Virus record (IMG/VR): IMGVR_UViG_3300027987_000212
Location: 96,001-160,000 of that record
Strand: one strand, 5' to 3'
From: a virus
Length of the DNA stretch: 64,000 nucleotides
Below, in pieces: positions 1 through 64,000 of this stretch; within the stretch, counting starts at the first letter, position 1, and the number at the start of each line of letters is the position of its first letter. Made by a program: the position numbers and the translations under genes. Below the pieces are notes generated by a model. It was not told where the DNA came from, did not search any database, and saw nothing but the letters and a program-made list of their open reading frames with translations.

Positions 1-220
1 TCGTATCCAGCCTTCCTGGGTTGGGTGCCTTCACGTAGTCCTTCTTCGGACCGCTGTACTTCGCTTTCGCCGCCGCACGTCCCTCAGTTGTGCCGTACCC
101 CTTTGGTGTCTTGCCCAGCTTGTGCGCTTGCTGAGTAGCGACGGCGAACGCCGTTGACTTCGACATGTCGGGGTTCTTGGCGAGCAAGTGCTTCGCCCTT
201 TCATGAATCCATGCGGGCAT
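1..220 (-). CDS. Hypothetical basic protein, truncated by the window edge (MPAWIHERAKHLLAKNPDMSKSTAFAVATQQAHK...)
   Basis: Hand-translated. ATG at 220 with GAGGAGG SD, open to position 1. Not in the ORF track because no stop lies in the window. Confidence 0.75.
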   Translation of the reverse strand, partial: MPAWIHERAKHLLAKNPDMSKSTAFAVATQQAHKLGKTPKGYGTTEGRAAAKAKYSGPKKDYVKAPNPGRLDT

Positions 221-229
221 AGCGCCTCC

Positions 230-628
230 TCAAATACCAAGGGTTCTTCGGACGCGCCCGCGGCGATTGGCGGGCACATGTCCCACCAGCTCCTGCAAGC
301 GCTGCTTCTCGGCGTTGTACTCGAGCCGGTGGCGCGCCGCCGGCATGAGGCCGCCAAAGATGACGCCCGTCGCGGCACCCCCCGCAACTTCACGAAGGTT
401 GGGGACCAACCCGCGGGACAACTTCCCGGAGATGGCCCGATTCAGAAACCCCGCTGCTGGCCCAGCAACCGACCCCACGGCAGCCCCACGAAGTACTTGC
501 TCTCGCGTCGGCGCCGAGTGCTCGAGGTCCCGCAGACGCTCCGCACTCTGCAGGATGTCCTGGGGAATCGCCATAGCCGCGCGCTTCTCCAGGGCAGCCA
601 AGCACGCCCCGAATAGCCCCAGACTCAC
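230..628 (-). CDS. Putative internal virion protein with KxA site and glycine-zipper segments
   Basis: LEKRAA followed by GAAVGSVAGPAAG and VAGGAATGVIFGG. ATGA overlap with the upstream gene. Confidence 0.6.
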   Translation of the reverse strand: MSLGLFGACLAALEKRAAMAIPQDILQSAERLRDLEHSAPTREQVLRGAAVGSVAGPAAGFLNRAISGKLSRGLVPNLREVAGGAATGVIFGGLMPAARHRLEYNAEKQRLQELVGHVPANRRGRVRRTLGI

Positions 629-2583
629 ACCGACCCCACTGCCGGCGCAGCACGCCCCAGAAGACCCGCAGCCCGCCCAGCAAACTGACCCAGTCTCGGC
701 ATCACTCGCTGAGCAGCCGTGCCGACCGCGTCCTGCCCGATGTGCCCCGCCGTCTCGCCCAGGGCAGAGAGGGCCGGCGCGAGCTTGCCGCCCAAAACCC
801 CCGCCGCGCTCAGCGGGATGTGCGCCGCCGCCCCCAAAGCACCGACCGAGCCAATCTCGCCAACCAAGCCAGCCTTACCCGCATGTTGTACCATACCTGA
901 CCCTATACGCCTGGCCACATTGGAGCCGGTACCCTGCAGCTCTTTTCCGACACCCCGAGTGAATCCCTCGATGGCGCCCCCAAGTGGTACCCCCAACGGG
1001 TTCAACGCCTTCTTCAAACCACTGGAGTGCTGAAGGTGGTGGCCAGCTGCATGCGCTGTCTCCCCCGCGACGCGGTGGGCGACTGACGTCGGACGAATCT
1101 GCCGAGCTACTGCGCTCTCACCCGCGCTCAGCCCCTTGGTGACGGGACCCCGGAGCATCGCGCCACCCTCCGCCAGCCCCTTCCCCAAACCGCCGTGCCC
1201 CCAAGCCCCTCGCAACTCTGCCGGGCGAGCAAACCGCGAAGCCAGTGACCGAAGGGCCTCGCGGAATGCCTCCTTGTCTTGTTCAGCAAGCTTGTCTAGC
1301 TCACCAAAGAAGCCCAAGTACCTGTCACCCGCGTGCGCTCGGTAGTCCGTAGTCACGAAGGCCATCTTACCTTCAGTACTGGGGGGAAGGGCACTGATGT
1401 CACTGAGTACTACGTGCGGCCCCTCTATGCGCACACGCTCAGCAGGGTTTGGGGAAAGGTTCTTGGTCGGCACGTCTCCCTGCTTAGCGTACTTGGATAC
1501 CTGTTGCGGCCCCGCTGATAAGAACGGGTCTGCTGGTACCGTAGCCGCGCTAGTCTGCCGTTCCTCCACGAAAGGCGCCGTACGCACGATGTCTCGGTCG
1601 GGTACATCGCCCCGACGCTTCGGCGGTGGACGCCTACCCTCTACCCTGCTCGGTTCTTCGCCCGCACCCCACTCCAGCAAGGCCTGCCCCGGCATCGCGG
1701 AGATTTTGACCAGCTTCTTCCCAGACGCTACCTGTTGCTTGAGAGAGTCCATGGACACACGCACCACCTTCCCAATGAGAGACGGGTCATCGTAGTGCTT
1801 CAGTATCGCCTTGCGGGCATCGTCCCGCCCGGCAAATCCAAGCATGACCGTGTCTTCGTCGTACTTCCCCGACGGCGTCTTCTGCCGAACCACGAAAGCA
1901 TCCGGCGCCGACCGGTCAGGCCCAACGTACGCATCGACCTCATCCCCATCTGCACCCTTCGTTCCGCGGATGTACCCGTAGGGTAGCTTGAACTTCGTCC
2001 GCCACTTGGAGCCGTCATCGTTGGTACCCTCACGCACGGAGCCTTTGCGGTTCTCGATGTCGACAGTGAGGCCCTGGAACTTCGTACGCCCTTGAAGCTT
2101 GAACCCATCCTTGTTAGTTCCCAAAGAGGACGCGTACTTCAAACTCCCATCAGAATTCTCGCCGCGCCGCTCCAGCAATCGACGCCAACGCGTTTGGAGA
2201 CTAGCAGCAACAGCTTCTTTACCTCTCTCCATCTTCTTCAGCTTGGTGTAGTACCCGGGGTCTTCCGTTAGGTGGTCCATCGTTATCTCTCGCGCCAAAG
2301 CTGGTCGACTAGTATGTTCACTCTCGACACGCATACCTTGACGCAATGATGCTGCGCTAAAGTCACCCGGCTTCTTCTTGTCCGCCAAACCTCCAGGAAG
2401 TAGGTCAGCACCTAGCTTCGGACTCACCTCCGACGCATCCGCAGTTACTTGACCCACCGAACGTTTGAACAAGGTACCCTCCTTATCCTTGCGGAGGAGA
2501 GTCGACACACGCATTGGTCTTCGTCCGCGCCGACTTTGGGCCAAGGTGTACTGTGTTTTCGACGCGGCGTCTTTGAACATCAC
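625..2583 (-). CDS. Multidomain putative virion polyprotein: DUF5661-like domain, inorganic-pyrophosphatase-like (InPase, polyvalent-protein type) domain, Gly/Ala-rich C-terminus
   Basis: GMRVESEHT...EITMDHLTEDPGYYTKLKKME (DUF5661-like). GLTVDIENRKGSVREG...YGYIRGTKGADGDEVDAYVGP...YDEDTVMLGF (InPase-like). Eight K-x-A motifs. Confidence 0.75.
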   Translation of the reverse strand: MMFKDAASKTQYTLAQSRRGRRPMRVSTLLRKDKEGTLFKRSVGQVTADASEVSPKLGADLLPGGLADKKKPGDFSAASLRQGMRVESEHTSRPALAREITMDHLTEDPGYYTKLKKMERGKEAVAASLQTRWRRLLERRGENSDGSLKYASSLGTNKDGFKLQGRTKFQGLTVDIENRKGSVREGTNDDGSKWRTKFKLPYGYIRGTKGADGDEVDAYVGPDRSAPDAFVVRQKTPSGKYDEDTVMLGFAGRDDARKAILKHYDDPSLIGKVVRVSMDSLKQQVASGKKLVKISAMPGQALLEWGAGEEPSRVEGRRPPPKRRGDVPDRDIVRTAPFVEERQTSAATVPADPFLSAGPQQVSKYAKQGDVPTKNLSPNPAERVRIEGPHVVLSDISALPPSTEGKMAFVTTDYRAHAGDRYLGFFGELDKLAEQDKEAFREALRSLASRFARPAELRGAWGHGGLGKGLAEGGAMLRGPVTKGLSAGESAVARQIRPTSVAHRVAGETAHAAGHHLQHSSGLKKALNPLGVPLGGAIEGFTRGVGKELQGTGSNVARRIGSGMVQHAGKAGLVGEIGSVGALGAAAHIPLSAAGVLGGKLAPALSALGETAGHIGQDAVGTAAQRVMPRLGQFAGRAAGLLGRAAPAVGSV

Positions 2584-2828
2584 ATCCTCTTCAGGTAATC
2601 CTGCACACCTACCGCTATCTCTGCCGCACGACGTGGGTCACGCGTGGCTACATTGGTTATCTGCGTCAAGGCAGGTAAGTCTTGCGGCTGAAGACCTCGA
2701 GCAAGCGCTTGTCGTGTCAGAGCGCTCACAACACTGCTTGCCGAGAAGTGGTCAACATCGAGGGCTGCGGGAGGGATAGAGCTCATGCACATAGTTGTAC
2801 CACCCCAACTTAGTGCTGCGGAAGTCAC
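2580..2828 (-). CDS. Hypothetical protein
   Basis: Fills the gap with 4-nt overlaps at both ends. The start may be an internal Met. Confidence 0.55.
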   Translation of the reverse strand: MTSAALSWGGTTMCMSSIPPAALDVDHFSASSVVSALTRQALARGLQPQDLPALTQITNVATRDPRRAAEIAVGVQDYLKRM

Positions 2829-5800
2829 CCCAACAATCCACGAGAGAACAGCAAGGCAGACAAGTACGCCTGCACCTGTCGTTGCTTACGCCCACGCGTA
2901 TCACCACGCTGGGCAACTGTACTACCTCGCTTGATACCCAGCACGTTTTCAATATCTGGACCTACAAGCCCAAACAAGTCATCGTACGGACCGAATGCCC
3001 TAGAGTGGAAACCCTCGATGCCCGAAAGTACGGCTGAGCCGTCAGAGTTGAACACCAGGTCACTGGTACCGAGCATATCGACCATCGTCGCGATGGGCCG
3101 CCACGTGTATGCACGAATGAACTCGTCGACATCCAGCCGTTGCTGCCTCACGTAGGAGTAGGTCATGACCAAAAACTCGGCGGCTTGTTCGATGGAGGAG
3201 CCCTCCTCTAGCTGCAGCAGTACCGGAGCGTCCCGTCTTGGGTCATCCCCAGCAGCCGCAGCAGCCGCCTCGTCTTGGGCTTTCTGCGCCGCTTCTGAAA
3301 AGCCGCTCAAACTAGCGCCAGTCGGGTCGGAGATAGTGTGCGGGTCTGTGATAGCCCCAATCCCGAACAGCGTGTTGTACGCCTCACCGATTTTTGCGGA
3401 GGACCAAACATCTCCGTACCACCCTGGCCGCAAGTACTCCTCCATCGGTAGGTCGACTTGCTCTTGGCGGTACCGCGGCACCTCCTCTTCCACCCGATAG
3501 GCGTTGAAGACCACATCACGGTCACGGTCCCCAACAATTGCCTCCACATCTGTAGAGCCCAGGGCGCTAGCAGACGTAGGAACACCAACGGGCACCAGCG
3601 GCACCTTGAACTGCGTCGTGTCTGCCACAGTCTTTCGCCGCCTACCAAACAAGGGTAAGCGTGCGGTACCTTCACGATTTGCCGCTGCAGAACCTGAGTT
3701 AGCCTCTCGTATGTACTGTAGCGTAACATCTGTAACGGTAGTGATGATACCGCCTTTCGGCCCCAACGAACCAACTGCGGGGGCAGATAGCGCAGCGATG
3801 TCCGTAGCACGTAATGCTGCCTGGTCTTGTTTCTTGTACGCAGAAGTAGACGCCTCGAACGTACCCAAGAACTCGACAGTTTCGTCTAACTGCCTCGGGT
3901 AACTGATGTTAATCTCCGTCCTGCCACGTTCCTCAGCCTGACTCACGGCATGCGAAACCTGCGTGAAGTTACCGAGAAAGTGCGTCCCCAGCAACTGGAG
4001 ACGCTCGGTTGTCGGGAAGCCCCGCTTCTCCGCTAGTTCATTGTGTGCAGCAATGACCTCTGCATCGACATACTTGTCGATAATCAAACCTGGACACCCA
4101 CAAGCAATGTACGGGTTGAACTTCCCGGCCACGCGCATCTGCCGCGCATTGAATCGATGCTTGAAGTAGAGGAAGTTGGTACTACGCTGAGCAAACCCAA
4201 CCTTCGTCGGATTCTGCTGAGTACCGGAGCGTGCTGCAAATACGTTGAACTCCCCCATCTTCTCGAACACGGGCAGAATGCCCGTGAATAGCTCATGGTC
4301 GAGCAAGTCGTTGCGAAGAACATCACGTAGGTTTGTCTGGTCCTGCTTCAACGACCGCCCTTGCGGCGCAAAGTAGAACTTGTCGAAGAGGAAGTCCTCC
4401 CCAAAGAACTCGTCGTTCGTCTTCAACAAAAATCGAGTAGGCTCCTGCAACCACATTCTCTGGTAGACAATCTGGTCGTAGTCCTCGGGGAATAGCACGT
4501 TGCACCGTGGCGGAGCCCCAAACCAGATGTCGGGCCTGAACACTTGCTGCATCAACCTAGCCGGCTCTTGCTGCCCCGCGACCGTAGTAGGTACCGTGTA
4601 CTGGGCAAGCCGCAACAAGTGCCCCTGAGCTGTGCTCAATGAATCGACTAGTCTGCTCTGCTCAGCACTGGGGGTCGCCAAGCTCCACCGGTTAAGCTGC
4701 GTCAGCGCCTTACCCAGTGCCGTAGCTGCTTGACTGAGAAGGCTCTTCGCCCCCGCGGGTGCGCGTCGACTCGCTGTAGTTGCCTGCGCACGGTTAATCG
4801 CTGTCCTGACGCTACCTACCCTGCCGCGCAGAGTAATACGTAGGGACTCTGACCCGATAGCTACCACCTCTGGTGCGGTCAGGTCTGACTGCAGTGTGCC
4901 GATGATGTCGCCTAAGGACTTTGCCGCGTTCTCCCCCAGTACCGCCAGCGGAGCTAATGTAGGGTCATCGGAAAGCTTCTTGCGTGCAGAACCACTAACT
5001 GCGTTGTCTTTCCCCGGTACGTACCGTGGGCAAGGTTGAGCATACATCTCATGGAAGATGATACCGGAGAGTGCGTTCACTGCTTGCCGGAAAGAAGTCT
5101 GCCCGCCTAGGCCACCCAGCAGTCGGCTAAACAATCCCGAATAGCCCTGTCGCGCAAGTATCCTACTCGAGGTGGGGTCTTCCTCGATAGCGCCAATCAT
5201 CTGCGTCAAATGCAGGCGCAGCTCAGCCAACGAAAAGAAGATGTTCTGCCCAGCAATCTTCTTCACGCTACCACCATTGCCACGGACCTGGTACACGCCT
5301 CCGATAGCTTCCAGTAGCCTGATGATGCCAGCGGACAGCCCCTTCATCTTCGGGTACGTGTTACACCCTCCTGCAGAGGCGAGCCGCGTTAGCACCTCCC
5401 CTTTGTTGGACAAGAAGTCGGTAAAGAGGTTGGTCGCCCCTCCCGAGAATACCGCCTTGATGCCTGGCCCGAAGATGCCCGTATTGCTCCACTGATACGC
5501 GTAGTCCCAGTAGTTACTAAGGTCGGCGCACTGCAGTACTAAAGAACGTTGCGACTGCGCCTTAGTCCACTGAAACCCGATGACTTCTCCTACGAACAAG
5601 CACTTATACCGGTCGTTGTTCAAGTCAGACTCAGCATTGACTAGCGCCTGCTGTACATCCGACGGCACCTCGTTCCTGTACGCCAAAGGGTCAAAGCCCT
5701 GTAGGGTCTTCTCATGCCGGGAGGGGCTCTGCTCCGACCGCCCTCCCATCCCTTTGCGTACCAAAGGACTCTTCTGCTCGTACATGTCCAAGAAGAACAC

Positions 5801-5968
5801 ATGGACTAACGTACGTGGGAGAAACCTAGTACCCTCAGCCAAGGGAGGTATTTGTATGGAACAGACGATAGGACTGTTTGGCGCCGTCTGCACGTTGGCC
5901 GCCACAATAGGCACTTCAATGCCTTCAAGAAACAGCCTAAGCCTAAGTCGTTGTCCGTAAGCAGTCAT
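2825..5968 (-). CDS. Putative baseplate hub / tail-tip protein
   Basis: 1047 aa downstream of the tape measure. N-terminal LRLFLEGIEVPI... and LVLQCADLSNYW beta-rich pattern typical of hub proteins; assignment mainly by synteny. Confidence 0.6.
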   Translation of the reverse strand: MTAYGQRLRLRLFLEGIEVPIVAANVQTAPNSPIVCSIQIPPLAEGTRFLPRTLVHVFFLDMYEQKSPLVRKGMGGRSEQSPSRHEKTLQGFDPLAYRNEVPSDVQQALVNAESDLNNDRYKCLFVGEVIGFQWTKAQSQRSLVLQCADLSNYWDYAYQWSNTGIFGPGIKAVFSGGATNLFTDFLSNKGEVLTRLASAGGCNTYPKMKGLSAGIIRLLEAIGGVYQVRGNGGSVKKIAGQNIFFSLAELRLHLTQMIGAIEEDPTSSRILARQGYSGLFSRLLGGLGGQTSFRQAVNALSGIIFHEMYAQPCPRYVPGKDNAVSGSARKKLSDDPTLAPLAVLGENAAKSLGDIIGTLQSDLTAPEVVAIGSESLRITLRGRVGSVRTAINRAQATTASRRAPAGAKSLLSQAATALGKALTQLNRWSLATPSAEQSRLVDSLSTAQGHLLRLAQYTVPTTVAGQQEPARLMQQVFRPDIWFGAPPRCNVLFPEDYDQIVYQRMWLQEPTRFLLKTNDEFFGEDFLFDKFYFAPQGRSLKQDQTNLRDVLRNDLLDHELFTGILPVFEKMGEFNVFAARSGTQQNPTKVGFAQRSTNFLYFKHRFNARQMRVAGKFNPYIACGCPGLIIDKYVDAEVIAAHNELAEKRGFPTTERLQLLGTHFLGNFTQVSHAVSQAEERGRTEINISYPRQLDETVEFLGTFEASTSAYKKQDQAALRATDIAALSAPAVGSLGPKGGIITTVTDVTLQYIREANSGSAAANREGTARLPLFGRRRKTVADTTQFKVPLVPVGVPTSASALGSTDVEAIVGDRDRDVVFNAYRVEEEVPRYRQEQVDLPMEEYLRPGWYGDVWSSAKIGEAYNTLFGIGAITDPHTISDPTGASLSGFSEAAQKAQDEAAAAAAGDDPRRDAPVLLQLEEGSSIEQAAEFLVMTYSYVRQQRLDVDEFIRAYTWRPIATMVDMLGTSDLVFNSDGSAVLSGIEGFHSRAFGPYDDLFGLVGPDIENVLGIKRGSTVAQRGDTRGRKQRQVQAYLSALLFSRGLLG

Positions 5969-7845
5969 TAGGGTATCGATAGTTTGAAGCCAGCACTCAC
6001 ACCGACGCTACTACCAATACCGAAACCACCTCCTACAGACAAAGTCAACTCACCAAACGACCCCGCAGGTGCGGGACAAGGCGTACCGCCCAAGTTGCTT
6101 TGGCCGAAGCCAAGTAGCCGCTCAGCCGTCAAGTCGGACCGCGCCTGAGCAGAAGACCGCGCGCTGCCTGTGACATCCAGAATCCCATCCAGCGACACGA
6201 CGGCAAATGCGGAGGGCTTACCCCCGATAGCAAACGACGCACCACCAGCCAGCCCTGTTGTACTGGCACCGATGCCAATACCAGAACCAAACACTGTGGA
6301 GTCTTGCCGTGGCTTCAAGAAACGTTCGAATGCACTACGGTTGTCTTGTACACCCGCCAACGTGAACTTACTCGGGTCTTTGAACCCTGGGTCCCCTGCA
6401 GCCCCCAAACCACCGCCGTAGCCGCTCCCACCAAATGACCCAAAGCCGGCTTGCCCAAACCCTGGCCCAGATACAAAGTCACTGCGATAGCCGTAATCGG
6501 CATCCCCTGCCCCCTGCACAAAGCGGTTGTCTTTCTGCCGTTCATCTACGACAGACCTACCGTACACAGCACCCAACGGGTCTTGTGAAAGACTACTACT
6601 GTAACTCGTGGTAGGTTCAGCCAACGCAGACAATCCGTAGCCAAACCCAGCACCGCTCTGCGGCTGGAAGGTGGCCCCTAGCTTTGCGTCTACCCGCGCA
6701 GATAACCCGATACCGCTCAGTGCACTGGGGGTATCGAGGTTTGCCCCATAGCAAGACAGGAATGAGATAGCCGCGAAGAACAAGTCCTCAGCCTCGAGCT
6801 GGCTGCGTATCGTCGGGGTCAGTGAGTTAGGGATACTCCCGTCGCCAAATCCGAAGTACGTGTTCCCGTCCTGCCCCACGTACTCATCGATGTTGTTTGC
6901 GATGAGACTACGCAAAGGTCTTCCAGACCGAAACACTAGGTCTGTCAGGTTGATGCCCTCGACTTGGTCTGCTACTCGATTGATGGCTGCCTGCACATCC
7001 GGAGCAACTGCATACGTAGGGGGCATCTCGCGTAAGAACGCGCTGAGCTTTTTACGCTGACCAATGCCTCCCTCATTGATGATGTCACGAATATCGTTAC
7101 CCTTGACGCCCACACTCTCACTGTTGATGGTATCGAGCGCAGCCCCCTGATAGTGCACCGTCAGGTCTTCCGCAGCCCGGCCGCCTGTGAGCTCTATGCC
7201 CGGTGGTATGTACGCGCTAGCTCGTATCGGGAAGTTGGGGTCCCCGATGAACGAGACATTTCGGTAGCTAGTGATGAACATCTGGAAGTTCATCTGCACC
7301 AAGAATTGCTCCGTACTCAGCTTTACGGCAGCGCAATTGAGCATGTACCCCTCTACGATGTTGTCGTCGTAGAACAGGTACATGCGAGCTCCCAGCTCAA
7401 CCAGCCGCGTACCTCGGAAGTACTGCTCGTAGTTCTCCCACCACTCTGCCTCCCAGTTGAAGTCGTGCGAATTGATGAGAACGGCTTGCACGTTCAAGAA
7501 ACGCGGATTCTCTCCAAAGAAATGGATGTAGGACGCACCAAACGTCTCGACAACTTGGTGCTTCTCCATTCGTTGCTCCTGTACTTGCTGCAGGATGAAG
7601 TTAGCGTAACCGCTGGAGGTCTTGCCATCAGGACTGCTCGAGTCGGTAAGTGGTATCTCCGTACCGTCTGCTTGAATTACCTTCACTGCCCCGTAAGTGT
7701 CCTCCTTGAGCTCGAGTCCCCGCGTCGGTCGACGCGCTACCCGGCGACCAGCCCGACGACTCCTCGAACCACGCGACCTCTTTGCCTGCTGATTACTCAG
7801 CACTTGTTCGAACGCATCAGTAGTAAGCTCAACGAAGACGGCCAT
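5968..7845 (-). CDS. Putative baseplate / tail-tube initiator protein
   Basis: QEQRMEKHQVVETFGASYIHFFGENPRFLNVQAVL tube-like N-terminal domain, positioned between tape measure and hub. Confidence 0.5.
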   Translation of the reverse strand: MAVFVELTTDAFEQVLSNQQAKRSRGSRSRRAGRRVARRPTRGLELKEDTYGAVKVIQADGTEIPLTDSSSPDGKTSSGYANFILQQVQEQRMEKHQVVETFGASYIHFFGENPRFLNVQAVLINSHDFNWEAEWWENYEQYFRGTRLVELGARMYLFYDDNIVEGYMLNCAAVKLSTEQFLVQMNFQMFITSYRNVSFIGDPNFPIRASAYIPPGIELTGGRAAEDLTVHYQGAALDTINSESVGVKGNDIRDIINEGGIGQRKKLSAFLREMPPTYAVAPDVQAAINRVADQVEGINLTDLVFRSGRPLRSLIANNIDEYVGQDGNTYFGFGDGSIPNSLTPTIRSQLEAEDLFFAAISFLSCYGANLDTPSALSGIGLSARVDAKLGATFQPQSGAGFGYGLSALAEPTTSYSSSLSQDPLGAVYGRSVVDERQKDNRFVQGAGDADYGYRSDFVSGPGFGQAGFGSFGGSGYGGGLGAAGDPGFKDPSKFTLAGVQDNRSAFERFLKPRQDSTVFGSGIGIGASTTGLAGGASFAIGGKPSAFAVVSLDGILDVTGSARSSAQARSDLTAERLLGFGQSNLGGTPCPAPAGSFGELTLSVGGGFGIGSSVGVSAGFKLSIP

Positions 7846-8111
7846 CAGATAATCACCGAAGACTTGATGAGGAAATCACGCACACTACGGTCTGGCGGCG
7901 TACCGTTGTACGCCTCTCCTGTTTGGATGGCAAAAGCAGCGGCCTTGACAAGGACCAGGTACGGGTCCTCCGGCAACACCTTGTCGCGCAGTACGAATTG
8001 GTAGATGCGCCCACCCCGGCGAATGTTGATGGGCACCTCAACCCTACCTGCGCCGCAACCCACGGGTTCAATGAAGGGGGTGGCCCCCGTCTGGTGTAGG
8101 AGTGAACGCAT
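7845..8111 (-). CDS. Hypothetical tail-module protein
   Basis: Tightly packed (1-2 nt junctions) in the tail operon. Confidence 0.65.
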   Translation of the reverse strand: MRSLLHQTGATPFIEPVGCGAGRVEVPINIRRGGRIYQFVLRDKVLPEDPYLVLVKAAAFAIQTGEAYNGTPPDRSVRDFLIKSSVII

Positions 8112-8112
8112 A

Positions 8113-11100
8113 CTACCCTAGTAATCCGCCAAGGAAGCCCCCGCCAGCGTTTGCCTCGGCATTCGACGTCTTCTGCCAAGTGTCCATCACAGCACTAGCC
8201 ACAGACTTACCGGACTTCTCGATTGCAGTCTTCAACTCGTCGAGCTTCTTGTTCCGTTCTCGGTCGAGTGGGTTCTCCTCTTCCTGCCGAGCCAACTTTT
8301 GCTTTGTTTGTGCTTCCTGGAACTTACCCGCAACAGCTGTGATTCTGCTTGCAGCCGTACCAGACTCGCCCTTCATCGTACTCTCGATGGCCTTCGTCAG
8401 GTCTTCGCCCACCCCACCCTGCATAGACACGCCTGAGCTTTCAGCCAACGCAGTAGCAATGTCAGACGCGCTCCGCCCTTGCTTGACCATACTTTGGATG
8501 TCTTTGGTGTCCAGTCCCGTACCCAGCGCACTGGCGATGGCTGCGATACCCCCGCCCTTGCCGCGCTTTGACCCCCGCTCGATGCGTGCCTGCAACGAAG
8601 CCTGCCCCAACAACGTAGACCGAATATCGCCGGTACCGGCCGTACCCTGTAGGGCGGCTGCCATGCGGCGCTTCTCGTCAACACTCATCCCCGACAACTC
8701 ATCCTGCTCGAGCCCAACCATCTTCTGAATCTGCCCAAAGATGGCGCTCCGCTCTGAGTCAGTTTGCCCCGCTGTACCGAGTTTGGCCTCCAAGCCCTTA
8801 CGTACTGTCGTACTCTCGAGGAACTGCTGCGCAGCAGTCTGACGGTCGTTCCCGCGGAAGCCAATAGACGCCATTCGGTCGGAGACATCCGTGGACAACT
8901 GCAGCTTGCCCGTCTCTGCGTTGCGTTGCAGCACCCCGCCACGACGCATGGTGTCGACTTGCTCCCGCGCTGCCGCGCCGTAACGCTCGGCTGCCTCCGC
9001 CCGCGCACTCTCTTGCCCTGCGGCCGCGACCCCGCCAATGCCTCTAGCGCGCCGACTTACCTCATCTGCGGTGAGCCCCGACTCCTTGGCCAAACGCTGG
9101 GCCACCGCGCGCTGCTCTTGCGGGCTCCCGGCGCCGCCAAGTTCTTGGGCGAAAATCATGCTCTGTAGAGCACCCTTGCGCCCCTCTTCCTGGTCGGTCA
9201 GCTCCCCCTTTCGCTGCAGCCGAGTGAGCTCCTTCTCGATGGACGCACGCGCCTCCCGGCGCACGCCCTCATTCTGGTCGAGCGCGCGAAGCGCGTAGTC
9301 CCGCCCCTCGTCGCTTGCCAAGTACTCCCCCGCGCCGCGCACGGCTTTCTCCGACAAGCCCCGGTCGGCATACTTCCCACCGCCCATCGCCGACGCAAGC
9401 CCCCGTAACCCCAGAGTTTGGGTCATGAAGCGCATGGTACGGCCCTGCCCCGACGTACCGAACAGGGCAGAGCCCACCGCCGAGTCCCGCTCGCCCACCG
9501 TCGAGAAGTTACTCGAGCCGTAGATGCCCTGCATCTCCGGCGAGGCAAACATGCTGGACTCCCCCTCAATGCCTGCCGACTCCGTCAGCGTAGCCATGAT
9601 TTGCGCGCGTTCCTCCGCACCTGCCTTGCGGTACCGCTCTTCGAGCTTGGAGAACTGCCCGCCTTTGTCTTGAGCGAGGCGCCCGAGGGCGCCCCCAAAA
9701 CTAGACAAGCGCTGCATCCCCTTACCCTCTACCGCGCCGAGCGCAAACTGCCTCCGAAGGTCGTCACCAGCCTCTGCCCCCAGCTTGGCTACGTCTGCGC
9801 GTCCGCGTAGCTCCGAGCCACCAGTCTGAAAAGCAGTCGAAACACCCCGAACCATGTCCAGCCCACGCTGCAACTCAGCATTCGTTCGAGAGGTACCCAA
9901 GTTGTACCCCGCTGCCTGATACCGGTCGGCGTCGACCTCTCGAAAAGACTCGAGGTCTGTCCGCGCCTTCCCGCCCAAACCAAAGTCAGCACCGCGTCCA
10001 CCTCCACCGAAGAGGCTACCGCCAACCCCAAGTGTGCGCCGCATTGCCTCGGCACCAGTCGCTCCGCCCTTCATGCCCGTCTCGTACGCGCGAGATACAT
10101 CCCTGCGCAGCTCCTTGACGTAGTTACCCGTGAGCTTGTTGATGGTACCTTCTACTAAGCCAGACATGTCCGTGTAGAAGTCCGCACCAACTTGCTGCAG
10201 CGTAGCCTGCACATCAGCTCGAGCTTTCTCGAACTTGTGCTTCAACCCTTCGATACCTGTGTGTGACTGACGCTGCTTCAACTTCTGTGCAAAGTCTTCG
10301 TCAGTTGCTGACTGCTTGCGCTGCTCCAGCATTGCTGGGAGTGCTTGAATCTGCTTCATCATCACATCGGCCTCATCGCGTCCAAGGCCTAGTCGACGCT
10401 GCATGAAAATCATGGAGCGGTCGTTACCCTCGTCCAAGTTCATCCCACGCTCATCCAGCCAGTTCTTCATCACCATGGCTGGCAGCAGACCACCAAAGCG
10501 CTCCATCGCAGCGCCGCGCAATCGACCTTCATTGCGAATGAAGTCTGCACGACCTACCTTCGACATGTTCTTCTGCCACATTTGGCGAGTCCGTTCCGTG
10601 CCGACGCCTCCGGACATGTACTCTTCGACATCGCCTTCATTGAGGCGCCCGCCTTTGCCTGCAACGGAAGCCAAGAAACGTCGCCCAAGCCCGCCCTTCA
10701 AGAATTGCGCAGTAGAACTCAACTGCTGCGTAGCCAACGCACGACGTCCTTCCGCCCCAGCCAACCCAGTAGCGTTGTAGATGTCCTCCTCACTCAAAGC
10801 ACCAGCCTGCTGAGCAACTCCGATGTTTGTCATCGTCTCGAGCCCAGCCTGTGCCCCCGCACTACCCAGACCGCCTATAGAGCGCGAAATCTGTGAACCA
10901 ATGTTCATCATGCCCGTCAACTCTGACGTTGCAAGACCACCAGCCCTAGCGCCGCTGCGAATCTTACGCGCAAACGACGTAGCCTGCTGATTGCCGAATA
11001 CGCCGCTTGAGCGCATCTCGCTCATCATCTTCTGCGCCTCTTCGAGGCTAGTACCCATCTCCGAAGCAATTTCCTTCAGAGACTTCACCATGGTGCGGAA

Positions 11101-11691
11101 CTTCTCGGTGAACTGCTTGGCATCACGCACACCTTGGTCCATGCCCATACGACCCATGTTGGTCGCAAGTCGTCCTAGTTCCTCGAAGCCCACCATTTCC
11201 CCCGCCTGCCCAGACTCCGTACTCATCTGGCGGAGAGACCCGCCAATGTCGCTCAGCTGCCCACGCGTGAACCCGTAACCGCCCTGCGGATTCGAGAACT
11301 GGTAGGTAGAGCGCATCAAGCCGTTGAACTGTTGCTGGCCTCGAGCACCTTCAAGCATCTGCCCGCCCGTATACGTCAGACCTGCCAAGGCGCCACTGGC
11401 TAAACCAAAAGCACCTAGCCCTGCTGCCCCCGCACCAAGTGCACCAAATCGGGAGCCGCCCATACCAGCCTTCAAGGCTAAAGACATGGGGTCCAGCCCA
11501 GCCATACCAAGACCCAAGGCCATGCCGGGGCCGGCAACGGCCGAGCCCACGTTGAGGGCGCGACCAACAACCCCCTCCGCCTCCGAGGCGCCACTCTGCG
11601 GCACGTTCAGCATTGAAGCGTGCTGCATTTGCATCATGTACTGTTGTTGGAAAGCCCCGCCCATCTGGGCAATCTCAGCCGAGGAAATCAC
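8113..11691 (-). CDS. Tail tape measure protein
   Basis: 1192 aa, Gly/Ala-rich and helical, with an N-proximal hydrophobic Gly-rich segment, upstream of baseplate genes. Confidence 0.75.
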   Translation of the reverse strand: MISSAEIAQMGGAFQQQYMMQMQHASMLNVPQSGASEAEGVVGRALNVGSAVAGPGMALGLGMAGLDPMSLALKAGMGGSRFGALGAGAAGLGAFGLASGALAGLTYTGGQMLEGARGQQQFNGLMRSTYQFSNPQGGYGFTRGQLSDIGGSLRQMSTESGQAGEMVGFEELGRLATNMGRMGMDQGVRDAKQFTEKFRTMVKSLKEIASEMGTSLEEAQKMMSEMRSSGVFGNQQATSFARKIRSGARAGGLATSELTGMMNIGSQISRSIGGLGSAGAQAGLETMTNIGVAQQAGALSEEDIYNATGLAGAEGRRALATQQLSSTAQFLKGGLGRRFLASVAGKGGRLNEGDVEEYMSGGVGTERTRQMWQKNMSKVGRADFIRNEGRLRGAAMERFGGLLPAMVMKNWLDERGMNLDEGNDRSMIFMQRRLGLGRDEADVMMKQIQALPAMLEQRKQSATDEDFAQKLKQRQSHTGIEGLKHKFEKARADVQATLQQVGADFYTDMSGLVEGTINKLTGNYVKELRRDVSRAYETGMKGGATGAEAMRRTLGVGGSLFGGGGRGADFGLGGKARTDLESFREVDADRYQAAGYNLGTSRTNAELQRGLDMVRGVSTAFQTGGSELRGRADVAKLGAEAGDDLRRQFALGAVEGKGMQRLSSFGGALGRLAQDKGGQFSKLEERYRKAGAEERAQIMATLTESAGIEGESSMFASPEMQGIYGSSNFSTVGERDSAVGSALFGTSGQGRTMRFMTQTLGLRGLASAMGGGKYADRGLSEKAVRGAGEYLASDEGRDYALRALDQNEGVRREARASIEKELTRLQRKGELTDQEEGRKGALQSMIFAQELGGAGSPQEQRAVAQRLAKESGLTADEVSRRARGIGGVAAAGQESARAEAAERYGAAAREQVDTMRRGGVLQRNAETGKLQLSTDVSDRMASIGFRGNDRQTAAQQFLESTTVRKGLEAKLGTAGQTDSERSAIFGQIQKMVGLEQDELSGMSVDEKRRMAAALQGTAGTGDIRSTLLGQASLQARIERGSKRGKGGGIAAIASALGTGLDTKDIQSMVKQGRSASDIATALAESSGVSMQGGVGEDLTKAIESTMKGESGTAASRITAVAGKFQEAQTKQKLARQEEENPLDRERNKKLDELKTAIEKSGKSVASAVMDTWQKTSNAEANAGGGFLGGLLG

Positions 11692-11697
11692 GACCGT

Positions 11698-11706
11698 ACT
11701 CTACCA
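11698..11706 (-). promoter_or_regulatory. Candidate extended -10 element (TGgTAGAGT) 6 nt before the SD-less GTG start of the tape measure gene
   Basis: Minus strand reads CTCGTGG-TAGAGT-ACGGTC-GTG. Confidence 0.4.
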
Positions 11707-11718
11707 CGAGTACCCGCG

Positions 11719-11746
11719 GCAAAAAGACCGAACAGCGGGGATAAGA
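11719..11746 (+). promoter_or_regulatory. Putative phage promoter motif, copy 1 (GCAA...GGGATAAGA)
   Basis: One of five intergenic copies, all preceding plus-strand units. Spacer is 1 nt shorter than in the other four. Confidence 0.55.
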
Positions 11747-11747
11747 A

Positions 11748-11869
11748 CAGTGGACGGTATGCCTACCCCAGTGGCTGGGGCAGGAGGCTTCTCTCGGTTG
11801 CTCCTAGGGAGTCCAGACCTTGTCCACTGAAGTGCTGCTCAGCTCAGGGCTACTGGGTAGCACTTCTTT
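11748..11869 (+). ncRNA. Candidate structured small RNA or leader with a terminal terminator-like hairpin
   Basis: CAGTGGAC(11748-55) pairs with GTCCACTG(11822-29), with an internal hairpin at 11762-84. A 14-bp stem 11829-42/11853-66 is followed by TTT. Flanked by two promoter-motif copies; no convincing gene. Confidence 0.45.
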
Positions 11870-11875
11870 AGCCAC

Positions 11876-11904
11876 GCAATTGCCGAGCTACTTCCGGGAT
11901 AAGA
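11876..11904 (+). promoter_or_regulatory. Putative phage promoter motif, copy 2
   Basis: GCAA-N16-GGGATAAGA, then AAAGGAG SD and ATG at 11928. Confidence 0.6.
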
Positions 11905-11927
11905 ACTACGAAAGGAGCAACCACAAC

Positions 11928-12164
11928 ATGTTACTACAAGTTGGCGCACTGTACGCGGGCATACGTGCAGCAACCTACGTTATCGAGCGGGTACTACTAC
12001 CTCTGAAAGGAATCAAGAGAGACGGGAGCACGACATTCGTAGAACGAACCATACTGGTGACGGCAGAGGAAGACCAGCGACTCAACGACGGTCCCTGGGG
12101 GGCTGTCCTCCGCGCAGGAGCGCAGCGCGCAGCAGACTATGCTGCCGTTAAGGGGGACGCGTGA
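11928..12164 (+). CDS. Hypothetical protein (start revised to ATG 11928)
   Basis: Strong SD at 11911-17. Hydrophobic N-terminus. Confidence 0.7.
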   Translation: MLLQVGALYAGIRAATYVIERVLLPLKGIKRDGSTTFVERTILVTAEEDQRLNDGPWGAVLRAGAQRAADYAAVKGDA

Positions 12165-12556
12165 ACGAGAACAGTACAGCCACTACTGACGACTCAGGCG
12201 AAGGACGGGCACGCCCCCCGAGAAAGTCTGCGGAACCGCTCACTCACAGCCCCTTCGCAAACATCCACGATGTACTGCGCAAAAACGGACTTCGCCCACC
12301 GCGCATCATCAGTACACCCCCACCAAGTCAACCCGTCCGGAGAACACTCAACATGATGGACCACACCATTCACACAGTCCACGCCCCAACAAACACAGAC
12401 CAAGAATCCTTGCCCGAAGTTCCCGAACCTGCCGGGCGCGTGCGCATCTTCAACAACGCAACGACACGCAAAGTGCTCATCACAACACTCTCAGTAGGAT
12501 GTCTCGCAGTTATCGCTTTCGGTGTGCGTCAGTTACTTCGTAGAGGTGGTGGATGA
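12161..12556 (+). CDS. Hypothetical membrane-anchored protein
   Basis: Pro-rich N-terminus and C-terminal TM VLITTLSVGCLAVIAFGV followed by RQLLRR. GTGA overlap. Confidence 0.7.
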   Translation: MNENSTATTDDSGEGRARPPRKSAEPLTHSPFANIHDVLRKNGLRPPRIISTPPPSQPVRRTLNMMDHTIHTVHAPTNTDQESLPEVPEPAGRVRIFNNATTRKVLITTLSVGCLAVIAFGVRQLLRRGGG

Positions 12557-13179
12557 ACTGCTACACCATCTACGAAGCAGCGGCTGAGGGCATCCGCGTC
12601 ACCCACGCTGAGGAAGGGTCCTATGTCGCGGTAGGCTCCGTCCGAGTGCCAGTGAGTGCGGATATACATGAGGCTGTCTCAGAGGTCATGCAAACAGCAC
12701 GACAGCAGCTAGCAGAGCACGCTGAGGAAATGGGGGTTGACCAGGTAGAAGCGTGTCACGCTCTTCTGCGCGCAAACTGGGTGCTGCTGCCTCATGCGCG
12801 CGTCAACAACGGAGTCATCTGCCGAAGGGGCTCCGACCGAGCTAATCGACGTAGCGCACTCGTACAAGTTGACGTAGGTGTCGGTGCCGGCGCCAATGGC
12901 CGGGTCTACTACAACGCGCGTACCTACCGCGAGCAGCTGCGTGGAGAAGGCCCGAGCGCCCACGTCGATATCCAGTACGACCAATTCCCCCCTCCGGGAA
13001 TCGAGGTACTGGCAGAAGATGGGCACTCGAAGCTCATCATCATGCGTCCACAGAGCGGGTTCAGGATTGTCCGGGCAGGTTTGCTCGAGGACGCGCCGCC
13101 GCGCCTTCTGACGACTTGGACGGGCTCAAACCTGTGGGTGCGGGGCGAGTACCCGCAGCGTCGCCGAGACGCGGCGTAG
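12553..13179 (+). CDS. Hypothetical protein
   Basis: ATGA overlap with GAGGTGG SD. Globular composition. Confidence 0.75.
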   Translation: MNCYTIYEAAAEGIRVTHAEEGSYVAVGSVRVPVSADIHEAVSEVMQTARQQLAEHAEEMGVDQVEACHALLRANWVLLPHARVNNGVICRRGSDRANRRSALVQVDVGVGAGANGRVYYNARTYREQLRGEGPSAHVDIQYDQFPPPGIEVLAEDGHSKLIIMRPQSGFRIVRAGLLEDAPPRLLTTWTGSNLWVRGEYPQRRRDAA

Positions 13180-13492
13180 TGGTTGGGGAGGGGGGTGAGC
13201 TACCCTCCTCCTCTTTAGCCGCCTGTTCCGGGCCTGTGCTCCCACCCTTCTTTCGCGGCTTGCGGGTAGTTGCATCTTTTACGCAACGGATAGCCTTGAT
13301 GTAGTTCTTGATGGCCTTCTCGCACTTCTCGCAGACGACACCAAACGAGATTGTCGTCGTTACCCGTTTACCATCTACCCCAAGCTCCGAGCTCGTAAAC
13401 TCGGCGTCCAGCATGGCGGTTTCTTCATCCTTGTCTTGGAACCACTTTCGGCGGCATCGGTCACACTGGTACTCAACTACTGGGCGTTTCAT
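13061..13492 (-). CDS. Zn-ribbon protein (CDRC...CEKC), start revised to ATG 13492
   Basis: Two CxxC pairs. Low-complexity C-tail overlaps the convergent gene. Confidence 0.7.
   Translation of the reverse strand: MKRPVVEYQCDRCRRKWFQDKDEETAMLDAEFTSSELGVDGKRVTTTISFGVVCEKCEKAIKNYIKAIRCVKDATTRKPRKKGGSTGPEQAAKEEEGSSPPSPTTTPRLGDAAGTRPAPTGLSPSKSSEGAAARPRANLPGQS
13185..13216 (+). terminator. Candidate intrinsic terminator of the plus-strand trio
   Basis: About 12-bp G/C stem (13185-96/13202-13) followed by TTT, just after the 13179 stop. Lies inside an antisense CDS. Confidence 0.35.
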
Positions 13493-13721
13493 GGCGGTCC
13501 TCCATCGTACTTGCGGCGGTCGAGTGAGTCTTCCACCAAATGTAGGTCTTGAGCATGGCCACCTCAGGCCCAATGAGGGGACTGTCCCCAACCTTGCTTT
13601 GGAAGAAGTCATTGAACGCTGCTAGGTCTTGGTTTACCCAAACCTCCAGCTCAGGACCGGGTATACTCGCTACAGGTACCTCAGTACCATCATCCTCAAA
13701 AACCTTCACTACTAGTCGCAT
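13473..13721 (-). CDS. Hypothetical protein
   Basis: Protein-like, in series with the downstream gene. Confidence 0.7.
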   Translation of the reverse strand: MRLVVKVFEDDGTEVPVASIPGPELEVWVNQDLAAFNDFFQSKVGDSPLIGPEVAMLKTYIWWKTHSTAASTMEDRHETPSS

Positions 13722-13742
13722 CCTGTACTAGTACCCCGTAGC

Positions 13743-14186
13743 ATGCAACACGGCAAGACCATGCGGGCACTAACGACCCAAGACGCCACTGAACTCGCTC
13801 AATTGGAGATACGGCTGTTTCCAGACAACTGCCTCAACGAGACAACCCTAAGAAATGAGATATCCCGTGGGGTTGGTTGGGCCATACTCGACAACCAAGG
13901 ACAACTAGCTGGATATGCGCTAGGCGTGTTCAGCGAAGCAAGCCAACTGTTTGACCTACTTCGACTAGGGGTCGTACCTGGGCACCGCCGACAAGGGCAC
14001 GGTCGCGCGCTGCTGCGCGCAGCCACTACAAGCTTCCCGAGGTGCATGCTTACCGTAGCTGCAGAGAACCAGGCGGCGCGCACACTTTACCACAACGAAG
14101 GGTTCAAACTACTGGGCGTACTACCAAGCGGGGCACTCCTGTTGTGGGTCACTTCATCGACACCAGCCGGTACTGCTTCCCGCTAG
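13743..14186 (+). CDS. RimI-like GNAT acetyltransferase
   Basis: LLRLGVVPGHRRQGHGRALL (motif A, R/Q-x-x-G-x-G/A) and LTVAAENQAARTLYHNEGF (motif B). Confidence 0.85.
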   Translation: MQHGKTMRALTTQDATELAQLEIRLFPDNCLNETTLRNEISRGVGWAILDNQGQLAGYALGVFSEASQLFDLLRLGVVPGHRRQGHGRALLRAATTSFPRCMLTVAAENQAARTLYHNEGFKLLGVLPSGALLLWVTSSTPAGTASR

Positions 14187-14367
14187 TGGTGCGATGCACA
14201 GTCGTGCCGTTTGGGAGGGTAACTACCTGGGTCGCCTGACCGTTACCTGGTAGCAACAGCTTTCCCACGTTGTTCCCCCCACGCAGCACCGCGGTACCAT
14301 CTTGTAGCTTACGCACTGGCTTCCTTCGAGTCTCCATAGTCTCCTCCAAACGTTCTAACGGTGTCAT
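14149..14367 (-). CDS. Hypothetical protein
   Basis: 72 aa. TGgTACAGT -10-like element 5 nt before the ATG. Confidence 0.6.
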   Translation of the reverse strand: MTPLERLEETMETRRKPVRKLQDGTAVLRGGNNVGKLLLPGNGQATQVVTLPNGTTVHRTTSGKQYRLVSMK

Positions 14368-14701
14368 CTTCTACTGTACCAGACAGCGCAAGAGTGGCTA
14401 GGCGCTCCTCCGTGGGGTGACCCGCAAGCCACGCTTTGCGCGCCGCATCGTTGTCGAGTAGCTCGTCGCACTCCTTGTAGTATTGGAGAATCAACTCGTC
14501 GGTAACACCTGGGAGGCCGCAGACGACCTTACGCAGCACAAGCAGGTGTCTGTCGTTTATCTGCAGTGCACTCTGCAGTACTCGAGCAAGGTGCCTATTC
14601 TCAGCCTCCAGTGCGTCGAGGCGTGCCCTTACGCCGGGGGCGGGGTCCCCTACTGGTTTGGTTGGTTTGCGGCGGGACTTCTTGGATGGGTGCTGGGTCA
14701 T
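14309..14701 (-). CDS. Hypothetical coiled-coil protein
   Basis: RARLDALEAENRHLARVLQ heptads. Confidence 0.65.
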   Translation of the reverse strand: MTQHPSKKSRRKPTKPVGDPAPGVRARLDALEAENRHLARVLQSALQINDRHLLVLRKVVCGLPGVTDELILQYYKECDELLDNDAARKAWLAGHPTEERLATLALSGTVEDDTVRTFGGDYGDSKEASA

Positions 14702-14954
14702 CTTTCCTCATGAACGCAAAGTTCCTCATCTCGTGCTCTAGCTCTATACGCTGCTTGGCCAGCACCTCTAGGTACTGTTCGAAAGCAACCTCTGGCACGG
14801 AAGAGTCGACTTGTAGAACTTCCTGGCAAACTAGTCGCTGCGGCGCCATGCCGGAAGCATCCGGCAAGAATCGATGATGTAGCAAAGTCATCACCTCCTC
14901 GATGATGGCTTTTCGGTAAGCGAGCGCGGCGTACTCGGGGTCTGTGTGCATCAT
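14601..14954 (-). CDS. Hypothetical protein
   Basis: ATGA overlap with the upstream gene. Helical core. Confidence 0.65.
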   Translation of the reverse strand: MMHTDPEYAALAYRKAIIEEVMTLLHHRFLPDASGMAPQRLVCQEVLQVDSSVPEVAFEQYLEVLAKQRIELEHEMRNFAFMRKDDPAPIQEVPPQTNQTSRGPRPRRKGTPRRTGG

Positions 14955-15607
14955 GCCCTCAGAAACGCCAGGATGCGACCGTACAAGTCAGCCCCGGCAG
15001 AAGTGTCCTTGATGATGTTGGCCAGCGGGTAGATAGACGTAATCCGCTTGCCCCGTACACCGTTCATCAACTCCCCGCCCTTGAAATGCTCCCGCTCCTT
15101 AGTGGTAGCCCTGACAAGCGATTGAGGGTGGTACTTCAGTACTAGGTCTGCGTTGCAGCCTAGCTGATGGTAGTACTTGAGTAAGACCGTTGCCCAGTTC
15201 TGTGTAGTCAGCACAAAGAGCAGCTGACCAATCCCCTGCTCTCCAGGCCATACTTGGCCACAGGCAGAGCATACTAGGTTGCCGAGCACATGACCCTCAC
15301 TACCGATAAACGCGGAGCAGTCATTCTTGTTCAAGTGCTTACCCGGGCAGAGGTGCATCATGGCGTCCCCGCCCCCATGCAGCTTCGACCCGCTCTCCCA
15401 AAAGGTTAGGCACCCTGGAGAAGGTCCGTACGCCGCACGTCGGTGACCAAGAAGAAGCTCCACCTTGTACCGAGCTTTGCCTGCTTCCTGGAATATCTTA
15501 TCCAGGGCCTTCTTACGCCCCTCTATGGCAGCCTGCTCGTCCTCAGACAACACCCCTTGAAGATAGGGGTTCCCCAAGTCCTCGAATGCAGTAGCCTTGA
15601 CCTTCAT
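14951..15607 (-). CDS. Hypothetical protein with Cys cluster (putative Zn-binding)
   Basis: HLCPG...DC...LVCSACGQ. Confidence 0.75.
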   Translation of the reverse strand: MKVKATAFEDLGNPYLQGVLSEDEQAAIEGRKKALDKIFQEAGKARYKVELLLGHRRAAYGPSPGCLTFWESGSKLHGGGDAMMHLCPGKHLNKNDCSAFIGSEGHVLGNLVCSACGQVWPGEQGIGQLLFVLTTQNWATVLLKYYHQLGCNADLVLKYHPQSLVRATTKEREHFKGGELMNGVRGKRITSIYPLANIIKDTSAGADLYGRILAFLRA

Positions 15608-16071
15608 CGCGCACTCCGCGGACGAAACTGCGCACCGACCACTGCCTCCTCTATCGGTACCGCCCCTTTTCCGTTAGCTCCTTGGTTGCGTAACGCAGAC
15701 CCATACAAGGGGGCTTCTGTTACTTGCACTGACTCCGGGTTGTGGCTGAGGTACGTCTGCATCCAAGCTTGGTAGATATCGAAAGCCCCCTCCTTGGTCA
15801 GCTCCTTGCTCTGCAGTATCACGCGCCAAGTGAAGTACAACCCGCCTCGACGAAAGTACTGCTTGGAGATGTCTACGGACCAGTCAGCCCCCTCCGCTGC
15901 CTCGAGAGCAGCGTCTACCAAGCTCAACCATACCGTCGTCGTAGGCGCTCCCAAAGGCACCCTTCCAGTGAACCGGACACGTCCAGAGCTGATACTTTCC
16001 GAAGTTACCTCGAACTGACACCTGTTGCGCAGAAAGGTGTACAAGGGTGCAAACAACGTCTCTTGGCTCAT
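15604..16071 (-). CDS. Hypothetical protein (start revised to ATG 16071)
   Basis: ATGA overlap with the upstream stop and GAGGA SD. Confidence 0.7.
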   Translation of the reverse strand: MSQETLFAPLYTFLRNRCQFEVTSESISSGRVRFTGRVPLGAPTTTVWLSLVDAALEAAEGADWSVDISKQYFRRGGLYFTWRVILQSKELTKEGAFDIYQAWMQTYLSHNPESVQVTEAPLYGSALRNQGANGKGAVPIEEAVVGAQFRPRSAR

Positions 16072-16532
16072 TCCGTCCTCGCAACAGTGCAAACGATGAA
16101 CGCCTTGTTGGCACCAAACCACAAGTCGCGTACATCTGAGAAGTACACGCGGTCTTGTCCCGTGGGAATCAGGTAGGTAGCGGGGTCCAATAACAGGTCC
16201 CGGATGGGCTCATCACGCCAAGGTAGCACGTATTCCCCGAGGGGCGTGCGGCAGAAGTAGACCTCGACGTACTGGCGGGCATCCCCCACATGCCAGTACA
16301 GTCGACCTTTCTCTTGGTGCCGTAGGTAATGCTGGACGATGTCCAAGTCCGTATCGCGCATCTCCACGACATCCCCACCTTCTACGGCTTCGCGCAATCG
16401 AGCGACGATAACCTCCGGGTCGGAGAGCGTTTCACTTGGGTTAGTGGCCGGCACTAAGCGCCACTTGCGCATTTGCTCGACCAAAGCCTCCGGAAGTAAC
16501 TGGGCGGCAAGCACTACGTCTGTTCTGGACAT
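16068..16532 (-). CDS. Hypothetical protein
   Basis: GGAGG SD, tight operon packing. Confidence 0.75.
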   Translation of the reverse strand: MSRTDVVLAAQLLPEALVEQMRKWRLVPATNPSETLSDPEVIVARLREAVEGGDVVEMRDTDLDIVQHYLRHQEKGRLYWHVGDARQYVEVYFCRTPLGEYVLPWRDEPIRDLLLDPATYLIPTGQDRVYFSDVRDLWFGANKAFIVCTVARTE

Positions 16533-17104
16533 TACACACCTCCTTGCGTCTGCCTGAACTTAGGCAAGCACGCTTCCGTAGAAATCTTGAAGAACTGCGT
16601 GCATTCGACTAGCTCACCCCCACGCTTGGGTGCCGTACCCAATAGCAGCATCCCTGGAGAAATATCCGCGTCGAACAACAGAGGGTACCCCAGCAAACTT
16701 GTAGCCGAAGTACGTTCCGTGAACCAAGGCAGATTCAGCCAAGTTTCCAGCTCCTTCAAGTCGTGCAGCACCCATACGGCTGGATGGGAGCCTTCCCGAG
16801 TTACCTCTCCCAGCAGCCAAAGCAGCAACTCCGCGGGAGACAACGACTCGACATCCCGCACCTCCGTAATTGGGCTGTTCCGAATCAGGTCGTACGGAGC
16901 CAATCCCTGAAAGTTAACAACCACATCCTCGGGCTCCTCAGCTCCCTCTAGTACTAGACGCGTGTACTGAACAGCGCCTCTAGCATCGATAGTTACCTTC
17001 TGCAGACGCGGTAAGCGCAGCAATGTCTCTATCGTCCGCAGAAACCCCGCTACCCCTGTCTTAGGAGGTACCTGTACCGTCGATTCAACTAGGCGCTCCA
17101 TCAT
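16532..17104 (-). CDS. Hypothetical protein
   Basis: Tight operon packing. Confidence 0.7.
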   Translation of the reverse strand: MMERLVESTVQVPPKTGVAGFLRTIETLLRLPRLQKVTIDARGAVQYTRLVLEGAEEPEDVVVNFQGLAPYDLIRNSPITEVRDVESLSPAELLLWLLGEVTREGSHPAVWVLHDLKELETWLNLPWFTERTSATSLLGYPLLFDADISPGMLLLGTAPKRGGELVECTQFFKISTEACLPKFRQTQGGV

Positions 17105-17271
17105 GCTTGCTCCGCCTCAACCCGGGCTGCTTCCAGCTCGCGTTGCTTCAGCGATACCAAGTACGCCGTGACCAATGTAGTCACGTCTGTCTTCCTCTCA
17201 GCAGCGTACTCCTTCGCCCACTGCTTCAGGTCGGCATCAATGCGCAACGCGAGCCTCTCTACTTTAGCCAT
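17101..17271 (-). CDS. Ribbon-helix-helix DNA-binding protein (56 aa, below ORF-track cutoff)
   Basis: Hand translation MAKVERLALRIDADLKQWAKEYAAERKTDVTTLVTAYLVSLKQRE shows an RHH strand-helix-helix pattern and fills the gap exactly. Confidence 0.75.
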   Translation of the reverse strand: MAKVERLALRIDADLKQWAKEYAAERKTDVTTLVTAYLVSLKQRELEAARVEAEQA

Positions 17272-17512
17272 CGACGTACTTCACCCCATCCAAGTAGTCC
17301 CGCAAACCAGCGAGCGGGAAACGAGTAGCCAAGTACTCGATGACCTCCTCATGCATGGCATCCAGCTCTTCGGAGGTACGCCCAACAAACCGCTCGCTCA
17401 GAGTCTTCTCCATGTCGCGCTTGAGTGTTGCGTTCAACCCTATCCAGGTGGGCAGCCACATGTAGTTCAAGGCGAGCACACCGTTGTCATCGAAGTGAAC
17501 AAAGCGCATCAC
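17264..17512 (-). CDS. Hypothetical protein
   Basis: Overlapping start/stop junctions in the operon. Confidence 0.7.
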   Translation of the reverse strand: MMRFVHFDDNGVLALNYMWLPTWIGLNATLKRDMEKTLSERFVGRTSEELDAMHEEVIEYLATRFPLAGLRDYLDGVKYVDG

Positions 17513-17874
17513 GAAAACCTGGTAGTACAGTCATCAGAAAGTTCTAGCAACACGTCGGTCTCTCGAATGAGCACCTCACCGTCCCGTAGGTGATGAAGCA
17601 GCAGCGCACCGTTCTTGGTCTGCACAGCTGCTGCTGGAAACAGCACACGTACACCGGGCGTCGCCTGTGTCGGGATGAAGCGCTTCTCGCGCGAGTACCA
17701 GCGACCCGGCCCAACTTGAGTAACGCGCCCCACGTAGAACCGCACTGATGCGTAGGTGTCTGGGATGACTATGCCACCCGCAGTTTTTTCGGGCACCTCC
17801 TCAAGCTCTACGAGGAGCCAATCATTCAGCAGTTTCTTCAGCTGAGGCACTGGTTTCTCCTGGCTCGAAGACAT
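17509..17874 (-). CDS. groES: GroES/Cpn10-like co-chaperonin
   Basis: LKKLLNDWLLVELEEVPEKTAGGIVIP (mobile loop), GRVTQVGPG, PGVRVLF and LIRETDVL. Confidence 0.85.
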   Translation of the reverse strand: MSSSQEKPVPQLKKLLNDWLLVELEEVPEKTAGGIVIPDTYASVRFYVGRVTQVGPGRWYSREKRFIPTQATPGVRVLFPAAAVQTKNGALLLHHLRDGEVLIRETDVLLELSDDCTTRFS

Positions 17875-18229
17875 CTACCGCATCCCTGGGCGGGGCCACC
17901 GGCACTCCGTCCAGCTGCCGCTGCTTGCCCTGCTGTGCCTCGAGTACGCTCGTGAACTCCTTCTGGAACCACTCCCGCGCTCCCGTGAGCTGCTTAGACC
18001 ACTCCTCATGGCTGGGCGGAAAGTACACCTTCCCTCCGATGACAAGCACCACTGTGTTGTGTAGCACGCCGCTATCATCCGTATGTTGCACCGCGTAGTA
18101 CTTCAGCGGGGCTACTTGTAGTACACGACGCGGCTGCCCCGTAGGCGCATTGTCGTCGAATCCCTCTCCTACTGGATTGTTGAGGCGTACTCCACCTGCG
18201 CGAGCTGAATTACTTGCAAAGTTCTGCAT
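17822..18229 (-). CDS. Hypothetical protein
   Basis: Protein-like core. Start uncertain. Confidence 0.6.
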   Translation of the reverse strand: MQNFASNSARAGGVRLNNPVGEGFDDNAPTGQPRRVLQVAPLKYYAVQHTDDSGVLHNTVVLVIGGKVYFPPSHEEWSKQLTGAREWFQKEFTSVLEAQQGKQRQLDGVPVAPPRDAVDVFEPGETSASAEETAE

Positions 18230-18860
18230 TGTCTTTCTCCTGTTCGTACTGTTCGTACCTAGCTAACAACGTGTCCAGGGTTACCCAGCCCCCTAAGCCA
18301 TGCAGGTAAAACCTCGAGCTACCCGACTGCAGCAGTTGCTGCGTAGGAATCTTGCCCCAAGCTAGCCCAACCAAAGACTCCTCAACCAGCATTGGCACCT
18401 GCGCGGCGTCCAACCATCGCCCGGTATAGGGGTCTTCCACTAGCCCTGCCCGTACACGGACTAGTACATGCTCCCCCACCGCGCACGCAACCGTATCCAA
18501 TCCTGTACGGAGCTGCAGTGCAACCGTAGACGTAGCTTGAACGCGACTGTTAACCATGACCACGCGTGGCGCTGGAGACATCGCCCGAATGAACTCCGCT
18601 ACGTCCTTGCGTAGTAGCTGAAACAGCTCCTGCCCTAAAGGTCGGCGAAAATCTCCTTGGACGTACTGCATCAGACCGGATTGTCTGCTTACTGTGAAGG
18701 CTCGTTCAGCATCTGTCTCAATGACCCGCTGAGAGAAGTGGCGCATCATGGTCTCATACGGGACCCCAAACACCGGCTTACCTGCCTCCCCGTCGACTTC
18801 TATCGCGTAAGACCACAGTTCATGCGGAGCACTCGCGTAGTACAGCGTAACCTCAGCCAC
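18210..18860 (-). CDS. Hypothetical protein
   Basis: GGAGGT SD, operon packing. Confidence 0.7.
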   Translation of the reverse strand: MAEVTLYYASAPHELWSYAIEVDGEAGKPVFGVPYETMMRHFSQRVIETDAERAFTVSRQSGLMQYVQGDFRRPLGQELFQLLRKDVAEFIRAMSPAPRVVMVNSRVQATSTVALQLRTGLDTVACAVGEHVLVRVRAGLVEDPYTGRWLDAAQVPMLVEESLVGLAWGKIPTQQLLQSGSSRFYLHGLGGWVTLDTLLARYEQYEQEKDNAELCK

Positions 18861-19314
18861 GAGCCGTCACCTCCGCGTAGTACTCCCTAGGCATGGCCAA
18901 GCGGTAGACCACAGCACCCTCTGGGCAGCTGCCCAACCAAAGACGTCGTCCGTCATCGAACAACAAAGAGTGCAAGACGCACCTGTTGGCGCCAGGCACT
19001 TGTGTAGCGTCTACCTTGACCACACGTTGCTTCTCGAACAGCTGCATAACAGCAGTAACCCCGCAGTCACGCTCTTGCGGTAATCCCAGACCCATGAAGG
19101 CGCTGAAGGCTTCATTGGCGGACAAGTTCACCACGGTCATGGGCGCCGCCTTGTCCAGCACAGCTGCGTACACCATCTTTTCCCCGCAGTTCTCCGCAGG
19201 ACAAGGGTACCTATCCGGATAGAAGTCAGACGCGGTACCAACGAGGCACTGTGACTCCAGCTCTTCTCCAATGACTTGCAGGCACAGCCCGCAGGTGCAC
19301 ACGAAGTAAATCAT
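18853..19314 (-). CDS. Cys-rich putative Zn-binding protein
   Basis: CTCGLC...CPAENC. Confidence 0.7.
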   Translation of the reverse strand: MIYFVCTCGLCLQVIGEELESQCLVGTASDFYPDRYPCPAENCGEKMVYAAVLDKAAPMTVVNLSANEAFSAFMGLGLPQERDCGVTAVMQLFEKQRVVKVDATQVPGANRCVLHSLLFDDGRRLWLGSCPEGAVVYRLAMPREYYAEVTARG

Positions 19315-19880
19315 GCTTGCCCCACACCATCCTCATCTACCCCTGAGGCAGCCGCAGAGACCAACCGAGGCATGGTTGGCGGAGCCGGAGGGACCCGAGC
19401 TGGCCGCACCTCCACCGGCTCCATGTAGCGTGCTTCGCGGGGCGGGGGCGCCAGTTCTTGCTGCCATACAAACTCCTCGAGGGAGACATCTCCCCCAAAG
19501 GTGCGTTCCGAGGGTGCTTCTTGTTGCTGCAGCCGCGCCAACAACATGTCCCACTCCTCCGGAGAAAGTGCGGGCGCCACCCCTAATCCATGCAGGACAT
19601 CCTTCAACTCTTGTGGCACATCGGGGTCTTGTGCCCATTGGACCAACTCCACATCCCTTTGCGCAGCTAAAGGAGCGAAGATAGGCATGTCTTCACTGCC
19701 CCGAGGTACCAACTCCTCCGTAGGTAACGCGCTCTCGTGTACCACTTGCTGCACAACATCGTCCGAGGCAGACACCACTACTGTCTTACCTGATGGTAGG
19801 CGCAAGACTAGGGAGTTGTTCACGGTCCCGGCGCTCTCTAGCTGAAGCGTTTGAATCACACTGATGAGCTCTACATTCAT
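19311..19880 (-). CDS. Hypothetical acidic protein
   Basis: ATGA overlaps at both ends. Confidence 0.7.
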   Translation of the reverse strand: MNVELISVIQTLQLESAGTVNNSLVLRLPSGKTVVVSASDDVVQQVVHESALPTEELVPRGSEDMPIFAPLAAQRDVELVQWAQDPDVPQELKDVLHGLGVAPALSPEEWDMLLARLQQQEAPSERTFGGDVSLEEFVWQQELAPPPREARYMEPVEVRPARVPPAPPTMPRLVSAAASGVDEDGVGQA

Positions 19881-20089
19881 CTGACACCTACAGAGGGTAT
19901 GGGTGGTACCGAAGGCTTTACCTTGGTTTGGTCCGCTAATACGCGTGCGCTATCCGCGAGTCTCTTCAAGTTAACTAGTAGCATACACGCCGCATCGTCA
20001 CCTGCAGAACTCGCCGTCGGCAGGAATGCGACGCAGTCCTCCGTGCAAGGCCTATCCATGTGCAGGAAGCAGCGCTTAGTTCCGGGCAC
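19877..20089 (-). CDS. Small Cys-rich protein
   Basis: KRCFLHMDRPCTEDCVAF...CMLL. Confidence 0.6.
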   Translation of the reverse strand: MPGTKRCFLHMDRPCTEDCVAFLPTASSAGDDAACMLLVNLKRLADSARVLADQTKVKPSVPPIPSVGVR

Positions 20090-20474
20090 GCACCTGCTCC
20101 TCTTCTAGCGCTCGACGCTCTTCCACCAATGCCCGAAATACCCCACGCTCCATCGCAGCGAAGTACCTGGCCAACACTTTGGGATTCGGGGGTAGTTGCA
20201 TGAATCCCCACTTCACCAAGAATGCCGCCATTGGTGTAGCAGCCGTTCGCGCCAAAATGCCGCGCAGCTCACGCACTGCAGAGAACAGCACCGACTCGTT
20301 GTCGAAAAACTCGTGCGCAAACGGCGTAGCCATCAACTGTCTACGCTGCCCTCGCCACGAACACGAAGTGCACGCACAAATTGCCGTGTCCAGCGACATC
20401 GTCAACTCGTTCTCCCACGACAACGAGGGACTGCCACACTGCGGACAGAAGTAAGCTACAGCGTCCGTCGTCAT
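20076..20474 (-). CDS. Zn-ribbon protein
   Basis: YFCPQCGS...CACTSCSWRG. Confidence 0.75.
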   Translation of the reverse strand: MTTDAVAYFCPQCGSPSLSWENELTMSLDTAICACTSCSWRGQRRQLMATPFAHEFFDNESVLFSAVRELRGILARTAATPMAAFLVKWGFMQLPPNPKVLARYFAAMERGVFRALVEERRALEEEQVRARN

Positions 20475-20845
20475 TGGCGCTGTCCTCGCGCGTTGTACCG
20501 AGTCGCCTGAACACGACTGGTCAACCTCGATGGCAGCAATGCGCGGACACCGACAGGACCCCTGCGTACCTCCTCCTCGAGCATCCTGTACGCACTGGCA
20601 AACTCAGCCTTTCGCGAACTCTCCAGGTAGGGGAAAGCCAACTTCATGTAGTCCTCAAAGGCCTTCATGCCACCCTCCTCGTCTAACTGCAGCTGCGCTG
20701 CGGCGCGAAAACGAGCGTGTTCGATAATCTCCTCCTGCATGAGCGCAAGTAGCAGCACTGACTCCCGAAGAGACCCTTCTGGGGGTGGCGCTCGAAGGGT
20801 GCGCAGCATCAGCTTGGCGCGCGCCCAACCAACGGGAGTCTTCAA
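20471..20845 (-). CDS. Tail assembly chaperone, T-like downstream frame (expressed as a G-T fusion by -1 frameshift)
   Basis: Lies in the -1 frame to the upstream ORF, lacks its own SD, and directly follows the GGGAAAT slippery heptamer. Confidence 0.6.
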   Translation of the reverse strand: MKTPVGWARAKLMLRTLRAPPPEGSLRESVLLLALMQEEIIEHARFRAAAQLQLDEEGGMKAFEDYMKLAFPYLESSRKAEFASAYRMLEEEVRRGPVGVRALLPSRLTSRVQATRYNARGQRQ

Positions 20846-22062
20846 CCATTTCCCAGGTCATCGGCCTTGAACAGCTCCCGTACCCGAAGCTCGAACCAGT
20901 GACAATTGAGTCCGATACTTGCCAGCATGTGGACCGGTAGCCGGCCAATCTGCGCCGCTTTTGCGAGGAACAGGCTGTCATTGAAAGCGCCATCCTTATC
21001 GAGGAAACCTGGGTAACGCTTATCGTTCACCTGATGCAGGCAAGTTACTAGGGTGTAGAATGCCAGTCGGTCTAGTACGTACCTCTCCGTTGCGTTCAAC
21101 GAAAAAGCTTCCTCCATCGCTAGCCGTTTGATGGATTGCTCAGACACCCCATCATAGGAACGCAAAACAAGCGTAAACCCTTTACGAATAGGCACCACCT
21201 GTTCGATGTACCCACGCTCTAGCATGGCATCGATGGTAAGCGGCTTCAGTCGTCCCTCGATGAGCTTTCGTTGCTCTGGCGTATTCAGGATGTCCGCCTC
21301 CGACGCTCTTCGCCATCGGTCCAGCTGGAAGCCATCTATGTGCATCAGGTTGTCGACCATGTTTTGGTCGACACCTTCGCTCCCGGTCCCCCCTTCTGCG
21401 GGTCTCCCACTCGGGGTTTCCGGTTCTTCAGCATCCGCAGCCCGTACCTTCTGAGAGGCAGACATAGCCGCAAGCCCTTGCAGAGTATCCGGACGTAGCT
21501 GCGTAGTCCGGACTGACTGCAGCTGCTGTGGCGGAACTACCCGCCCGTCGCGTAACACTCCGTACTTCGCGGCCAAGTGGGGCTGTGCCGCCGCAAACTG
21601 CGCCCCACTGCCGCGCTGCGCCGTCGGGTCCCTCAGCGCTTCGGGGGGCAGCAAATCGGTCGGGCGCAGGTCGAGCTGTGGTGGACCCCCCGCCGAAACT
21701 GCCTGGCCTAGTGCTACCGAGCTGGGCTCAACAATGCTGCCCGCACCCTGCCCTCCTACCGGGACCACAACGCCTGGGGGCGGCTGTCGTTGCGCAGCAG
21801 CATGCTGCTCCAAGGTCATCGGCGGTGCTTGGTCATCGAACGCGCTGTCCAACCTAGGAATGCTCGGGCCAGGTCCCCCTGCCACGGGTAGGGTTGCTTT
21901 CCGCGGGCTGGCCGCCTCTCGTCTAGCACGTTGACCATCCAAGTAGGTTTGCGCGGCCGCACGCGCCGCTGGCGGTACTGCTGATGTAACGTGTGGGGCA
22001 ACCGTGGGCGGGTCCGTGTAGTGCACGGGGCGCTCATTCGGCGTAGGGGGTCTTTGTGCCAT
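20842..22062 (-). CDS. Tail assembly chaperone (G-like) with long Pro/Ala-rich N-terminus
   Basis: Ends ...FKADDLGNG with the slippery site. GAGGAG SD. Confidence 0.6.
   Translation of the reverse strand: MAQRPPTPNERPVHYTDPPTVAPHVTSAVPPAARAAAQTYLDGQRARREAASPRKATLPVAGGPGPSIPRLDSAFDDQAPPMTLEQHAAAQRQPPPGVVVPVGGQGAGSIVEPSSVALGQAVSAGGPPQLDLRPTDLLPPEALRDPTAQRGSGAQFAAAQPHLAAKYGVLRDGRVVPPQQLQSVRTTQLRPDTLQGLAAMSASQKVRAADAEEPETPSGRPAEGGTGSEGVDQNMVDNLMHIDGFQLDRWRRASEADILNTPEQRKLIEGRLKPLTIDAMLERGYIEQVVPIRKGFTLVLRSYDGVSEQSIKRLAMEEAFSLNATERYVLDRLAFYTLVTCLHQVNDKRYPGFLDKDGAFNDSLFLAKAAQIGRLPVHMLASIGLNCHWFELRVRELFKADDLGNG
20848..20854 (-). other. -1 programmed ribosomal frameshift heptamer G GGA AAT
   Basis: X XXY YYZ phase relative to the 20842..22062 ORF, two codons before its stop. 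Compare lambda G/T GGGAAAG. Confidence 0.65.
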
Positions 22063-22100
22063 CTAGCTCCTCTGGGTGTACGTTGTGCGTACAAATAGCT

Positions 22101-22130
22101 AAAAGGCCGGCAGCGGTCAAGCTACCGGCC
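22101..22130 (-). terminator. Intrinsic terminator
   Basis: Minus strand GGCCGGTAGC-ttgacc-GCTGCCGGCC-TTTT. Confidence 0.7.
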
Positions 22131-22153
22131 CGTCTGGGCAGAAGAGAGGGCGC

Positions 22154-22585
22154 TCAGCCGACGGCAGCCGACGCCCGGTGCAGCACCAGGAAGAGCTCCG
22201 AGAGGGGCAAGTCATCGACATTTTCGTGCACAATCCCCAGCACGACCTCGTCGTAGCCAGGCTGCGGATGGTACACAGGTCGTTCCTTGCCATACACGAA
22301 GACAAGGGCTCCCAGCAAGGATTGAGGGGATGCCCCCTCCAGACGCAAACGCGCGCCCAGATGCGTCCAATTCAGGCAACGATATCGCCGCTCTGTCCAG
22401 GTGACCCCGCCATCCTGCAAGTCACGCGACCCCGTGAGCCCGCGCAGCCACGCAGTGTTCCCCCCGGGTACATGCACTTCTACGACTACGCCTTCGGTAT
22501 CAGCCAAAAGCCTTTCGGAGGTGCCGGAAGCGGCGCTCCTGGCACCTTGGTTGCCTGCAGTGTCTTTGTCTTGCATCGGCCGCAC
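22154..22585 (-). CDS. Hypothetical protein (true start probably downstream of the 22486 stop)
   Basis: C-terminal two-thirds is protein-like and fills the gap before the terminator. Confidence 0.55.
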   Translation of the reverse strand: MRPMQDKDTAGNQGARSAASGTSERLLADTEGVVVEVHVPGGNTAWLRGLTGSRDLQDGGVTWTERRYRCLNWTHLGARLRLEGASPQSLLGALVFVYGKERPVYHPQPGYDEVVLGIVHENVDDLPLSELFLVLHRASAAVG

Positions 22586-22719
22586 TTGTTGTACTCCGGG
22601 TTGTCCGACTCAAAAAGTAGGTCGCCTACTCGGATTCCGCAGCTGGTGACGAGCTTGAGCTTTCGCACCCAACCGCAGGTACTGCAGGTAAACTCGTAGT
22701 TGAGGAGCGGCGTGTCCAT
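22486..22719 (-). CDS. Zn-ribbon protein
   Basis: FTCSTCG...KCGRCK. Confidence 0.65.
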   Translation of the reverse strand: MDTPLLNYEFTCSTCGWVRKLKLVTSCGIRVGDLLFESDNPEYNKCGRCKTKTLQATKVPGAPLPAPPKGFWLIPKA

Positions 22720-23030
22720 TGTGGACTAGTCTGCGCGAGGCGCACTACTTCCGTCAAGACGTCGTCTACGGCAGGCTCTGCTGGCTGCTCAGTTCGAAAT
22801 TGTAGTTGTCCCGTAAGAAGCCCATGCCGAATCACGTCGGTGAGCACCACACGAAGGTTATCCAAGTCGGCAATTGCTCGCTGCATGAACCGCTCAGCAA
22901 CCGCATAGCAAGTCTCGCAGCAAAAGACCTGCGCAAACAACTTAACCTTGTCCGGTGGTACCGGTGTGCGGCAACACATGCAGTTCAACCCAGTCTCTGC
23001 CACAGTACCTCCTCCGTGTCCTTCACCCAC
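22626..23030 (-). CDS. Zn-finger-containing protein (start uncertain)
   Basis: CMCC...FCCETCY followed by a helical region. Confidence 0.6.
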   Translation of the reverse strand: MGEGHGGGTVAETGLNCMCCRTPVPPDKVKLFAQVFCCETCYAVAERFMQRAIADLDNLRVVLTDVIRHGLLTGQLQFRTEQPAEPAVDDVLTEVVRLAQTSPQWTRRSSTTSLPAVPAVGCESSSSSPAAESE

Positions 23031-23218
23031 ACACGTTCGATGATGTTAAAGAGCACACTGACGAACGAGAAGCTAACGTTAACCAGCGACAAGTTCGGTT
23101 GATGTAGTGGGATTTGCCCACTTGGCGGTATCGTAGACAGCGCTTCCGCCCCCACGCTGGGAAACTCGTAGTAGTCTCCCAACGTGGTGCGGATGCATAC
23201 AGTCTTCAGCTCAGACAC
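22985..23218 (-). CDS. Hypothetical protein
   Basis: Operon packing. Confidence 0.6.
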   Translation of the reverse strand: MSELKTVCIRTTLGDYYEFPSVGAEALSTIPPSGQIPLHQPNLSLVNVSFSFVSVLFNIIERVWVKDTEEVLWQRLG

Positions 23219-23789
23219 CGGTACTCACTGCCCGCAACCGCGAGCTAAGCGGCGAACGTACTGAGGCTACCTGAGTAGCCGTCACCGGCACGTCCTCTGC
23301 CGGCGCCAGCTGACTACGGATACGCTCTATGAGCCCGCCGCTCTGCATCTGAGCCACGGAGGTAGCGATTCTCCCATTCAGTTCTGCTTGCTCCCCGCGC
23401 ACCTCTACAGCCAGGAACGTGTCGAGTACCGCATCCCCCAAACGTGCGCAAGAAGCGCATGCTTCGAGGGTACCCAGACTAGTAGCCGTCGGCACACTCC
23501 GTCGATAAAGCGGGGGCAGCGAGAGTAATGCCTGAACTCCGCGAATGCGGCCAGTACGCTCCAACGACAGTGTCGGTAGCGGCTCTACCGCTGGCCGTAG
23601 CTCGCATACTACGCAAGTTCGTGGCTCATCACCAGCCTTGCTCTGCGCAGCCTCCGCAAGCTTCTCCTCCACTTCCGAGGTCTTCGTAGGCCCACCGAAT
23701 ACCGCCCGTACAATCGTAAGGAGTACGATTGAGCAGACTAGAGCCAGTACGGCATACACCACGGCGTCGGTCATCTGAATGTTGTCCAT
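23211..23789 (-). CDS. Membrane-anchored protein with CxxC pairs
   Basis: N-terminal TM AVVYAVLALVCSIVLLTIV, then CVVC and CASC. Confidence 0.7.
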   Translation of the reverse strand: MDNIQMTDAVVYAVLALVCSIVLLTIVRAVFGGPTKTSEVEEKLAEAAQSKAGDEPRTCVVCELRPAVEPLPTLSLERTGRIRGVQALLSLPPLYRRSVPTATSLGTLEACASCARLGDAVLDTFLAVEVRGEQAELNGRIATSVAQMQSGGLIERIRSQLAPAEDVPVTATQVASVRSPLSSRLRAVSTGV

Positions 23790-23797
23790 AGTCTCTC

Positions 23798-24178
23798 CTA
23801 GGTAACGAAGAACTGGTCAATCGGAGTCCAGCCTAGTACGCCCGCAGGGTCTCTAGTGCAAAGTACCTCCGTGGGTGACGTAGCGTATGCCGCAAGAACC
23901 TTGTCGACATCAGCGCGCGCAACTGGGCGAGTAACCAGCTCAATAGACCTCCGCAATTCTGGAGGCCACTTTGTTGGGAAGAACGTTCCTGCAGGCAATG
24001 GTTGACTCAACTCTTGCCACTGCACGAGTACGAACGACCTCGTAACGTTGTTCTGCTTTTCGATGAGACGTAGCCACTCCTCGAGGGCCCGTACCCGCTC
24101 TTCTCCTTTCTGCGTGGCACCTTCGCGAGCAAAGACTACCAGCGCTTCGTACTGTTCTTGCGTGAGTGTGAATTGCAT
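23798..24178 (-). CDS. Hypothetical protein
   Basis: GAGGT SD, operon packing. Confidence 0.75.
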   Translation of the reverse strand: MQFTLTQEQYEALVVFAREGATQKGEERVRALEEWLRLIEKQNNVTRSFVLVQWQELSQPLPAGTFFPTKWPPELRRSIELVTRPVARADVDKVLAAYATSPTEVLCTRDPAGVLGWTPIDQFFVT

Positions 24179-24181
24179 TGG

Positions 24182-24922
24182 CTACCTCTGAGGAAACAGG
24201 GCCTCCATCATACTACCCGTTCGCTGCTCTAGTGTCGCCAAGTCGGAATCATTCACCAACACGTGGGACAGCATACTGTCGGGTACTTCCAACTGCTCGG
24301 TTTCACTGACGTGCGTAGTCGTGGGTGGGTCGACCCGCGGGTTGCGTACTCGAATGACCTTGCCGCCAACGCGGTAGATGGCTTCCACCTCATTGATGAA
24401 GCGACAGTCGGGTATCACCACTAGAGAATGCTCAGTCCAGTCGTGGGGTTCGTCCAACTTTACTAGACCTGCAGCTTGAACGTAGCCCAGCCACCTTCCC
24501 GCGCTCAATTGCTGAATGACGTCCAGTACCTCGTCCACCCAAATGTCTGGGTAGTGCATCCGACCCCACTCCGTACCCAGCGTACGCAGGGCGTCGCGCG
24601 GCGTAACGAAAGCCTCGGTAAGCAGCGGCTCATACTGCTTGACGAGGACATTGTCCCGAATGGCTGCCTCTAGCGTTAGGCCATACTTTGCCCCAAACAT
24701 CGCGGTAAGCTGGCTGCGCAACTCAGCGTTTCGGCAGTAGCGAAGGTCAGGCCGGTTTCTTTCCGGACTGGGACCCCACAGCTGGTCAAGGCTGAAGCCA
24801 AAAACATCCAGGCAGATGCGTTTTATCTTGTCGGCCAAAGCGACGGTCACTGCCGGCTTGGCGAACACAGCTGTCGTGTCTTTGCCGACACCCGCATTGC
24901 CCATTATTCCTAAAATGTTCAT
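24182..24922 (-). CDS. Deoxynucleoside monophosphate kinase (T4 gp1-like)
   Basis: P-loop GNAGVGKDT, ALADKIK, TPRDALRTLGTEWGR, VVIPDCRFINE and HVSET. Confidence 0.9.
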   Translation of the reverse strand: MNILGIMGNAGVGKDTTAVFAKPAVTVALADKIKRICLDVFGFSLDQLWGPSPERNRPDLRYCRNAELRSQLTAMFGAKYGLTLEAAIRDNVLVKQYEPLLTEAFVTPRDALRTLGTEWGRMHYPDIWVDEVLDVIQQLSAGRWLGYVQAAGLVKLDEPHDWTEHSLVVIPDCRFINEVEAIYRVGGKVIRVRNPRVDPPTTTHVSETEQLEVPDSMLSHVLVNDSDLATLEQRTGSMMEALFPQR

Positions 24923-25209
24923 CAGATACCTCTAGCTTCTAGAATACTTGCCGTAAGTTTACGGCGAAACTGGCAGGGGGGTACCCGCACACGCGTAGCC
25001 TGGGTACCGGTGTAGACAAAGAGGTCGCGAAAAGAGTACGCGTGCGTAAAGGCGCCAACTTCAGGCCTGCTCCATGCAGCCGTGGCTACTATCTGCGCCC
25101 CCTCTACGCGCAAGGTCAATGAGTCCAGACCAGCTTGGCGCACGACAGTTGGAACATGGCGCTGCACCGCTTGAAGATACGCTTGCAAATGCCTGTCTAC
25201 GAGTCCCAT
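24922..25209 (-). CDS. Hypothetical protein
   Basis: GGAGG SD. TGATG junction with the kinase. Confidence 0.6.
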   Translation of the reverse strand: MGLVDRHLQAYLQAVQRHVPTVVRQAGLDSLTLRVEGAQIVATAAWSRPEVGAFTHAYSFRDLFVYTGTQATRVRVPPCQFRRKLTASILEARGI

Positions 25210-25671
25210 ACTACCTCCGTGGACCTCACCTACTTCACCTCAGAACGCTTCATCCATGATGACCTAGTTCGGCAAGTACGGCAGGCCATACCCACGTTGT
25301 ACAGTACTTGGAGACAGCAACGCAGAATCCAACCATTCGCTCTTCTGTGGCCCGGAGAATCCGTACAGACACAAGAAGGCGACTACATCGATGGGACCTG
25401 CCGACTAGAGCTCGACGACGAGAAGCCCGCTACGCATCGGGCACTCATCGAGGAAGGCGCCGAACTGACCAAAGCGTACGCCGTGTTGTACTGCGTACAG
25501 GTACCAGAAGAAGTAGCCCTCCAACTCAGCACCCCTCACGGTGTGCACCGGTGGTCAATTCCAGTGCAGCACCGGGAGGGTCGCTTGATTCTAGGCACCA
25601 CACAAGACTTGGGCGAGCAGGCAGCTCAGCCCTCCGCTGACTCCCCGGCAGCTACTACTGGGGCCGGTTGA
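25189..25671 (+). CDS. Hypothetical protein (start revised to ATG 25189)
   Basis: Protein-like. TACGCT -10-like element 5 nt upstream. Confidence 0.6.
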   Translation: MPVYESHTTSVDLTYFTSERFIHDDLVRQVRQAIPTLYSTWRQQRRIQPFALLWPGESVQTQEGDYIDGTCRLELDDEKPATHRALIEEGAELTKAYAVLYCVQVPEEVALQLSTPHGVHRWSIPVQHREGRLILGTTQDLGEQAAQPSADSPAATTGAG

Positions 25672-26420
25672 GCGGGCAATGGCGGTGGCGGAGCGTGCCC
25701 TCCGACACCGTTGGCGGGAGCCATACTGGCAAATGCCCCTACTGTGGCCGGAGTGGAGTGTACCGTTGTACTGTGCGTAAGCAACGCACCTTCCTGTGGC
25801 TGGTCCCCCGAGGACGACAGCCTGGACGTCAAGTCACTGAGGTTGTGGAGCGCCCCCGTGATGGCCTTGCAGCCCAGCTGCACCCCGAGGGCAATGGCTT
25901 TTGGGTCAGAGCCTAGTACCTCTCGACCCATGTCCAATGCTTTGATGGCGTTGGACGCGTCAGTGACTACCGTACGTAGTAGGTTAATCCTCGAGAGCAT
26001 GTCATTGCTCTCTTGCCCCAGTTCGATGGGCGTACTCGCTGCATCTTCCCCCTCCGAAGATGCCGGCTTCCCCGTAGAGCGCCCTTTGGCGATAGCCGCC
26101 CCACCAGACGAGGCAACCCTGGGACGCTTCTTCCTCCCTTGCTTCTCTATGGGTAGTGGCGCCGCGTCGGCCTTCTTCGAGGCCTTCTTCGAGGCCTTCT
26201 TGCCTACCTTCTTCGAAGCCTTCTTGGCCGCCTTCTTGGGGGCAGAGGGGACCCCCGTATCGAGATTGTTGTCCACGTACTTTCGACAACGGTCCTTGTC
26301 TGCGTCAGACATCTGAGACCGCCCGATGGCACGTTTTGCGTTCGTCGAATTGTCGTACTCGCCCGCTTTGACTCGTTGAATGAATTGGTCTGCAGTAGCC
26401 TTGCTGTGGTCGGACATCAT
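25626..26420 (-). CDS. Protein with histone-H1-like KKAS/KKAA repeats (putative DNA-binding)
   Basis: APKKAAKKASKKVGKKASKKASKKA, encoded by 12-nt tandem units at about 26170-26238. Confidence 0.7.
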   Translation of the reverse strand: MMSDHSKATADQFIQRVKAGEYDNSTNAKRAIGRSQMSDADKDRCRKYVDNNLDTGVPSAPKKAAKKASKKVGKKASKKASKKADAAPLPIEKQGRKKRPRVASSGGAAIAKGRSTGKPASSEGEDAASTPIELGQESNDMLSRINLLRTVVTDASNAIKALDMGREVLGSDPKAIALGVQLGCKAITGALHNLSDLTSRLSSSGDQPQEGALLTHSTTVHSTPATVGAFASMAPANGVGGHAPPPPLPAQPAPVVAAGESAEG

Positions 26421-26516
26421 TTACCTCGTGGGAAACAAGCGCCGAACTTACGGCGTACTGGGAACTAGTTCAACTAGTTTCAGCTCACATCGATTGTCTC
26501 CGACTAGAAGCTGACT

Positions 26517-27245
26517 TTGACCCCACTACCGGAAAAGCGCATAGTACGCACTGGAGGAAGTATGCCCGAGAAGCCAAGTACGCCAGAACCCAGTAGAAAC
26601 GACATCATCAATGCTGCCGGAGACCTCGCTCCCTACGGCGAAACAGGCCGACGATTATTTGCCATGATGCTGATGGAGAAGTACGTGCCCAGTGCCGTGA
26701 AAGACTCCAAGTTCCGTACCATCACCCAGGGCCGCGCCGGTGTTGCCTTCGACCGCCAACGCTTCTTCAGTACCTGTGGTGAGCTGGCCATGTTCTTGCT
26801 TCATGCACTCGGGTACCGCGGGCCTTGCCTAAATCGCACTCTACTGGCCAGCCAGGACGGCGTCTCCCGTACCTACGTCTTCGGAGCCAACATGACCTAC
26901 CTAGTTGGGCGGGCCCAAGAGCAGGGGCACTTCGTACCTGCCACAAGTTCCGGCCGACCACGTCCCGGAGACATCTGCTTCATTCACGATGCAGGTGCCG
27001 CTGCCCGCTCTGAACACGTCTTCGTGTTTCAGCAGGAAGACACCAGCGCCGACAACAAGACGACCTTCTGGCGCTCCTACGATGCCGGACAAATCCAGAA
27101 TCATCCATGGGAACAATGTGCCAAGAGACGTGCACGCGTCTACGACAACGGCTATGTCGACAGCCGCAAGGTAGCTGGTTGGCTAGACATCTCCACGCTA
27201 CCCCTGAGCCAGCCTGCCACCATGTTCATCAATGAGGTTCCGTGA
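26517..27245 (+). CDS. CHAP/NlpC-P60-like papain-fold hydrolase (putative peptidoglycan amidase); likely start ATG 26562
   Basis: STCGELAMFLL (Cys), PRPGDICFI, EHVFVF (His) and SYDAGQ. GGAGG SD before 26562. Confidence 0.55.
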   Translation: MTPLPEKRIVRTGGSMPEKPSTPEPSRNDIINAAGDLAPYGETGRRLFAMMLMEKYVPSAVKDSKFRTITQGRAGVAFDRQRFFSTCGELAMFLLHALGYRGPCLNRTLLASQDGVSRTYVFGANMTYLVGRAQEQGHFVPATSSGRPRPGDICFIHDAGAAARSEHVFVFQQEDTSADNKTTFWRSYDAGQIQNHPWEQCAKRRARVYDNGYVDSRKVAGWLDISTLPLSQPATMFINEVP

Positions 27246-27739
27246 ATACCATCACCAAAACCATGCAGCTACGGTTACCTCCTACACTGTGGAAGTTACT
27301 GGGGCAGCAGCTAGTAACCATAAACTACTACCGACTACTACGCGGCGAGCGTATGATGAGCCTGAACTCGCTGCTAGCCACCATCCTAGCGGGGCACACC
27401 ATCCATCATGCCGAGACCATCAGTAAAGAGTTTACTTCTGTCATCGCTGCAGTCACCGAGCAAGAGCTCCCCTCCTTCTACAGCTTGGAGCAACTTGATG
27501 GGATTGCAGCCGCTACTGCCGAGCAAATTCCCGACGCTGTCAGAATTGGCTACCGAACAGACTCAGGACACGCCCGCGTCAAAGCCAAAAAGGCTCTTCG
27601 ACGTATACTTCGGGGTAAACCCAGCGCCCCTCATGCAAAATCTCCTAGCATGCCCTCAGAAGTACGAAAGAGGTGTGGCGGAGCTACTCCAGAGACTTAC
27701 CAGTGGGTCCGCGAGCAACTCGACGCTATCGGAGACTGA
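27242..27739 (+). CDS. Putative Arc/RHH-like DNA-binding protein
   Basis: N-terminal TMQLRLPPTLWKLL...MSLNSLLATIL. GAGG SD and GTGA overlap. Confidence 0.55.
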   Translation: MNTITKTMQLRLPPTLWKLLGQQLVTINYYRLLRGERMMSLNSLLATILAGHTIHHAETISKEFTSVIAAVTEQELPSFYSLEQLDGIAAATAEQIPDAVRIGYRTDSGHARVKAKKALRRILRGKPSAPHAKSPSMPSEVRKRCGGATPETYQWVREQLDAIGD

Positions 27740-27926
27740 GCTGCAGCTCCTAGACCGCGCAGTCATGGACTACAACCGACCCAACGTACCCCTGAAAGAG
27801 TCCGGGCCCCGAAAGGGGCCCGAACAAGTACGGAGGGTGACTACGGCTGACGATGACGACTCCCCCGAAGAAGACTCCGAAGAGTTCGTCGAGGAAGCTC
27901 CACCAGTTTTCTGGTGGCAGAAGTAG
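27498..27926 (+). CDS. Hypothetical protein with acidic tail, overlapping the upstream gene
   Basis: GGAG SD 7 nt before ATG 27498. Helical core and DDDDSPEEDSEE tail. Confidence 0.5.
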   Translation: MGLQPLLPSKFPTLSELATEQTQDTPASKPKRLFDVYFGVNPAPLMQNLLACPQKYERGVAELLQRLTSGSASNSTLSETELQLLDRAVMDYNRPNVPLKESGPRKGPEQVRRVTTADDDDSPEEDSEEFVEEAPPVFWWQK

Positions 27927-27937
27927 CCTAGCACGCA

Positions 27938-28585
27938 TCAGTACTGCGGGTAGCCGTACTGATTGACCCCGTGAGCCAGCGGAGGGCGTCCGTGCCCGTA
28001 CACGGGTGTACTGGAGGGTACCATCATGTAGTCCCGCGCTGTCCGCGTCCCCTTGGCGGCGAGATACCCGGTCCCCAGCAGCGCTGCGCCACCGAGCAGC
28101 TTGGCCTTTGTCCCAAGTCCCACCAACGGCTTCTTGCCCGGCATGGACGCACGGACCCCCGCCTGCTGCATGGACTTGCCCGCGCTCCGCAACGCGCCGC
28201 CTAGCCCAGCCCCCGCCACATCCGGTGCCACGCCCGCCTGCTCTGCCGCTCGCAGCAGCCGCCCCGTGTTCCCGAGGCGTCCGACAGACCCCACTGCTTT
28301 GCCAGCACCCCGCAGCGCCGCGCCCAGACCACTTCCAACGATTCCAGCTTCCTTGGAATGCTCCGCAGCACCGCGCGCCAGCGCCTCACCAGTAACGTGC
28401 GCCGCCTCGAGAGACGCGACTTTGAGCGCATCGATGGTCTGCGCCATGCGCTGTGCTTGGTAGGCACGTTCGGCCTCAGCTCGCATCGCTGCGTCCTCCT
28501 GCACATCCTGGACGTGCGCAGCATCCTGCTGAAGATACGCCATCCCGCTCAAAGCAGCGAGGGCACGTAGTAGCTCAGGAGACAT
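27938..28585 (-). CDS. Putative internal virion protein (KxA sites plus Gly/Ala/Lys amphipathic region)
   Basis: LKVAS and SKEAG, followed by IVGSGLGAALRGAGKAVG... and LLGGAALLGTGYLAAK. Confidence 0.65.
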   Translation of the reverse strand: MSPELLRALAALSGMAYLQQDAAHVQDVQEDAAMRAEAERAYQAQRMAQTIDALKVASLEAAHVTGEALARGAAEHSKEAGIVGSGLGAALRGAGKAVGSVGRLGNTGRLLRAAEQAGVAPDVAGAGLGGALRSAGKSMQQAGVRASMPGKKPLVGLGTKAKLLGGAALLGTGYLAAKGTRTARDYMMVPSSTPVYGHGRPPLAHGVNQYGYPQY

Positions 28586-28591
28586 CCGCAG

Positions 28592-29170
28592 CTAGTATTG
28601 CACCGCGCCACCCCCAAGGGAAATCTTAGCCTTCTTGGGCGCGCTGTTGCTCTTGTGCGTCTTGGCTACCTTCTCTGCGGCAGCGTCGGACAAGGAGACC
28701 TCCACCTTCAGCTTACCGCGCTCGTCAGTCACCACTCGCGGGATGTCCTCGGCAACTTTGTCCACGGTTACAGCAGCCTTGTCCATGGCAGCTGCCAACC
28801 GTTCCATAGTCACAGTCGTGGTACTTAGCTGCTGCTTGAGCTCCTCAGCGTGACCTCGAGCAAGCTCCAACTCACCATGCATGCGCCCGGTAACCGAAAG
28901 CATCTGCTCCTGCCGAATCACCTGGTAGCCAATAACGAGGATGAGCATCGAGAATATGAGGAGGTTCACGCGGTACATACGCGCAAGCGACGTCCGTACG
29001 ACCTCTACCAAGCGGTGGCCTTCTGCCAAGCGCTCGTTGTGCGACTTCATGTGGCCAAGGATGTCAGTAAGTACCGGCACCAACGCCTGAAGCTGTGAGG
29101 CAGCTACGTTCAACTGCTCCTTCGTTTCTGTGATAGTTCGCGTGCGGATGCTGGGATTGCGCTCATTCAT
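28592..29170 (-). CDS. Single-TM coiled-coil protein (possible lysis accessory)
   Basis: TM LLIFSMLILVIGYQVI flanked by coiled coils. Confidence 0.6.
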   Translation of the reverse strand: MNERNPSIRTRTITETKEQLNVAASQLQALVPVLTDILGHMKSHNERLAEGHRLVEVVRTSLARMYRVNLLIFSMLILVIGYQVIRQEQMLSVTGRMHGELELARGHAEELKQQLSTTTVTMERLAAAMDKAAVTVDKVAEDIPRVVTDERGKLKVEVSLSDAAAEKVAKTHKSNSAPKKAKISLGGGAVQY

Positions 29171-29414
29171 CTGATGTCTCCACTCCGTCTTCTCGCACCG
29201 CCGCCAACGTGTCGAAACTCTCCGAGGTAGTGCGCAGTTCGTCTAGCAGCCGCTGTGGGGGTGCCTTCGGCATCAACGTTAGCAGACGCAGCCGAGCATC
29301 CTCCAGTTGCTGATTGACCTCGTCCGCTCTGGCCGCAACGCTGCTGTAGGACGCATTCGCCCTTTCAGCCCGTTCACTGCGGCCTACCAACCTTTGGAAG
29401 AAACGGATGAGCAT
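29163..29414 (-). CDS. Hypothetical protein
   Basis: GAGGGGAGG SD, operon packing. Confidence 0.65.
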   Translation of the reverse strand: MLIRFFQRLVGRSERAERANASYSSVAARADEVNQQLEDARLRLLTLMPKAPPQRLLDELRTTSESFDTLAAVREDGVETSDE

Positions 29415-29415
29415 G

Positions 29416-29817
29416 CTACCTCCCCTCAGTCGGTGGTGTGCTTACCGATACCTTCTGTATTCCCCTGGGTGGGCTGTGGCGTTGCTGGGCGAGTGTGGCT
29501 AGTAGTAGGTGGTCCAGCGTCGTCTTAACGCTTTGCAGCGCCGCCGTACCAGCGTTGTCCGACCTCTCCAGATTCGTCAGGGCAGCGGTGACATCGGCTA
29601 CGGTCTTCGACAAGTTCGTAGTAATGCGCTCGAGGCGCTGACCATCTGCCTCCTTGTCCGACACACGCTGGTCCTGCACCTGCATCAACTTACGTACGCA
29701 GATGATGTTCACCCCCAACGATAGGAGGAGTACGATACCTACGATACCGTACTCCACAAGAGAAAGGCCGGCTTGTTTGCCGACCTCTTCTATCGCCTTA
29801 GCCTGGAAAGCGAGCAC
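29416..29817 (-). CDS. Single-TM coiled-coil protein (possible holin-like)
   Basis: TM YGIVGIVLLLSLGVNIICV followed by heptads. Confidence 0.5.
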   Translation of the reverse strand: MLAFQAKAIEEVGKQAGLSLVEYGIVGIVLLLSLGVNIICVRKLMQVQDQRVSDKEADGQRLERITTNLSKTVADVTAALTNLERSDNAGTAALQSVKTTLDHLLLATLAQQRHSPPRGIQKVSVSTPPTEGR

Positions 29818-29819
29818 GG

Positions 29820-30206
29820 TTACCCTAGCACGTCCACACGTACCCTCGCGGCACCTGTACAGATGATGGACAGGGCGGTGATACCCGTTGCGGGGTTGGG
29901 GCTGGAGTACAGCAGAAAGCCGTTGGGAGCTAGCTCCACATCATCCGTTCCCCCGTTGAACCGTAGGTTGATGGGGGCGTCCGACGCAGTCTCCTGCTCG
30001 TACTGCACGAACAACGCCTTGGCCCCCGGAGACCCAACAGCCGCCAAGTCCACTACTGTCGTACCCGCTACGGTCAAGACGTACTTCTGGCTCACACGCT
30101 TCGTGAACGTTCCCGTAAGGGTCTCGGACACTGTCGCTTGCGGCATCCCCGAATCTGGGGGGAACTGCAGCGAAGCAAGCGCAGTGTAGGCTTCAGTTGC
30201 GGACAT
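29820..30206 (-). CDS. Small beta-rich putative structural protein
   Basis: Beta-sandwich composition, directly downstream of the tube gene. Confidence 0.6.
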   Translation of the reverse strand: MSATEAYTALASLQFPPDSGMPQATVSETLTGTFTKRVSQKYVLTVAGTTVVDLAAVGSPGAKALFVQYEQETASDAPINLRFNGGTDDVELAPNGFLLYSSPNPATGITALSIICTGAARVRVDVLG

Positions 30207-30218
30207 CAGGCACTCCTA

Positions 30219-30980
30219 TCACGAACCAGGGATACCGAGGAAGCTGTCTCCGACGTTGGCCCCACCTGCATTCGCCGCACTGCCGCTGATGAGCGCCAAC
30301 GAGCTGACGGCAACCGGCACCGCACGTTCGAACTGTAGGGCAACCTGCTCCTGAAGCAGTACCCCTTGGCTGTCCGTCTGTAGGGCGTGGTTCGGGACGT
30401 AGCAGGCCTCGAAGTAGCACGCGCCCAACGTGTCCCGGTTGATGTCGCGCATGTACATCATGCAGCCAATCGGCTGAGAGAACAGGTCCGACGCCAAGTT
30501 GACGAAGATGTTCTCGTACCCTGGAGGTACGACCACGTCGTGGGGGTTCGCGACCGACGCCGCGCCCGCATTGGGGAACATGGCTGGCACCACCGTCGGT
30601 GGGATGAGGTCTTGGTAGTACGCGTAGAGCACGCGCAAGAGCGATGCCCCGTGGTAGTAGACCCGGGCAAGGCCCAGCTGCCCCACGGTGCGCCCTGAGA
30701 TGAAGTAGGAACGCTCTGAACCGAGCTCGAAGATGCGCGAGAACTGCCGCGTGTGGTTGACGTTGAAGTTCTGTACGATGCCAATCGGGTAGACGATTTG
30801 GTTCGCAGTCTGCCCAGAGCCACTCACGGCCTGAGCAAAAGCTGCGGCGCCACCGATGTTCGCAATGCGGGGCGGGCCCGCCGCCAGCAACGTGTGTGCG
30901 GCATTCACGTACGCGCCGTCGACCATGCCGGCTTGCACGTAGCTTGTGTAGGGGGACCAGGTGCTGAACGTTCCAGACAT
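30219..30980 (-). CDS. Tail tube protein
   Basis: YPIGIVQNFNVNHTRQFSRIFELGSERSYFISGRTVGQLGLARV is a tube-like beta pattern; lies near the sheath gene. Confidence 0.7.
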   Translation of the reverse strand: MSGTFSTWSPYTSYVQAGMVDGAYVNAAHTLLAAGPPRIANIGGAAAFAQAVSGSGQTANQIVYPIGIVQNFNVNHTRQFSRIFELGSERSYFISGRTVGQLGLARVYYHGASLLRVLYAYYQDLIPPTVVPAMFPNAGAASVANPHDVVVPPGYENIFVNLASDLFSQPIGCMMYMRDINRDTLGACYFEACYVPNHALQTDSQGVLLQEQVALQFERAVPVAVSSLALISGSAANAGGANVGDSFLGIPGS

Positions 30981-30994
30981 GCGCTGATTCTACC

Positions 30995-31525
30995 TTACTG
31001 GCCCGCGTCGAGGCCGACAGAATTGGTTGTGGGTGGGGCAGTTGACGTTGAGGGGGTGCTGGGCACGGTCGGCGGCTTGGCTGCGTACGCCCCTCGACCC
31101 ACCGAGGGCAAGCTACCCGCGGAACGAGGTCGCATACCTGCGCCGCCCGTCGCTAGGGAAGGAGACTTGGGCGCCTGAAACACCGGGGAGCCGAAGGCCT
31201 CCTTGAACAGCCCGCCCATCGCCTCGTACAGCGCCAGACCGCCGCCCACGGTACTCCGTCGGCTCAGAGCGAAGTCAAGGAGACCCCCATCGGCGGCAGC
31301 GGCGACCTTTGCCCGCTGCAGCTCGGTGGGTACGTCCCGTACCTCGCCAGTCCCTGCGGCAATCTCGTCGAACGCAGCTCTCTGCGCCGCTGCTGCATGC
31401 TTCCGTACGCTAACTACCGTGGGCAACGGAGAGGTAGGACCTTTCGCCAACTGGCGGTCCCACTCCTTTGTCGAAACCCCTTCAGGTGGAGGGGGTTCGG
31501 CAAGTTTGCTCAACGGACGAAACAT
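30995..31525 (-). CDS. KxA-rich low-complexity protein between sheath and tube
   Basis: SKLAE, RKHAA, AKVAA and FKEAF. Confidence 0.6.
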   Translation of the reverse strand: MFRPLSKLAEPPPPEGVSTKEWDRQLAKGPTSPLPTVVSVRKHAAAAQRAAFDEIAAGTGEVRDVPTELQRAKVAAAADGGLLDFALSRRSTVGGGLALYEAMGGLFKEAFGSPVFQAPKSPSLATGGAGMRPRSAGSLPSVGRGAYAAKPPTVPSTPSTSTAPPTTNSVGLDAGQ

Positions 31526-31533
31526 GTCGGTGC

Positions 31534-34500
31534 TCAGATGACCAGCGTCAAACGCAGATAGTTGCAGGGGTAGGGTACTGCCAAGGTAACATCGATGAGG
31601 ACGCTATCCGGAGCATCCTCGTCCTGAATGATGTTGTTCGGGGAGAAGCCGGTGAGTACTCCCGCCTCAATCAAGAACCCGCCCACGCCATCGACCACCG
31701 TACCCACCGAGTCCAGGAACCCCTGGGTGATGTTGAAACGCCCGACGTATGACTTGACGGCTCTCCGCAGAACCTTCGCCGTGAAGTCCACCACTTTGGT
31801 GATGGAATCCGTACGCGTCTCGATGCTGGTAAGGTTGGTCGTCAAAGCGTGGCGACTGACGAGCGGCGCCGACGGGGCATCTTGCACGATGATGTAGGCA
31901 CCTCCGCCAGCCATGATGTTCATCTGACGTTCGCTGAAGCGGGTGTTGCTGCCGATGACCCGCGTGAACCCCGCCATCGGGAAGTTGGTGAACGACTGTT
32001 GCGGCGGCTGCGCCCCAATCAGGCCGGCGATGCCCGCGCACATGTAGAACCCCGGCAGTAGCGTCTCGAGTCCGTTGATGGTTGCTGCACACTGGTCCGG
32101 CACCGTCATCCACAGACGTCGACTACCGTAGGCCAGCCCCGTAGCTGCTACCGTCGAGGCCACTCCATTGTTGTCAGGCACACCCGTCGGAGAGAGCAGG
32201 GCTGCTCCCCGAACCTTGACGGAGAACGGCTCTTGAATGAGCGTACCGGTGAACGCCGTCGTCGAGTAGTACCCATCATCATTCTCCCCTGAGGCGAACG
32301 ACGTACGGATGGTGACGTTCGCGCCCGACAGTGCCGAGATGGAGTAACGCTTGGCATCGGAGCCGATGTCCAAGTACAGCCCCGCGCTCACCGGGATGGT
32401 GCCAACAGGGCTGATGCCCGCATTCAGCAGCAACGCCGCCATGTTGGCGATTTGCGTATTGAACACGGTCGTGCTGACCGAGTCTCCTGCAGCACCAGAA
32501 GCAACCAGCGTGTCCAACTTGGTAGTCGGGAATTCGAGGTTGACGATGGCCACACGCTCACCACGAGCTTCAGGCTCACTCATGGCTTCCGCATGCGCCT
32601 TCCACACTTGGTGCACCGTGGCATCATGCGTCAAGGGCGTGGTAGCGTAGACTTCCTGGCCCTCGAGGTACCCTGCGGCGCGCGTGAACGCGTCAGCCGT
32701 GCCGTAAGGCGCATCGCTACTGACCTCATCGACCCCGAGACCCGTAACTTGAATGCCGGGCCCATTCACCAGTGCGAAGAACAAGCCCAACGCAAGTGGG
32801 TTCGAGGAGTCGATTGGAGAAAGGGCCTCCTCGAGCTCAGTCGTGTTGTCGAAGATGAGTAGCCCGGGGTTCTTGGCGATGGCAGTCACATCCCGTCGAA
32901 CCGCCGTGTACGACACGTACATCGGAGCAGAAACATCGACGCGCGCCCCCCGTGTATCGCGCAGCTGCTCTGCCTTGAGTAGGGCCGCCCCCGCAGCCGT
33001 GATGACCAAGTCTGGGTCCGGCCGCCCCGTAGTAGGCAGATTCTTGGCGATGATGAAGAAGTCCCGACCATAGCCCAAGTCCAGCGCAAGCTGCTTGTCG
33101 AGCTTGAGGTTGGTGACCACTCCTCCGGGAGCCACTGCGGAGACATTGCCGACGTACACGCCGTCAATCCAGACTTCGTCGCCAGCTACCGGCTTGTTCG
33201 GCACACCGCGGTAGAACCCCGCAATCAGCGTCGGGGAAACGTTGGGGTCCAAGTTCGCCAGAGCCGTACCGCCCAAAATCTGAATGACCGAGTCCGTGCC
33301 AGTGTCCGAGTGCGTCAAACGCAGTGTGCTGCTACCGGCATCCGACGCCGTAATGCGCCCTCCTGCCGCGGTCCCTACCACCGCGTTGATTTGCGACAAG
33401 ATGTCGGCGAACGCAGCCACACCGGCGAACACGATGGTCTGCACTTGCTGGCCATCGGAGATGATGAGCGTCGCTCCGTCTGCGGGGTTGGTCGCGGGGT
33501 CCGTCGCAGTCACCACTGCCGCAGTCGGCGTCGCCGTGAAGTCCTCCCCCACGAACTTCAAAATGGGCGACAGGCTGTTGCCGTCGCCATCATCGATGAC
33601 CGCGATACTGACACCTGCGTAGACTCCGACGGTCAAGCCTAGCACCGACAACGCAGTACCACTGACGATTTCGATAGATGCATCAGACCCAACGTCATCG
33701 CTAGTCAGCACCAGCAAACCACCACCTGTCTGGCTAGCCACCAAGCCAGTCGTCTGTGCATCGATTTGCGACAAGACTGCGGCCGGGTTAGCCGGCGTCG
33801 CAAAGGTGACCGTTTGGTTCGCGCCACCCCCCACAGACAGCACGACGGTCAAGGTGTCGAGGTCGCCCGGCAGCGTAAGCGTCGCCAAGTCGACAGAGCC
33901 CGTGACCACGGCAGGGTCATCGACGGTGCCGTTGCGCAAGAACGCTGAGTCGCGCATCGCTTCTCTAATATCCGTGCCGCTACCGAGCGCGAAGAACACG
34001 CGGATGGAGTCCTGCTCGATGCCCAGCTCATCCAAGTTGCCTCGAGGGTCCGGGAATGCCGCTTGCGGAATCAGTACGTCGTACTGATTGTACGCGCCCA
34101 GCCCGGCATAGGTGTGGCCGATGCCGATGCCGAAGGCCGCCAAGACTGCAGGCGAGGTGGTCGCAGTGATGTAAATGCTCTGGAAGTCACCGACGCCAAC
34201 CGTGCGCAACTGCCACTGCGTAGTACCATCTCCGACCAACTCGGCCAGACCTGCAGTCACGCCAGCGGCCAAGAACGCGGCCTGAATCTGTGACACCACC
34301 GTCGAGGGAGTAAGTCCTCCACCGAGAGTATCACTGAACGTGACCGACACTTCTGTGCCGTTGTTGAACTGTACCGCCAAGACGAGTCCGTCCAAACCAC
34401 CGTACACTGGGGTTGGCGAACCGGAGGCAGCCTTTGCGACGAAGAACGCAGGTAGTTGAACCAGCGCGTCTGCATTCAGCAGCGACCCGCCAGCTCCGTC

Positions 34501-34635
34501 ACTCACACTCAGAGGTACTACTTGCTTCGCGACTCCCACCACATTCGGCATGAGTGACGGTGTGATTACCGTCGGCGTGACAGTGCGAAAGACTTGAACG
34601 ACCTGTACGCCAGGACGGGGAAGTTCACCAGCCAT
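31534..34635 (-). CDS. Tail sheath protein with inserted repeated beta domains
   Basis: N-terminal PRPGVQVVQVF. C-terminal RHALTT...TDSITKVVDFTAK...DEDAPDSVLIDVTLAVPYPCNYLRLTLVI sheath signature. Confidence 0.85.
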   Translation of the reverse strand: MAGELPRPGVQVVQVFRTVTPTVITPSLMPNVVGVAKQVVPLSVSDGAGGSLLNADALVQLPAFFVAKAASGSPTPVYGGLDGLVLAVQFNNGTEVSVTFSDTLGGGLTPSTVVSQIQAAFLAAGVTAGLAELVGDGTTQWQLRTVGVGDFQSIYITATTSPAVLAAFGIGIGHTYAGLGAYNQYDVLIPQAAFPDPRGNLDELGIEQDSIRVFFALGSGTDIREAMRDSAFLRNGTVDDPAVVTGSVDLATLTLPGDLDTLTVVLSVGGGANQTVTFATPANPAAVLSQIDAQTTGLVASQTGGGLLVLTSDDVGSDASIEIVSGTALSVLGLTVGVYAGVSIAVIDDGDGNSLSPILKFVGEDFTATPTAAVVTATDPATNPADGATLIISDGQQVQTIVFAGVAAFADILSQINAVVGTAAGGRITASDAGSSTLRLTHSDTGTDSVIQILGGTALANLDPNVSPTLIAGFYRGVPNKPVAGDEVWIDGVYVGNVSAVAPGGVVTNLKLDKQLALDLGYGRDFFIIAKNLPTTGRPDPDLVITAAGAALLKAEQLRDTRGARVDVSAPMYVSYTAVRRDVTAIAKNPGLLIFDNTTELEEALSPIDSSNPLALGLFFALVNGPGIQVTGLGVDEVSSDAPYGTADAFTRAAGYLEGQEVYATTPLTHDATVHQVWKAHAEAMSEPEARGERVAIVNLEFPTTKLDTLVASGAAGDSVSTTVFNTQIANMAALLLNAGISPVGTIPVSAGLYLDIGSDAKRYSISALSGANVTIRTSFASGENDDGYYSTTAFTGTLIQEPFSVKVRGAALLSPTGVPDNNGVASTVAATGLAYGSRRLWMTVPDQCAATINGLETLLPGFYMCAGIAGLIGAQPPQQSFTNFPMAGFTRVIGSNTRFSERQMNIMAGGGAYIIVQDAPSAPLVSRHALTTNLTSIETRTDSITKVVDFTAKVLRRAVKSYVGRFNITQGFLDSVGTVVDGVGGFLIEAGVLTGFSPNNIIQDEDAPDSVLIDVTLAVPYPCNYLRLTLVI

Positions 34636-34664
34636 GTAGAGAGATTCCTTTCACTGCTCTAGAG

Positions 34665-35657
34665 CTACGTACCTGATTCTTTCACGCAGGACCGAACTAA
34701 GGGAAGCGCCCTACCGCCCATGCTCGGCCCGCGCAACCCAGCTCTATGGGGGTACGGGAAACGAACTGTGACTCGTTGCGCAGGATTCAACGGATGCGGC
34801 TGCTTGGGAAGAAACACCTCCCTAGTACCGGCTGGGTCAGGTGTCGCCCCGTACACATCACTTGCTCCTGGCGCAAACGATGGAGGAAAGCAGTGCTCCT
34901 GATGTACTGGGTACTCGTGCGTTGCAGCCGCGGGCACACCCAGCGACTCAACGGTCTGAAGGTTGGTACTCAGCTGCGTGCGGATGTTCTGCACGATACG
35001 CTGACTCAGCGGTGTAGTGGCACTAGTCCGGTAGAACTGGTAAGGCACCCCCACGGAGGACACGTACCACTCATCACCCGAGTCTTGCTGAATGACGGCA
35101 CTAGCACTCGAGGGCGGAGAGACTTGTACGTTCTGCCCTATTTCGAAGAAGCCTCGCCGCAAGAATTCGTCTCGAAACAACCACACGTGCTCCGCAATCA
35201 CCCAAGCCAAGTTGTGAGCAACAATGTCGCTACGCGCACTGACGTTAACCGTGAGCGACCCTGGTACCAGTGATGAGCGCACCTGCCGCCCTGTACGGGG
35301 GTCGTAGTGCAGTAAGTCGCCGAGTCCCATCGAGTAGAACTGCACCGCGCCCATCGTGAGATTGATGGCTGGTCGCGCGTTAACAGACGCCACATTGATG
35401 GGATTCTCGTCTCGAATCACTATCTCGGTAGTCGTCTCATCCTCATCCCAGTGGTAGCAGCCCGGCGGCGCTGTCTGAAAGAGGCCCTGCAAGAACGAGA
35501 TGACGAGTACCCGTACATGCTGCAGCGGGGCGTACGCCATACTGCTTTCGGGGTAGCCGTCAGCTGGCGCTACCTCATGAACCCTGAATGGCACGTTGTA
35601 TCCTCCGCTGCTCTTCCTGCTTCCACAAAGAATACGCCAAACCAGAGGCCGTGCCAA
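34665..35657 (-). CDS. Putative tail completion/terminator protein (start probably about 35594 or 35540)
   Basis: Immediately upstream of the sheath. RPAINLTMG...GSLTVNVSARSDIVAHNLAWVIAEH. Confidence 0.55.
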   Translation of the reverse strand: MARPLVWRILCGSRKSSGGYNVPFRVHEVAPADGYPESSMAYAPLQHVRVLVISFLQGLFQTAPPGCYHWDEDETTTEIVIRDENPINVASVNARPAINLTMGAVQFYSMGLGDLLHYDPRTGRQVRSSLVPGSLTVNVSARSDIVAHNLAWVIAEHVWLFRDEFLRRGFFEIGQNVQVSPPSSASAVIQQDSGDEWYVSSVGVPYQFYRTSATTPLSQRIVQNIRTQLSTNLQTVESLGVPAAATHEYPVHQEHCFPPSFAPGASDVYGATPDPAGTREVFLPKQPHPLNPAQRVTVRFPYPHRAGLRGPSMGGRALPLVRSCVKESGT

Positions 35658-35904
35658 TCACAGGGGCGAGTGTCCGAGCTACCCGTGCCCCTCGAGCAGC
35701 TCCTTGCCCGGGGCTGACCTTGGAAATGAGGTGCCCCGCGCCGCGTCCGGCAGCAATGCCGGTACCAAATCCTAGCGTACCAAGTCCGATGTGCTTCAGC
35801 GCCGTCAAGTACCGACGTCCTTCGGCATCCTCACGCTCTTCTGCCGCCTTTTTCGAGAAAGCAGTTGAACGTTCAAAAAACTGAGCAAACGTAGCATGCT
35901 TCAC
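35575..35904 (-). CDS. Small glycine-zipper protein with KxA site
   Basis: SKKAA, then GLGTLGFGTGIAAGRGAG and VIGTASGLAYSL. Confidence 0.65.
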   Translation of the reverse strand: MKHATFAQFFERSTAFSKKAAEEREDAEGRRYLTALKHIGLGTLGFGTGIAAGRGAGHLISKVSPGQGAARGARVARTLAPVIGTASGLAYSLWKQEEQRRIQRAIQGS

Positions 35905-36809
35905 GACTTCACCTCAGGATAGCTAGTACTATACAACTGCAGTACCCCCGGGTACTCCTCATTGGTGAACGATACTAGTGAATGCGGGTTGCTGAAGTTA
36001 CGCGCAGGAGACAACCACAAGTCCTCAAGCGCTGCGCCGGGGTCTAGCGGGATGCGATACTCCATGTCGCTATTGGGAATCTTGTGTATCTGAAATTCCT
36101 GATGTAGCGGCGCACGCAGTTGCTCAGTGGCAGAACCCTGCACAACTCGCCACCTGACATTCTCCGGTTCGATGATGAGGTCTCCCGGCTTCAGCGGAGG
36201 CCAGTACCCCATCCGCCCCGTCGTATCACTTTGCTGGAGAGGCCCCACGCTAGTATGCTGCCGCGCCTTTGGACTTGGGTCTATGGATACCCAAGATTCG
36301 ATAGGGGTGTAGTAGCCTCGAAAGAACCCAGTATCGAAGCAGGACACGCACTGGGTCTTGGTACGTTTCTGCAGGGTCTTACTCCAGCAATCCTGGCATC
36401 TCGGACCAAACGTACGGACTGGCAGCACCCAACACCGTCGACCGATGAACTCCCGAAAGAGCAAGTTCATCTGCTTACGTATCTCAGTCGCGATGAGGTC
36501 CGCATCAGCACCACGGGAAGCGCCCTCTGAATCCACAGAAAGGCTGTCCCGTTTACGCGTGACACGAACCTTGTAGTACAGCTCGCGCAAGTCATGGTTA
36601 CCTGGGATAGCCCGGTCCACGAACATGTACTGGTCTTCTAGCGGTTGCGATACCTCGACGAAGGGCCCTTCTGGTCCTTCAGAGCGCAGTACACGAAACT
36701 GGTAGTCGAAAACTTCGCCCGTTGTGTCGTTCGTCTTCCACGACACCACGTTGAAGTCCACATCCAGTGAGCGTACTGCCAGCTCCGTGACACGCAGGGC
36801 CAGTGCCAT
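35901..36809 (-). CDS. Putative neck / head-closure protein
   Basis: Fn3-like N-terminus, RCQDC...CVSCFDTGF Zn motif, and LKPGDLIIE...RWRV beta-barrel. Neck position. Confidence 0.6.
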   Translation of the reverse strand: MALALRVTELAVRSLDVDFNVVSWKTNDTTGEVFDYQFRVLRSEGPEGPFVEVSQPLEDQYMFVDRAIPGNHDLRELYYKVRVTRKRDSLSVDSEGASRGADADLIATEIRKQMNLLFREFIGRRCWVLPVRTFGPRCQDCWSKTLQKRTKTQCVSCFDTGFFRGYYTPIESWVSIDPSPKARQHTSVGPLQQSDTTGRMGYWPPLKPGDLIIEPENVRWRVVQGSATEQLRAPLHQEFQIHKIPNSDMEYRIPLDPGAALEDLWLSPARNFSNPHSLVSFTNEEYPGVLQLYSTSYPEVKS

Positions 36810-36811
36810 GG

Positions 36812-37618
36812 TCAGCTCGTGGCACGCCCCGCGAGGAGCCCTGCACCGAGCCCAGCCGCCCCCGTAGCCACCGCAGGATGCTTGGCAGCGAACTGCAACG
36901 CTGAGCGGCCCGCAGTCTGCAGACCAGCACCCATACCTCCACGCTGGAAAGCGGCTGTGGTACGCCCAACTCCCTTCGCAAGAGTGCCTCCGGCGCCCTG
37001 CAGCCCTGTCTTTGCTGCACCCAACAGCCCCTTGGCTAGAGCCGCGGTAAAGGCCTCCTTGTGTTGAGCCTCCTTGACCGCCGCCGAAAAGCGCGCGCGG
37101 ACCTCCGCTTCCTTGTTACCCGCCTGTGGTTGCTGCGGGGGCGGAGGGGCAACTGAGGGGTCGGGAACGGTGACAGGCTCTTCGTCATCCTCGCCGCCTT
37201 CCTCGCCTTCCTCGTCCTCGGGCGCGCCGCCCTCCTCCAACGCAGCCAGCTCGAGTTCGAGCAGTTTGCGGCGCACGCACAAGTCATTACGCTGAAGGTC
37301 GCGTTTCTCCCAGTCATCGTGCTGCCGAAGCTGCTGTTCCTGCTGGCGACGCGCATGCCGCATAGCGTTCTCTTCCATGGTCAGCGCCAGCTCCTCTCGA
37401 GCAAGTGCGTACGCCTGGTCGAACAGCTCCGTACCCTTGAACTTCTCGAGCCATTCCGTATCTTCCCCGCCACCGTAGGCCAGCTTCTCCTGGCCCGTTG
37501 CCAACTCGTACAGAATGTCCTGCGGTAGCTGCGCCAACCGCGCGTTGAGGGTGGTACGTGCCTCCGCCAGCTTACATTGGCCGTAGGACGCTTCCAAGAA
37601 TTGGTCCAACATGGTCAC
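36812..37618 (-). CDS. Putative internal virion protein (KxA sites, C-terminal Gly-rich amphipathic/TM segment)
   Basis: CKLAE, EKLAY, NKEAE and VKEAQHKEAF, then TAALAKGLLGAAK...ATGAAGLGAGLLAG. Confidence 0.7.
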   Translation of the reverse strand: MTMLDQFLEASYGQCKLAEARTTLNARLAQLPQDILYELATGQEKLAYGGGEDTEWLEKFKGTELFDQAYALAREELALTMEENAMRHARRQQEQQLRQHDDWEKRDLQRNDLCVRRKLLELELAALEEGGAPEDEEGEEGGEDDEEPVTVPDPSVAPPPPQQPQAGNKEAEVRARFSAAVKEAQHKEAFTAALAKGLLGAAKTGLQGAGGTLAKGVGRTTAAFQRGGMGAGLQTAGRSALQFAAKHPAVATGAAGLGAGLLAGRATS

Positions 37619-39465
37619 CTCCGAAGGGCGTCAACGCCCTGTTTCAAACGCTTCACCGCAGCCATCAGCTCCGGCCCTGACGTAGCCATCGTAACGCCTC
37701 CAGCCAGTCCTCCCAAAATTGCAGCGCGACGGGGGTTGGTTTCCGCACGTTCAGCCGGACGTAGTGCCCTGTACGTTCGGGCTAGCTCCTTGGTCGTCTT
37801 TTCGTCCCCCGGCTCGCGCTTTTCTGCGAGGCGCCCCGCATGCTCCCGCAGTCCAGGGGCCTTCTTGCCAGCGAGGAGCGCCCCGCCCGCGCCGAGCAGG
37901 GCTCCACCGGCCGCCCACGGCGCCCGCGCCTTCACCGCTGCTGCCGCACTACCCTGCTTGGTCGCAAGTTCGCCGCCGGCCGCCGCCACCGGCCGCGCCG
38001 ACCCCGGCCCGCTGCCCGCAACAGCCCCACCGGGAGTATTCGGACCCCCGACACCCTCCGTCGGCGCGCTCGCCCCGCCTTGCGCATCTGGCGCCTCTCC
38101 TGCTGCCCCTTCCATGTTGGGGTCACCCAAAGCAGCGTCGGGCATGGGCGACGCCAACTGCACCGGGTCCTGTGCAGCCAGCTGCAGCATGGCCTGCCGC
38201 ATCTTCTCGGTACCGATACGCAAGTTGGCAATCTCCCGCGCTTGCTCGGTCGACGACATGTTAGCCTCGAGCGCTTGTTGGGTGCGCTCCTGCACTTCAC
38301 CCCCCAACTGGTCTGCCTGCTGCTGCGTCTGCGACAACTGCGCCTGCGCATCTTGCATGGCCTGCGTGGCCTCACGCATCTTCTGCCGGTAGAACGCTGC
38401 CTCGTTCTGCCCTTGAATCTCTCGTGCCTGGCTCTCCTGCTCGAGGTACGCCGCAGGGTCCGAGCCGAACGCCACCTTCACCGAAGCATTCTTCCGAATA
38501 TCCACCTCGGTGCCCAGCTCCTTACCCGCCTTGTTTCCCACTAGGTACCCGATACCCGCACCTATGGAGGGGCCCATCGGATGCTTCAAGTACTTGTTGC
38601 CGAGTAGGTACCCACCGGCAGCCCCAAGGGCACCCCCGGCAGTTGCCCCGAGTCGCTCACCGCGACGACCCTTCTCCCTATGTGCTTCTGCGGACAAGTT
38701 GGCGATAGCTCGTTCGCGACCCTTCTCTCTGGCCGCCGCATCTTCCGAGCCACGCTTCTCACGCAACTTGTCCGCAGTCAGACAAAAGGCGAACTTCTGC
38801 CGCAGCAAAGCGACTTTCTCCTCAGGTAGCCCAGTCGACTCTTCCGCAGCACCTTCCGGCACTTCCTCAGGTATCTCCTGAGGTATGGTGGGAACAAGCG
38901 AACCTTGCGACGCCCCCTGCGGCATCATCTGCCACATCTCATCCAAGTGATGTTGGTCCTTGAGCATGTGCTCCTCGATACCAACACGCATTGGGTTGTC
39001 TTCGCCGACCATCTCCCGCAGCTCACGCTGGACAAGGATGCCCTCCTGCTCTGCTCGAGCCAGGATGTTGAAGATGGTGATGGGCTCACTTGCCGGCGGG
39101 GGTACCTCCACATCCTCGTAGTGCACCGGCCCTCCAAGGGCAGCCGCACGCTTCAAGTAGTACTCGAAGCCCTCACGTTCATCCTCAGCGTGTTCGTAGA
39201 ACTCAGTCTTGGTGGCGCGCCAACCCTCGCCTTTCAAGCTTTGCGCGTATGTGTAGTACGCAAGCATGAGGCGAGCCTTGGCAGTAATCACCTGCTTCAA
39301 CTTGTCGAGAAGCTCGACCGCCGAAACAGCGAAGCGTCCCTCCATCACGCCTTCCTGGTCAGGTGGGTCTGTCCATGAGGCGGTCTTCATCTTGGTGAAG
39401 AAAGCCGCACCCGCCGCAAAAGGGATAGCCCGCGTGCCAACTAGCGCCCGTGCAAACTTGTCCAT
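37615..39465 (-). CDS. Multidomain putative virion protein with ferritin-like four-helix domain, glycine zippers and KxA sites
   Basis: FYEHAEDEREG...RAAALGGPV...AEQEG...EEHMLKDQHHLDEM. MKTAS, EKVAL and RKNASVKVAF. Confidence 0.7.
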   Translation of the reverse strand: MDKFARALVGTRAIPFAAGAAFFTKMKTASWTDPPDQEGVMEGRFAVSAVELLDKLKQVITAKARLMLAYYTYAQSLKGEGWRATKTEFYEHAEDEREGFEYYLKRAAALGGPVHYEDVEVPPPASEPITIFNILARAEQEGILVQRELREMVGEDNPMRVGIEEHMLKDQHHLDEMWQMMPQGASQGSLVPTIPQEIPEEVPEGAAEESTGLPEEKVALLRQKFAFCLTADKLREKRGSEDAAAREKGRERAIANLSAEAHREKGRRGERLGATAGGALGAAGGYLLGNKYLKHPMGPSIGAGIGYLVGNKAGKELGTEVDIRKNASVKVAFGSDPAAYLEQESQAREIQGQNEAAFYRQKMREATQAMQDAQAQLSQTQQQADQLGGEVQERTQQALEANMSSTEQAREIANLRIGTEKMRQAMLQLAAQDPVQLASPMPDAALGDPNMEGAAGEAPDAQGGASAPTEGVGGPNTPGGAVAGSGPGSARPVAAAGGELATKQGSAAAAVKARAPWAAGGALLGAGGALLAGKKAPGLREHAGRLAEKREPGDEKTTKELARTYRALRPAERAETNPRRAAILGGLAGGVTMATSGPELMAAVKRLKQGVDALRR

Positions 39466-39466
39466 G

Positions 39467-39934
39467 TTACGCGTTCTCCACTACTACCAGGTAGCTGCCA
39501 GGAGTCTCGACTACGATTTGAATGAAACGAGGAGCGGTGCCCGAAGGGGCGTTGTACACCACGCCCACCTCATTTACTTGGTCCCCGAACCCTAGTAATG
39601 CATTGGCTGTACCATCCTTTGAGATGGTGACCCCACCTGAGACGGTAGTCTCATGCAGCGCAATGTGCCCCTCGTGAACGTGCGCATCGACGCCAGTCGT
39701 CTGTGCCTCAATTTGAGCTAGTACCTGCGCTATCGTCAGCGGTACCTGCGCGCCCCCGCTGTTGAACGTCACTGTGTTCGCATTGGGGGCCAAGAAAATC
39801 AGCGTCTTGTTGTGCAAGTACAGCGAACTCGGCCGTGCGGTGAGGTCTACCCCACTCACGATGCCACCGTTCAGGAAGTGATTGACGCCATTGATGCCGC
39901 CAAGCCTACGCAGATACAACTTCGCCTGTGCCAT
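39467..39934 (-). CDS. Putative structural protein sharing the sheath's inserted beta-module motif
   Basis: IALHETTVSGGVTISKDGTANALLGF. Confidence 0.6.
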   Translation of the reverse strand: MAQAKLYLRRLGGINGVNHFLNGGIVSGVDLTARPSSLYLHNKTLIFLAPNANTVTFNSGGAQVPLTIAQVLAQIEAQTTGVDAHVHEGHIALHETTVSGGVTISKDGTANALLGFGDQVNEVGVVYNAPSGTAPRFIQIVVETPGSYLVVVENA

Positions 39935-39940
39935 GTGACC

Positions 39941-40444
39941 TCAGTAACTCAAGTAGGTGGCGTTGATTGCCCAGAGCTCGGAGTGCACACCACTAGCCCC
40001 CGAGTCCAGTAACTGACTGATGTTCAAACTCACCTTCACCTGCGTCAGCCGTTGTTCAATGAAAGAACGAAAGTACTGCAGCCAGTTCATGATGAGCGGC
40101 GTCTTGTCGTTCACGCCCACGTTCAACCCGCCATTGGAGTAGTTGATGTGATTGCGTGTTTGCAGTAAGCCAACAGACTCCAGCACGCCTACTGTTACCA
40201 TACGCAACAGAAGTGCGTGCTGGTTCAACTGCAGTAGGTCGTCGAGGCTGAGCCTAGTGAAATGTGGCGTGCCATTGAACCACGCAACAGCATCAAGCAC
40301 CGCCCACGCGAGGAACCGGTCTGAAGACTCCACGCCAGCCAGCAGCCGGTTCAACTCGGGGTGGTCCCGCAGGTAAGCGCGCACGACTGGTACGAAGGCC
40401 TTCATCGTAGGCGACATCCCTACCAGTGTTTCCAGCTCAGCCAT
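39941..40444 (-). CDS. Putative head-tail connector (neck 1)
   Basis: Helical. VRAYLRD...LQTRNHINYSNGGLNV, located downstream of the capsid genes. Confidence 0.55.
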   Translation of the reverse strand: MAELETLVGMSPTMKAFVPVVRAYLRDHPELNRLLAGVESSDRFLAWAVLDAVAWFNGTPHFTRLSLDDLLQLNQHALLLRMVTVGVLESVGLLQTRNHINYSNGGLNVGVNDKTPLIMNWLQYFRSFIEQRLTQVKVSLNISQLLDSGASGVHSELWAINATYLSY

Positions 40445-40446
40445 GC

Positions 40447-40872
40447 CTACCTCCGGGACTTCTTACCTCTGGACGCCCTTCTCGCATCCTCAGGTGAGGC
40501 CTCTGCCTCCTTGGGCGCGTCACCCTCTTCTACCTCCGGGAGTACCGGGGTGTCCAACGCGGTTTGCGCAGGAGCCGATTCCTCCAAAAGGCCTTCCTCC
40601 TCGGGCGGGGGAGGCGCGCGCGGCGGGGGAGGCGGAGGAGACGGCTGAGTTGGCGTGCGTGGACGATACCAACTCGGCAGCTCCCCCTCCACGAGTACAC
40701 CACGACACGCCCAGTAGTCGATGTCCGCTGCCACCCCTGCCCTGTCCTGCACCTGAACGGTACATCCCGGGGCCACAGGCATCCCGCCGACACGAACAGA
40801 CGCTCCGACTAAACCAGCCTGGCGTAGTCGAGCTGTTTCGACATCGGCGATGTTTGTGACCGTACGCCTCAC
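40447..40872 (-). CDS. Hypothetical protein, Pro-rich tail
   Basis: ATGA overlap and GGAGG junction to the next gene. Confidence 0.6.
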   Translation of the reverse strand: MRRTVTNIADVETARLRQAGLVGASVRVGGMPVAPGCTVQVQDRAGVAADIDYWACRGVLVEGELPSWYRPRTPTQPSPPPPPPRAPPPPEEEGLLEESAPAQTALDTPVLPEVEEGDAPKEAEASPEDARRASRGKKSRR

Positions 40873-41519
40873 CGACTCTTACCCTTCCCACCTTTGCCCG
40901 TCGGAGGCCGAGCAACTGGCGCGGGCGGGGCCAACGGCGAGGGTGTGGGAGCAGCAGCAGCAGCAGCAGCAGCAGCCTCCGCGGAAGCGGGAGCCTCCGC
41001 ACTCTCTTCTTCGACGGCAGCAGCCTCCGCACTATCGCGGGTGCCCTCCTCCAGACTATCGGAGACCGACGCATTTTCTTCGGCAGCCTCCGACGTTTCC
41101 TCCAAGGTTGGCTTGAGCAAGTCCGGCAACTCCCCGCGCGCATGTACCGACGGCTCGATTCCAGCATTCGGGGAAGCTGTCGCCGGGCGGACTGGGTTCA
41201 CGTCGTTGTTGGCATCGTCCAGGGGGAAGTTCGGGTTTACCTCGGCTGGAGGTGGTGCCGCTATGGACACCCTCAACGACTTGAGGTCGACCACGGCGCC
41301 AGCCGGCGTGCGCACCTCGAGCGCACCGGCTTCGATGGCGGCATTCAACATGTCGAAGTTGGCTTCCAAGAATGCGCGGTCGACCCGCTTTGGGCGCCCC
41401 CGCTTGACCGAGAGCTCACCCACCCGTTGATGCAGCCGAGCTCGGGTAGGCTGAGCCGTTCGAACAGACTTGGTACGCTTGCTGCGTACCGTGTTGTGCA
41501 GGTAGTAGATGGCTGACAT
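40869..41519 (-). CDS. Hypothetical protein with Ala9 run
   Basis: GAGGT SD. Follows the decoration gene. Confidence 0.7.
   Translation of the reverse strand: MSAIYYLHNTVRSKRTKSVRTAQPTRARLHQRVGELSVKRGRPKRVDRAFLEANFDMLNAAIEAGALEVRTPAGAVVDLKSLRVSIAAPPPAEVNPNFPLDDANNDVNPVRPATASPNAGIEPSVHARGELPDLLKPTLEETSEAAEENASVSDSLEEGTRDSAEAAAVEEESAEAPASAEAAAAAAAAAPTPSPLAPPAPVARPPTGKGGKGKSR
40950..40976. repeat. Perfect (AGC)9 trinucleotide repeat encoding Ala9 (GCT x9 on the minus strand)
   Basis: Read directly from the sequence. Confidence 0.9.
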
Positions 41520-41527
41520 CAGCTACC

Positions 41528-42216
41528 TCAGGTGTTCGCAGAAGCGTCGTATTCGTAGAAGAGGGCGTAGTCCCGCGTGTCGTTGGGGGCATTGGCCGGC
41601 GTGTACGTTCCGTGCGGGCCTTGCGTTGCTGCGTCCGCAAAGGCACCAGTGGTGACACCTCTAGAAGGACTGCTGCAAGACCCGCCCGAGACAAGAGGGG
41701 CTTGCCCAGGCCAATCCGAGCGCCGAAGCCAATGGTCAACGCACCGCCCGTACCGCCTTGCGCGGGGATGTCGACCTGCTCCACCGAAGCGAAGGCCTTC
41801 AACCCTGCGTCGGTGACACCGCCACCGTCCGTCAGCGTGATGTTCTCGGTCAGGGCATCTCCGTTGATGTCCGTACCCGTAACGACTACGACCACCGCGT
41901 CGATGTCCGCGTGTGTCGTGGTCGTGATGGTGATGTTGCGTGGAGGACTGATAGCGCCTGCGCCGATGACGCCGTTCAGAGCAGCCCCCGAGTAGCTCAC
42001 TGGCGAAGCCGAGGAAGCGATGGAAGTCTTGATGGCATCGACATCGGCGACGGGGACGTTGGTGAACTCCTCCACGGCAACAGCTGCGTTGGCCGCGAAG
42101 TCGCGTTTGATGTCTGCGCGAAGGTCTGCCACCTCCGCTTGAATACCGCCGCTGCCGCGCAGCAAGTGCTGTTTGACCGCATTCTGCGAACTGAACTGAC
42201 CAGAACCGAGACTCAT
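41528..42216 (-). pseudogene. Beta-rich head decoration/fibre-like gene with an apparent 1-nt frameshift at about 41656
   Basis: One frame is protein-like up to ...AVLLEV and the other continues VTTGAFAD...YALFYEYDASANT-stop (41528). Adding one G gives a 229-aa ORF that ends cleanly before the next SD. Confidence 0.55.
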
Positions 42217-42240
42217 GATGACGTAACTCCTTGTCCTTCA

Positions 42241-42279
42241 AAAACAGAAAGGGCGCCGGGCCAACCGGCTCCGACGCCC
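42241..42279 (-). terminator. Intrinsic terminator downstream of the major capsid gene
   Basis: GGGCGTCGG-A-GCC-ggtt-GGC-CCGGCGCCC-TTTCTGTTTT. Confidence 0.75.
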
Positions 42280-42314
42280 AATCCAAACCAGAATACCGAC
42301 CCGGTACTGAAGCG

Positions 42315-43433
42315 TCAGTACGCGTTGATTTGCGGGAACCGCAAGCCTTGGTCGAGACGGTTGTTCGGCGTACCCAGCTGGTCTTCCTCCACCGGGACGA
42401 AGTTGCTGATGAGCGTCTGGCTGCCCGCATTCGGGTTGGCGTTGCCGGAGTACAGCTCGCACTTCACGACTGCCGCCACGTTGGCGATGCCCATGGCGAT
42501 GTCTTCCCACGCCTGCCACGAGATGAGGTTCGCGACCTTGTCGATGTAGAACTTCGTGTTGTTCAGGATGTAGAACTTCGCGAAAAACTCTGGCTTCGTG
42601 ATGCAGTAGATGTTGCCGGGGCGCAAGATGTCCGTCTTGATGGTACGCACGTAGGCACGTCCCAAGATGGTGTTGTACTTGTACCCGTCGACCGTCGTTT
42701 CCGACTGCACACGGTCACCGAAGTCTTCGACGGTCCATTGCAACATGTCGTCGAAGTCGGGGTCGGAGATGAGCGTCGTTTCGGCGCGCAACCGACGACC
42801 ATCGAGGCGCTTGTATATGTTCACGAAGTCGGGGCGCTGAACAGGCCACACCACTGCGGTGTCCGCGGTCTGGCTTCGCGCAAGCTCCCCCTTGAAGATG
42901 GAGTACTCCACCGTCGCACCGATGGTCGAAGCCGCCAATGCTGCGGCGGTACCGCCGTTGGCTTCCGTCTGCAGTGCTTGGCAGGCGGACTCCATGTGAA
43001 TGGTGAACTCACGGTCTTCGATTTCACCGATGTCCTTCACCGAGTTCTCCTCGATGATTTTGGTGATGGGCATCTCGTACGCGAGCAACTCTTGCTCGGT
43101 CTTCTGGAACATCTCCGAAGAGATGGTGAAGAAGCCAACAGCGAAACGTCGACCGCTGATGACACGTGCGGAGGGCTGACCTCGGAACGAAATCGACATC
43201 GCACGAGATTGTGGCTCCATGTCCACAATCTTGATGAGAGTGTCGTGGTTCACGCTGCGCTGGCAATCAGCGCGGGTGACCTGCTGCGGGGGAATCAACT
43301 TCCTGGTGTACGCGACTTCGCGTAGACGGTCTCGCACATAGCTACCACCGTACTCTGCGACCTTCTCTTTTCCCTCCGCTGTTGCCACCTTCTGGGTGAA
43401 GAGGTCGTTCAACATCTGTGCCGGAACGCTCAT
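42315..43433 (-). CDS. Major capsid protein (putative HK97 fold)
   Basis: 372 aa with strongly biased codons, following protease, scaffold and decoration genes and followed by a terminator. RDRLREVAYTRKLIPP...EIEDREF. Confidence 0.75.
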   Translation of the reverse strand: MSVPAQMLNDLFTQKVATAEGKEKVAEYGGSYVRDRLREVAYTRKLIPPQQVTRADCQRSVNHDTLIKIVDMEPQSRAMSISFRGQPSARVISGRRFAVGFFTISSEMFQKTEQELLAYEMPITKIIEENSVKDIGEIEDREFTIHMESACQALQTEANGGTAAALAASTIGATVEYSIFKGELARSQTADTAVVWPVQRPDFVNIYKRLDGRRLRAETTLISDPDFDDMLQWTVEDFGDRVQSETTVDGYKYNTILGRAYVRTIKTDILRPGNIYCITKPEFFAKFYILNNTKFYIDKVANLISWQAWEDIAMGIANVAAVVKCELYSGNANPNAGSQTLISNFVPVEEDQLGTPNNRLDQGLRFPQINAY

Positions 43434-43469
43434 GATTCTGGGTGTCCTTTCTCTCTTCTACCCGTGGGG

Positions 43470-43991
43470 TCAGATACTGCTGGCCAAACGGAAGCGAAGC
43501 TTGCCGCCGTTCACAGCCGGCAACCTGGTGACGCGTGCAACGATGGGTTCACCGTCGCCGACAACTGCGCCGACGAGGCCAATCTTCACGAGCCCGCTGA
43601 TTGTGATGGAAGCGACCTTGAGTGGCTGCCCCGTGAAAGTGATGGCAGCGCCACCGCTGACGACGGCCGTAGCATCGAAGATGCGCGTGTCGGCCTCGAG
43701 GAAGCCTTGCCAGATGAGTGGGACGGCTTTTCTGGACATGGCCTGGATGTCCGAACGACCCTGCTCCGCGTAGACCGGGTAGGACGTCTGCGTAGCAACA
43801 TTGCCTGCGCCACTACGGTCGCAAGCAACAGCTGCCTTGTAGCTGTTGTCGATAATCATCCACTCGCCATCGACGAGAGGGTTGGCCCCGTTGGGGTCGG
43901 CCAGCGTCGGGTCGGCCAAAGAGAAGTCGCGACGCTGAGTGGCCAAAAGGTCACTGAACGGCTCGAAGTTGACGCGCTGAACTGTGCTCAT
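43470..43991 (-). CDS. Putative capsid decoration/cement protein
   Basis: 173 aa, beta-rich, immediately upstream of the MCP. Strong AGGAGG SD. Confidence 0.55.
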   Translation of the reverse strand: MSTVQRVNFEPFSDLLATQRRDFSLADPTLADPNGANPLVDGEWMIIDNSYKAAVACDRSGAGNVATQTSYPVYAEQGRSDIQAMSRKAVPLIWQGFLEADTRIFDATAVVSGGAAITFTGQPLKVASITISGLVKIGLVGAVVGDGEPIVARVTRLPAVNGGKLRFRLASSI

Positions 43992-44021
43992 GTTCCTTGT
44001 TCCTCCTGCTGTTGCTGCTGG

Positions 44022-44378
44022 TTAGCTACCAACGTTCCCTATCAGATACGCGGTGAGCTGGTCAGCTACCGCCCCACCAGGGACACCAGACTGTGATGCA
44101 AACGGGAAGCTAGGTCCCATCATATCAACAGCCCGAGTGATTTCTCCAAGTTTGCCGGCCTGCGCTTCCTTGCGCAGGTCCATTACGAGGGTGTCCAAGT
44201 CTTGGTCCACGTTCACACCTCGCGCGTGCATTGCCTGTGCGACTTTCACGCACTCACGCTCTTCATGCAGGTCTGCCAGCTCTGCAGCCAGCTTGTCTCG
44301 CTCCTCTGTGAGCAGCAAAACAGTCTGCTGCGCTTCTCGCAACACCCTGGCAACCTTCGTACTCGACAACTTCTCCAT
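44022..44378 (-). CDS. Scaffold-like coiled-coil protein
   Basis: EERDKLAAELADLHEER..VKVAQ..RKEAQ. Confidence 0.6.
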   Translation of the reverse strand: MEKLSSTKVARVLREAQQTVLLLTEERDKLAAELADLHEERECVKVAQAMHARGVNVDQDLDTLVMDLRKEAQAGKLGEITRAVDMMGPSFPFASQSGVPGGAVADQLTAYLIGNVGS

Positions 44379-44413
44379 TTTGGGTACCTCTCAAGTGAAC
44401 GGAGGCGCAAGCC

Positions 44414-45682
44414 TCACATGGAGCTTGCGGTGAATCCGGACGCTTGCTGCGGAGTGGCCGGGGCCATCCCCTGCCCGTCCTTCTCCTTGGCCTTCTTCAT
44501 TTCCTTGGGGTCCGCGCAGGCGGCGGCCTTCACCAAGCTCGAGAGCAGCACGCGAGCTGCGGCGGTCTTGATGCCCCCCTGCTGCATACTGGCAATCTTC
44601 GCGCCCGCTTCGCCCGTACGGTCGAAGACACGCTCGAGCGTCTTGTCCGTTGCAGCGGTCTGCGCGTTCTCGCTCAACAGCTGGTCGACATCCTTCTTCG
44701 GGTCTGCCTTGGCGTCCCGCTTGGTGAAATCGATGGCAGCCTGGTTCGACGCGACCATCTGCTCTTGCGAGCTGACGTCACTCGGAACGGCCGGCACGTT
44801 CTCCTCTGAGGCGGAAGCCCCTTCAGGAGGACCGTTGGGAACAGTGCCTGCCGAAATCTGTGCGGGGTTGATAGCATCCTCGGCGACCTTCTGCCGCTGA
44901 CGAATCTCGGCGACCGTCACGCCAGCGCCGCCCGCTGCCGCTTGCTTACCCAACATCTGTTGCAGACGTACGGTGTTGTTGTGTAGCTGCGCAACCTTCT
45001 GGTTGGCGATGGGCTCGACCGGTTGCTCTGGGTGCTGCATCGCGGCATTGTCTGGGAGAGTACCCAGAGCAGCCGTCGAAGTCGTCTTTGGCTGCTGATT
45101 GGCGCCGGAGGCTTGCCCGCCCTCCCCTGTGTCGATGTTCGGCTCCGACGCCGTGGCAGCCGACGCCGGCAATGCGTTGGGCCCCGTAGACTCCTCGGCA
45201 TCTTTCTCGAACTCGCCGGCAAGGTACGCCAACGCGCTAGCCAACTTTGCTGCCTGCTCCGTCGGTATGTGGGTGGATGCGTTTGCAACCTTGGTCTGAG
45301 GCGCCACACCGAGCTGCATGTCTGCCTCGATACCGGCGGCCACACGTTGCATCGTGCCGGCCATCGCCGCTTTGACCAGGTCGTTCAGTTCTGGACGTCC
45401 AAGTGTACTCATGTTGACCTTCGCTGTTTTTGCGGGGAGAAGTGCTAGGCCTCCATTGGGGCCGGTCTTTGCGCTGGTGCCCGTATCGGGCGTCGGAGGA
45501 CGCGCGGTGTTCACGCGCGAGTAGGTGGTGCGGGGCGACAGCCCCTTGGGCCCCGTCTGCCCCGGGGCTGTCTTGTTCTCGACAGCCGGCGGGGGCAGAG
45601 GGGTAATAGCGGCTTGACCTTTCAGGCCATCCGGAGCTGCGGAGCCTACAGCCTCCGCAAGTTTGTGCCCAGCCGCCACCAT
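44414..45682 (-). CDS. Scaffold-like low-complexity protein, KxA-rich
   Basis: 14 K-x-A motifs by my count. Ala/Pro/Gln-rich. Confidence 0.65.
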   Translation of the reverse strand: MVAAGHKLAEAVGSAAPDGLKGQAAITPLPPPAVENKTAPGQTGPKGLSPRTTYSRVNTARPPTPDTGTSAKTGPNGGLALLPAKTAKVNMSTLGRPELNDLVKAAMAGTMQRVAAGIEADMQLGVAPQTKVANASTHIPTEQAAKLASALAYLAGEFEKDAEESTGPNALPASAATASEPNIDTGEGGQASGANQQPKTTSTAALGTLPDNAAMQHPEQPVEPIANQKVAQLHNNTVRLQQMLGKQAAAGGAGVTVAEIRQRQKVAEDAINPAQISAGTVPNGPPEGASASEENVPAVPSDVSSQEQMVASNQAAIDFTKRDAKADPKKDVDQLLSENAQTAATDKTLERVFDRTGEAGAKIASMQQGGIKTAAARVLLSSLVKAAACADPKEMKKAKEKDGQGMAPATPQQASGFTASSM

Positions 45683-45689
45683 GATACCG

Positions 45690-46370
45690 TCAGTCCCACT
45701 TTACGGGGTAGCCCGCAGCCTCCAGGTACTCGAGAGCACGAACGTGCACGGCATCATCCAAGTTCGTGGTGGAGGCAGTCTTGCTCTCCTGCCCCTCCAA
45801 CGACCCCAACGTCGCCACTGCCTGTGTGCGCGCGATGGCAACATCCACGTCGACACCCGCCTCCTTGGCGATGTTCGGCACTTGCGCAAGTGCCAGGCGG
45901 TCGACAGCCGAAAAGCCGGCAACCTTGGTTTGCGTCGTGGTGGTTTGCGTCGCAGACTGAGCCTGCTTCACCCGCGCGACGGTGTCGGTCGCCGAAGCTC
46001 CGAGAGCCCCCGCACCGGCTTCCTTCTGCAGCGTCTGAATGAAGGATGCAGCCATGGTCTGCCCGAGCTCATGCGCCCAAGCCGCCTCTGCCTGCTTCTC
46101 CTGCTGTCGAGTGAACTCGAGCGCGGCCGCAGCCTTGGTGGCTTCCTCTTCCTTGGCTTCCTCTTCCTTCTTCTTTTTCTTCTCTTCGTCCTCTTCAGCG
46201 GCTTCGCCGGGAGGCATGTCCCCCGCCAACTTGGTGCCGTAGACGTTGAACCAAAGCTCGCCGATGGCATCTTCGGGCATCGTACTCAAGTCGACACCCT
46301 GCTCCGTGGCAAGCTTCGCGAAAAGGGAAATCTGGGCTTCCTTCTCGAGTTCTTCAGCGGTCCTATTCAT
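45690..46370 (-). CDS. Scaffold-like protein, KxA-rich
   Basis: 10 of 17 Lys are in K-x-A. Directly downstream of the protease. Confidence 0.65.
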   Translation of the reverse strand: MNRTAEELEKEAQISLFAKLATEQGVDLSTMPEDAIGELWFNVYGTKLAGDMPPGEAAEEDEEKKKKKEEEAKEEEATKAAAALEFTRQQEKQAEAAWAHELGQTMAASFIQTLQKEAGAGALGASATDTVARVKQAQSATQTTTTQTKVAGFSAVDRLALAQVPNIAKEAGVDVDVAIARTQAVATLGSLEGQESKTASTTNLDDAVHVRALEYLEAAGYPVKWD

Positions 46371-46431
46371 GATGGTCTCCTACGTCTTTGTGAATCACGC
46401 TGTCTTCGAGGGGGTACCCTCTCCGCGTTGG

Positions 46432-48069
46432 CTACTGCCAGTCCGTAACTTGAGCACCCCTACCGCATTCGTCCAAGAATGCACGATGAAAGTACGTCGC
46501 ACTCAGCGGGGTGAACAGGGCTTCTACTGGTACCGTGGCAAGCTTGATGCAGCTCGGCTCCTTGACTCTCGAAGAGTCCAGTAAGTCTGGGGCGTGAGCT
46601 ACTAGTTCCATGAGGCCTGCGCGGTACCCGTTGTACGCAGCCCCAATCTTACGCATCAGGTCACTGTGAAGGGAAGCACTTACCCCCTCCACTGGCTCAG
46701 GTGTCTTCCCTAGCACCAGCACACGCTGCTCGATGAAGGGCCCAAAGCCACTGCGTCCAGACAAGAAAGGCAGCAATAGCGGCAGTAATGTAGACAAGAA
46801 ACCTTCAGGCCTGAGCGACATGTCCTGCACTTCATCGCACCGCGGGAACACCTGGTTACCCTCCGCAAACTCATCGGCAAGCCCACCAGCACCTGCATGC
46901 ATGAGAAGCATGTGCTGAAACTCCTTGGGGCGCAGGACAATGCCCAGCGCGGTAAGGGTAGCCAGCGACTGCGGAAGAGGCAGCCCCGCCAAGTCCGCAA
47001 GCAAGTCTGGCGGTAAGTCCCGCTCTTGTCGAGTCAACAATGGCACCGCTTTGCCTGCCAGATTACTGGGCAAGTTGTCCTTGTCTATGGAACCCCGCTT
47101 GGACCCAGCCTGCTTCCCGAATTCTCCAGTAAGAATGCGCTCAAACGTACTGGGCGCAGAAGCAGTCTTCGTGCCCTCCACCGACGCTGTCTCCAAGGTC
47201 GACGTACGTAGTGGCCACGAGCCCTTACCGCTGAAGATGAGTAGCATCTGCTTCGCCGTGCGGTCAGCACCGATAAAGACGTAGCTGATATCGAAGAACC
47301 TCGGGTAGTCGTTGAAGACGAACACTTTCCTGCCATCAGGCAGGATGACGTTCATCATCTTCAGGGCATGCTCACAGTAGTCTTTGCGCGTGATGGACAC
47401 GCCACGAATAGGCTTCCGCTTGTGTACCTCGAGTACAGCCATGCCCGGGTGGGCATGCCGCTTCGGGTCAAACGTCGCCTGCGCGGCACGGTACCGGTCC
47501 CAGTCTAAGCAGATGGAGCAAGTATCGAACGGAACCTTCGCGCCCATACTAACGTCGGGGAATCCGCCAGCCTGTATCTTGTCCCAAACCCCCGTACCCC
47601 CAAACTGCTGACACTTGTCGTAGTCAAGACGCGTAACCAGCTCCGCCCGCCGCATATGCGGGTTCCACGTTGCCAGTTCCACTTCCCCAAAAGCCTGGGC
47701 TGAGTCCTTGTTCTTGTGATGCGCGTAGGGGTGCGCTCCGTAGAACGTGGGAAACCCGTACGGCCACGACTCAGCAAGTACCTTGTCGTGAGCAGGTACG
47801 TTGGTCCACTCACTGGGGCGATGGACGAGGGCTGCCTCGGGAAACGCGTCGCCATTGACGTTCGACCCGAAGTACTCACTCGCCCCGAGTGCATTGACCA
47901 GGACGTACTGCGACTCCTTGCGTGGCCGCAATCCCTGAATGTACGTCGCCACCTCAGGCATGAGGCCGACAGAAGCCGTCTTCTCGAAGTACTTGTCGGC
48001 ATGCCCAAAAAGCGGAACGACGACCTTACCGGCCTCACCCTCGTGGCGATAGTAGCTGTACTTGAGCAT
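46432..48069 (-). CDS. Prohead maturation protease (HK97/herpes-assemblin fold) with C-terminal extension
   Basis: SNVNGDAF, YAHHKNKD (His), DVSMG (Ser), CSIC...CEH, FFDISYVFIGAD. Lies upstream of the scaffolds and MCP. Confidence 0.75.
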   Translation of the reverse strand: MLKYSYYRHEGEAGKVVVPLFGHADKYFEKTASVGLMPEVATYIQGLRPRKESQYVLVNALGASEYFGSNVNGDAFPEAALVHRPSEWTNVPAHDKVLAESWPYGFPTFYGAHPYAHHKNKDSAQAFGEVELATWNPHMRRAELVTRLDYDKCQQFGGTGVWDKIQAGGFPDVSMGAKVPFDTCSICLDWDRYRAAQATFDPKRHAHPGMAVLEVHKRKPIRGVSITRKDYCEHALKMMNVILPDGRKVFVFNDYPRFFDISYVFIGADRTAKQMLLIFSGKGSWPLRTSTLETASVEGTKTASAPSTFERILTGEFGKQAGSKRGSIDKDNLPSNLAGKAVPLLTRQERDLPPDLLADLAGLPLPQSLATLTALGIVLRPKEFQHMLLMHAGAGGLADEFAEGNQVFPRCDEVQDMSLRPEGFLSTLLPLLLPFLSGRSGFGPFIEQRVLVLGKTPEPVEGVSASLHSDLMRKIGAAYNGYRAGLMELVAHAPDLLDSSRVKEPSCIKLATVPVEALFTPLSATYFHRAFLDECGRGAQVTDWQ

Positions 48070-48072
48070 GTA

Positions 48073-48630
48073 CTACGCCGTCTGCTGGGCAGCTCGAGCG
48101 CGGCGCTGCTCCTCCTCGAACCCTTGTTGCCGTCGAGCTTCTTGCATCTGACTGTTGAGGCCGTACTGCACACCCGCACCCATCGCACGTTGGATGTCAG
48201 GAACCAGCGACATGTTGCCCCGAGTCAGCCCCGCGTGCTCCTTAGCCAAGTTCACCAAGGTGCCCCCGACATTGCTTGGGTTCTCTCCCATCATCCGCAT
48301 GAAGTGCGCTGCGACCAGCGGCTGCGCTGCGAATTCAGGTGCCATGCTTCTCAGCGCAGTAAAGCGTCGGTTGAACGTTCGAGGGTCCTCTTGTTGGTAC
48401 TCTCGAAGCCCTGGGTCCGCCTCCATCATGCTCGAAAAGTCTCGCCGCTTGGTCAGTGCTTGGTAGGCCTTCCCCGTGGCTGCAACGAGGCCAGTCGCTG
48501 CAATGCTGCCCCCGACGGACACCGCAACACCGGGTATGGCTGCCTTGGCTGCGGGCCAGAACGAGGCTGTCTTTGGGGAGGCCAGTTTGACCTCCCCGTA
48601 CGTCTCCAAGTACTCATCGAGTGGGTTCAT
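48073..48630 (-). CDS. Putative internal head protein (KxA sites plus hydrophobic Gly-rich helix)
   Basis: VKLASPKTAS followed by FWPAAKAAIPGVAVSVGGSIAATGLVAATG. Confidence 0.7.
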   Translation of the reverse strand: MNPLDEYLETYGEVKLASPKTASFWPAAKAAIPGVAVSVGGSIAATGLVAATGKAYQALTKRRDFSSMMEADPGLREYQQEDPRTFNRRFTALRSMAPEFAAQPLVAAHFMRMMGENPSNVGGTLVNLAKEHAGLTRGNMSLVPDIQRAMGAGVQYGLNSQMQEARRQQGFEEEQRRARAAQQTA

Positions 48631-49895
48631 ACGGGAAAGCCCTGCTGGTAGCTGTACTGCCGAATCATGTTCTGGTGGGTGTAAGGCACCCGGCTCAGGA
48701 CGAAGTTCTTCGCCCCTTGTACCATCGGATTGTACTTGGCGCGCTGGTAGGCGTCCTCGAGCGCAATACCGCCAGCGATGTGCGGCGCGTACTTCACCGC
48801 CCCGCCCAAGACGTTCCCCGCACGCTCCGCGGCTTGGACGCTACCTCCCGCCGCCTCCACCATTTCACGCGTGAACGCATTGACGGGGCGCGACGCTTTC
48901 GCGGTAGCTTGCGTCACACCCCGAACCGCTTTTGGGATTTTGCCCAAGATTCCGCCAATCTCTGACGCGGAGCTTGCCTCCTTCAAGAAGGTCTCGACTT
49001 GGCCCAGAGCCGTCTCGACGTCCTCCATGACCTGCCGCGTTGCCGCCAACTTGTTCAGCGTCTCGCACCACGTCGAGAACGTCCGCACCAACGGGTGCGC
49101 CGCGTTGACGGGCGTCGCCGCAACCTTCACCGCGAGGGACTCGACGAGCTCCTCTCGAGAGGGGAACACCCCGGAAGTCACCAAGGCGGGAGTCAACATC
49201 GTGAAAGCAGCCTTGATGAACTCCGGCTGCGCCCCAGCGCCCGCCCCCCAGGCTGCGACGATGTGCGACAACGGGACACCCGCCAAGGCTGCCTGCTTCG
49301 TTCGCTCGAGTAGCTCCCCACCCAGCATCTGCAGCTGCGTTTCCCCCAAGCTCATCTCGGCCAAGGCCTCCTCGTACAAACTGGCAAGCTTGCTCCGAGC
49401 CTCGAGCGCGGGGGCCAGTGGTTCTGCGAAAGGCATTGGGGAGGGGGTAGCCTGGAAGAGTTCGGCCAGCTTGACCTCGTCCAGACCCATCCGCGCCTCA
49501 TTGGCCGCCGCAGCCTTCGCGAAGTCGGGCGGGGGAGCCTGGTAGTCCCCGCTGCCGGTGTCGAACACAGACCCACCCCCACCGTCGTTCAAATCCTGAA
49601 GGATGGCCGCGGGGTCTGCCGGGCCGCCGACGAACTCCACGAACTTGTGCGACGCGCCCACCTTGCTGAACTCAGTCTGGTAGGCAGCATGGTTCGTGAA
49701 CTCGACTACACGCCGTACTTGTTCCGGAGACAAGCCAGCAGTCTTCACCGTGCTTACTACAGCCTCAGTCAACGTACTACACTGCCCACGATGGTAGAGT
49801 GCCGCAGCATACTTCCCCAGCGTCTCCAGTTCTGCGCCTGTCTTGTTGCGCGCGGCCTTCTGCTGCACCAGCATTGACGTGGGAAGGTCATTCAT
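48627..49895 (-). CDS. KxA-rich head-associated protein, first gene of the head operon (start revised to ATG 49895)
   Basis: 12 of 20 Lys are in K-x-A. TACGCT -10-like element 7 nt upstream, with no SD. Confidence 0.7.
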   Translation of the reverse strand: MNDLPTSMLVQQKAARNKTGAELETLGKYAAALYHRGQCSTLTEAVVSTVKTAGLSPEQVRRVVEFTNHAAYQTEFSKVGASHKFVEFVGGPADPAAILQDLNDGGGGSVFDTGSGDYQAPPPDFAKAAAANEARMGLDEVKLAELFQATPSPMPFAEPLAPALEARSKLASLYEEALAEMSLGETQLQMLGGELLERTKQAALAGVPLSHIVAAWGAGAGAQPEFIKAAFTMLTPALVTSGVFPSREELVESLAVKVAATPVNAAHPLVRTFSTWCETLNKLAATRQVMEDVETALGQVETFLKEASSASEIGGILGKIPKAVRGVTQATAKASRPVNAFTREMVEAAGGSVQAAERAGNVLGGAVKYAPHIAGGIALEDAYQRAKYNPMVQGAKNFVLSRVPYTHQNMIRQYSYQQGFPV

Positions 49896-49939
49896 AGCAA
49901 GTAGCGTACACCCACCCAATCTCCAAGGGAAGTAATCGA

Positions 49940-50641
49940 GTGACGGAACCCAGCGAACTCGTTAGCACCCAAGAAGCGGCGCAACTCCTAGACCTTGCGC
50001 CGCGCTCTGTGCGCGACCTGGTAGCAAAAGGCTACCTACGGCCGACTGCAGCCGGCACTCACTACAAGTTCCGAAAGAGCGACGTATTGCTGCTCGCGGC
50101 CATGCGCCAGCAAGGTACCGACTTACCCTCTGTCGCACTGATGGCAGCACACTCCGCCGCACGTATTGCCCAGCTCGAGCGACAACTTCACTACCTCTCC
50201 GTAGTGCTCCAAGTCGACATCCCTAGTGCGGACCTAGCCGCCGATGCCGTCAAATCGCGCCACATCAAAGCACAGGACACTGTAGGCAGGAGGCAGCACA
50301 CTACTGAAGAGGTGTTCGAGTGGGCTCGGTTCTTCTACGCGGTTGGGGAGGAGTACTTCGACGCCATACTTCAGCATGTAGGAGACACAGAACCTTGGCA
50401 GTTACTCCTGAAGACAGCTAACCACCTCATGACCTGCTGCACCCCCAAGCTGGTAGCCAAGGACACTGAAGCCCGGGCAGCCTTTCAGTATCTCGATGCT
50501 GCCCGGCGCAACCTGTACCATGCAGCTTACTTCTACGTGCGGCGCTCCTACGGCGCAAGGGCGTCTAACGCGCTATTCCCGCACGCTACTGGTAACATCA
50601 ACGCCGAGTTATCCGCGTTAGCCAACGCCATTCATGCCTAG
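49940..50641 (+). CDS. MerR/excisionase-like HTH DNA-binding protein
   Basis: VSTQEAAQLLDLAPRSVRDLVAKGYLRP...YKFRKSDV. Confidence 0.8.
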   Translation: MTEPSELVSTQEAAQLLDLAPRSVRDLVAKGYLRPTAAGTHYKFRKSDVLLLAAMRQQGTDLPSVALMAAHSAARIAQLERQLHYLSVVLQVDIPSADLAADAVKSRHIKAQDTVGRRQHTTEEVFEWARFFYAVGEEYFDAILQHVGDTEPWQLLLKTANHLMTCCTPKLVAKDTEARAAFQYLDAARRNLYHAAYFYVRRSYGARASNALFPHATGNINAELSALANAIHA

Positions 50642-52428
50642 AACTCCAGCCCAACAGGCATGATGTATGCGGCCATCTTGTTACCGTGCTTGTCCTCTTG
50701 ATTGGGGGCGATGATGTCCGACCGCGGAATCTGCAGCATAGACACAAGCCACGCGTATAAGAACGAGTGAAACGTGTCATCCGGCTTGTCCGGTGAATGC
50801 AGGTACTGCAAGAACCTCAGGCGCTCGTTGTACTGGCTGTAGATGTTCAGGAAGTCTGCGGCGTAAGGAGTCTCGAACTCTTCCCATCGTGGGAATTCGC
50901 ACTGCTTACCCTTCTTGATGGCGTTGAAGATGTCGCTCATCACCTCCGTGCGACGAACCTTGAACCTGCGCAACTTGTTGTCCCACTCCACCTTCGCCTT
51001 GCACTGAGACAAGTACTGGTACTGCCATACGCGGCGCGCGCCGTAGCGACGCAGCAATAAGCTGTTGGGGTGGAAACCGCCACCGTAGTCCACACCAATC
51101 AACGAGACGTTGAAATAGTCCAAGAGCTGCGTGATGAGGTCCATCTGTATGGAGGGCTCAACCTCCCGCCCCGTAAAACGGTGCGTGTAGAACATCCGAA
51201 AGCGGTTGTCTACGTACGTAGCAAGGGACAGGACAGTGTAGCTGTTCTCTCCCGTACCCCAGTCAATGCCCGCGAAGATGGGTTGGCCAAAACCGAGTGA
51301 GCGGTAGCGTTCGATGTCCTCCATCGACACAGCGTCATTGCAGCATATTTTGACCTCATGTTTAGCTAGAGGACGTAGACCAGAATCATAGCTAAGCCCA
51401 AGCACCTCATTGTAGAACTGCGCTCGCGGGTAGCGCTCGTAGTCGTTGAGTATCTCCGACCAACTACGCCAAGGCACCATGAGCTGGGATATACGGTAGC
51501 CCTCAAAGGTTATCTTTGGCGGGTCCAGCTTGTTCATAGCTGCCCACTGCGCTCGCTCGTGCTGGGGGTTCAGCAACTTGCCACACTTAGAGCAAATGAG
51601 TCCCTTGCGCCCAATGTTACTCTCGCCAAGTACATTCCAGTGGCGGCAACCGTCGCAGGGAACCACCCACTCACACTGCGTGGAGTACCTATCCCAGTAG
51701 TACTCGATAGTGTTGTCTAGGGACTTCGGCGTACCAGAATAGAGGTAGCGCTTCCAGCGCTCCGGTGCGTGCGAGGTGCACTGCTCCATCACCGGGATGT
51801 TGTCCGGCAAAAGGTCTTGAATCTCATCCAGTTCTAACAACCAGGCGGGGATGCCGCGCGTGCGGTCGGCATTCAAGAAAGCGTAGCGTAGCGTAATCTT
51901 GCTGCGGTTGACGAACTGCTTCTCCAAGATGTTCTGCGACAACATCTTGGTCGTGAACCGACGAAGCATCGGGCTAGTATCGATAGGCTCCTTGATGCGG
52001 TCCTTGGAGAAGGTATCCGTCTGCCGTCCCGATGGTGAGACATACAAAGCACGATAACCCGGCACCATACAGCAGTACGTGAGCGCATAGTTGCCGAGGA
52101 ACGTACTCTTCTCGACCTGCCTACCGCACTTGAGCAGGACACGATTGGCTGGCGTATCGTAGCAACGTCTGAGATGGGGACGGGGACCAAAAGAGAAGCG
52201 CCGCATCTCCATCCGCCCCTCCTCCGTCTCAGTGGGCATCATGAATGCCGCTTCTGTAAACTGTGAGGGGGTCAGCTCGGGAAGTACTGGCGTCGCACGC
52301 CGTCCTTGCGTGAAGTAGGATTCTTCTACAGACTCCTCCCCAGGACTCCAAATCACTCCCTCAGGGATAGGCCCACCATCTGGGTCATCCAGGTCCGCCT
52401 CTCCTACCCAGTACTGCTCAGCCGCCAT
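50638..52428 (-). CDS. terL: Terminase large subunit, lambda gpA-like (start revised to ATG 52428)
   Basis: KCGRQVEKST Walker A, LLELDEIQD Walker B, YSGTP coupling motif, CDGC...CSKC Zn motif, and FAGIDWG nuclease. GGAG SD. Confidence 0.9.
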   Translation of the reverse strand: MAAEQYWVGEADLDDPDGGPIPEGVIWSPGEESVEESYFTQGRRATPVLPELTPSQFTEAAFMMPTETEEGRMEMRRFSFGPRPHLRRCYDTPANRVLLKCGRQVEKSTFLGNYALTYCCMVPGYRALYVSPSGRQTDTFSKDRIKEPIDTSPMLRRFTTKMLSQNILEKQFVNRSKITLRYAFLNADRTRGIPAWLLELDEIQDLLPDNIPVMEQCTSHAPERWKRYLYSGTPKSLDNTIEYYWDRYSTQCEWVVPCDGCRHWNVLGESNIGRKGLICSKCGKLLNPQHERAQWAAMNKLDPPKITFEGYRISQLMVPWRSWSEILNDYERYPRAQFYNEVLGLSYDSGLRPLAKHEVKICCNDAVSMEDIERYRSLGFGQPIFAGIDWGTGENSYTVLSLATYVDNRFRMFYTHRFTGREVEPSIQMDLITQLLDYFNVSLIGVDYGGGFHPNSLLLRRYGARRVWQYQYLSQCKAKVEWDNKLRRFKVRRTEVMSDIFNAIKKGKQCEFPRWEEFETPYAADFLNIYSQYNERLRFLQYLHSPDKPDDTFHSFLYAWLVSMLQIPRSDIIAPNQEDKHGNKMAAYIMPVGLEF

Positions 52429-52810
52429 GTTCTCCCCAGAGCCAACCAGCAATCCCATCGAGTGGCTGACCCAGGTAGGCCAAGCCCTGACCTTTGCCGG
52501 AGACCACCTCAGTGGTCAAGCTAGCTGCGTAGAAGCAACCACAACTCCCGGGACGTTTGACGTGGCTTTTCACCTACAGGGCCTCGTAACAGGAAAAGGT
52601 AAGCAGGCCCTAGTAGGGTACATACGCGAGTACGCTCGAGGCTGCGGCTGGGTAGCCTCCAAGTTTACGTGGTCGATGACATCCCTCATGTTTCAAGTGA
52701 GGGTAAGAAGTCATCGAGTCCCTGGTCCATACTCTGAAAGAAGCGAACAAGGTACGACCGCAAGTCAAGAATATGACCATAATCCCTGGCTCGAAGCCAC
52801 CAAGACGTGA
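52427..52810 (+). CDS. Hypothetical protein divergent from terL
   Basis: Fills the only gap, uses GTA/CTA-rich phage codons and has a protein-like sequence. No SD, and overlaps the convergent gene by 125 nt. Confidence 0.45.
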   Translation: MFSPEPTSNPIEWLTQVGQALTFAGDHLSGQASCVEATTTPGTFDVAFHLQGLVTGKGKQALVGYIREYARGCGWVASKFTWSMTSLMFQVRVRSHRVPGPYSERSEQGTTASQEYDHNPWLEATKT

Positions 52811-53153
52811 CCTCCGGCGAGTACTTAGCCACTAGGCGCGGTTGTTCCGCATCAAAGTGTGCGCGAGCGACTGGGTCGAGGACACTGGGGAATAACTGCG
52901 TCCAATAGTGGTGTACCGCCGGTTTCAGTGGGTGCCCTTCGGGTCCTTGCAGCTCCCTAGGAAGGAAGAAGTGGACGACGATGTCCGACTCTTCTAGCAA
53001 GGTGTACTCCGCATTGAATGTGGTGAAGTCGTCTATCGGGGTGAAGCGAACAACCGCCTCCTCGAGTCCGCCGACAGCAACCTGCCCCATTTCGTTCAAC
53101 AGCGTACTTGTGTTTGCATCACTTGCCTGCGTCATCGTTAACCACCTTCCCAT
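52686..53153 (-). CDS. Hypothetical protein (start probably MTQ at about 53135)
   Basis: GAAGGTGG SD. Globular. Confidence 0.7.
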   Translation of the reverse strand: MGRWLTMTQASDANTSTLLNEMGQVAVGGLEEAVVRFTPIDDFTTFNAEYTLLEESDIVVHFFLPRELQGPEGHPLKPAVHHYWTQLFPSVLDPVARAHFDAEQPRLVAKYSPEVTSWWLRARDYGHILDLRSYLVRFFQSMDQGLDDFLPSLET

Positions 53154-54039
53154 CCGTCAACATCGGCACTGATTCATCCGGCAGACTAGCCAGCGTCGGC
53201 ACCTCGCTGGTCTCTGTACGGAGCATCAACCTAGCCAAGTCCTCATGCATCTCATCCACCGAGCTACCAACATCGACCATGATTTCGTGCATAGCCTTGG
53301 CTACCAGTGCCAAGTCTCGAGCCTCTGCGGCCGCACCCGACATCACAGCGTTCAAGGAGGCCGCAACTGCAGACAGTCGTGTCGCCCCAACCATGTTGGC
53401 CAGCTGCACATTGGCCGGCATGTACCCCAGGCGTAGGCTAGTCAGCATCGTCCCGAGTGTCGGCGAGGGCATTCGAGCGACCGTACGCCGCGGGTCTTTC
53501 CGGTGTTCCGTGGCAAACGCCCCCGCCAATGCAGTCTCATCTGGGTCAGTGGACGCAGCACCGTAGCTACTTCGCACCTCAATGAGGGCGCGCAGCTCTG
53601 TCGTGTCGACCAAGTCAACGTTGAAATAGTGCTCCGCGAAACGCTGTACAGCTAACGGAGCACACTGCCTACGTTCTCGTGAAGCCAACACCATGGCGAT
53701 GTAGTTGTAGGGGGCTCGAGTAATGAGCAACGTCTCGATTGCTTCCTTCAAGCGCGGCAGCTGCAACATCTGGTTAGCTGCCCGCATCGCATCATCCGGA
53801 TGGAACAACCAGAACAGCCGCTCCCGCAGTAGAAAGCGGTAAGAGGCAGCGTGGGCTAAGTCTTGCGGACGAAAGGGCAGCGGCCGCACCATGGAGTCCC
53901 GTAATCGCTGCAAGTAGGGCATGCCCAGAAAAGGGAGACCCAGTTGCAGGCACATTTCCCGTATTTGGTCGTCTGGGTAGTCATCGGGGTGTACCAGAAG
54001 GTACCTCAGGTAGTACTCCGCGGGGGACCGGCGAACCAT
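53119..54039 (-). CDS. Hypothetical helical protein (terminase small subunit candidate)
   Basis: 306 aa, two genes upstream of terL. The TerS idea rests on position only. Confidence 0.6.
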   Translation of the reverse strand: MVRRSPAEYYLRYLLVHPDDYPDDQIREMCLQLGLPFLGMPYLQRLRDSMVRPLPFRPQDLAHAASYRFLLRERLFWLFHPDDAMRAANQMLQLPRLKEAIETLLITRAPYNYIAMVLASRERRQCAPLAVQRFAEHYFNVDLVDTTELRALIEVRSSYGAASTDPDETALAGAFATEHRKDPRRTVARMPSPTLGTMLTSLRLGYMPANVQLANMVGATRLSAVAASLNAVMSGAAAEARDLALVAKAMHEIMVDVGSSVDEMHEDLARLMLRTETSEVPTLASLPDESVPMLTDGKVVNDDAGK

Positions 54040-54071
54040 TCACGAGAACGTGGACCATTCAGGCCAGCTAG

Positions 54072-54099
54072 TCAATAAGAAGCTGCGCACAGGGATAAG
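54072..54099 (+). promoter_or_regulatory. Putative phage promoter motif, copy 3
   Basis: TCAA-N16-GGGATAAG in the divergent gap at the head of the 54-64 kb plus-strand block. Confidence 0.55.
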
Positions 54100-54128
54100 T
54101 ACCACGAGCAACCACTAGGACTAGAGGC

Positions 54129-54833
54129 ATGCAAAACCCCAACGCAACACTCATCATCGGCGACGTCACCCTCGTACAAGTAGAGGTACCCGAACGCCCC
54201 AATACTCGTGAGTGGCACTCACTGTTCGACACAGGCCCCCAAGTGAAGCTGGTCGAGCATCTGTCTGCCGTGCAGGGTGGTTGGGAAGCCGTAGTCCACC
54301 GCCCGGAAGACCCCAACCGGACGGTAGCCATGTTCGCCGGCTTGTACGAAGACCTACACCCGCCATTACTAGCCGCACTCAACGTAGGGTCAAAGACAGA
54401 GGAAGACCTCTCGAAGCGTGTGAAGCAAGTAATCAAAGCAGCCACCATGAAATGGACAGACAGCCCCACAGACGACCCTGCTGGCGGGCAGATGGGCGGG
54501 GCTCGCTATCTCAAGTCCTTCGAGCTGCCCATCTCCGCACTACCCACCGTGGTAACCGTAGAGCTGGACGACCCCATCATTGGACTGCGCTGTCGAGCCT
54601 GTCTTGCTCCCTACTACCTGACGCTAGAGAAAAGAAGCTTGCGCAGCAAGGATGGTATCCGCCAACTGACTGTGGGCGGCTGCAGCTTGTGCACCACATG
54701 CAACAAGTCCAAAGAATCAGCTACAACGCTGCGCGCTCATGGCGTTTACCGAATGCCCGCACGTGTACGGGAGCACCTCATCGAAACAGTCAACCCAGTA
54801 GACGGGCCAGGAGTACTAAAACTGCCCAAGTAG
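54129..54833 (+). CDS. Hypothetical protein with C-terminal Zn-ribbon
   Basis: CRAC...CSLCTTC. GAGG SD. Confidence 0.7.
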   Translation: MQNPNATLIIGDVTLVQVEVPERPNTREWHSLFDTGPQVKLVEHLSAVQGGWEAVVHRPEDPNRTVAMFAGLYEDLHPPLLAALNVGSKTEEDLSKRVKQVIKAATMKWTDSPTDDPAGGQMGGARYLKSFELPISALPTVVTVELDDPIIGLRCRACLAPYYLTLEKRSLRSKDGIRQLTVGGCSLCTTCNKSKESATTLRAHGVYRMPARVREHLIETVNPVDGPGVLKLPK

Positions 54834-54841
54834 GAGTAACT

Positions 54842-55798
54842 ATGCACAACGAAGAAAACAAAACCCCTGAGCAGGAAACCACCGCAGAAGAAGTCAAAGA
54901 GGTCACTCCGGCGGAAGTGACGTTGACTGACAACGACGTCCCTGAAGACGCCAGCAGCACCATACCTAGCGGACCGCCCACCGATGCCACCGAAGTACTT
55001 GAGGCACCGATGCCCGAAGTGCCCGTCGGTGAATACCCAGACATCGTCGGACAAGGCGAGGACATCACCGTCATCGCAGATAACCCGCAACAAATGGTGC
55101 AAGCCCAACTCGACCTCATTCAAGCTTGCGACAGAAAGATAGCAGCAGCCAGGCAAGCACTTCAGGAACGTCAAGAAAACCTGGACGCAGCACTTCGGGG
55201 AAAGCTTCGTACCACCGTATGGCGAAGACTCGTCAAAGAGGCAGAAGCCGCAGTCGTGTACTACGAGAAGATGAAGACTGCCTTCAGCCTAGGCTACTTC
55301 ATGGTCCCCGACTTCCCCATCACCCTCATCGCCATTCGTACCGACAACAAACCTGCTGCAAAACAAACACGCCTCGCTCACCGAGGACTGCAGGCCGAAG
55401 ATGCGCTCAACCTACCCCGCGGCGAAGGACGCTACGTGCACCCAATCCCATCCGGCACTACCTACCAAGAGCGAACGTCACCCTCCACTGAACCGGCAAG
55501 ATACACCCAGTACGTTACGACAACGGGTGACTACAAACCAGTAGACTTCCCAATGCGCTTGGTCAAACCTCGTATCGTCAACAACCTGACAGAAGCACTA
55601 GCCCGCAAAGTCTTCGATGAGGTAGGCATCCTGCCTTCTTCAGTTGCTCCGGCTAGGCGTAGCCGAACTGGGCTCACCGCTGGCGCCTCAGCCAATCCAG
55701 ACCCAATGGTCATTGGCCGCATCTTCCGCCAAGACCGCGGGCACCGCATCAGTGCCAGCTTCCTCATCACATGGTGGATTGACGCCAACACCCTATGA
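54842..55798 (+). CDS. Hypothetical protein with acidic N-terminus and coiled coil (start revised to ATG 54842)
   Basis: AGGAG SD before MHNEENK. Confidence 0.75.
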   Translation: MHNEENKTPEQETTAEEVKEVTPAEVTLTDNDVPEDASSTIPSGPPTDATEVLEAPMPEVPVGEYPDIVGQGEDITVIADNPQQMVQAQLDLIQACDRKIAAARQALQERQENLDAALRGKLRTTVWRRLVKEAEAAVVYYEKMKTAFSLGYFMVPDFPITLIAIRTDNKPAAKQTRLAHRGLQAEDALNLPRGEGRYVHPIPSGTTYQERTSPSTEPARYTQYVTTTGDYKPVDFPMRLVKPRIVNNLTEALARKVFDEVGILPSSVAPARRSRTGLTAGASANPDPMVIGRIFRQDRGHRISASFLITWWIDANTL

Positions 55799-56199
55799 AG
55801 CTCACAGACATCACGTCGCGCCCAGCGCATACTCGAGGGTCTGTTCTGGTCCAATCCCCCCGTGGAATTGTTACTGCTAGTGCTTCGGTCGTCGATGCAG
55901 ACCCTGATAGTGACATCCCCTTCCTGCATTGGTACGTGAATCGCGTACTGGTACAGGAAGGGTACAGGGGGCAGGGGTATGGTAGCGCTGCCGTCCAGCA
56001 GCTCTTGAAGGCTATCGAAAAAAGTAACCAAGCATTCGAGGACATTCCCGTCATCGTTACCCCTGGCGGCTACAACAGCTCCCCTCAACGCCTGCACACC
56101 TTTTACACACGCCTCGGGTTTACTCTGTGGAAACCCCGCTGCCCAATTCTCATCTGGAGAGCTCATGAACCCACACAACACCTCTCCTGCGGAACCTGA
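55795..56199 (+). CDS. GNAT acetyltransferase
   Basis: VNRVLVQEGYRGQGYGSAAV...LHTFYTRLGF. Confidence 0.85.
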   Translation: MKLTDITSRPAHTRGSVLVQSPRGIVTASASVVDADPDSDIPFLHWYVNRVLVQEGYRGQGYGSAAVQQLLKAIEKSNQAFEDIPVIVTPGGYNSSPQRLHTFYTRLGFTLWKPRCPILIWRAHEPTQHLSCGT

Positions 56200-56983
56200 G
56201 TGGTCTAACGAAGACTTCCTGGACTACGTACAGGAACACAGTAAGACCGAACGAGCACTATTCTCCTACAACCATGTACGTCGCCTAATACTACTAGCGG
56301 GCCTACCAAACAACGCCTGGTTCAACTCCATTGCAGCAACACCTGACAAGTTCATTAGCATCGATGCCTCCTCCGCTGCCAGCCTAATTAGCCATGCGGT
56401 AAAGCGCATGGCTTGGGTTAATACGGAGGGACCCCTACGCTACGATGCTGTACCTCAATTCCCTCAAGCACACTGGGGCGTGGATATCTCCTGGAGCTAC
56501 CTGGAGGAGTACATCCACATTCAGTCCAACGCACACACCACCCAAGCCAGTTTGGACCTAGAACCAGACTTCCAACGCGCGCATGTTTGGACGTACGAGC
56601 AGCAGGTTGCCTACGTTGAATACGTACTAAAAGGCGGCGAAGTTTCACGCACACTCACTTTCAACTGCCCTGGCTGGAACTCAGACTGGCGAGGACCCTA
56701 CGTCATCATCGACGGTAAGCAACGCCTCGAAGCTGTACGCCGCTTCCTGCGCGGAGAGCTGCTCGCGTTTGGGCGCTACTTCAGCGAATTTACGGGCAGC
56801 ATGCGCTTAACCGGCCCCAGTTTCCGGTGGAACGTGTGTGCCCTCGAGTCACGGGCAGAAGTCTTGCGCATGTACTTGAACATCAACGCAGGAGGAACGC
56901 CCCACACCCCCGTAGAGCTTAGCCGTGTACGGCAGTTGTTGGTCGAAGCAGATGAACAGCTCAACGACGACAACGTGCCCTGA
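56165..56983 (+). CDS. DUF262 / ParB-Srx-like domain protein
   Basis: PDFQRAHVW, IIDGKQRL and YLNINAGGTP. Confidence 0.8.
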   Translation: MNPHNTSPAEPEWSNEDFLDYVQEHSKTERALFSYNHVRRLILLAGLPNNAWFNSIAATPDKFISIDASSAASLISHAVKRMAWVNTEGPLRYDAVPQFPQAHWGVDISWSYLEEYIHIQSNAHTTQASLDLEPDFQRAHVWTYEQQVAYVEYVLKGGEVSRTLTFNCPGWNSDWRGPYVIIDGKQRLEAVRRFLRGELLAFGRYFSEFTGSMRLTGPSFRWNVCALESRAEVLRMYLNINAGGTPHTPVELSRVRQLLVEADEQLNDDNVP

Positions 56984-57533
56984 GTGTGGTGAAGAGGTAG
57001 ACGAACTTGTCTACGTGGCGTACGAAGACCTGCACATGTGTGAACAGTGCAGAGAGTATGGAGACCTCGACCAAGAATTCCGAAACGACCAGTTCGAAGA
57101 AGGCCTGCGAATAACCAGCGAGTACCAGGAGGTAGAAATGAGCGACTGCAAAATCACTAAGCAACTAGTATACACCGCTGAGCAGGGGGACGACACCCTA
57201 CTGTTCATCACGCACAGCTATGGGGCCCTATCAGGTGCACCGCAGCACGTACAAGCCGTCGCAAAGACGGCTGGCGGAGACGTCATCATACTGAACCTGC
57301 ACCCAAACACAAAGCCTAGTCCGACCGAAACAGTGTTGTACGAAGTCCACGTGCGCGTCTACACCGGCGAGTACGAAGAGTTCGCACACCGACACTATGC
57401 TAGCGATGAGTCAAGCAGCATCGAGAAAGCCCTGGAGTGGGCATTGACCGTTTACCAGCAGTGGCACACTGAGTACTACGAAGACGAGGTAGACGAAGAA
57501 GCTGAGGGCGAAGACGCCCCCTCATCCGTTTAG
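56952..57533 (+). CDS. Zn-finger plus second-domain protein (internal AGGAGGT-ATG at 57138)
   Basis: CPECG...CEQC. In-frame internal start with a strong SD. Confidence 0.65.
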   Translation: MNSSTTTTCPECGEEVDELVYVAYEDLHMCEQCREYGDLDQEFRNDQFEEGLRITSEYQEVEMSDCKITKQLVYTAEQGDDTLLFITHSYGALSGAPQHVQAVAKTAGGDVIILNLHPNTKPSPTETVLYEVHVRVYTGEYEEFAHRHYASDESSSIEKALEWALTVYQQWHTEYYEDEVDEEAEGEDAPSSV

Positions 57534-57542
57534 GACATTGCG

Positions 57543-57567
57543 AAGGCCGCACATCGTGGCCTTTTTT
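57543..57567 (+). terminator. Intrinsic terminator
   Basis: AAGGCCGC-acatc-GTGGCCTT followed by TTTT, 10 nt after the stop. Confidence 0.65.
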
Positions 57568-57577
57568 AGGGATAAGA
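57549..57577 (+). promoter_or_regulatory. Putative phage promoter motif, copy 4
   Basis: GCAC-N16-GGGATAAGA, overlapping the terminator. Confidence 0.5.
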
Positions 57578-57609
57578 CTTACGAACCCCAAGACCATTAG
57601 GTAACCACT

Positions 57610-58521
57610 GTGAACAACCGCCCCGACCAGCAAACGAGCATCAAGGCCCCCCTGCTCCTACTCGAGCTACGACCACGTTACGAAGGAAGACGGACGTTCG
57701 TCTTCCTTGGAGTCCCGTTCATACTTCGAATGGACGTGGGCCCAGGCCCCCACATGAGCCTCGTCTCGGGCTACGTAGAAGAGGTATCGAATACGCCCGG
57801 ACGGCAGTACGCCCTAAGGAACAATGACAGTCAGCCATTCCTGCTGCAAGCGGCTTTGGATGCAGTCAACAACCCCACCGAGTGCACCTTCATCCCCCTG
57901 CTGTCTGTACTACTGCCAACCGTACTTGCCGCACACTTCGTGGATATGGCACGCCATGTCCTACACGACTTACCGCCACAGGCGAACTTATCTCCGAGCG
58001 ACTACCGCCAGTTCGCCTCCAGCACGCACTACCAAACAGGTGAGCAAGACTTGGTAGGCCTAGCTACACGTCTACTCACTACGGTTGCTCTGGGCAATCT
58101 ACCTACCCTCCTTCGTCGACCCGACTTCGCATCCTGCTACGGCACCGTTCAACAAACTGTCGAACAAGACGAAGAACTACTCCACTTTTACTGCGAGCGA
58201 GTGAACGCCGCCACAGTACTCATCACAAGCAGTAGTACCCGGCAGTCCATGGTACTACTGCTAAATGAGGACGGCACTTACGGCGCGGGTACCCTCGACC
58301 TGCACCATGTGTCCGTACAAATCGACCTTGTAGCGAACAAGGCTCACGTAGACGTGTTCGCTCCGAATGACGCCAAAGTCATATGCACCGATGTCGTAGC
58401 AAGCACCCCCAACAACCCGGTCAGCCCGCTGCTGAGCTACTACCTCAAAACAGCGGCCCTCATCATGTTTGCAACACGAGAGACTGCGGCAAGTCAGGCA
58501 CCTGCCAGCCCCCTGAACTGA
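57610..58521 (+). CDS. Hypothetical protein
   Basis: 303-aa ORF downstream of promoter copy 4. Confidence 0.7.
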   Translation: MNNRPDQQTSIKAPLLLLELRPRYEGRRTFVFLGVPFILRMDVGPGPHMSLVSGYVEEVSNTPGRQYALRNNDSQPFLLQAALDAVNNPTECTFIPLLSVLLPTVLAAHFVDMARHVLHDLPPQANLSPSDYRQFASSTHYQTGEQDLVGLATRLLTTVALGNLPTLLRRPDFASCYGTVQQTVEQDEELLHFYCERVNAATVLITSSSTRQSMVLLLNEDGTYGAGTLDLHHVSVQIDLVANKAHVDVFAPNDAKVICTDVVASTPNNPVSPLLSYYLKTAALIMFATRETAASQAPASPLN

Positions 58522-58527
58522 GGCAAC

Positions 58528-59052
58528 ATGCACCCACCAAAAATCACGTCTGACAAGTCTGGTCGCGTCGTATTCCATGTAGCAGGTGACCTAGTCATCG
58601 CCTATCCCAAAGAAGCCTGGGGAGCCAAGGGTGCCGCCTGGAACCACCTGGTAGAGCATCCGCCACCCATTCTCGCACGAACCCCCGGGGTCAGCAGCAC
58701 CGATAACCCTTACCATGCCTGCCATGATGACGAAGCCTACTGGGCATGGGCCGTACGCGACATCACTCGCGTACTCTACACGCGTTTCGGATGTGGGGGT
58801 CTCATCGACGGACTACGAAACTCCCTACGCCTAGACGACCTACGCAAGGTAGCCGCTGCCATCGAGGCAGCAGTCAACAATGTCACACAGCAGCTAAAGG
58901 ACCTGGAACTTGCACCACCTACGACCAACGCGGCAACTCCGCAGACAACTGAGGCTGCTGCAGCATCGGCTACAAGCTCTGACGGGAATTCCAAAGAAGA
59001 AAATCCCAACGGTGACTCTGTCGATGCACGAAACGCATCCGACGGTGGATAG
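58528..59052 (+). CDS. Hypothetical protein
   Basis: GAGG SD. Confidence 0.7.
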   Translation: MHPPKITSDKSGRVVFHVAGDLVIAYPKEAWGAKGAAWNHLVEHPPPILARTPGVSSTDNPYHACHDDEAYWAWAVRDITRVLYTRFGCGGLIDGLRNSLRLDDLRKVAAAIEAAVNNVTQQLKDLELAPPTTNAATPQTTEAAAASATSSDGNSKEENPNGDSVDARNASDGG

Positions 59053-59446
59053 GTGCGAAGTACTCCTCCACGAACTGGCGCACATGCGGCTACTAAATCT
59101 GCACCCAGACGAAGAGCTGTGGGGGGTAATCGACACCTGTTTGAAGCGGCGTCCTCCCCTGTTTCAGGCTCTGCATGAAGTGCGCGCCATAGCCATCGAA
59201 CTAGAGGTGGCAAAAAGGCTGGGGCTGGGCTTGAACTACTTCGGCGTTCTGTGGACAGGCGCACGCAACACCCCGCTCATCTGGGACAAGTGCCTGCACT
59301 CCGAGGCGCGGTTCCGCAAGTTGTACCGGCGCGCCCGCCGCACGCAAAAGGTACAACGGCTAGCTACTCAGCTTGTACAAGAAATCACGTCCACAGGACG
59401 CATAAACCTACCACCCACAAGATGGTCCTCCGGTCATCAAGGTTAG
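59024..59446 (+). CDS. HExxH-motif protein (putative zinc metallopeptidase fold); start uncertain
   Basis: EVLLHELAH...HEVRA. Confidence 0.55.
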   Translation: MHETHPTVDRCEVLLHELAHMRLLNLHPDEELWGVIDTCLKRRPPLFQALHEVRAIAIELEVAKRLGLGLNYFGVLWTGARNTPLIWDKCLHSEARFRKLYRRARRTQKVQRLATQLVQEITSTGRINLPPTRWSSGHQG

Positions 59447-59454
59447 GGGCATGT

Positions 59455-59652
59455 ATGCAAAAACCTAGAAACCAAACGTACACCTTCGAGGTACGACCTG
59501 GCACACGCTACATCAAACTCGGACCACGCTGCAGAGCAACGTGCCACACATGCCAAAAAGAGATGCCCATCGAACTGCGCAACATGGGTAATGGAGACGT
59601 ACGGGAACAACCAAACTGCCAAGAATGTCGTAAACGCGAGCCCGAAGAATGA
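59455..59652 (+). CDS. Small Zn-ribbon protein
   Basis: CHTC...CQEC. ATGA overlap with the next gene. Confidence 0.6.
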   Translation: MQKPRNQTYTFEVRPGTRYIKLGPRCRATCHTCQKEMPIELRNMGNGDVREQPNCQECRKREPEE

Positions 59653-60344
59653 CTAGCCAACTCAAGCAAGTAGTGTTCACCGGACTCGACGAGAAGACAG
59701 ACTTCCAGCGGTTGCGTGAGATGTACCAGCTGGACCCGCGCATGCGCTTCTCCGTGATGGTCAACGGTAAGAAGGTCGCCCAAAACGCTGGGCGGGCCAA
59801 AATCAGCATGTTGTACCCACCAAACCCCTACGGACTGCTGGCCAATAGCGGCCTGCCTCCGAGGGCGCTAGTTGCGCATCTACAAGGGAACGACGCCATA
59901 GACTTCGTGCAGATGCCGACTGCGTTCAAAAACGTCGTAAGGTACCTGTCCCGTATTCACATACAGCAGGAGCCGACCGTCCTCTCGGCAGGCCTCGCCG
60001 CACGAGCAGCCCGCCAACTGGGCATAGAAGTCAGCCTCCACACCAAGTGCAACCCCGTCCCTTGGTATGCTGGAGTCACCCTACTCTCCCTAAGCCTAGT
60101 CCCTACCAAACCCAAAGGGTGGGGCACGCCCGACAGTCTGTACCACTCAACAGACCTACTCGGATACAGCGGAGGCATCACCCCAGACAACCTACCAAGC
60201 GTGCTCCCCGCCATCCAAGAAGCTAGGGGAACGGGTGCATTCTGGATTGAACTAGGCGAAGGCATTCGTGTGGGAGACTGCTTCGACGCCGATGAAGTAG
60301 AAGCAGCCATGGTCGCCATCAGAAACTGGGAGCGTGGAATATGA
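59649..60344 (+). CDS. Phage TIM-barrel-like protein (distantly TrpF/PRAI-like)
   Basis: VVFTGLDEKTD, VAHLQG, LGYSGGITPDNL and FWIELGEGIR..D.FD. Confidence 0.55.
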   Translation: MTSQLKQVVFTGLDEKTDFQRLREMYQLDPRMRFSVMVNGKKVAQNAGRAKISMLYPPNPYGLLANSGLPPRALVAHLQGNDAIDFVQMPTAFKNVVRYLSRIHIQQEPTVLSAGLAARAARQLGIEVSLHTKCNPVPWYAGVTLLSLSLVPTKPKGWGTPDSLYHSTDLLGYSGGITPDNLPSVLPAIQEARGTGAFWIELGEGIRVGDCFDADEVEAAMVAIRNWERGI

Positions 60345-60982
60345 ATGGCATAGCCAAGGCGCTGCAAGAGGGACGCTTGATTAGAGGTAGCTTCGTAAAG
60401 CGCCGTGGTGGGCAACTATACGTGTGCCCCCTAGCTGCCTTGATGGGCATCGAACCGGTACACGACAATGTACACCCACTCTTCGAGTACATCCCCCAAT
60501 CAGTGGCCCCCCGTTGGATAGCCGAGCTCATCCCGGCTTGGGCTGACTGCGGCACTAAGCGTAACTGGCACGACCTGATGGTCAGACTAGCGGCACTTGC
60601 CTCCAAGTTCTCTAACCTGGAAGAGACGTGCAGCAGAGTAGCTGAGGCGCACTGCCAACTCGTGTGTCTGCAGTTGCTGCTGGAGTACGGTAACCACGAC
60701 TTCAGCCGCCTCGTACGATGTTGGCGGCAAGTGGCTAGAGGGCAGGAACCCGTCTCCGACAAATGGTCACAAGCCTACGACCAAGTGGGCGCGTTACTTG
60801 GCTCGCACCAAACGAAACAGCGTATCTTCAGTGTGACTAGCTGTATGCGCCTGGCGATTGACCTCAGTGTGTACAACCTCACTGGGGAGCAGCGTACGCG
60901 CGTTAAGCAAGTCACTGCCGACCGCATCATCAAAGCGCACTTCGACGAACTCGAAGAAGTCTTCGCACGCTTCCAGGTCTAG
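60341..60982 (+). CDS. Hypothetical protein
   Basis: ATGA overlap. Confidence 0.7.
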   Translation: MNGIAKALQEGRLIRGSFVKRRGGQLYVCPLAALMGIEPVHDNVHPLFEYIPQSVAPRWIAELIPAWADCGTKRNWHDLMVRLAALASKFSNLEETCSRVAEAHCQLVCLQLLLEYGNHDFSRLVRCWRQVARGQEPVSDKWSQAYDQVGALLGSHQTKQRIFSVTSCMRLAIDLSVYNLTGEQRTRVKQVTADRIIKAHFDELEEVFARFQV

Positions 60983-60983
60983 C

Positions 60984-61012
60984 GCAAGGCAGCCCTCCTT
61001 TCGGGGATAAGA
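60984..61012 (+). promoter_or_regulatory. Putative phage promoter motif, copy 5
   Basis: GCAA-N16-GGGATAAGA, then GGAGG SD and ATG 61047. Confidence 0.6.
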
Positions 61013-61046
61013 CTGATGGAGAGAACACCACCATCGGAGGGATACC

Positions 61047-61427
61047 ATGCACAACACTGACATAGCACTCGTTTCGACTCGTCGCCTCGTACGAATGGAC
61101 CTACAAGCACTGCAGGACTACGTCCAGCTCACCGTAGTCTTGGCTTACGAGGACAGGCGCGCCACCTTTAAACTTCGCGTCGGCAAACACGAGCTCTGCA
61201 CGCTAGACTCCATCCTAGCGTCGCTGCTTCTAACCCAAGCCTTCGAGATGACACCGACCCAGTGGACTCAACGCACGGGGACGCGCAGCGCAGACGAATT
61301 CCAACGCTGCAAACGCATGAGTGTCACTCTGGCGGCGCTACTCGGCAGAGACCGCTTCGTACAACTGGTGCGAAGGTTCGATTCGCTGCCCCTGGGTACC
61401 GCCAAGCCCACGCGCTTGTTGAACTAG
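61047..61427 (+). CDS. Hypothetical protein
   Basis: GGAGGG SD. Confidence 0.7.
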   Translation: MHNTDIALVSTRRLVRMDLQALQDYVQLTVVLAYEDRRATFKLRVGKHELCTLDSILASLLLTQAFEMTPTQWTQRTGTRSADEFQRCKRMSVTLAALLGRDRFVQLVRRFDSLPLGTAKPTRLLN

Positions 61428-61437
61428 CTCTTGCCCT

Positions 61438-61464
61438 GCCCGCCACAGCATTGCTGTGGCGGGC
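61438..61464. repeat. Intergenic perfect inverted repeat, 13-bp arms around one central T
   Basis: GCCCGCCACAGCA-T-TGCTGTGGCGGGC. Confidence 0.9.
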
Positions 61465-61520
61465 GTTGCGTAGCCCTACCTGTTAGCGAGGTAACCTAGA
61501 CCAACTTAGTTGTACAAACT

Positions 61521-61838
61521 ATGCCAAAAACTTCAGACGACCCCATCACCAACTTTCTACGACCCTACACATTACCTCCGAACACATACGACCCAGAAGT
61601 CTGGCGGCGCATCAGCACGAAGTCCAGAATCATTGCTCGTTTGCCTGAGGGACTCACAGGCCTGCAGGCACTTCAGCGCGTAAGCCCGGAAACAGCCCAA
61701 GAGCTTCTAGCTCAACTCGAACAACGGGCAGCCAATACGTACCGACGCATATACGCCATGCGCGATGGGAACATACGATACTTGTCGCCAGACCAGTGGC
61801 TGGCCTTCAAAGCAGCTGGCGGGCAAGCCTCATGGTAG
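61521..61838 (+). CDS. Hypothetical protein
   Basis: Protein-like ORF in a plus-strand series. Confidence 0.65.
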   Translation: MPKTSDDPITNFLRPYTLPPNTYDPEVWRRISTKSRIIARLPEGLTGLQALQRVSPETAQELLAQLEQRAANTYRRIYAMRDGNIRYLSPDQWLAFKAAGGQASW

Positions 61839-62032
61839 ACCAACTTCCCGAGTTGTACTGCACCACGTACTGCAACAAGCCGCACCGAGTCAGGGACGGT
61901 ATGCCGGTCAACCACGAGTGCCGCGTACTTCCGCACGAGGTACTCAAGGCAGAAATCGACGGCGACTACACACTAGCCCAACAGCTACTGGGCAAAGCCT
62001 CCACACGCATCAGTAAAGGAATCAAGCTGTGA
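61832..62032 (+). CDS. Small Cys/His protein (start revised to ATG 61832)
   Basis: YCTTYCNKPH...HECR. Confidence 0.6.
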   Translation: MVDQLPELYCTTYCNKPHRVRDGMPVNHECRVLPHEVLKAEIDGDYTLAQQLLGKASTRISKGIKL

Positions 62033-62934
62033 CTCTTGAAGACGACTTCTCCGACCCAACTAGTCTGCTGTACTGCCGCTACTGCGGCGATACCAACCTT
62101 CGTCTCGACTTCGTGCCCACTTGCGATACCGACGTCCTCGAATGTCCATGTGGAGCACCCTGCAACCTAAGCGACGTTCGCATCATGACCCCCATCACGC
62201 CTGATGGCGGGGTAGCGCTACTGACCTTAGAGGAGCTGGCTGTCTCTCACGGCGGGCACCTGAACACCAGGAAAGTCAGCCAGCAGGTACGCGACCAACT
62301 CGTGTACCTGACCACAGAGGCTTTCGTGAAACTAACTCCACCAGCGCACTGCCCAGAGGCCACGCATATCATCCGACTCACTACCAAGGGTCGCCGCGTG
62401 GCAGGCTTCCTGCGCGCCATACAGGCAGAGCACTCCCGAAAGGAAGACATCCACACCCAAGCAGCCTTCAAGCAGGAGCACCGCGGAAACCAACTCACAA
62501 TTCACTCCTACCGCATGCCAGCCTACCCGTACACCCCAGCCAACCCTATACGGGACGTGCTGAGGCTACTCAGTAGGGGGAAGGAGCCACCCAAGTATGT
62601 CATCGGTTACTCGACCCACGTACCTGACGGGTGCACGCTGCCGTTACAAGACTGGGCAGCCAGCAATGCTGGCGTGGGCTGGATGACCGGCATTGGCCTA
62701 CTCGACGCTGCCGACCTACTAGTCGCGAGCGCCGTCGGGAATGCCAACATCCCTCCGGAGCCCCCGTCCAGCGACCCAGTACTGTTCATTCCTCCAGGAT
62801 ACCCTGCTGGAGATGGCACTGACCTCGAGTGTGGCTGGTACTTCTCTGACGAAACCTGGACCACCCTACTTGGGCCCCATCCCACCGAAGCAGCGGCACG
62901 CGTCGCACTCACCAAGTACGCCGAAACTCTCTGA
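62029..62934 (+). CDS. Multidomain hypothetical protein with N-terminal Zn-ribbon
   Basis: YCRYCG...CPCG. GTGA overlap. Confidence 0.7.
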   Translation: MTLEDDFSDPTSLLYCRYCGDTNLRLDFVPTCDTDVLECPCGAPCNLSDVRIMTPITPDGGVALLTLEELAVSHGGHLNTRKVSQQVRDQLVYLTTEAFVKLTPPAHCPEATHIIRLTTKGRRVAGFLRAIQAEHSRKEDIHTQAAFKQEHRGNQLTIHSYRMPAYPYTPANPIRDVLRLLSRGKEPPKYVIGYSTHVPDGCTLPLQDWAASNAGVGWMTGIGLLDAADLLVASAVGNANIPPEPPSSDPVLFIPPGYPAGDGTDLECGWYFSDETWTTLLGPHPTEAAARVALTKYAETL

Positions 62935-62941
62935 GGACAGC

Positions 62942-63592
62942 ATGAAAAACCGAAGGTACGTAGAGCCCGCAGAAAAACCAGAACCCCTTCCCCTACCCAA
63001 AAAGCCGCTGACCAACGGTGGCGAATACTGGGTTAGCATCCGTGGGGTACCTGTCAAAGGCACCATCCTTTGCAGCAAGAATGGTGAAGATGTAGTCTTC
63101 ATCAACCGCCGCACACGCCGGGCTAAACTGCTCAAGTCCGTCTCAGAAGTGTACGATTCTGAAAAAGCCGCTGCCGTGGGGCCACGCGCCGGCGTGAAGC
63201 TGTGGCACGTCGACCTCAACCCACATACTGGGCCAGTTCTCGAGGAGGTCATCTACTACGCCCCCGAAGACAGTATGGACCGTGAGTCGCGGTACTACCA
63301 CTACTGGTTGGACGCGGAAGGGCAAGAGCACCACGAAAGTGCGTGCTTTAACAACTACCTCCACTTCGTTCGAACGCGCCGCGAAGCACTCAAGCTACTC
63401 GCGCCACACATAGGACGCTGCGTAGCGCACCACACTCGCAGACGAGACGACGCGGTCAGCACTCAAGGCAAGTCCGGCGCCGCACTGAAGGCGTTGATGG
63501 AGCTCTACACAGAGTGCAGGGCGACCCACATCAGAGTCAACCTCAAGCCCACACCCAACCGCAGCCAGCTACTACGAAGGAAGAAACGATGA
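62942..63592 (+). CDS. Hypothetical protein (start revised to ATG 62942)
   Basis: GAGGA SD. Confidence 0.7.
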   Translation: MKNRRYVEPAEKPEPLPLPKKPLTNGGEYWVSIRGVPVKGTILCSKNGEDVVFINRRTRRAKLLKSVSEVYDSEKAAAVGPRAGVKLWHVDLNPHTGPVLEEVIYYAPEDSMDRESRYYHYWLDAEGQEHHESACFNNYLHFVRTRREALKLLAPHIGRCVAHHTRRRDDAVSTQGKSGAALKALMELYTECRATHIRVNLKPTPNRSQLLRRKKR

Positions 63593-64000
63593 GCAACAAC
63601 TTCACCATCACGTACCACGACCTCTACGCGCTGAGCCTCAACCGGCTAGAGCACTACAAAGACCTCGAAGGCGAAGCTTGCGCAAACGAGACGCTCCGAA
63701 AGCACTTCGAGTGCTTTTGGTCAGACGTGCGAATCTGGGCGGCCAGCAATGTTGGGATGACCACTCTCGACGACATGCGCGAGGCCGGGTTAACGCAATC
63801 AGCTTCCGTACTCCTCGACCTCTACAGCACCAATGGCGCTCTACGCGCCAGGTACTTCGACCAGCCCATGCCCACTCTCGAGCAGGACCCAAGCAACCCG
63901 TACCTACGTGGCATCGATGACGCTCTCCGTAAAACGCGCTTCGACCTACGCCTACACGCCTTCAGCAATCTCATCCCCGGACTAACCCAAGACCAAAATG
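63589..64000 (+). CDS. Hypothetical protein, truncated by the window edge
   Basis: Hand-translated MSNNFTITYHDLY..., open to position 64000. ATGA overlap. Confidence 0.7.
   Translation, partial: MSNNFTITYHDLYALSLNRLEHYKDLEGEACANETLRKHFECFWSDVRIWAASNVGMTTLDDMREAGLTQSASVLLDLYSTNGALRARYFDQPMPTLEQDPSNPYLRGIDDALRKTRFDLRLHAFSNLIPGLTQDQN

Follow-up and report, generated by a model that had tools for sequence, protein, structure and literature searches.

The window, the whole 64,000-nt stretch of DNA analysed here, spans bases 96001-160000 of a virus record that is complete at 185,327 bp and carries direct terminal repeats. A candidate RNA sits in a 236-nt divergent gap between a tape-measure-like gene on the minus strand and a gene for a 78-aa protein on the plus strand. 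The features of this locus are the following, in window positions (SD, Shine-Dalgarno; RBS, ribosome-binding site):

8113..11691, minus strand: tape-measure-like gene from the ORF list (1192 aa; GTG start at 11689-91), first gene of the structural operon
11698..11706, minus strand: extended -10-like box TGGTAGAGT, 6 nt before the tape-measure-like GTG and outside the RNA
11719..11745, plus strand: promoter P1, with a -35-like GCAA (11719-22), a 15-nt spacer and the -10 box GGGATAAG (11738-45)
11748-55 with 11822-29, plus strand: closing stem, CAGTGGAC with GTCCACTG, from a check of the sequence
11749-58 with 11817-19 and 11822-28, plus strand: closing helix in the RNAfold MFE and centroid structures, enclosing hairpins 2 and 3
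11750..11869, plus strand: predicted small RNA of ~118 nt, with its 5' end inferred at 11750-53 and its 3' end at ~11869
11762-84, plus strand: hairpin 2 (RNAfold)
11786-11814, plus strand: hairpin 3 (RNAfold)
11796..11805, plus strand: seed GGTTGCTCCT at the tip of hairpin 3, an anti-RBS/anti-SD segment and exact reverse complement of 11913-22
11829..11869, plus strand: terminator-like 3' end, a 14-bp GC-rich hairpin (11829-66) with TTT (11867-69)
11876..11903, plus strand: promoter P2, with GCAA (11876-79), a 16-nt spacer and GGGATAAG (11896-903), serving the 78-aa gene
11913..11922, plus strand: proposed target AGGAGCAACC, covering the SD and spacer ahead of the 78-aa gene, 5 nt from the ATG
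11928..12164, plus strand: 78-aa gene (ORF and start), which opens an array of small genes and is the proposed regulated gene

The tape-measure-like protein has 415 homologues, with identities of 31-57%, and its N-terminus is conserved from the GTG at 11689-91 onward. It has no Pfam or PHROG match, so the label 'tape measure' refers to its length, Gly/Ala-rich composition and position only. Directly after this gene lies an 88-aa ORF (7845-8111, minus strand), with a counterpart of 87-88 aa in every related locus with gene calls. The 78-aa protein, also without a match in Pfam or PHROG, has a hydrophobic N-terminus and an ...LVTAEE... motif. A family of small proteins with a hydrophobic N-terminus and xLTxEE holds its position in many relatives, whether the RNA is present or absent. 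Farther into the window, a GNAT acetyltransferase gene (13743-14186, plus strand; Pfam E 1.5e-9) occupies the same relative position in four related loci (L003, L005, L006 and L043). Cultured phages yielded no DNA or protein match to the region or to two tape-measure proteins, and searches of viral contigs with single proteins or an exact 20-mer retrieved no close relative. Among sequencing runs, none of RNA contained the stretch, and two DNA runs that shared a small part of its words yielded only short fragments unrelated to it, so that they gave neither variants nor covariation.

The -10 box GGGATAAG occurs 13 times genome-wide, 12 of them on the plus strand, each time with a GCAA-like box 15-16 nt upstream. 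All sites except P1 are followed by an SD and a start codon 23-43 nt downstream; P1 is the sole one of the 13 without a gene within ~45 nt. Judged by this recurrent pattern, GCAA-N15-16-GGGATAAG is this genome's own promoter class, and P1 is predicted to fire. P1 and P2 both carry the two boxes at the spacing of the class, in the same orientation as the unit that follows. As a promoter P1 is thus ordinary for the class; what is abnormal is its product, ~180 nt without a gene. P2 lies ahead of the 78-aa gene, as an earlier note on this DNA had said of a second promoter copy serving the next gene. The word GGGATAAGAAC has three copies in the window, where 0.46 would be expected.

Across the gap, relatives retain the box TGGTAGAGT in the form CTCTACCACG, at 6-11 nt from the start codon; the genome has six copies of TGGTAGAGT, five of them on the minus strand. 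This box is probably the late promoter of the tape-measure-like gene, with a leaderless or near-leaderless mRNA, and its copies suggest a second (late) promoter class with mRNAs of this kind. A global switch from SD-led to leaderless translation was considered and rejected, given that internal genes of late operons still need SDs. With TGGTAGAGT only 6 nt from the tape-measure-like start, the folded stretch falls outside the tape-measure transcript.

The positions that the earlier note had given for the promoter copies, the closing stem, the inner hairpins and the 14-bp hairpin with TTT all agree with the sequence, and the fold is better than those of dinucleotide shuffles. On the plus strand, 11748-11869 has an MFE of -58.1 kcal/mol (z = -3.21), with one of 200 shuffles as good, and a fold started from 11752 gives z -3.0. 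The region of hairpins 2 and 3 contains AGGAG (11782-86), CTCCT (11801-05) and CTCC-TAG-GGAG. The terminator claimed by the earlier note holds as to the 14-bp hairpin and the TTT, but the T run after the hairpin is short (three T, or 5/6 counting the last stem pairs). A terminator scan reported only the inner 5-bp form of the 11829-66 hairpin, at a rate no higher than in shuffles.

A good fold is also found on the minus strand (z -3.9), as it would be for any set of hairpins. Of the plus-strand pairs, however, four are G-U and turn into A-C mismatches there, which interrupts the long hairpin, and the 14-bp hairpin is continuous on the plus strand only, via two G-U pairs; the loss of these pairs favours the plus strand. 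The minus-strand fold and the divergent gap would also suit an element acting on the tape-measure operon, as its 5' leader or as a control region upstream of it. We find such an element barely credible: its G-U pairs break, P1 points the opposite way, and the conserved TGGTAGAGT places the beginning of the tape-measure mRNA beyond the element. Moreover, in relatives in which an HNH-like gene has been inserted at this locus, the RNA moves away from the tape-measure gene.

A comparison with all 4227 Rfam families, including C4 antisense RNA, riboswitches, 6S and tmRNA, gave no match in the window at the gathering threshold. At E values up to 10, the region 11650-11960 had no relevant match, and ARAGORN found no tRNA or tmRNA gene in the window. 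The earlier note had likewise assigned the RNA to no known family. It had also seen no credible ORF inside, and the sole frame there, 23-26 codons from GTG 11750 or ATG 11759 to TGA 11828-30, has no SD and no counterpart in relatives.

The upstream regions of the tape-measure homologues were fetched from 113 loci, 91 of them distinct (individual loci are given below as L and a number). In ~42 of the 91, P1 stands directly before a gene and there is no RNA, while in ~27-30 it leads into 65-240 nt of non-coding sequence, beyond which lies a small gene whose product has a hydrophobic N-terminus. The usual order in the RNA-bearing loci is a hairpin with a U-rich run, TTAGC, a second promoter, an SD and the small gene. 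The architecture of the window is therefore common in the lineage, with sequences that differ between sub-groups. The fold z of 23 RNAs from all groups has a median of -3.6, and an Rfam search at E up to 1 gave no match in seven related loci. ARAGORN detected no tRNA gene in 14 related loci, a result on which we dropped a tRNA-like reading raised by a T-loop-like GGGTTCGAGTC in L012.

Six loci (L006, L042, L018, L056, L076 and L084) carry an HNH-like gene between the tape-measure gene and the RNA, which keeps its own promoter. In the four of them with a small downstream gene (L006, L042, L018 and L084), the RNA is still beside that gene. The RNA unit is thus tied to the small gene rather than to the tape-measure promoter. 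The inserted gene, of 165-211 aa, is Cys-rich, HNH/AP2-like and on the opposite strand (e.g. L006:3218-3853 and L042:2356-2970), and looks like a homing-endonuclease insertion. Two further arrangements were seen in the slot. A third group of RNAs (L012:2745-2915, minus strand; L094; L045) has GGTCTCCTTCAA in common. In L016, ~280-420 nt upstream of the tape-measure start and on the opposite strand, a GGCATAAGAAC promoter is followed by a short hairpin with TTT, TTAGCC and the next promoter, apparently an empty cassette.

Two RNA families were resolved in the slot. For family A, five aligned sequences yielded a covariance model (R1) that found 10 strong and 2 weak members, with ten relatives scoring 75-167 bits. 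In the first five sequences, 20 of 37 pairs were compensatory (RNAalifold). With ten sequences, 91.6% of cells were paired, against 37-52% when the partners were slid, and 26 of the 37 pairs had a compensatory change; none of 500 shuffles reached any of these measures. The family is characterised by a closing helix, a CU-rich strand, a YTTYGGCAAG hairpin and CCCCAC with a long hairpin. Its RNAs precede hydrophobic mini-proteins of 37-45 aa with a common LK(I/V)HN-like motif (L015, L022, L067, L058, L075, L018 and L084), a protein family that has probably never been annotated before.

The family B model (R2), built from three sequences, found two further members, five in all. In these, 89.9% of cells were paired and 29 of 49 pairs were compensatory. 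The family combines a bipartite closing helix, an inner hairpin, a small hairpin and a terminator; the closing helix, with the same bipartite geometry as that of the window, has 12 of its 16 pairs covarying. Such strong covariation shows that the RNAs in the slot of relatives are selected for structure, in both families.

Neither model recovered the window's RNA as a detectable member. The family A model had no match at default settings and, with filters off in the gap, reached 0.9 bits on the terminator hairpin. The family B model gave a marginal full-length match in a shifted register when run against the 241-nt gap alone (7.0 bits, E 0.014) and no match in a search of the whole window. The window and family B nevertheless have a common geometry: the promoter is closely followed by a bipartite closing helix starting with GACGG, the interior is CU-rich, and a long hairpin at the 3' end abuts TTAGC and P2. 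The covariation that the earlier note had proposed to look for is thus found in the same slot, in families A and B, but not in the window's RNA itself, whose own helices are without direct covariation support because no relative is close enough to align. We treat this RNA as a divergent analogue in a conserved slot, sharing architecture and position with the families, not sequence.

The reading frames inside these RNAs are not conserved, being interrupted in four of the ten members of family A and in four of the five of family B. This bears on the possibility that the window encodes a peptide of 23-26 aa (GTG 11750 or ATG 11759 to TGA 11828-30), perhaps from a leaderless mRNA. Its open frame spans the closing helix almost exactly, and six of ten family A members have frames of at least 33 codons open from the first RTG. 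However, besides the broken frames and the missing SD, the sequences are unrelated between families, and the compensatory pair changes suit an RNA rather than a coding sequence. Furthermore, by our own estimate, roughly 40% of random sequences at ~60% G+C would contain a frame this long without a stop. We regard a peptide as highly improbable. The gap very probably contains a real small-RNA gene, best read as a new RNA that is absent from Rfam and of a known regulatory kind.

The RNAs in the slot expose CU-rich anti-SD motifs, a new observation here. Every one of them contains CU-rich words, TCTCCTTC for example, which complement the SD regions of genes in the same phages. CTCCT is present in 33 copies in 23 RNAs, against 10.2 ± 3.0 in dinucleotide shuffles, and the longest perfect complements between each RNA and its own downstream RBS sum to 169 nt, against 130 ± 4.6 nt when shuffled; the motif enrichment corresponds to z about 7-8. 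Across 27 loci, cognate RNA/RBS pairs average 7.37 nt of complementarity and non-cognate pairs 6.60 nt (permutation p = 0.001), a modest excess of <1 nt on average that is driven by ~10 loci. The reverse-complement control for the same loci gives 5.07 versus 5.29 nt (p = 0.92), and the duplex energies of cognate and non-cognate pairs differ with p = 0.017. Long cognate matches, with flanks that differ between loci, occur in the window (10 nt), L043 (10), L007 (11), L067 (10), L012 (9) and L018 (9). The 11-mer that complements the L007 seed is found nowhere in that phage record except at the adjacent RBS. In 16 of the 27 loci the cognate complementarity is 7 nt or less, and so no better there than generic SD/anti-SD pairing. 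Four family A loci (L040, L056, L076 and L080) have a next gene without SD or P2, and the CU-rich runs also pair with SD-like purine runs inside the RNAs.

In the window, the seed matches the target exactly over 10 nt (P = 0.008 versus dinucleotide shuffles). In the predicted ensembles the seeds are largely single-stranded: the mean unpaired probability of the window's seed is 0.57, compared with 0.28 for the whole RNA, and the seeds of several relatives reach 0.87-0.97. The core 10-bp duplex has an energy of -17.2 kcal/mol, or -12.8 net after opening both partners, whereas a 16S-type anti-SD on the same target has -7.9. These values come from a core-duplex calculation; full-length duplexfold was set aside, as its duplexes were unrealistic. 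The window's RNA thus carries one mark of the anti-RBS class, an accessible segment complementary to the SD region of its target beyond chance. The stretch that the earlier note had called an alternatively pairing segment turns out to contain the apparent functional core, a loop-exposed anti-ribosome-site seed that matches the RBS of the next gene.

These results also bear on whether the locus is a functionless remnant, that is, an emptied gene cassette or a PeSL-like terminator-promoter junction into which a promoter happens to fire. The genomes are built of promoter-gene-hairpin cassettes, in L016 a promoter is followed at once by a hairpin and the next promoter, the slot lacks an RNA in ~42 of 91 loci, and the sequence of the window's RNA is conserved in no relative. 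A remnant would, however, hardly be expected to show a structure that covaries in two families in the same slot, an RNA kept beside the small gene across HNH insertions, the enrichment of the CU-rich motif, or, in the window, a fold z of -3.2 together with an exact 10-nt match to the neighbour's RBS. We consider it quite improbable.

A structured RNA with another role would be under the same selection for structure. Its CU-rich loops could bind a protein or serve as a decoy or sponge (for ribosomal protein S1, a phage translational regulator or a host factor, for instance), or could mimic the 16S 3' end and so influence SD-led translation as a whole. The CU-rich motif is indeed general, several of the RNAs carry CACCTCCTT, identical to the 16S 3' end, and non-cognate complementarity is itself high (6.6 nt versus 5.3 nt in the antisense control). 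Yet there is a cognate-specific excess, the flanks covary, and a global anti-SD RNA would also strike the phage's own SD-led genes. We therefore find this reading distinctly unlikely.

We predict that the locus is a self-contained sRNA gene, transcribed from a phage promoter of its own and ended by its own terminator, and that a seed in the RNA's loop pairs with the neighbouring RBS and represses the gene; we give this full account about an even chance. In this scheme, P1 would start transcription at ~11750-53, and the transcript would fold into the closing helix with its two inner hairpins and end at the 14-bp hairpin and U run, at a length of ~118 nt. The tip of hairpin 3 would expose GGUUGCUCCU, which would pair with AGGAGCAACC, the SD and spacer of the P2-driven 78-aa gene. 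The pairing would block ribosome loading and so lower the translation of the small protein with the hydrophobic N-terminus. Transcription, termination, action in trans and repression of the 78-aa gene are all steps that we infer.

The same complementarity between seed and RBS would fit a leader or attenuator acting in cis. Transcripts reading through from P1 into the 78-aa gene would have their SD masked by the upstream anti-SD, so that only transcripts from P2, or those with an unfolded leader, would be translated. This reading is kept alive by L036, where the equivalent folded element forms an ordinary 5' UTR and both terminator and P2 are missing. The short U tract of the window and the alternative pairings of its internal AGGAG and CTCCT also speak for it. 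On the other hand, most relatives have a strong hairpin with 4-7 U, then a full second promoter right before the gene. In the window, the anti-SD and the SD are ~110 nt apart with the 14-bp hairpin between them, and there is no match to a riboswitch or leader family. We judge a cis-acting leader to be unlikely, if still worth weighing. The earlier note had left the choice between an sRNA and a switchable leader, a joint reading now supported by the promoter class, the fold, the lack of an Rfam or tRNA match and the syntenic covarying cassettes, with the transcript itself a prediction.

Under the preferred reading, an sRNA acting in trans, a few similar ribosome sites elsewhere in the phage may be further partners of GGUUGCUCCU. 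The window's seed matches other RBSs of the genome, over 11 nt at 24404 and 75081 and over 9 nt at 178689; that at 75081 precedes a 72-aa gene. The neighbour need not, then, be the sole or main target, and a small regulon is possible. At genome 24415-26972 (L123:1616-4173), a 428-aa AAA gene (MoxR-like, with a weak AAA_5 match) is followed by a DUF2201 metallopeptidase-like/VWA gene, and the RBS of the AAA-like gene (CTAGGAGCAAC before the ATG) matches the RNA seed over 11 nt. A genome-wide RNAduplex ranking of targets was set aside because of a noisy start list from which the adjacent gene was missing and unconstrained duplexes that were unrealistic. We also rejected GGAGCAAC as a special mark of a regulon: it ties for the commonest 4-mer after GGAG (6 of 227 RBS-like sites), which is too few.

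Extending this reading to the lineage, we tentatively suggest, as a possibility that we do not rate highly, that a clade of uncultured 150-200-kb phages with their own RNA polymerase maintains a fast-evolving 'sRNA slot' at the head of a non-structural gene array. The seed and the RBS of the adjacent gene for a small membrane protein would co-evolve, and the RNA would act, within a lytic phage, as a type-I-antitoxin-like brake on a membrane-active protein, transcribed by the phage sigma factor and polymerase.

To our knowledge, the regulatory RNAs of large lytic phages have barely been charted, and we know of none described for this lineage, the uncultured relatives of phages with their own bacterial-type RNA polymerase and sigma factors. 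If confirmed, the RNAs of this slot would add new families to the catalogues, two of them already with solid covariation support. They would also provide a clean natural case of co-variation between the seed of an sRNA and the ribosome site of its neighbour, and would mark the small conserved protein with the hydrophobic N-terminus as a product whose dose the phage must control. The module of promoter, RNA, terminator and target is short, portable and testable in a heterologous host.

Phage antisense RNAs offer the first comparison. They include c4, which targets the ant mRNA, and the sas RNA of P22 sieB (PMC12197685). Like the proposed RNA, sar of P22 and sas of P22 sieB modulate the translation of one phage gene by pairing with its mRNA. 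They are overlapping, fully complementary cis-antisense RNAs, whereas the RNA of the window lies on the same strand as its proposed target and upstream of it. A partial likeness may also be drawn to the PeSL elements of T4-type phages, junctions of a stem-loop and an early promoter, in that the hairpin at 11829-69 abuts P2 and such cassettes recur in the genome. PeSLs, however, are junction modules rather than RNAs equipped with a promoter, inner covarying helices and a seed.

In the type I toxin-antitoxin pairs IstR-1/tisB and OrzO/zorO, the sRNA gene adjoins the gene for a small hydrophobic protein and acts through a short stretch of trans complementarity in the 5' region or RBS of the mRNA. 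The window has a similar layout, an sRNA gene next to the gene for a small protein with a hydrophobic N-terminus, for which a toxin role would be putative. It differs in that the complementarity is 10 nt rather than ~20 nt and that about half of the relatives lack the RNA but still have the protein. At 78 aa, the protein also exceeds classic type I toxins in length, although the products encoded behind family A RNAs are hydrophobic mini-proteins of 37-45 aa.

In the c4 RNA of P1 and P7, exposed loops pair with the RBS of the mRNA of the controlled gene and prevent its translation. The RNA of the window is likewise small, highly folded and phage-encoded, and its gene lies immediately ahead of the one that it is here proposed to control. 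Unlike c4, which is processed from an operon transcript and uses two loop segments, it has no Rfam match, its own predicted promoter and terminator and one 10-nt seed. It belongs to a large phage with its own RNA polymerase, in which no immunity or antirepressor context is visible. By analogy, its design most closely resembles that of the P1/P7 c4 RNA and of the type I antitoxins encoded beside their toxin gene.
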